Shown here: positions 1 to 6,702 of the stretch, piece by piece
Position numbering within the stretch: position 1 is the first letter of the stretch
Layout: every line of letters starts with the position of its first letter
Virus record (IMG/VR): IMGVR_UViG_2565956721_000006
DNA length: 6,702 nucleotides
Reading direction: 5' to 3' (one strand)
From: a virus
Lineage: Duplodnaviria; Heunggongvirae; Uroviricota; Caudoviricetes
The notes under the pieces: model-generated
Seen by the model: the letters and a program-made list of their open reading frames with translations, nothing else
What the model was told of the DNA's origin: nothing
The model's database searches: none
Position numbers and translations under genes: made by a program

Positions 1-162
1 ATGCTGGCGAACCCAGACACGCAGAGTCTCCGGCGTACAGCCAATCTTTGGAGCAATGGAACAAATTGTCGCCCATTGTGAGTCATATTCGCTCTGACTT
101 TCCAGAACCATACGGACTGCCCGTTGACGGACTTCGGGGGAAAAACGAGTATTTTTAGTCAT
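1..162 (-). CDS. IS3-family transposase OrfA, N-terminal 54 codons (partial; continues past window start)
   Basis: Minus-strand translation from ATG (162-160): [54 protein letters not shown], recognised as the helix-turn-helix N-terminus of IS3-family OrfA. Below the length cut-off of the ORF track because it is cut by the window edge. Confidence 0.8.
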
Positions 163-216
163 CCTGTTTACCTCTTTCTCAGGAAGTTTAGTCTCCAGGA
201 TTCCCGGGGCGGTTCA
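1..216 (-). mobile_element. Partial IS3-family insertion sequence (IS629/IS1203-like), one terminal end at 216; rest lies beyond window start
   Basis: Minus strand from 216 reads TGAACCGCCCCGGGAATCCTGGAGACTAAACTTCCTGAGAAAGAGGTAAACAGG then ATG at 162. The 5'-TG terminus and leader before the transposase ATG match my recollection of the IS629/IS1203 end. Exact IS name needs an ISfinder search. Confidence 0.7.
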
Positions 217-540
217 AGTTAACGAATCAAACAAATCTTGCACATATTTTTCTTCTTTAGATTTGCGCTTCTGAGCAGCGAATACCTCAATTCTTTCAGT
301 CACAGCGTGATAAGCGGAATTAACAACGCCGTTAAGCACATAGCTAACGCAAAACAACAGGATGTAATACATCCAGTAATGAGGAAGGATTTCTGGATTA
401 TGCAGGTTTATCCATTCTTTTACGCTTACCGGCATAACAATAATCAATATGATCAGGATGATTAGCATATGAATCAACTGTTTAAGTGTCATTCCTTGCA
501 GGAAAAAATGCATTAGTTCCTGCCACCATGAGTTGTTCAT
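214..540 (-). CDS. sieB: Superinfection exclusion protein SieB, C-terminally truncated at the IS junction (108 aa)
   Basis: ORF-track protein MNNSWWQELMHFFLQGMTLKQLIHMLIILI... matches the lambda SieB N-terminus as I recall it; hydrophobic membrane segments present. No in-frame upstream start before stop at 582-580. Stop codon TGA (216-214) is the first three bases of the IS terminal repeat. Lambda SieB is substantially longer (about 190 aa, from memory). Confidence 0.75.
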   Translation of the reverse strand: MNNSWWQELMHFFLQGMTLKQLIHMLIILIILIIVMPVSVKEWINLHNPEILPHYWMYYILLFCVSYVLNGVVNSAYHAVTERIEVFAAQKRKSKEEKYVQDLFDSLT

Positions 541-683
541 CGGCGTTTCTCTTTTGCTCTCTGTAGGGGTGAATAGAGTTTATCCGATTTCTCGTTGTAG
601 GGGTACACGAGAACCACCGAGCCTGATGTGGTTAAAAGACAGGCACAATCTTTACTACCGCAATCCACTATTTAAGGTGATAT
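541..683. promoter_or_regulatory. Divergent intergenic region between sieB and orf28/ral; expected site of the sieB promoter; contains a 9-bp direct repeat TGTAGGGGT (562-570 and 596-604)
   Basis: Position between divergently oriented sieB and orf28/ral. Repeat seen directly in sequence. No confident -35/-10 assignment could be made by eye. Confidence 0.3.
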
Positions 684-770
684 ATGGAAGAAGAATTTGA
701 AGAGTTCGAAGAGCATCCTCAAGATGTGATGGAACAATACCAGGACTATCCGTATGACTACGACTATTGA
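684..770 (+). CDS. lambda orf28-like acidic 28-aa peptide, overlaps ral start
   Basis: ATG 684 to TGA 768-770 translates MEEEFEEFEEHPQDVMEQYQDYPYDYDY. Size and position (87 bp, overlapping ral start by 17 nt) match my recollection of the lambda orf28 annotation. Below ORF-track cut-off. Confidence 0.5.
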   Translation: MEEEFEEFEEHPQDVMEQYQDYPYDYDY

Positions 771-954
771 TACAAATCAATGGTGTGGACAATTCAAACG
801 ATGCAATGGATGCAAGCTGCAATCGGAATGCATGGTTAAGCCTGAAGAAATGTTTCCTGTAATGGAAGATGGGAAATATGTCGATAAATGGGCAATACGA
901 ACGACGGCAATGATTGCCAGAGAACTTGGTAAACAGAACAACAAAGCTGCCTGA
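754..954 (+). CDS. ral: Ral, restriction alleviation protein (modulates type I restriction-modification)
   Basis: 66-aa product MTTTIDTNQWCGQFKRCNGCKLQSECMVKPEEMFPVMEDGKYVDKWAIRTTAMIARELGKQNNKAA, essentially the lambda Ral sequence as I recall it; conserved position upstream of ea10. Confidence 0.9.
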   Translation: MTTTIDTNQWCGQFKRCNGCKLQSECMVKPEEMFPVMEDGKYVDKWAIRTTAMIARELGKQNNKAA

Positions 955-1088
955 TAGTGGCCTTTATTTTTGGCATAAATAACAGAATAAACACTGCACT
1001 GTGTATTCATTCCAACGAGTGAATACACGGAGCAATGTCGCTCGTAACTAAACAGGAGCCGACTTGTTCTGATTATTGGAAATCTTCT

Positions 1089-1116
1089 TTGCCCTCCAGT
1101 GTGAGGGCGATTTTTT
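1089..1116 (+). terminator. Putative intrinsic terminator between ral and ea10 (tL2-like position in the pL operon)
   Basis: Stem TTGCCCTC (1089-1096), loop CAGTGT, stem GAGGGCGA (1103-1110) with one G-U pair, immediately followed by TTTTTT (1111-1116), on the transcribed strand. Confidence 0.45.
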
Positions 1117-1136
1117 ATCTATGAGGATATGAATAG

Positions 1137-1505
1137 ATGTCAAACATCAAAAAATACATCATTGATTACGACTGGAAAGCATCAATAGAAATTGAAATTG
1201 ACCATGACGTAATGACAGAGGAAAAACTTCACCAGATTAATAATTTCTGGTCAGACTCTGAATACCGACTCAATAAACACGGCTCTGTATTAAATGCTGT
1301 ATTAATCATGCTGGCGCAACATGCTCTGCTTATAGCAATTTCAAGCGACTTAAATGCATATGGTGTTGTGTGTGAGTTCGACTGGAATGATGGAAATGGT
1401 CAGGAAGGATGGCCTCCAATGGATGGTAGTGAAGGAATAAGAATTACCGATATCGATACATCAGGAATATTTGATTCAGATGATATGACTATCAAGGCCG
1501 CCTGA
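1137..1505 (+). CDS. ea10: Ea10 early protein (lambda ea10)
   Basis: 122-aa ORF at the lambda ea10 position between ral and cIII; length identical to lambda Ea10 as I recall; acidic C-terminal half. Confidence 0.8.
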   Translation: MSNIKKYIIDYDWKASIEIEIDHDVMTEEKLHQINNFWSDSEYRLNKHGSVLNAVLIMLAQHALLIAISSDLNAYGVVCEFDWNDGNGQEGWPPMDGSEGIRITDIDTSGIFDSDDMTIKAA

Positions 1506-1530
1506 GCGCGGCGTTACCGCATACCAATTA

Positions 1531-1551
1531 CGCTTCACTCGAGGCGTTTTT
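1531..1551 (+). terminator. Putative intrinsic terminator between ea10 and cIII (tL3-like position)
   Basis: CGCTTC (1531-1536), loop ACTC, GAGGCG (1541-1546) with one G-U pair, followed by TTTTT (1547-1551); strong Shine-Dalgarno AAGGAG for cIII lies just downstream. Confidence 0.4.
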
Positions 1552-1577
1552 CGTTATGTATAAATAAGGAGCACACC

Positions 1578-1742
1578 ATGCAATATGCCATTGCAGGGTG
1601 GCCTGTTGCTGGCTGCCCTTCCGAATCTTTACTTGAACGAATCACCCGTAAATTACGTGACGGATGGAAACGCCTTATCGACATACTTAATCAGCCAGGA
1701 GTCCCAAAAAATGGATCAAACAATTATGGCTATCCAGACTAA
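1578..1742 (+). CDS. cIII: CIII, inhibitor of FtsH-mediated CII degradation
   Basis: ATG 1578 to TAA 1740-1742 translates [54 protein letters not shown] (54 aa), matching lambda CIII from memory. Preceded by AAGGAG. Missing from the ORF track because it is under the length cut-off. Confidence 0.9.
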   Translation: MQYAIAGWPVAGCPSESLLERITRKLRDGWKRLIDILNQPGVPKNGSNNYGYPD

Positions 1743-1854
1743 ATTCACTATCGCCACTTTTATTGGCGATGAAAAGATGTTTCGTGAGGCCGTCGACGCT
1801 TATAAAAAATGGATATTAATACTGAAACTGAGATCAAGCAAAAGCATTCACTAA
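1711..1854 (+). CDS. kil: Kil, host cell-division inhibitor
   Basis: Internal ATG at 1711 of the 1585..1854 track ORF gives [47 protein letters not shown] (47 aa), matching lambda Kil; overlaps the cIII stop and the gam upstream start as in lambda. Confidence 0.85.
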
Positions 1855-1929
1855 CCCCCTTTCCTGTTTTCCTAATCAGCCTGGCATTTCGCGGGCGATA
1901 TTTTCACAGCCATTTTCAGGAGTTCAGCC

Positions 1930-2226
1930 ATGAACGCTTATTACATTCAGGATCGTCTTGAGGCTCAGAGCTGGGCGCGTCACTACCAGCAGATCGCCCG
2001 TGAAGAGAAAGAGGCAGAACTGGCAGACGACATGGAAAAAGGCCTGCCCCAGCACCTGTTTGAATCGCTATGCATCGATCATTTACAACGCCACGGGGCC
2101 AGCAAAAAAGCCATTACCCGTGCGTTTGATGACGATGTTGAGTTTCAGGAGCGCATGGCAGAACACATCCGGTACATAGTTGAAACCATTGCTCACCATC
2201 AGGCTGATATTGATTCAGAGGTATAA
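1930..2226 (+). CDS. gam: Gam (GamS form), RecBCD nuclease inhibitor
   Basis: 98-aa product [44 protein letters not shown]... matches lambda GamS with a few substitutions. The upstream GamL start (ATG 1809) is in a different frame here (see findings). Confidence 0.9.
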
Positions 2227-2231
2227 AACGG

Positions 2232-3017
2232 ATGAGTACAGCACTCGCAACGCTGGCAGGGAAGCTGGCTGAACGTGTCGGCATGGATTCTGTCGACCCA
2301 CAGGAACTGATCACCACTCTTCGCCAGACGGCATTTAAAGGTGATGCCAGCGATGCGCAGTTCATCGCATTGTTGATCGTCGCCAACCAGTACGGCCTTA
2401 ATCCGTGGACGAAAGAAATTTACGCCTTCCCTGATAAGCAGAACGGCATTGTTCCGGTGGTGGGCGTTGATGGCTGGTCCCGCATCATCAATGAAAACCA
2501 GCAGTTTGATGGTATGGACTTTGAGCAGGACAATGAATCATGTACATGCCGGATTTACCGCAAAGACCGCAATCATCCGATCTGCGTTACCGAGTGGATG
2601 GATGAATGCCGCCGCGAACCATTCAAAACCCGCGAAGGCAGAGAAATCACGGGGCCGTGGCAGTCGCATCCCAAACGGATGTTACGGCATAAAGCCATGA
2701 TTCAGTGTGCCCGTCTGGCCTTCGGATTTGCTGGTATCTATGACAAGGATGAAGCCGAGCGCATTGTCGAAAATACCGCATACACTGCAGAACGTCAGCC
2801 GGAACGCGACATCACTCCGGTTAACGATGAAACCATGCAGGAGATTAACACTCTGCTGATTGCCCTGGACAAAACATGGGATGACGACTTATTGCCGCTC
2901 TGTTCCCAGATATTTCGCCGCGACATTCGCGCATCGTCAGAACTGACACAGGCCGAAGCAGTGAAAGCTCTTGGATTCCTGAAACAGAAAGCCACTGAGC
3001 AGAAGGTGGCAGCATGA
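2232..3017 (+). CDS. bet: Bet (Red-beta) single-strand annealing recombinase
   Basis: 261-aa product [66 protein letters not shown]... recognised as lambda Bet; ATGA start/stop overlap with exo at 3014-3017. Confidence 0.95.
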
Positions 3018-3694
3018 CACCGGACATTATCCTGCAGCGTACCGGGATCGACGTGAGAGCTGTCGAACAGGGGGATGATGCATGGCACAAATTACGGCTC
3101 GGCGTCATCACCGCTTCAGAAGTTCACAACGTGATAGCAAAGCCCCGCTCAGGAAAGAAGTGGCCTGACATGAAAATGTCCTACTTCCACACCCTGCTGG
3201 CTGAGGTTTGCACCGGTGTGGCTCCGGAAGTTAATGCTAAGGCGCTGGCGTGGGGAAAACAGTACGAGAACGACGCCAGAACCCTGTTTGAATTCACTTC
3301 CGGCGTGAATGTTACTGAATCCCCGATCATCTATCGCGACGAAAGTATGCGCACCGCCTGCTCTCCCGATGGTTTATGCAGTGACGGCAATGGCCTTGAG
3401 CTGAAATGCCCGTTTACCTCCCGGGATTTCATGAAGTTCCGGCTCGGTGGTTTCGAGGCCATAAAGTCGGCTTACATGGCCCAGGTGCAGTACAGCATGT
3501 GGGTGACACGAAAAGATGCCTGGTACTTTGCCAACTATGACCCACGAATGAAGCGTGAAGGCCTGCATTATGTCGTGGTTGAGCGGGATGAAAAGTACAT
3601 GGCGAGTTTTGACGAGATGGTGCCGGAGTTCATCGAAAAAATGGACGAAGCACTGGCTGAAATTGGTTTTGTATTTGGAGAGCAATGGCGATGA
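3014..3694 (+). CDS. exo: Exo (Red-alpha) 5'-3' dsDNA exonuclease
   Basis: 226-aa product [65 protein letters not shown]... recognised as lambda Exo; the same length as lambda Exo. Confidence 0.95.
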
Positions 3695-3873
3695 CCCATC
3701 CTCACGATAATATCCGGGTAGGCGCGATCACTTTCGTCTACTCCGTTACAAAGCGAGGCTGGGTATTTCACGGTCTTTCTGTTATCCGAAATCCGCTGAA
3801 AGCCCAGCGGCTGGCTGAGGAGATAAATAATAAACGGGGGGCGGTATGCACAAAGCATCTCCTGTTGAGTTAA
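3691..3873 (+). CDS. lambda orf60a-like hypothetical protein
   Basis: ATG 3691 overlaps the exo stop (ATGA); 60-aa product [60 protein letters not shown]. The track lists an earlier in-frame ATG at 3685. Position and size match the lambda orf60a annotation. Confidence 0.75.
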
Positions 3874-4037
3874 GAACGAGTATTGATTTGGCACATAGCC
3901 TTGCTCAAATTGGAGTCAGGTTTGTGCCAATACCAGCAGAAACAGACGAAGAATTTCATACGTTAGCCACATCCCTTTCACAAAAGCTGGAAATGATGGT
4001 GGCGAAAGCAGAAGCAGATGAGAGAGACCAGGTATGA
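3846..4037 (+). CDS. lambda orf63-like hypothetical protein
   Basis: 63-aa ORF overlapping the orf60a 3' end by 28 nt, the overlap I recall for lambda orf63/orf60a. Confidence 0.75.
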   Translation: MHKASPVELRTSIDLAHSLAQIGVRFVPIPAETDEEFHTLATSLSQKLEMMVAKAEADERDQV

Positions 4038-4047
4038 CAACCACTGA

Positions 4048-4230
4048 ATGCATTTTTCTGGCAGCGGGCTTCATATTCTGTGTGCTTATGCTTGCCGACA
4101 TGGGGCTTGTTCAGTGACACCTCAGCAAGAAAACGCCCTTCGCAGCATTGCCCGTCAGGCTAATTCTGAAATCAAAAAAGTCAGACAGCAGTTTCCAAAA
4201 ACGTCAATGACATTTGCCGTAGCGTACTGA
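4048..4230 (+). CDS. Hypothetical 60-aa ORF in the orf61-equivalent region; reading frame uncertain
   Basis: Track ORF MHFSGSGLHILCAYACRHGACSV...; an ATG at 4018 (expected lambda orf61 start) runs into TGA at 4045-4047 after 9 codons. A competing frame (4034..4117) encodes the hydrophobic peptide MTTTECIFLAAGFIFCVLMLADMGLVQ. Coding assignment here is ambiguous. Confidence 0.3.
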   Translation: MHFSGSGLHILCAYACRHGACSVTPQQENALRSIARQANSEIKKVRQQFPKTSMTFAVAY

Positions 4231-4423
4231 AGAAGCACCGCGAAACGGTAACGCTGAAGGGATTCACACCGACTCATTTAAGCCTGGCAATCGGCATGTT
4301 AAACGGCGTCTTTAAGGAACGATGAACATGAAAAGCAAAATTATCAGGGAGCTACAGGCTCCTTTTTTATTGTTCGCATTCACCCTCAAGCGTATTAACC
4401 AACAGTTCAGGGATTAATGAAAG

Positions 4424-4645
4424 ATGGCAGACATCATTGATTCAGCATCAGAAATAGAAGAATTACAGCGCAACACAGCAATAAAAATGCGCCGCCTGAA
4501 CTACCTGGCTGTATCTGCCACTCATTGTTGTGAGTGTGGCGATCCGATAGATGAACGAAGACGCCTGGCCGTTCAGGGTTGTCGGACTTGCGCCAGTTGC
4601 CAGCAAGATCTGGAGCTTATCCGCAAACAAAGGGGGATTAAGTGA
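4424..4645 (+). CDS. TraR/DksA-family C4 zinc-finger protein (lambda Orf73-like RNA polymerase-binding regulator)
   Basis: 73-aa product with CxC-x14-CxxCxxC (CCEC...CRTCASC) and GDPIDERRR motif resembling F-plasmid TraR CEACGNPIPEARRK; located where lambda encodes Orf73, just upstream of ea22. Confidence 0.75.
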   Translation: MADIIDSASEIEELQRNTAIKMRRLNYLAVSATHCCECGDPIDERRRLAVQGCRTCASCQQDLELIRKQRGIK

Positions 4646-4971
4646 TGGCTAACCTGCAACTTGCTGTTAAAAGTGAATACTTCGATGCCATGATTCGCGG
4701 AGAGAAAACGGAAGAGTATCGCTTGTGTAATGACTACTGGAATAAGCGAATTATGTTCCGGGAATATGACCGCCTGATTATCACAAAGGGATATCCGAAG
4801 CGCGACGATTCCAGTCGCAGAATTGATGTTCCGTATGACGGATATGAAGTGAAGACAATCACACATCCGCACTTTGGCGATAAACCGGTAAAGGTGTTCG
4901 CTATAAAGGTGAATATCAGCACTGAATATCAATCCGCACAACACAAGGTCAAGAATGTTCAGAGTGATTGA
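4645..4971 (+). CDS. ea22-like N-terminal ORF with ASCH/PUA-like motif (GxKxxExR)
   Basis: ATG 4645 overlaps the orf73 stop (TGATG); the track starts at GTG 4642. Product MANLQLAVKSEYFDAMIRGEKTEEYR... contains RGEKTEEYR, which fits the ASCH signature GxKxxExR. Start coincides with the lambda ea22 start by coordinate correspondence. Confidence 0.55.
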   Translation: MANLQLAVKSEYFDAMIRGEKTEEYRLCNDYWNKRIMFREYDRLIITKGYPKRDDSSRRIDVPYDGYEVKTITHPHFGDKPVKVFAIKVNISTEYQSAQHKVKNVQSD

Positions 4972-5194
4972 CCCTAACACCTGGTACGTCGACCACCACG
5001 GCACTCCCTGCAAAATCCTGCGTTCTACCCACAACAAAGTTCACTACATCCGAAAAGGCAGAACATGTATCGCCAGCATGTTCCGCTTTAATCATGACTT
5101 TGAACCTGTGAATAAAGCTGATGCAGATCGGATAGCAGAAGAGATCGAAACGGCAGAACACATTAAGAAGTTACGTGACATGCGCAGGAAATAG
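4955..5194 (+). CDS. ea22-like C-terminal ORF (+1 frame relative to 4645..4971), possible frameshifted continuation
   Basis: 79-aa ORF MFRVIDPNTWYVDHHG... with helical charged C-terminus. Its frame is open upstream to 4913 and overlaps the preceding ORF. Combined span 4645..5194 is 550 bp against 549 bp for lambda ea22 (from memory). Confidence 0.45.
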   Translation: MFRVIDPNTWYVDHHGTPCKILRSTHNKVHYIRKGRTCIASMFRFNHDFEPVNKADADRIAEEIETAEHIKKLRDMRRK

Positions 5195-5333
5195 AAAAAT
5201 TGATAAATTCAATACTGCATTTCTCAGCATTAAATTTATCTCTATGACCAGTCAAGAGATGTACCTGCCATGAGCTTAATATCATGTCAGATATATCGGT
5301 CACAAACTCCCTCAGCAGCTAAGAGGAGGACAA

Positions 5334-5570
5334 ATGTCTCGACTAATCACTTTACAGGACTGGGCTAAAGAAGAATTTGGGGACTTAGCACCAAGTGAGC
5401 GAGTTCTGAAAAAATACGCGCAAGGGAAAATGATGGCCCCACCCGCTATAAAAGTTGGTCGCTACTGGATGATTGACCGAAATTCCCGTTTTGTAGGAAC
5501 GCTTGCAGAACCGCAACTCCCAATAAACGCAAACCCAAAACTCCAAAGGATAATCGCTGATGGCTGCTAG
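5334..5570 (+). CDS. xis: Excisionase (Xis), lambda-type
   Basis: 78-aa product MSRLITLQDWAKEEF...PPAIKVGRYWMI resembles lambda Xis (MYLTLQEW...PPPVKDGREYLF). Strong SD AAGAGGAGGA at 5316-5325. 3' end overlaps the int start by 11 nt, as xis-int pairs typically do. Confidence 0.8.
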   Translation: MSRLITLQDWAKEEFGDLAPSERVLKKYAQGKMMAPPAIKVGRYWMIDRNSRFVGTLAEPQLPINANPKLQRIIADGC

Positions 5571-6702
5571 ACCCCGATCTCACAAAATCTCTATACCCAA
5601 TTTATATTGCAAATTAGATAAGCGAACCGGAAAGGTATATTGGCAATACAAACATCCACTATCCGGTCGTTTTCATAGCTTAGGAACTGATGAGAATGAA
5701 GCAAAACAAGTTGCTACTGAAGCAAATACCATTATTGCTGAACAACGTACCAGACAAATATTAAGCGTCAATGAGCGTCTGGAAAGAATGAAAGGCAGGC
5801 GCTCAGACATTACGGTGACAGAATGGCTTGATAAATATATTTCTATCCAAGAGGACAGGCTGCAACATAATGAACTAAGACCCAACTCCTATCGGCAAAA
5901 AGGCAAACCCATTCGTCTTTTCCGTGAGCATTGTGGAATGCAACACCTCAAGGATATTACCGCACTTGATATTGCCGAAATAATTGATGCTGTAAAGGCT
6001 GAAGGTCATAACAGGATGGCGCAAGTCGTGAGAATGGTGTTGATCGACGTCTTCAAAGAAGCACAACACGCAGGACATGTTCCGCCAGGATTTAACCCAG
6101 CGCAGGCAACAAAACAACCGCGAAATCGAGTAAACCGCCAAAGATTGTCACTGCCCGAATGGCAGGCAATATTTGACAGCGTAAGCAGACGGCAGCCCTA
6201 TTTAAAATGCGGCATGCTACTTGCTCTTGTTACTGGACAACGTTTAGGCGATATCTGCAATTTGAAATTCTCTGATATATGGGACGACATGTTGCACATT
6301 ACTCAGGAAAAAACCGGTTCAAAACTTGCTATTCCGCTTAACCTGAAATGCGATGCTCTGAATATTACCCTTCGTGAAGTTATATCTCAGTGCAGGGATG
6401 CTGTTGTTAGTAAATATCTGGTCCATTACCGTCACACTACCTCTCAAGCAAACAGAGGAGACCAGGTTTCTGCGAATACTCTGACAACGGCTTTTAAAAA
6501 GGCCCGGGAAAAATGTGGCATAAAATGGGAGCAAGGAACTGCGCCCACATTTCATGAGCAGCGATCTCTGTCAGAACGGTTATATCGGGAACAGGGTCTG
6601 GATACGCAAAAGTTGTTAGGCCATAAATCCAGAAAAATGACCGACCGATACAATGATGATCGTGGTAAAGACTGGATTATCGTAGATATCAAAACAGCAT
6701 AG
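5560..6702 (+). CDS. int: Tyrosine site-specific integrase (lambda Int family, non-lambda allele)
   Basis: 380-aa product; C-terminal catalytic motifs LALVTGQRLGDI, FHEQRSLSERLY, LLGHKS, RYNDDRG align with lambda Int R212, H308/R311, H333 and Y342 blocks. N-terminal half differs from lambda Int. Window ends at its stop codon. Confidence 0.95.
   Translation: MAARPRSHKISIPNLYCKLDKRTGKVYWQYKHPLSGRFHSLGTDENEAKQVATEANTIIAEQRTRQILSVNERLERMKGRRSDITVTEWLDKYISIQEDRLQHNELRPNSYRQKGKPIRLFREHCGMQHLKDITALDIAEIIDAVKAEGHNRMAQVVRMVLIDVFKEAQHAGHVPPGFNPAQATKQPRNRVNRQRLSLPEWQAIFDSVSRRQPYLKCGMLLALVTGQRLGDICNLKFSDIWDDMLHITQEKTGSKLAIPLNLKCDALNITLREVISQCRDAVVSKYLVHYRHTTSQANRGDQVSANTLTTAFKKAREKCGIKWEQGTAPTFHEQRSLSERLYREQGLDTQKLLGHKSRKMTDRYNDDRGKDWIIVDIKTA

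Follow-up and report, generated by a model that had tools for sequence, protein, structure and literature searches.

A single IS629 copy most likely (probability of roughly 0.8) bridges codon 108 of sieB and the DNA upstream of cII in a lambdoid Escherichia coli prophage, replacing a 3397-bp immunity segment. The window, by which we mean the whole stretch of viral DNA that was analyzed (6,702 nucleotides), is the early-left arm of this prophage from the truncated sieB to int, written in the direction of pL transcription. It is the reverse complement of positions 3839..10540 of L004 (scaffold KI538782.1 of assembly GCA_000495055.1). The truncation of sieB by IS629, together with the probable loss of the immunity segment, is ordinary IS-driven prophage decay, and all of its components are fully known.

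IS629 ends sieB after codon 108

Megablast searches with positions 1..700 against 5,426 complete E. coli genomes and a phage collection revealed a switch of identity at 216/217. Positions 217..700 were 100% identical to intact sieB loci, all matches breaking off at 217, and for positions 1..216 many IS629 copies gave 100% identity, in alignments that finished at 216 beside unrelated flanks. Across the breakpoint, the intact gene reads ...GAT TCG TTA ACT CTT GGA GAA..., versus ...GAT TCG TTA ACT TGA ACC GCC... in the window. The sense codons of the minus-strand ORF (217..540) correspond to codons 1 to 108 of a 193-codon P22-type sieB, as judged from 100% DNA identity to E. coli ATCC 11775 and many other genomes, the Pfam SieB model, and an alignment with P22 SieB. 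The TGA stop codon of the truncated gene (214..216, minus strand) coincides with the first three bases of IS629, where the intact gene has CTT (Leu109); it is entirely IS629 sequence because the left terminal repeat of the element occupies 216..192. A stop codon of this origin is unremarkable, since both IS629 ends read TGAACC inward and about one-third of insertions into coding sequences end the ORF at the IS tip.

The preliminary description of this DNA had proposed that the sieB ORF (540..214, minus strand; 108 aa) ends at the terminal TGA of an IS3-family element with a terminus at 216, and the switch of identity at 216/217 bears this out. The element is specifically IS629, with 100% identity over 1..216, and comparison with the intact gene agrees with the proposed shortening of SieB (from 193 to 108 aa). 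The orfA start was also correctly placed on the same strand, its ATG lying at 162..160, 54 nt after the first IS629 base. The annotation of the 108-aa ORF should read sieB pseudogene fragment.

A protein look-up with the exact 108-aa product returned two places, L004 (GCA_000495055.1) and L005 (GCA_037643905.1). We rejected the latter (10286..10325) as a second occurrence: the contig ends in ...TTAACTC, and the final C is the base of the intact sieB. The partial gene call in L005 has the same 108 residues by coincidence, because the contig edge falls one base past codon 108. As a practical caution, an exact protein match to a truncated ORF may stem from a contig edge and not from a shared mutation.

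The element in the window is the left end of IS629

The left 216 bp of IS629, a member of the IS3 family, occupy 1..216 on the minus strand, and the edge of the window falls within the element, at position 1. In addition to its identity to IS629 copies in general, this sequence is an exact substring of a complete 1310-bp copy (L009 507..1816), whose positions 1601..1816 equal window positions 1..216. A repeat search on the complete copy identified 25-nt terminal inverted repeats (507-531 and 1792-1816; 92% complementarity), which places the left repeat, TGAACCGCCCCGGGAATCCTGGAGA, at 192..216 on the minus strand of the window. This repeat reads TGAACCGCC... and begins with 5'-TG, and the boundary of the element lies at its tip, as in the IS3 family.

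Codons 1 to 54 of orfA (1..162, minus strand) are present before the gene is cut by the window edge. They matched HTH_Tnp_1 (PF01527; E = 2.6e-7) and are identical to the N terminus of the 108-aa OrfA of the complete copy. That copy encodes both OrfA (HTH_Tnp_1) and OrfB (rve; NF033516, 314.6 bits), and its annotation includes a programmed (-1) frameshift joining orfA and orfB with an AL1L pseudoknot. The OrfA/OrfB organization with its frameshift was thus read from the complete copy, the window itself carrying OrfA residues 1-54 and the copy at this locus having Ns in its central part. The RefSeq PGAP name of the 100%-identical copies is "IS3-like element IS629 family transposase."

IS629 is known to generate target-site duplications of 3 to 4 bp, and matching flanking duplications were found at 21 of the 47 IS629 copies in O157 genomes, where 62% of the copies lie within prophages or prophage-like elements (PMC3271280). 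The element has also been tied to gene inactivation and genomic deletions (PMC9943667).

As a separate observation, IS629 copies in unrelated strains (L003 1..2216 and L008 1..1816) are annotated as incomplete, with the C terminus missing, and a gene for a group II intron reverse transcriptase/maturase (ltrA) lies beyond the annotated end of each fragment. This arrangement suggests an intron that targets IS629.

IS629 probably joins sieB to the DNA upstream of cII

In L004, the IS629 left end extends for 218 bp up to a run of 965 N, beyond which lie 205 bp of the IS629 right end (100% identity, same orientation). The right end finishes with ...CCCGGGGCGGTTCA and adjoins GCCATATGCG... (GCCATATGCGTTTCCACGC...), after which come cII, O, and P; the cII-side junction is the IS629 right end plus ACTCTTGGAGAAAG, located 60 bp upstream of cII. 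The gap estimate puts the flanks 1388 bp apart (218 + 965 + 205), compared with 1310 bp for one IS629 copy. Both junctions, sieB/IS629 and IS629/cII, fall within contiguous sequence, whereas the two IS ends are connected through a scaffold gap. On the stretch from the cro side to cII, a hairpin with a perfect 6-bp stem and a 4-nt loop, ATGCGTTTCCACGCAT, begins 3 bp from the IS629 right end (L004 11715..11730, equal to L007 1257..1272) and might be tR1-like.

Both flanks matched the E. coli ATCC 11775 prophage at 100% identity (2984/2984 bp for positions 217..3200 of the window and 1274/1274 bp for the cII/O flank), and a flank-identical prophage was also found in Nissle 1917, APEC O1, and S88. 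In ATCC 11775, 3397 bp separate the flanks (L007 1275..4671; NZ_CP033092.2 2869275..2872671). This segment comprises 81 bp downstream of cro; cro itself (HTH_3); a LexA/S24-type cI-like repressor gene (HTH_3 and Peptidase_S24); two accessory genes, DUF6978-like and DUF1828 (annotation and Pfam); a 60-codon ORF; the N antiterminator gene (PF25694, N_peptide; E = 1.5e-32); and the last 258 bp of sieB (85 codons), the features without a domain match being taken from the annotation. According to gene order and analogy with lambda and P22, from which we took the positions of pL, pR, and nutL, pR is expected between the repressor gene and cro, with pL and nutL upstream of N, both intergenic regions being parts of the missing segment.

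The preliminary description had anticipated that a leftward extension would recover the other IS end, a target-site duplication, the sieB 3' fragment, and N. The other IS629 end was found; the remaining items were not. No sieB 3' fragment, N, repressor gene, or cro was detected between the flanks in L004, where the link across the IS is the gap of 965 N. The immunity region (the repressor gene, cro, N, and the pL/pR stretch) is hence absent between sieB and cII, a result that hinges on the scaffold gap. The two junctions (TTAACT on the sieB side and GCCATA on the cII side) share no 3- to 4-bp direct repeat. The missing duplication counts against a simple insertion and leaves the identification of IS629 intact.

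GCA_000495055.1 was the only public assembly found to contain the junction pair of sieB codon 108 and the cII-upstream DNA. No sequence identical to either junction was detected elsewhere in complete E. coli genomes, metagenome contigs, viral contigs, or species-representative genomes.

Alternative explanations

Two other arrangements place the immunity segment back in the genome. IS629 may simply have inserted into sieB, with the rest of sieB, N, and pL beyond it, in which case the join to cII would have been made in error, to an IS629 copy belonging to another, related prophage in this genome. The IS is bridged by 965 N, IS629 is multicopy, related prophage segments occur more than once in many genomes, and scaffolding could in principle have left out an inner contig or picked the wrong IS629 copy. 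However, the contig that was joined carries the cII-O-P arm in collinear order and in the correct orientation, with 100% identity to ATCC 11775, where the two flanks are 3.4 kb apart; the gap estimate is within 78 bp of one IS629 copy; and the scaffold holds no contig running from the sieB 3' end to N. We therefore regard a simple insertion as unlikely. Alternatively, the immunity segment may still be flanked by a direct repeat of IS629, with one copy in sieB and the other upstream of cII, in an arrangement resembling a composite transposon, which the scaffolder collapsed. The outer junctions would then look identical to those seen, such an arrangement is the natural precursor of a deletion, and relatives show recurrent IS629 insertions between cro and cII and beside sieB. 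Two IS629 copies plus the 3397-bp segment would nevertheless occupy about 6 kb, compared with the 1388-bp gap estimate; the scaffold has no inner contig; and the hypothetical inner junctions were not found in complete E. coli genomes. These points make the two-copy arrangement quite unlikely as well.

The sieB/IS629 junction itself could be questioned on two grounds. IS elements are typical places of misassembly, which raises the prospect of a chimera, but the junction is inside a contig that continues for 216 to 218 bp into the IS, the break coincides precisely with the IS terminus, as real transposition predicts, and two samples were reported with this contig; a chimera is highly improbable. 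The notion that the 108-aa product represents a naturally short form of SieB, its match to an IS end being incidental, has nothing in its favor besides the ORF itself. The DNA agrees completely (100%) with 193-codon genes through the last sense codon, this identity stops exactly at the IS629 tip, and 216 bp of 100%-identical IS629 follow; the Pfam SieB model is half covered; and the annotated SieB proteins of P22, lambda, and ATCC 11775 are 184 to 193 aa long. We rejected this reading as practically inconceivable. The replacement of the immunity segment by one IS629 copy is the reading adopted below.

The truncated gene belongs to a P22-type sieB-esc-sas module

By its sequence, the truncated gene is a P22-type sieB. 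The 108-aa ORF matched Pfam SieB (PF14163; E = 1.5e-16; 60.7 bits, with a cutoff of 26) over model positions 2-78 of 147, versus 2-118 for the intact homologue, and the alignment of the 108 retained residues yielded 90% identity to P22 SieB and 22% identity to lambda SieB. The preliminary description had taken lambda as its yardstick, a poor choice for the breakpoint given the 22% identity. The gene of the intact relatives has 193 codons and is annotated as "super-infection exclusion protein B."

In the P22 annotation (P22-pbi; AF527608), sieB is 579 nt long and esc is its in-frame 3'-terminal 507 nt, beginning 72 nt into sieB, i.e., at codon 25. The corresponding Met25 (466..468, minus strand), assigned by homology to P22 esc and invariant in the alignment, is retained. 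Because Met25 is kept and the break comes after codon 108, SieB and Esc both lose their last 85 residues. The earlier suggestion that the C-terminal part of SieB was lost thus held; its corollary that the internal Esc start went with it did not, Met25 being present at 468..466. The sole strongly hydrophobic segment, at approximately residues 22-40, is also kept in the 108-aa product.

A predicted homologue of the P22 sas antisense RNA (536..661, plus strand; approximately 97% identity to the 127-nt P22 sas listed in Table 2 of PMC13397905) is retained and overlaps the sieB start codon and leader. An approximate counterpart of P22 PsieB lies at 577..607 (minus strand), a placement by homology in which the AF527608 annotation (L002 1862..1892) was transferred by alignment. 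This counterpart was missed by a consensus promoter scan, whose hits in positions 1..1000 were no more numerous than in shuffled controls, and an Rfam scan of the window returned no family matching sas. At the sequence level, the locus accordingly has the codon-25 Esc start and the predicted antisense sas over the sieB start of a P22-type module; a full-length SieB (about 192 aa) is no longer encoded, 108 of the 193 codons being left.

A Tn10 insertion 254 bp into P22 sieB was described as disrupting both ORFs (PMC12888859); the break in the present sieB is 324 bp in. The truncated SieB and Esc are probably inactive.

Gene content of the remainder of the early-left arm

Beyond sieB, the window contains ral (754..954), an ea10-like DUF2528 gene (1137..1505), cIII (1578..1742), kil, gam (1930..2226), bet (2232..3017), exo (3014..3694), several small ORFs, xis (5334..5570), and int (5560..6702), in this order. 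The only match in the Rfam scan of the window was the cIII thermoregulator (Lambda_thermo; 1565..1623, plus strand; 88.5 bits), located immediately upstream of and extending into cIII.

Two further features of this arm were noted. Between the DUF1382 gene and the zf-DksA/TraR gene, a stretch of approximately 390 bp (4038..4423) has no called gene in the source assembly, and the only ORF in it is one of 60 aa (4048..4230). In addition, the prophage int adjoins icd, encoding isocitrate dehydrogenase (L004 2475..4981), which suggests integration at icd.

Proposed origin and consequences of the replacement

IS629 would have landed first at one of the two sites, either in sieB or on the cII side. 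The intervening DNA would then have been lost, either through an IS-promoted adjacent deletion or through homologous recombination between directly repeated IS629 copies. Either route suffices to account for the missing target-site duplication.

With the immunity segment gone, the early-left genes (ral, cIII, kil, gam, bet, exo, xis, and int) and the early-right genes (cII, O, P, and Q) would each have lost their promoters and antiterminator. Because the repressor, cro, N, pL, and pR would all be missing, the early operons would not be expressed, and the prophage should be non-inducible, non-immune, unable to excise, and thus locked in the chromosome. Loss of the repressor would be tolerable or harmless for the host, since both early promoters would have been lost along with it.

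The preliminary description placed the IS in the path of pL transcription between N and ral and considered that it could be polar on the early-left operon. The position is correct for intact relatives; the polar simple insertion is at odds with the scaffold, which joins IS629 to the cII side. N-modified transcription overrides IS polarity even in the case of a simple insertion, as known from classical work on lambda N and gal IS mutations. Polarity on the pL operon is probably moot here, as pL and N have apparently been lost.

Both PsieB and the promoter of the IS629 transposase face cII-O-P-Q across the IS and could drive low, unregulated expression of the replication genes and the late regulator. 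It is very unlikely that the prophage is not silent owing to such read-through, or that a membrane-anchored stub, SieB(1-108) or Esc(25-108), keeps some exclusion or anti-exclusion activity; were either the case, the locus would be a domesticated remnant and not junk. The prophage is best treated as a defective remnant without immunity or inducibility, and not as an intact lambdoid phage in which an IS interrupts a single accessory gene. Beyond annotation, the significance of the case is small: it is one further documented instance of IS629 pruning E. coli prophages.

Related IS629 events and comparison with known systems

At least two other independent IS629-bounded deletions were detected in the same prophage family. 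In E. coli 90-3040 (L010 2366..3675), an identical cro precedes the IS629 left end, which is placed 15 bp away from the cII-side breakpoint described here; a tail-fiber assembly pseudogene occupies the far side of the element, and there is no target-site duplication. The cro-cII stretch may be a recurrent IS629 target. A boxA-like motif, CGCTCTTTG, was noticed by eye in the same stretch. In E. coli NCTC11151 (L011 1071..2380), the IS629 right end is 34 bp upstream of the ATG of an intact sieB, inside the sas/PsieB region; a TonB-family gene lies beyond IS629, target-site duplication is again absent, and the early-left arm appears to have been lost. Similar matches with an IS629 right end near sieB were obtained for FY26 and Nissle 1917 CP007799 at the level of the search, NCTC11151 being the one of the three that was inspected.

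All of these events place IS629 at an edge of the immunity region. Those of the 90-3040 and NCTC11151 type have unrelated DNA beyond the element and retain the immunity region while one prophage arm is lost, whereas the event described here loses the immunity region and keeps both arms. The IS629/IS1203 copies of O157 prophages are the same element (100% identity over 216 + 205 bp) and share the association with deletions and prophages, but the flanks at the present locus match the prophage of ATCC 11775, Nissle 1917, APEC O1, and S88 and not an O157 prophage. Compared with lambda, the present sieB belongs to the same Pfam family and has the same position between N and ral, convergent with N and antisense to the pL transcript, and yet the proteins are only 22% identical. 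Another close counterpart is the sieB-esc-sas module of P22, which the locus resembles in protein sequence (90% identity over the 108 residues), Met25, the sas region, and the PsieB region, and from which it differs in lacking the C-terminal 85 residues of SieB and Esc.

Follow-up and report, generated by a model that had tools for sequence, protein, structure and literature searches.

The closest described gam gene is that of phage lambda (NC_001416, 32816–33232), which encodes a long protein of 138 aa (GamL) and a short one of 98 aa (GamS). Both have been reported as lambda isoforms (PMC5218532; PMC11610958). GamS by itself is sufficient to inhibit RecBCD, as shown structurally and in vivo; GamL is active too, and in some Klebsiella pneumoniae strains it was at least as effective as GamS (PMC5218532). 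The N-terminal extension is therefore not necessarily inert where it is present. Solved structures exist for GamS (2UUZ/2UV1) and for GamS with RecBCD (5MBV). In the Stx2-converting phage 86 (NC_008464), a 'gam' of 297 nt and a 'gam alternate' of 153 nt are annotated, and Escherichia phage ev017 has the same pair of 153-nt and 297-nt ORFs.

Here, we analysed a stretch of 6,702 nt, referred to as the window. With a probability of roughly 90%, its lambdoid gam gene has the common 'GamS-only' haplotype, in which the 98-codon ORF at 1930–2226 is the functional gene.

Gene layout of the window

The ORFs, the Pfam matches and the annotation of an identical prophage show that the window, on its + strand, covers the early leftward (pL-type) arm of a lambdoid prophage (Table 1). 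Positions 217–6702 were 100% identical to the prophage beside icd in Escherichia coli APEC O18 and to other independent complete genomes. The Red recombination genes bet and exo lie downstream of gamS in the same operon.

Table 1. Coordinates of the features discussed (window numbering)
Feature	Position	Strand	Basis or remark
IS end	1–216		
sieB, truncated	214–540	minus	
ral	754–954	+	
ea10-like	1137–1505	+	
cIII	1578–1742	+	
kil, 47 aa	1711–1854	+	Pfam Lambda_Kil PF06301, 68.6 bits; PGAP kil there in the APEC O18 prophage
Upstream ORF, 50 codons	1809–1961	+	ORF list and lambda alignment
kil-gamS leader, 75 nt	1855–1929	+	kil stop codon to gamS start
Terminator-like hairpin	1879–1904	+	Consensus scan and RNA folds, both alleles
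Haplotype-defining site	1911–1916	+	Lambda alignment; allele-specific 40-mer searches
gamS Shine-Dalgarno AGGAG	1918–1922	+	Sequence; anti-Shine-Dalgarno energy
gamS (Gam, RecBCD inhibitor), 98 aa	1930–2226	+	Pfam PF06064; PGAP 297-nt CDS
bet	2232–3017	+	ORF; annotation of identical prophage; Red recombination gene
exo	3014–3694	+	ORF; annotation of identical prophage; Red recombination gene
Several small ORFs	between exo and xis		
xis	5334–5570	+	
int	5560–6702	+	

The integrase ORF closes at the last base of the window, and the next gene in the identical prophages is icd (isocitrate dehydrogenase), next to which the prophage of the window is placed by its sequence. At the other end, the window begins with 216 nt from the end of a multicopy IS; this sequence has 24,242 places across 6,123 E. 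coli records, many of them plasmid-borne. We think that this is a putative IS3-family element; its minus strand holds the start of a transposase-like ORF. The IS shortens sieB to 108 aa; the APEC O18 prophage, which is identical otherwise, has a sieB of 193 aa. A database protein (P0005) consists of a read-out of the IS end, nearly identical to the window ORF 124–222, fused to Gam residues 29–98. Therefore, the same kind of IS was inserted inside gam in another genome.

Further features were seen on the + strand. The Rfam lambda cIII thermoregulator (RF01804) matched at 1565–1623, across the cIII start, with 88.5 bits (gathering score: 50). PGAP marks a pseudogene, 'cell division protein ZapA, frameshifted', in the identical prophage of APEC O18; it corresponds to window positions ~4114–4325, and the window ORF at 4048–4230 had a weak, sub-threshold Pfam match to ZapA (E = 0.0025). 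A 73-aa TraR/DksA-type zinc-finger protein (PF01258) is encoded at 4424–4645 and is apparently the counterpart of lambda Orf73, for which a 2022 mBio paper (PMC9239242) describes a reprogramming of host transcription.

Comparison of the gam locus with lambda and the Gam family

The locus resembles lambda in the gene order cIII-kil-gam-bet-exo and in an AGGAG motif with a 7-nt spacer before gamS. The ATG at 1809 overlaps kil by 46 nt in both genomes (lambda kil: 33187–33330), an overlap that the sequence-only reading had stated correctly, as it had the span from this ATG to the end of gam (1809–2226, 418 nt, compared with 417 nt in lambda). Over an alignment of 181 nt with NC_001416, the two sequences were ~98% identical at the DNA level, and the resemblance is thus not due to chance. 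The differences, visible directly in the alignment, were two substitutions (window/lambda: T/C at 1882 and C/T at 1911) and one InDel.

The frames were found exactly as they had been read from the letters. The ATG at 1809 opens an ORF of 50 codons that stops with TGA at 1959–1961, the gamS start at 1930 is in the +1 frame relative to it and opens 98 codons to 2226, and the gamS frame reads ...AIFRSSAM up to its start. Further upstream, this frame has a TAA at 1873–1875, and no ATG, GTG or TTG occurs between this stop and 1930. The first 36 codons of the 50-codon ORF are homologous to the N-terminus of lambda GamL (34 of 36 identical). Beyond these codons, the ORF crosses the gamS start in another frame and ends 29 nt past the gamS ATG.

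As the cause of the shift, the sequence-only reading had named one extra T in the run at 1913–1916, a claim that a run of the same length in lambda would have spoken against. It had suggested an alignment with lambda and a comparison with other lambdoid prophages. The alignment gave runs of different length, TTTT in the window and TTT in lambda (window: AGCCATTTTCAGG; lambda: AGCTA-TTTCAGG), and the TTTT allele turned out to recur widely in other genomes (see the following section). Hence, the extra T is the InDel. It is located 5' of the Shine-Dalgarno sequence and leaves AGGAG unaltered; the gamS initiation region is therefore the same in both haplotypes.

That only GamS can be made here also stands: a GamL of 138 aa cannot be encoded, and the 98-aa GamS ORF and its own AGGAG are intact. 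A GamL-type gene would have a 138-aa ORF with an in-frame ATG 40 codons upstream of the gamS start, whereas the frame of the ATG at 1809 is −1 with respect to gamS. The upstream ATG is in frame in lambda, which lacks the extra T and has a T at the position of 1911; instead of the 138-aa ORF, the window has the 50-codon ORF up to 1961. The locus is not a GamL-type gene.

The 98-aa protein matched the Pfam Gam profile (PF06064) with 211.7 bits (cut-off: 25) over residues 1–98 of the 98-position profile. The same profile matched residues 41–138 of the 138-aa lambda protein. Compared with these lambda residues, 94 of 98 positions were identical, the four conservative substitutions being L22I, S61A, M83I and V93A (GamS numbering). 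The PDB entries 5MBV and 2UUZ were matched over the full length (E = 3.5e-60), with 94–95% identity to the crystallised protein. The genomic context also agrees: gam lies just 5' of bet and exo in an early leftward operon with the order cIII-kil-gam-bet-exo...xis-int. By profile, structure match and context, the locus is to be regarded as a full member of the Gam family (PF06064). No NCBIfam model was found for Gam. From the 96% identity to a structurally solved protein, we infer that GamS of the window probably inhibits RecBCD as in lambda (PMC5218532), by binding the enzyme and blocking the site at which it binds DNA.

The conservation of the 98-aa form can be followed directly in diverged homologues. 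In seven loci with a Gam of 69–75% identity (Citrobacter, Klebsiella, Raoultella, Pseudescherichia and others), the protein always comprised 98 aa starting from the equivalent of Met41. Reading upstream in frame, either a stop followed within a few codons or no ATG was present, and none of the seven had an in-frame upstream ATG. AGGAG (AGGAA in L025) stood at the equivalent place in six of the seven, the upstream sequence of the seventh (L027) being different. The leaders of these outgroups mostly read AAATTTCAGGAG just 5' of the start and were otherwise unalignable and non-coding.

When 1.84 billion representative proteins were scanned with HMMER without filters, 73 relatives were obtained. 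Every full-length diverged relative (34–60% identity) was 95–101 aa long and aligned from its first residue, and the few longer relatives that were inspected were chimeric or junction artefacts. Among the homologues examined, no N-terminal extension was found outside the lambda haplotype. The ancestral gene is one without the long form, whichever of TTT and TTTT came first.

Some matches differed in other ways. Two loci (L020, E. coli ECMA0423; L021, Shigella flexneri SFBU1023) had a Gam of 81% identity without the usual ATG (...QSAYPIFDRIEE...). As they have no obvious start at the conserved position, they may be decayed copies in cryptic prophages. A Gam of 94–100% identity was found in assemblies labelled as Shewanella, Pseudomonas, Kitasatospora, Enterococcus, Oceanobacillus and others (L004–L019, L022–L023 and L031–L033). 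These off-taxon matches often lay on low-coverage contigs of ~48.4–48.5 kb, and the one that was checked (L008) had lambda's allele. They are almost certainly due to lambda control-DNA contamination of the assemblies.

Frequencies of the two haplotypes

The alleles were counted directly with 40-nt queries centred on the site. As megablast needs an exact 28-mer, which must span the InDel, each query was allele-specific. The haplotype of the window (C at 1911 with TTTT, C+TTTT) was found in 2,590 of 5,426 complete E. coli genomes (2,900 places) and that of lambda (T+TTT) in 889 (960 places), the genomes not being phylogenetically independent. T+TTTT occurred in two genomes (two places) and C+TTT in none (zero places). 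The T>C change at 1911 was thus tightly linked to the InDel, with the recombinant types in two and zero genomes. Among deposited phage genomes, 90 records had C+TTTT and 90 had T+TTT.

TTTT was confirmed by alignment in Escherichia phage ev017 and Stx2 phage 86. Both have the identical C+TTTT, and nothing relevant differs at the gam locus; the rest of their genomes is mosaic. Phage ev017 was 100% identical over window positions 1740–2230. BP-4795 and many other Stx1 and Stx2 phages matched the region at 98–99%. PGAP annotated a 98-aa gam CDS in the identical prophage, without a pseudogene flag, and called the 98-aa gam even in a genome with lambda's allele. In a literature search on natural gam alleles, no paper tabulating both alleles was found.

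These counts bear on the idea that the extra T is a homopolymer error of sequencing or assembly and that the genome really has a lambda-like sequence encoding GamL. The position of the InDel within a T run fits such an error. However, 2,590 complete E. coli genomes and 90 phage records share the exact 40-mer with TTTT and the linked C, and 217–6702 was identical (100%) to several independent complete genomes. An error would moreover yield T+TTTT, which was nearly absent (two genomes). A sequencing error is next to impossible and was rejected on the basis of the allele-specific counts and the linked SNP. C+TTTT and T+TTT are two old, stable haplotypes and not slippage noise.

The counts also weigh on a second explanation, namely that the prophage is decaying and that a recent, degenerative frameshift destroyed its 'full-length' gam and left a crippled remnant. 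The prophage does show other damage, namely the IS that truncates sieB at about 216 and the ZapA-like gene that PGAP flagged as frameshifted in the identical prophage. However, the allele is common to thousands of genomes and to deposited phage genomes, and GamS is intact, 96% identical to lambda's and the form found family-wide. A pseudogene or artefact would be expected as a private or sporadic break of an otherwise conserved ORF; here, 2,590 genomes and 90 phage records share the break, and the N-terminal extension that it disrupts is not a conserved part of the Gam family. We consider decay very unlikely. The word 'frameshifted', which the sequence-only reading had used for the extension, is literally true with respect to lambda, but it does not hold as the description of a defect, since in E. 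coli this allele outnumbers lambda's and GamS is the conserved form.

The leader, the upstream ORF and the meaning of the two haplotypes

The region upstream of gamS was classified in 288 IMG/VR loci, each with at least 300 nt of upstream sequence; the loci come from the matches listed, so the following numbers describe samples and not frequencies. Among these 288 matches listed, TTT was combined with a kil-type upstream gene and an intact 40-codon extension in 104 loci. In a further nine loci with TTT and a kil-type gene, the extension was broken by an independent 1-nt deletion in a C-run just past the kil stop, and eight loci had TTT and a different upstream gene. TTTT occurred with a kil-type gene in 68 loci and with an unrelated gene replacing kil in 92 (of the 160 TTTT loci listed). 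The remaining seven had neither T-run, with homology only from the ribosome-binding site on. An unrelated gene stood in the place of kil in 100 of the 288 listed loci, and homology resumed exactly at its TAA. In the one locus of this kind that was examined in detail (L115), the upstream gene encodes about 96 aa and the GamL frame contains no ATG.

The 75-nt leader was kept even where an unrelated gene replaced kil. Because it is retained with other upstream genes, 1855–1929 behaves as a non-coding leader of the gam module. The GamL start codon, judged from these arrangements, belongs to the kil module. In a separate observation, the kil stop (window 1852–1854) was TAC instead of TAA in about 35 of the 181 listed kil-type IMG/VR loci, which extends Kil.

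Polymorphisms in the leader fell on codon positions 1/2/3 in the proportion 9/19/8, with no third-position bias in a test that is underpowered. In the 25 extension codons outside kil, five non-synonymous and five synonymous variants were counted, a crude and sparse pN/pS that gave no coding signal but with which coding constraint is compatible. The most polymorphic leader site was 1882 (C, T, A or G, depending on the phage), in the stem of a GC-rich hairpin (GCCTG...CGGGC, 1879–1896; 5 bp, four of them G-C pairs) that is followed by GATATTTT. Lambda has a C at 1882, which gives a C-G pair in the stem, whereas the window has a T. The hairpin with its tail may be the counterpart of a lambda tL2 terminator (Luk & Szybalski 1983). 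The J02459 and NC_001416 records contained no terminator features confirming this idea, and nothing relevant was found in a literature search on tL2 terminators and lambda gam start-site usage.

The translation signals of the two starts differed. The AGGAG of gamS, at a 7-nt spacing, had an anti-Shine-Dalgarno duplex energy of −6.9 kcal/mol, which is typical of the genes of this operon (−4 to −12). The ATG at 1809 had no Shine-Dalgarno sequence and, with +0.4 kcal/mol, was the worst of 13 starts tested in the window. No Pfam or NCBIfam match was found for the 50-codon ORF. Its existence alone is not evidence of a gene, because the window has 75 ORFs of at least 30 aa. Most likely, the 50-codon ORF is untranslated or a by-product of the leader's frame and not a gene; that it has no function we infer from these signals.

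Alternatively, the 50-codon ORF could be translated and have a role of its own, as a small hydrophobic peptide or by tuning gamS through occlusion or termination-reinitiation. It is intact in the kil-type copies of C+TTTT, is annotated in one phage and ends 29 nt beyond the gamS ATG. Native lambda Gam was purified as subunits of roughly 16.5 kDa, which would mean that the ATG without a Shine-Dalgarno sequence is used. If so, the 50-codon ORF would be translated here as well, crossing the gamS start, and could modulate gamS initiation. Likewise, ribosomes start at this ATG if lambda makes GamL from it, as stated in PMC5218532 and PMC11610958. Against a role of the ORF stand the missing Shine-Dalgarno sequence with +0.4 kcal/mol, the missing family match and a polymorphism without codon-position bias (9/19/8). 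In addition, kil is replaced by another gene in 92 of the 160 listed TTTT loci, of which the one examined lacks the start codon of the ORF. A role of this kind is quite unlikely.

A GamL-like protein could also be restored if ribosomes underwent programmed +1 frameshifting at CAT TTT C (1910–1917), where a tRNA-Phe paired with UUU could slip onto UUC in the +1 frame, the frame of gamS. Although UUU-C is present, the other elements of such a site were absent: the 0-frame A-site codon is CAG, which is common and not slow, and no Shine-Dalgarno-like stimulator lies 3–10 nt upstream. Transcriptional slippage would need a longer run than four Ts. Neither the upstream ORF nor its start is conserved, as 92 of the 160 listed TTTT loci lack the kil-type region supplying the start codon (in L115, the one examined, there was no ATG), and the extension is not conserved either. 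Programmed frameshifting is highly improbable and was rejected on sequence context and the unconserved upstream start.

We return to the 'GamS-only' reading of the locus. In the proposed mechanism, gamS would be translated from its own AGGAG site on a pL-type early leftward transcript (cIII-kil-gam-bet-exo). GamS would inhibit RecBCD, and linear phage DNA would thereby be protected and Red recombination allowed. The 75 nt between the kil stop and the gamS start would serve as a non-coding leader. In the lambda haplotype, with one T fewer and the neighbouring T, this leader happens to be in frame with the kil-internal ATG, which gives the 138-aa GamL ORF. In the C+TTTT haplotype, it is out of frame, and just the 50-codon ORF without a Shine-Dalgarno sequence remains, which is probably no gene. 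GamL of lambda looks like a haplotype-specific accident of frame and not like a feature that was lost here.

Another interpretation is that T+TTT and C+TTTT form a maintained functional dimorphism, either with a young de novo GamL extension that alters potency or targets or with a translated 50-codon ORF that sets the GamS dose. If the first version were true, a non-coding leader would have come into frame with a kil-internal ATG and added 40 residues to the protein. If the second were true, the dose of GamS would be set by translational coupling or occlusion. We regard such a dimorphism as quite unlikely.

Public annotation already includes both the allele and the short protein, and the frame difference is real but ordinary. 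The existence of two natural alleles is a minor point, implicit in Pfam and PGAP practice. In practice, when lambda serves as the annotation reference, the more common of the natural alleles can be wrongly called 'frameshifted'. Moreover, what counts as 'full-length' GamL in lambda has an extension that is specific to its haplotype and not conserved across the Gam family, which supports the established practice of working with GamS (structures, a commercial reagent, PGAP gene calls). The locus is a normal, functional-looking gam gene, with little consequence for discovery.

Follow-up and report, generated by a model that had tools for sequence, protein, structure and literature searches.

A widespread prophage gene beside orf73 in a phage 21-like early operon probably encodes a divergent ASCH-superfamily protein

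The ASCH superfamily is recognized by a conserved N-terminal octapeptide, GxKxx[E/T/S]xR, which was defined by Iyer et al. (2006), as summarized in a 2026 preprint (10.64898/2026.02.27.708502). E. coli YqfB (PDB 1te7, and 9kyf with ac4C) belongs to the GKTR type and is an ac4C amidohydrolase using K21, T24, E74, and R26 (PMC6972931); it is the product of a chromosomal housekeeping gene and not of a phage gene. All 19 ASCH proteins assayed in the preprint, of the GKER and GKTR types together, removed ac4C34 from E. coli tRNA in vitro, and none of the 19 is from a phage (10.64898/2026.02.27.708502). The GKER-type ac4C erasers are TthASCH (2DP9/1WK2), EOLA1, and the ASCH domain of TRIP4; the Lys and Glu of the octapeptide are essential in all three, and in TthASCH both the Arg and an aromatic residue that precedes the Lys by nine positions contribute, while Asp can replace Glu (10.64898/2026.02.27.708502). 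The literature is split on ac4C hydrolysis by Glu-type ASCH proteins, and ZmASCH is an RNase.

The nearest solved structure to the protein described below is 3iuw, or NP_814290.1, a small "activating signal cointegrator" of Enterococcus faecalis V583 that carries PF12961 (DUF3850) and PF04266. It is phage-borne: the family profile reaches it at E 1.9e-39, and a 31-residue fragment is 100% identical to an ORF of Enterococcus phage Efs 1-1-1 (L007, 395-643). Relatives of 3iuw are common in Enterococcus and Listeria phages, and the closest structural comparator is itself an uncharacterised phage ASCH/DUF3850 protein.

The early operon and its accessory ORF

The window, i.e., the whole stretch of 6,702 nucleotides that was analysed, is 99.86% identical from position 217 to 6702 to Escherichia phage ev207 (Jouyvirus, phage 21-like); its first 216 bases do not align to that phage. 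It is a phage 21/ev207-like lambdoid pL operon, and its + strand corresponds to the leftward early (pL) operon. In order, the genes run ral, ea10, cIII/kil, gam (1930-2226), bet (2232-3017), and exo (3014-3694). These are followed on the same strand by orf60a/DUF1317 (3685-3873), orf63/DUF1382 (3846-4037), an orf61-like ORF (4048-4230), orf73 (4424-4645), an ORF of 108 codons assigned to phrog_625 (4645-4971, stop codon included), a DUF4222 ORF assigned to phrog_285 (4955-5194), xis (5334-5570), and int (5560 to the window end). This gene order places the 108-codon ORF in the exo-xis accessory region. At the other end of the window, a sieB-like ORF on the minus strand, running from 540 down to 214, is only 108 amino acids long, whereas its ev207 counterpart is annotated at 193; it stops exactly at the 216/217 breakpoint, and its C-terminus looks to have been truncated or replaced at a mosaic junction there.

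The ORF of interest starts with ATG at 4645 and ends with TGA at 4969-4971 on the + strand, coordinates that agree with the annotated CDS of phage ev207. A Shine-Dalgarno-like AGGGGGA (4631-4637, + strand) lies 8 nt before the ATG, within the last codons of orf73, and the phage 21 record has a curated ribosome-binding site annotated at the equivalent position. The orf73 stop and the ASCH start share one base in the sequence TGATG (4643-4647, + strand), an arrangement typical of translational coupling and one that may couple the ASCH gene to orf73. Because of the Shine-Dalgarno sequence and this overlap, the gene looks expressed.

The product of orf73 is a TraR/DksA-type C4 zinc-finger protein (Pfam zf-dskA_traR, E 6.7e-09; phrog_54). 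It also matches TIGR02419 at E 8.7e-15, although the 55.1-bit score is under the 59.7-bit cut-off, and its N-terminus bears the DxxDxA signature (D3-I-I-D6-S-A8) known from lambda Orf73/TraR. Presumably, it binds the RNA-polymerase secondary channel. Comparison of 80 viral loci (L012-L091) put 14 unrelated clusters of ORFs immediately upstream of the ASCH gene, and several of these unrelated proteins end alike, in ...(Q)EVNRG or ...EEGRG; orf73 ends in ...QRGIK. The Arg-Gly codons common to the upstream genes double as the Shine-Dalgarno sequence for ASCH translation; the recombination junction therefore seems to fall within the final codons of whichever gene precedes the cassette. The shared RG tail is also reminiscent of the K/RGE ending whose conservation has been reported in Ea22 proteins.

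The downstream boundary differs among family members as well. Most have 4-7 residues after the VFAIKV core, and the window variant has 19-20; its tail, residues 93-108 (4921-4968, + strand), is specific to this variant and is lacking from most homologues. The tail helix predicted at residues 93-105 is of low confidence, with pLDDT at 61 and dropping to 47. The last 17 nt of the ORF (4955-4971, + strand) overlap the start of the DUF4222 gene, and this overlap, together with the variant tail, suggests another mosaic junction.

The original prediction had taken the ORF to be the N-terminal part of an ea22-like gene, and its position is indeed suggestive: it directly follows orf73, in the slot held by ea22 in lambda, and the ORF that immediately precedes the ASCH gene has, at two IMG/VR loci, a C-terminal ...IRIKGE like that of lambda Ea22. 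The resemblance to lambda Ea22 is, however, one of location only: both genes follow orf73 within the exo-xis accessory region. Published accounts make Ea22 a coiled-coil tetramer, with an N-terminal region before the coiled coil and a C-terminal domain that ends in K/RGE, whereas the 108-residue product has no sequence similarity to it, is a beta-barrel ending in ...VQSD, and is modeled without a coiled coil. BLASTP against lambda Ea22 gave only a 10-residue chance match for the ORF (E 0.46) and nothing meaningful for the downstream DUF4222 ORF. In Stx2 phage II both genes are present and separate: a true ead/Ea22-like CDS comes after orf73, and the ASCH CDS lies apart from it, near xis. The ASCH family is not confined to this slot either: Mu-like phages, P2-like phages, and virulent Jerseyviruses carry it, and it is also found in the nin region. 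It is thus extremely improbable that the ORF is the N-terminal part of Ea22, a pro-lysogenic protein, in split or diverged form, and the Ea22 part of the prediction was dropped. The phage 21/ev207 lineage simply has an ASCH cassette where lambda has ea22.

Conserved residues and superfamily membership

The other part of the original prediction fared better. RGEKTEEYR (residues 18-26, nt 4696-4722) does match the ASCH signature: residues 19-26 (4699-4722, + strand) read GEKTEEYR, or G19-x-K21-x-x-E24-x-R26, an octapeptide of the GKER type and the conserved N-terminal feature of the superfamily. GxKxxExR matches once in the six-frame translation of the window. The expectation is about 0.09 matches per mononucleotide-shuffled window, and the probability is 0.002 in a residue-shuffled copy of the 108-residue protein. 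Occurrence of the motif is by itself only mildly improbable, and the decisive argument is its conservation. The exact motif is kept in 70 of 71 close homologues, and in 115 of 128 diverse representatives, whose identity to the window protein ranges from 38 to 76% (nearly all <58%). Across the diverse set, K21 is invariant (128/128), E24 is present in 127, the single exception being Asp, and R26 in 125; the Lys-Glu dyad of GKER-type ac4C amidohydrolases is therefore retained. An aromatic residue (Y/W/F) occupies position 12 in 125 of the 128.

Several further positions are conserved in these 128 proteins and belong to this family, setting it apart from the GKER-type ASCH amidohydrolases: W32, R35, G49-Y50-P51, and H74-P-H76-F77-G78. 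The last of these (4864-4878, + strand) is outside the canonical ASCH signature, with H74 in 117, H76 in 83, F77 in 118, and G78 in 115 of the 128, and its conservation makes it a candidate for the second half of an active or binding site. The beta-rich flanks that had been noted around the motif are borne out by the predicted secondary structure, in which six strands and two helices run in the order strand 2-8, helix 10-17, strand 23-27, helix 30-37, and strands 41-48, 59-63, 67-72, and 82-88. In the model, the octapeptide spans the loop after the first helix and the second strand.

Profile searches gave a mixed picture. Pfam PF04266 (clan PUA) scored 14.3 bits against a gathering cut-off of 21.2 (E 0.067), over residues 6-28 only. 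Among the 71 close relatives, 37 match PF04266 below threshold, and 9 of the 128 diverse relatives match it at E<0.01, the best at E 1.3e-4. With the Pfam model below threshold, the ASCH label was worth an independent check by structure. The NCBIfam profile search with the protein gave no match, and a PDB sequence search with the protein and two family profiles returned nothing significant, with 3iuw at E 0.38. The window protein has no match to PF12961, which is matched weakly by one of the 71 close relatives (E 0.019) and by four of the 128 diverse ones (E 0.0017), and its DUF3850 kinship is visible by hhalign and structure only. For that comparison, the 3iuw family alignment was built from a full-length ORF recovered from an Enterococcus phage, and most members of this family carry both PF12961 and PF04266 in precomputed annotation. 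The window family matched the 3iuw family with 92% probability (E 6.4e-7), over 31 N-terminal columns only, with the octapeptides in register (RKTFEIR in 3iuw). Kinship at profile level to a PF04266 family with a solved structure is thus indicated locally and for one comparator.

The likeness has obvious limits. 3iuw itself has Arg at the Gly position of the octapeptide, where its family consensus has Gly; in the C-terminal two thirds, the window family has GYP and HPHFG motifs, whereas 3iuw has NDR and DYAQ; and the hosts are Proteobacteria for the window family and Firmicutes for 3iuw. Structural scores of the window protein model to TthASCH are modest, and no residue could be assigned as the counterpart of TthASCH Tyr81. 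Against the YqfB family, hhalign was not significant (E 0.13), in a shallow alignment to what is a divergent GKTR branch, and it lined up G19, K21, E24, and R26 of the window protein with G19, K21, T24, and R26 of YqfB. Membership in the YqfB type was rejected, as the window protein has Glu rather than Thr at position 24 and does not align beyond the motif; further, Glu74 and His70 of YqfB lie in a helical insert with no evident counterpart here. The 3iuw profile itself reaches YqfB at E 0.06 only, and because genuine ASCH families barely detect each other, a sub-threshold PF04266 score is not evidence against membership. The Pfam and YqfB comparisons suggested at the outset did not in themselves place the protein, sequence evidence alone being weak. 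We consider an ASCH-superfamily (PUA-like) fold to be the correct description with a probability of roughly 85 to 90%, and we place this single-domain protein in a divergent subfamily, phrog_625, nearest to the DUF3850/3iuw branch.

Longer family members have no recurrent fusion partner in Pfam or PHROGs, only single RVT_1 and SpoU_methylas_C cases. Separately, a Foldseek search with the model found BFVD entry A0A8S5UN54, a 168-residue viral "restriction alleviation protein" (E 2.9e-06, 29% identity), which may be a fusion of an ASCH domain with a Lar-like module.

Distribution and neighbours

A survey of 5426 complete E. coli genomes finds the gene in 1487 (27%); it is also in 332 phage records, and many Stx-converting phages are among the carriers. 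The ASCH label is not new: RefSeq/PGAP already gives the identical protein the name "ASCH domain-containing protein", both in ev207 and in the listed E. coli genomes, and public annotation is already correct. In PHROGs, phrog_625 is of "unknown function", the curated phage 21 record has the product as hypothetical, and no mention of ASCH was found in the exo-xis/Ea22 papers searched for the term. What is described here is a divergent and very common prophage member of a known superfamily.

The ASCH gene is a mobile early-gene cassette. An Erwinia prophage has its copy in the nin region, with P and ninB on either side (L011, 5001-5285); the P2-like Ralstonia phage RSA1 has one among its early-operon genes, and a virulent Jerseyvirus carries one too. 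One sampled locus has the gene beside an integrase, and a Mu-like phage has it in the GemA-Mor interval, where a Dam-type methyltransferase gene directly follows it (L102, 3501-4648). A distant member, P0226, is next to a GNAT gene (PF00583) in L095-L097 (4001-4958), and the pair is found between an NAD-dependent DNA ligase (LigA) and a RecD2-like helicase, with TraG nearby; this LigA-ASCH-GNAT-RecD2-TraG arrangement looks like a conjugative element. A neighbour census over 80 IMG/VR loci, 10 relatives looked up, and 3 annotated phages gave no consistent partner; the close-alignment locus search returned only near-identical lambdoid loci.

Possible functions and their implications

Our tentative choice of function, made by analogy to the active ASCH proteins, is that of a small hydrolase with a Lys-Glu dyad, whose target would be N4-acylated cytidine, either in tRNA or in other RNA. 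A Lys-Glu hydrolase seems the likeliest mechanism because Y12, K21, E24, and R26 are conserved as they are in active ASCH proteins. The protein would dock on RNA, the invariant Lys21-Glu24 pair would act as the hydrolytic dyad, with assistance from Arg26 and the aromatic Tyr12/Phe13, and the N4-acyl group would be removed from cytidine. The obvious candidate substrate in E. coli would be ac4C34 of elongator tRNA-Met, or free ac4C; the family is also found in phages of hosts without confirmed tRNA ac4C. Early production is proposed because of the translational coupling to the TraR-like Orf73: synthesis of the ASCH protein would fall in the first minutes after infection or induction, together with that RNA-polymerase-binding protein, and its role, a dispensable one, would be to modulate RNA metabolism or translation in the host. 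It is rather unlikely that the protein is more specifically a phage eraser of RNA modification, whether by stripping ac4C from tRNA-Met, by other N4-acyl removal, or by undoing the acetylation left by a GNAT toxin.

The same fold could of course serve without catalysis. Other PUA-like domains (EVE, YTH, and SRA) read or bind RNA or modified DNA bases, and the window protein can also be likened to the ASCH proteins predicted to bind modified DNA; occupancy alone would then tune early development, e.g., the lysis-lysogeny decision, like other exo-xis proteins. Such a non-catalytic reader or binder is possible, but we regard it as doubtful. ZmASCH offers another precedent, and a metal-dependent ribonuclease of that type, degrading host or phage transcripts early in infection as single-stranded RNA, is unlikely.

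A further alternative is a counter-defence deacetylase that would reverse the work of a GNAT toxin or defence module of the host or of a competitor, e.g., on aminoacyl-tRNA or bases. P0226 is 66 nt upstream of its GNAT gene (66-68 nt over the three loci), an O157:H7 clade-8 prophage has an ASCH gene of unspecified subfamily adjoining an N-acetyltransferase (PMC8553066), GNAT-EVE-associated ASCH proteins, their subfamily likewise unspecified, are in the literature, and ASCH proteins have been reported as amidohydrolases. GNAT adjacency was found, however, in only one of about 10 sampled lineages, and among the 21 clusters of neighbours from the 80 lambdoid loci, none is GNAT-like in appearance (clusters not profiled). 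PADLOC models at E<=0.1 gave no match for the ASCH protein or for either of its neighbours. We therefore judge a counter-defence role to be quite improbable, and we retain the Lys-Glu-dyad hydrolase as the reading to be preferred.

The immediate outcome is that the Ea22 mislabel has been corrected and the database ASCH label, for which the sequence evidence is weak, confirmed. What has recently been claimed for ASCH proteins, that they deacetylate ac4C in tRNA, may hold for this phage family as well. If the preferred hydrolase is not what this gene encodes, it would represent one more small accessory nucleic-acid-binding protein. If it is, the operon that controls early development in temperate coliphages would include an enzyme for epitranscriptome editing. 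Should the eraser reading itself be true, the gene, present in about a quarter of complete E. coli genomes, would encode the first tRNA-modification "eraser" from a virus, and it would give the phage a means to adjust host decoding, or to escape defences based on acetylation, within the lysis-lysogeny window.

Follow-up and report, generated by a model that had tools for sequence, protein, structure and literature searches.

The lambdoid early-left region studied here raises the question of where its similarity to phage lambda ends, from which phage its distal excisionase and integrase genes derive, and at which chromosomal site they would act. We analysed a stretch of 6,702 nucleotides from a virus of the class Caudoviricetes (IMG/VR record IMGVR_UViG_2565956721_000006), referred to below as the window. 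A preliminary description, made from the sequence alone, had proposed that lambda homology extends through an ea22-like region to about position 5195, and that an AT-rich spacer there leads into an xis-int pair swapped in from another lambdoid lineage with a different attachment site. Our analysis indicates that positions 5195..6702 are the integration-excision module of phage 21, made up of an AT-rich leader, xis and int and placed promoter-distally in a lambda-like pL operon. We assign this reading a probability of roughly 95%.

The list of open reading frames (ORFs), Pfam searches and comparison with annotated phages show that the window genes are co-directional (plus strand) and make up a single lambdoid early-left operon (Table 1). 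The xis and int ORFs overlap by 11 nt, and the last base of the window is the end of the int stop codon. The preliminary description placed both genes correctly: the ORFs are real and are recognised as excisionase and integrase in Pfam and PHROG. The length and AT-richness that it reported for the spacer were confirmed as well. Elsewhere in the operon, the Rfam family Lambda_thermo, the cIII thermoregulator RNA, matches positions 1565..1623 on the plus strand (88.5 bits, E = 3e-21), just 5' of the cIII start and overlapping that start. It was the sole Rfam match at a permissive E-value, with none in 5195..6702. Relative to lambda, orf61 (approximately 4018..4230) shows an apparent frameshift near its 3' end, tblastn giving two frames, and RefSeq annotates the identical orf61 locus of UTI89 as 'cell division protein ZapA, frameshifted'.

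Table 1. Features of the window and mosaic joints discussed in the text, in window coordinates.
Feature	Position	Strand	Details
sieB, truncated	214..540	-	108-aa ORF remaining
ral, ea10, cIII, kil, gam, bet, exo, then orf60a, orf63, orf61	5' of orf73	+	
orf73, TraR/DksA-type zinc-finger protein, 73 aa	4424..4645	+	Pfam zf-dskA_traR, E = 7e-9
Mosaic joint relative to lambda	4630..4649		blastn end-point 4635 = lambda 30402, 7 nt from ea22 start
ASCH-like ORF	4642..4971	+	109 aa from GTG; 108 aa from ATG at 4645
DUF4222 ORF, 79 aa	4955..5194	+	Pfam DUF4222, E = 4e-19
46-aa ORF	5163..5303	-	annotated as hypothetical in PhiR63_2
Second mosaic joint	5184..5194		seen against 2G7b, Turner and ev243; homology ends ~10 nt before DUF4222 stop
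AT-rich spacer, 139 bp	5195..5333	+	GC 0.367
Inverted repeat, 16 nt, AT-rich	5202..5240		88% complementary, 7-nt loop; directly 3' of DUF4222 stop
xis, excisionase, 78 aa	5334..5570	+	phage 21 Xis, Pfam Exc, PHROG 629
int, tyrosine integrase, 380 aa	5560..6702	+	phage 21 Int, Pfam domains

Sensitive blastn recovered the homology to lambda as a single block, in which window positions 561..4635 correspond to lambda 34480..30402 at 97.2% identity. Past 4635, DNA similarity to lambda is limited to a 60-nt stretch at 73% inside int. At the DNA level, orf73 is the last gene with homology to lambda, and its product matches the translation of an unannotated orf73 in lambda; lambda Orf73 has been described (PMC9239242). 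In the junction alignment, identity decays across the last codons of orf73 and collapses after a shared AAGTGA, beyond which lambda enters ea22 at its GTG start whereas in the window the ASCH-like ORF begins. The match to the window stops at 4635 in lambda, 434, HK630 and many Stx phages alike. The lambda homology ends at the orf73/ea22 gene boundary, about 560 bp further left than had been proposed. The supposed ea22-like region is absent, and two unrelated genes, the ASCH-like and DUF4222 ORFs, stand in its place. Neither Ea22 nor Ea8.5 has any similarity in the window (best tblastn E-values 1.0 and 0.49), which bears out the earlier statement that the lambda ea8.5 gene is missing. When the ASCH-like and DUF4222 proteins were compared with Ea22 and Ea8.5 by blastp, no match was significant (best E = 5.9, ASCH-like against Ea22).

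The ASCH-like protein is 100% identical to CPT_21_37 of phage 21 and belongs to PHROG 625 (E = 2.5e-51). In RefSeq, the identical protein of UTI89 is called 'ASCH domain-containing'; the Pfam ASCH score is 14.3 bits, below the cut-off. This gene is found alone in Stx phages, ST104 and phiV10, which match the window over approximately 4646..4935 only. The DUF4222 protein is 88.6% identical to CPT_21_36 of phage 21. Phages 2G7b, Turner and ev243 are without the ASCH-like gene and have DUF4222 in common with the window up to 5184, past which 2G7b carries an unrelated integrase gene beside ompT (Int approximately 28% identical over a partial alignment). Throughout the phage comparison, the spacer, xis and int occur only together. 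NCBIfam returned no informative match for Xis or for the ASCH-like and DUF4222 proteins. In the comparison of phage sequences, each gene of this region thus behaves as a module of its own, with joints between orf73 and the ASCH-like gene (approximately 4635-4649), between the ASCH-like gene and DUF4222 (approximately 4935-4951), and between DUF4222 and the spacer-xis-int unit (approximately 5184).

These observations bear on a simpler scheme, in which a lambda-like block would run through an ea22-like gene to 5194 and the spacer would be the sole joint, with foreign xis-int inserted there. Such a scheme accommodates the loss of homology at 5184 in 2G7b, Turner and ev243 and the constant association of the spacer with xis-int. 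It conflicts, however, with the end of lambda homology at 4635, with the absence of Ea22 and Ea8.5 similarity anywhere in the window, with the occurrence of the ASCH-like and DUF4222 genes as independent modules in other contexts, and with the identical gene order of phage 21. The first two of these results already refute it, and we regard it as very improbable. The boundary originally drawn at 5195 nevertheless retains a meaning, as it is a genuine module joint relative to those three phages, but it is not the end of lambda similarity.

The phage 21 reading agrees with the closest relatives of the window. Megablast against phage genomes showed that positions 217..6702 are 100% identical to Escherichia phage PhiR63_2 (PV340574), and it gave 99.9% identity to phage ev207 (NC_049949). 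Classical phage 21 (OL657228) aligns with positions 660..6702 collinearly and without gaps, at 97.6% identity, and the DNA of 5195..6702 is 99.3% identical to GenBank entry M61865 ('Bacteriophage 21 icd pseudogene, xis and int'). Phage 21 has the same upstream order of orf73, ASCH-like gene, DUF4222 and spacer and, as in the identical relatives of the window, arm sites and an icd fragment 3' of int. Since phage 21 already possesses this gene order, the arrangement is not a new recombinant. The idea of a swapped-in module with another attachment site therefore stands insofar as xis-int is not that of lambda, belongs to phage 21 and has its predicted attB in icd.

The window phage differs from phage 21 by three conservative substitutions in Int (L199P, E206D, K316R), by a patch of mismatches across the 3' half of DUF4222, by divergence in the pL operon further left and, as judged from the identical relative PhiR63_2, by its immunity region. 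Divergence from phage 21 amounts to approximately 3% left of position 4400 and to at most 1% right of it. Within the DUF4222 patch there are 13 mismatches in 5001..5200, with 0-2 in the flanking bins, and the DUF4222 allele of the window is closer to that of phage 2G7b (97.4%) than to that of phage 21; it looks like a small recombination patch.

PhiR63_2 and UTI89 (100%) and ev207 (99.9%) share the sequence over 217..6702 or 1195..6702, and the prophages of UTI89, APEC O18, IHE3034 and NC101 (NC-SV) are integrated at icd, NC-SV being likened to the window phage by its published description only. The PhiR63_2, ev207 and icd-prophage records differ from the window in being without the insertion sequence end at positions 1..216. 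We also considered whether the window contains svsR, the small RNA of the related NC-SV prophage, and rejected this, as svsR sits in cI, outside the window. Among 5,426 complete E. coli genomes, the xis-int module was detected in 1,680. The feature is thus already known and very common, an instance of ordinary lambdoid mosaicism shared by roughly one in three of those genomes, and the phage 21 module is among the oldest known alternative lambdoid integration modules.

Base composition had been offered as a further sign of module exchange. It is correct that int is more AT-rich than bet and exo (GC 0.434 and GC3 0.381, versus GC 0.52 and GC3 0.58-0.61). Lambda's own int, however, shows an equal contrast (GC 0.450 and GC3 0.409, versus 0.52 and 0.55-0.61 for its bet and exo), so that the drop in GC is common to this region in both and is, alone, no evidence of module replacement.

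That Int and Xis differ from their lambda counterparts was confirmed: identity amounts to 34.8% for Int and to 21% for Xis (blastp E = 0.03-0.04 for Xis), far from the near-identity that would mark lambda's own proteins. The family to which they are closest, which the preliminary description had left to be found, is that of phage 21, with attB in icd. Xis is 100% identical to phage 21 Xis and 36% identical to XisE of the cryptic prophage e14. It matches the Pfam Exc family (PF07825) over residues 5-73 with 26.5 bits, slightly above the cut-off of 23, and PHROG 629 (excisionase) with E = 5e-36; a sequence search of the PDB returned no match to a solved structure. Given the weak Pfam score, we classify Xis as a putative distant member of the lambda Xis/Exc family.

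Int is 99.2% identical to phage 21 Int and 60.5% identical to e14 IntE. Its N-terminus matches the Pfam family Arm-DNA-bind_1 (PF09003; residues 1-71, 98.8 bits, E = 2e-28) and its C-terminus Phage_integrase (PF00589; 84.6 bits, E = 9e-24), while the central part reaches 20.4 bits for Phage_int_M, under the 27-bit cut-off. The full length of Int aligns to the lambda Int structures 1Z1B, 1Z1G and 5J0N; with phmmer, one unbroken alignment pairs residues 5-378 with lambda Int 4-356 in 1Z1B and 5J0N. Residues R228, H332, R335 and Y364 are invariant relative to lambda Int, and both the Lys of the beta-hairpin (EKTGSK) and the His in LLGHKS have aligned counterparts there, so that the catalytic set R-K-H-R-H-Y is complete in the alignment. 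Judged by these alignments, Int is predicted to be a three-domain, lambda-type heterobivalent tyrosine integrase.

The attachment site was sought around the 3' end of int. We searched for arm-type repeats inside the window and found none. In phage 21, PhiR63_2 and UTI89, three TTTTGGGGAA repeats start +12, +25 and +37 nt past the int stop; a GC-rich hairpin terminator comes next, and from +114 the opposite strand holds the 3' end of icd. The UTI89 int, identical to that of the window, is convergent with icd, and 113 bp separate the 3' ends of the two genes. Free phage 21 includes a 164-nt segment from the 3' end of icd, and it parts from the UTI89 chromosome approximately 277 nt past the int stop, right after CATATGGCGCAGCA; this point of divergence bounds the crossover region. 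From the arm sites and icd junction seen in identical or near-identical relatives, attP probably lies just beyond the window, which ends at the int stop, and identical copies of the module point to the 3' end of icd as its attB.

The association with icd is not confined to these copies. We sampled 80 loci with Int homologues (51-100% identity) in other genomes, mostly Enterobacterales. An Icd-coding match lies downstream of int in 60 of these loci, and in 50 of the 80 it is 105-174 bp away. Members of the phage 21/e14 Int family with 51-84% identity adjoin icd in Kosakonia, Proteus, Providencia, Xenorhabdus, Pectobacterium, Klebsiella and Serratia, among other genera. At five of the homologue loci, only the C-terminal ~55-60 codons of icd are present beside int, a pattern that a phage-borne icd fragment or tandem elements would produce.

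Two database records touching on this site need comment. In M61865 the 'icd' pseudogene is annotated at 537..700, equivalent to window positions 5142..5305, over the end of DUF4222 and the spacer. The true icd fragment of that entry is at 2211..2374, and mirroring its coordinates gives those annotated (2910-2374+1 = 537). The 'icd' feature over the spacer is a mirrored-coordinate annotation error. The second record is USAL01000018.1, from a metagenome-assembled genome labelled 'uncultured Sutterella sp.', positions 1..4599. Its xis and spacer are 100% identical to those of the window, and its Int is all but identical, with one substitution visible in the translation. An E. coli-like icd of approximately 380 nt follows and then grades into a genome of 60% GC with rplM and rpsI; coverage is 3.3x. 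This is probably a chimeric assembly joined inside icd and not a real cross-class integration.

By analogy with the Int/Xis biology of lambda and with work on phage 21 and e14, a mechanism may be outlined. Transcription of xis-int would proceed by N-antiterminated read-through from pL. The N-terminal domain of Int would bind the TTTTGGGGAA arm repeats, the first of which begins 12 nt past the window end, and its core-binding and catalytic domains would carry out strand exchange at a core inside the icd 3' end; Int would thereby bridge the arm sites and the icd core in a tyrosine-recombinase reaction. Xis would bend the P arm and so favour the direction of excision. Because the phage supplies a 164-nt replacement of the icd 3' end, icd would be expected to stay functional after insertion.

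Two known systems help to place this module. The e14 prophage of E. coli K-12 has IntE and XisE of the same Int family and the same icd target, but its proteins are more distant from those of the window than phage 21's, its flanking genes are different and it is without an equivalent of the 139-bp leader. The phage 21 and e14 integrases reportedly recombine at one common attB and differ in the arm sites that they recognise. Lambda (NC_001416) shares the predicted three-domain heterobivalent architecture of Int, the overlapping xis and int genes that close the pL operon, and the lower GC content of int compared with bet and exo. It differs in the length of Int (356 aa versus 380 aa here), in the low identity of both proteins, in the arm-site sequence, in its attB between gal and bio versus icd here, and in carrying ea22 and ea8.5, in place of which the window has the ASCH-like and DUF4222 genes.

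The 3' end of the spacer is a strong xis ribosome-binding site, AAGAGGAGG. A search of the spacer and the start of xis for a sigma-70 consensus gave no promoter, the spacer yielded no plus-strand terminator, and no match to the CII box (TTGYN6TTGY or TTGCN6TTGC, at most 1 mismatch) occurs at 5100-5750; a lambda-like pI, the CII-dependent promoter for int, was looked for and not found. The spacer RNA folds into two hairpins with a minimum free energy of -32 kcal/mol (z = -2.65), and 3 of 200 shuffled sequences fold as well. In homologue loci where Int is at most 84% identical, the spacer sequence is undetectable, and it is unconserved outside E. coli; in e14, only ~36 bp lie upstream of xisE, with no spacer counterpart.

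These data were weighed against the proposal that the spacer is a functional regulatory element, acting as a counterpart of pI, as an RNA structure for processing or stability, or as the template of the 46-aa minus-strand ORF. Its co-segregation with xis-int, its predicted fold, and the annotation of that ORF as a hypothetical protein in PhiR63_2 would all agree with such a role. On the other hand, neither a promoter nor a CII box was detected in the searches above, the spacer matches no Rfam family and the 46-aa ORF no family of Pfam, NCBIfam or PHROG, conservation is lost in homologous loci and in e14, and a z-score of this size in an AT-rich palindromic stretch is weak evidence for function. 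We consider the proposal unlikely. A more specific version, in which the spacer is an undescribed cis-regulatory element (for example an int promoter that does not depend on CII, or an RNA structure that sets the ratio of Xis to Int), is more doubtful still; if true, it would explain why a lambda-style pI and CII box are undetectable. In our reading the spacer is the leader of the module, and we leave a small probability for a regulatory function.

At the opposite end of the window, positions 1..216 (to approximately 236) are the end of an IS3-family (IS629-like) element, which interrupts sieB at 216/217 and has thousands of counterparts in E. coli at 97-99% identity; from 217 onwards the window is homologous to PhiR63_2 and ev207. 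The interruption of sieB indicates that the window copy comes from a chromosomal prophage. That prophage might be decaying, although xis and int are intact. One could go further and suppose that the xis-int module itself is a decaying, no longer functional remnant in a cryptic prophage, a view with which the disrupted sieB and the apparently frameshifted orf61 would be in keeping. Yet xis and int are full-length, the catalytic residues are intact, and 217..6702 also occurs in PhiR63_2, whose database record is that of a complete phage genome and names the host strain; we therefore think this quite unlikely.

The phage 21 reading of 5195..6702 leads to a change of label. The window is correctly described as the early-left operon of a lambda/phage 21-type prophage that ends in the phage 21 xis-int genes, with a predicted attB in icd. 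Beyond this correct annotation its significance is slight, and the locus is a textbook case of lambdoid mosaicism in which the joints coincide with gene boundaries.
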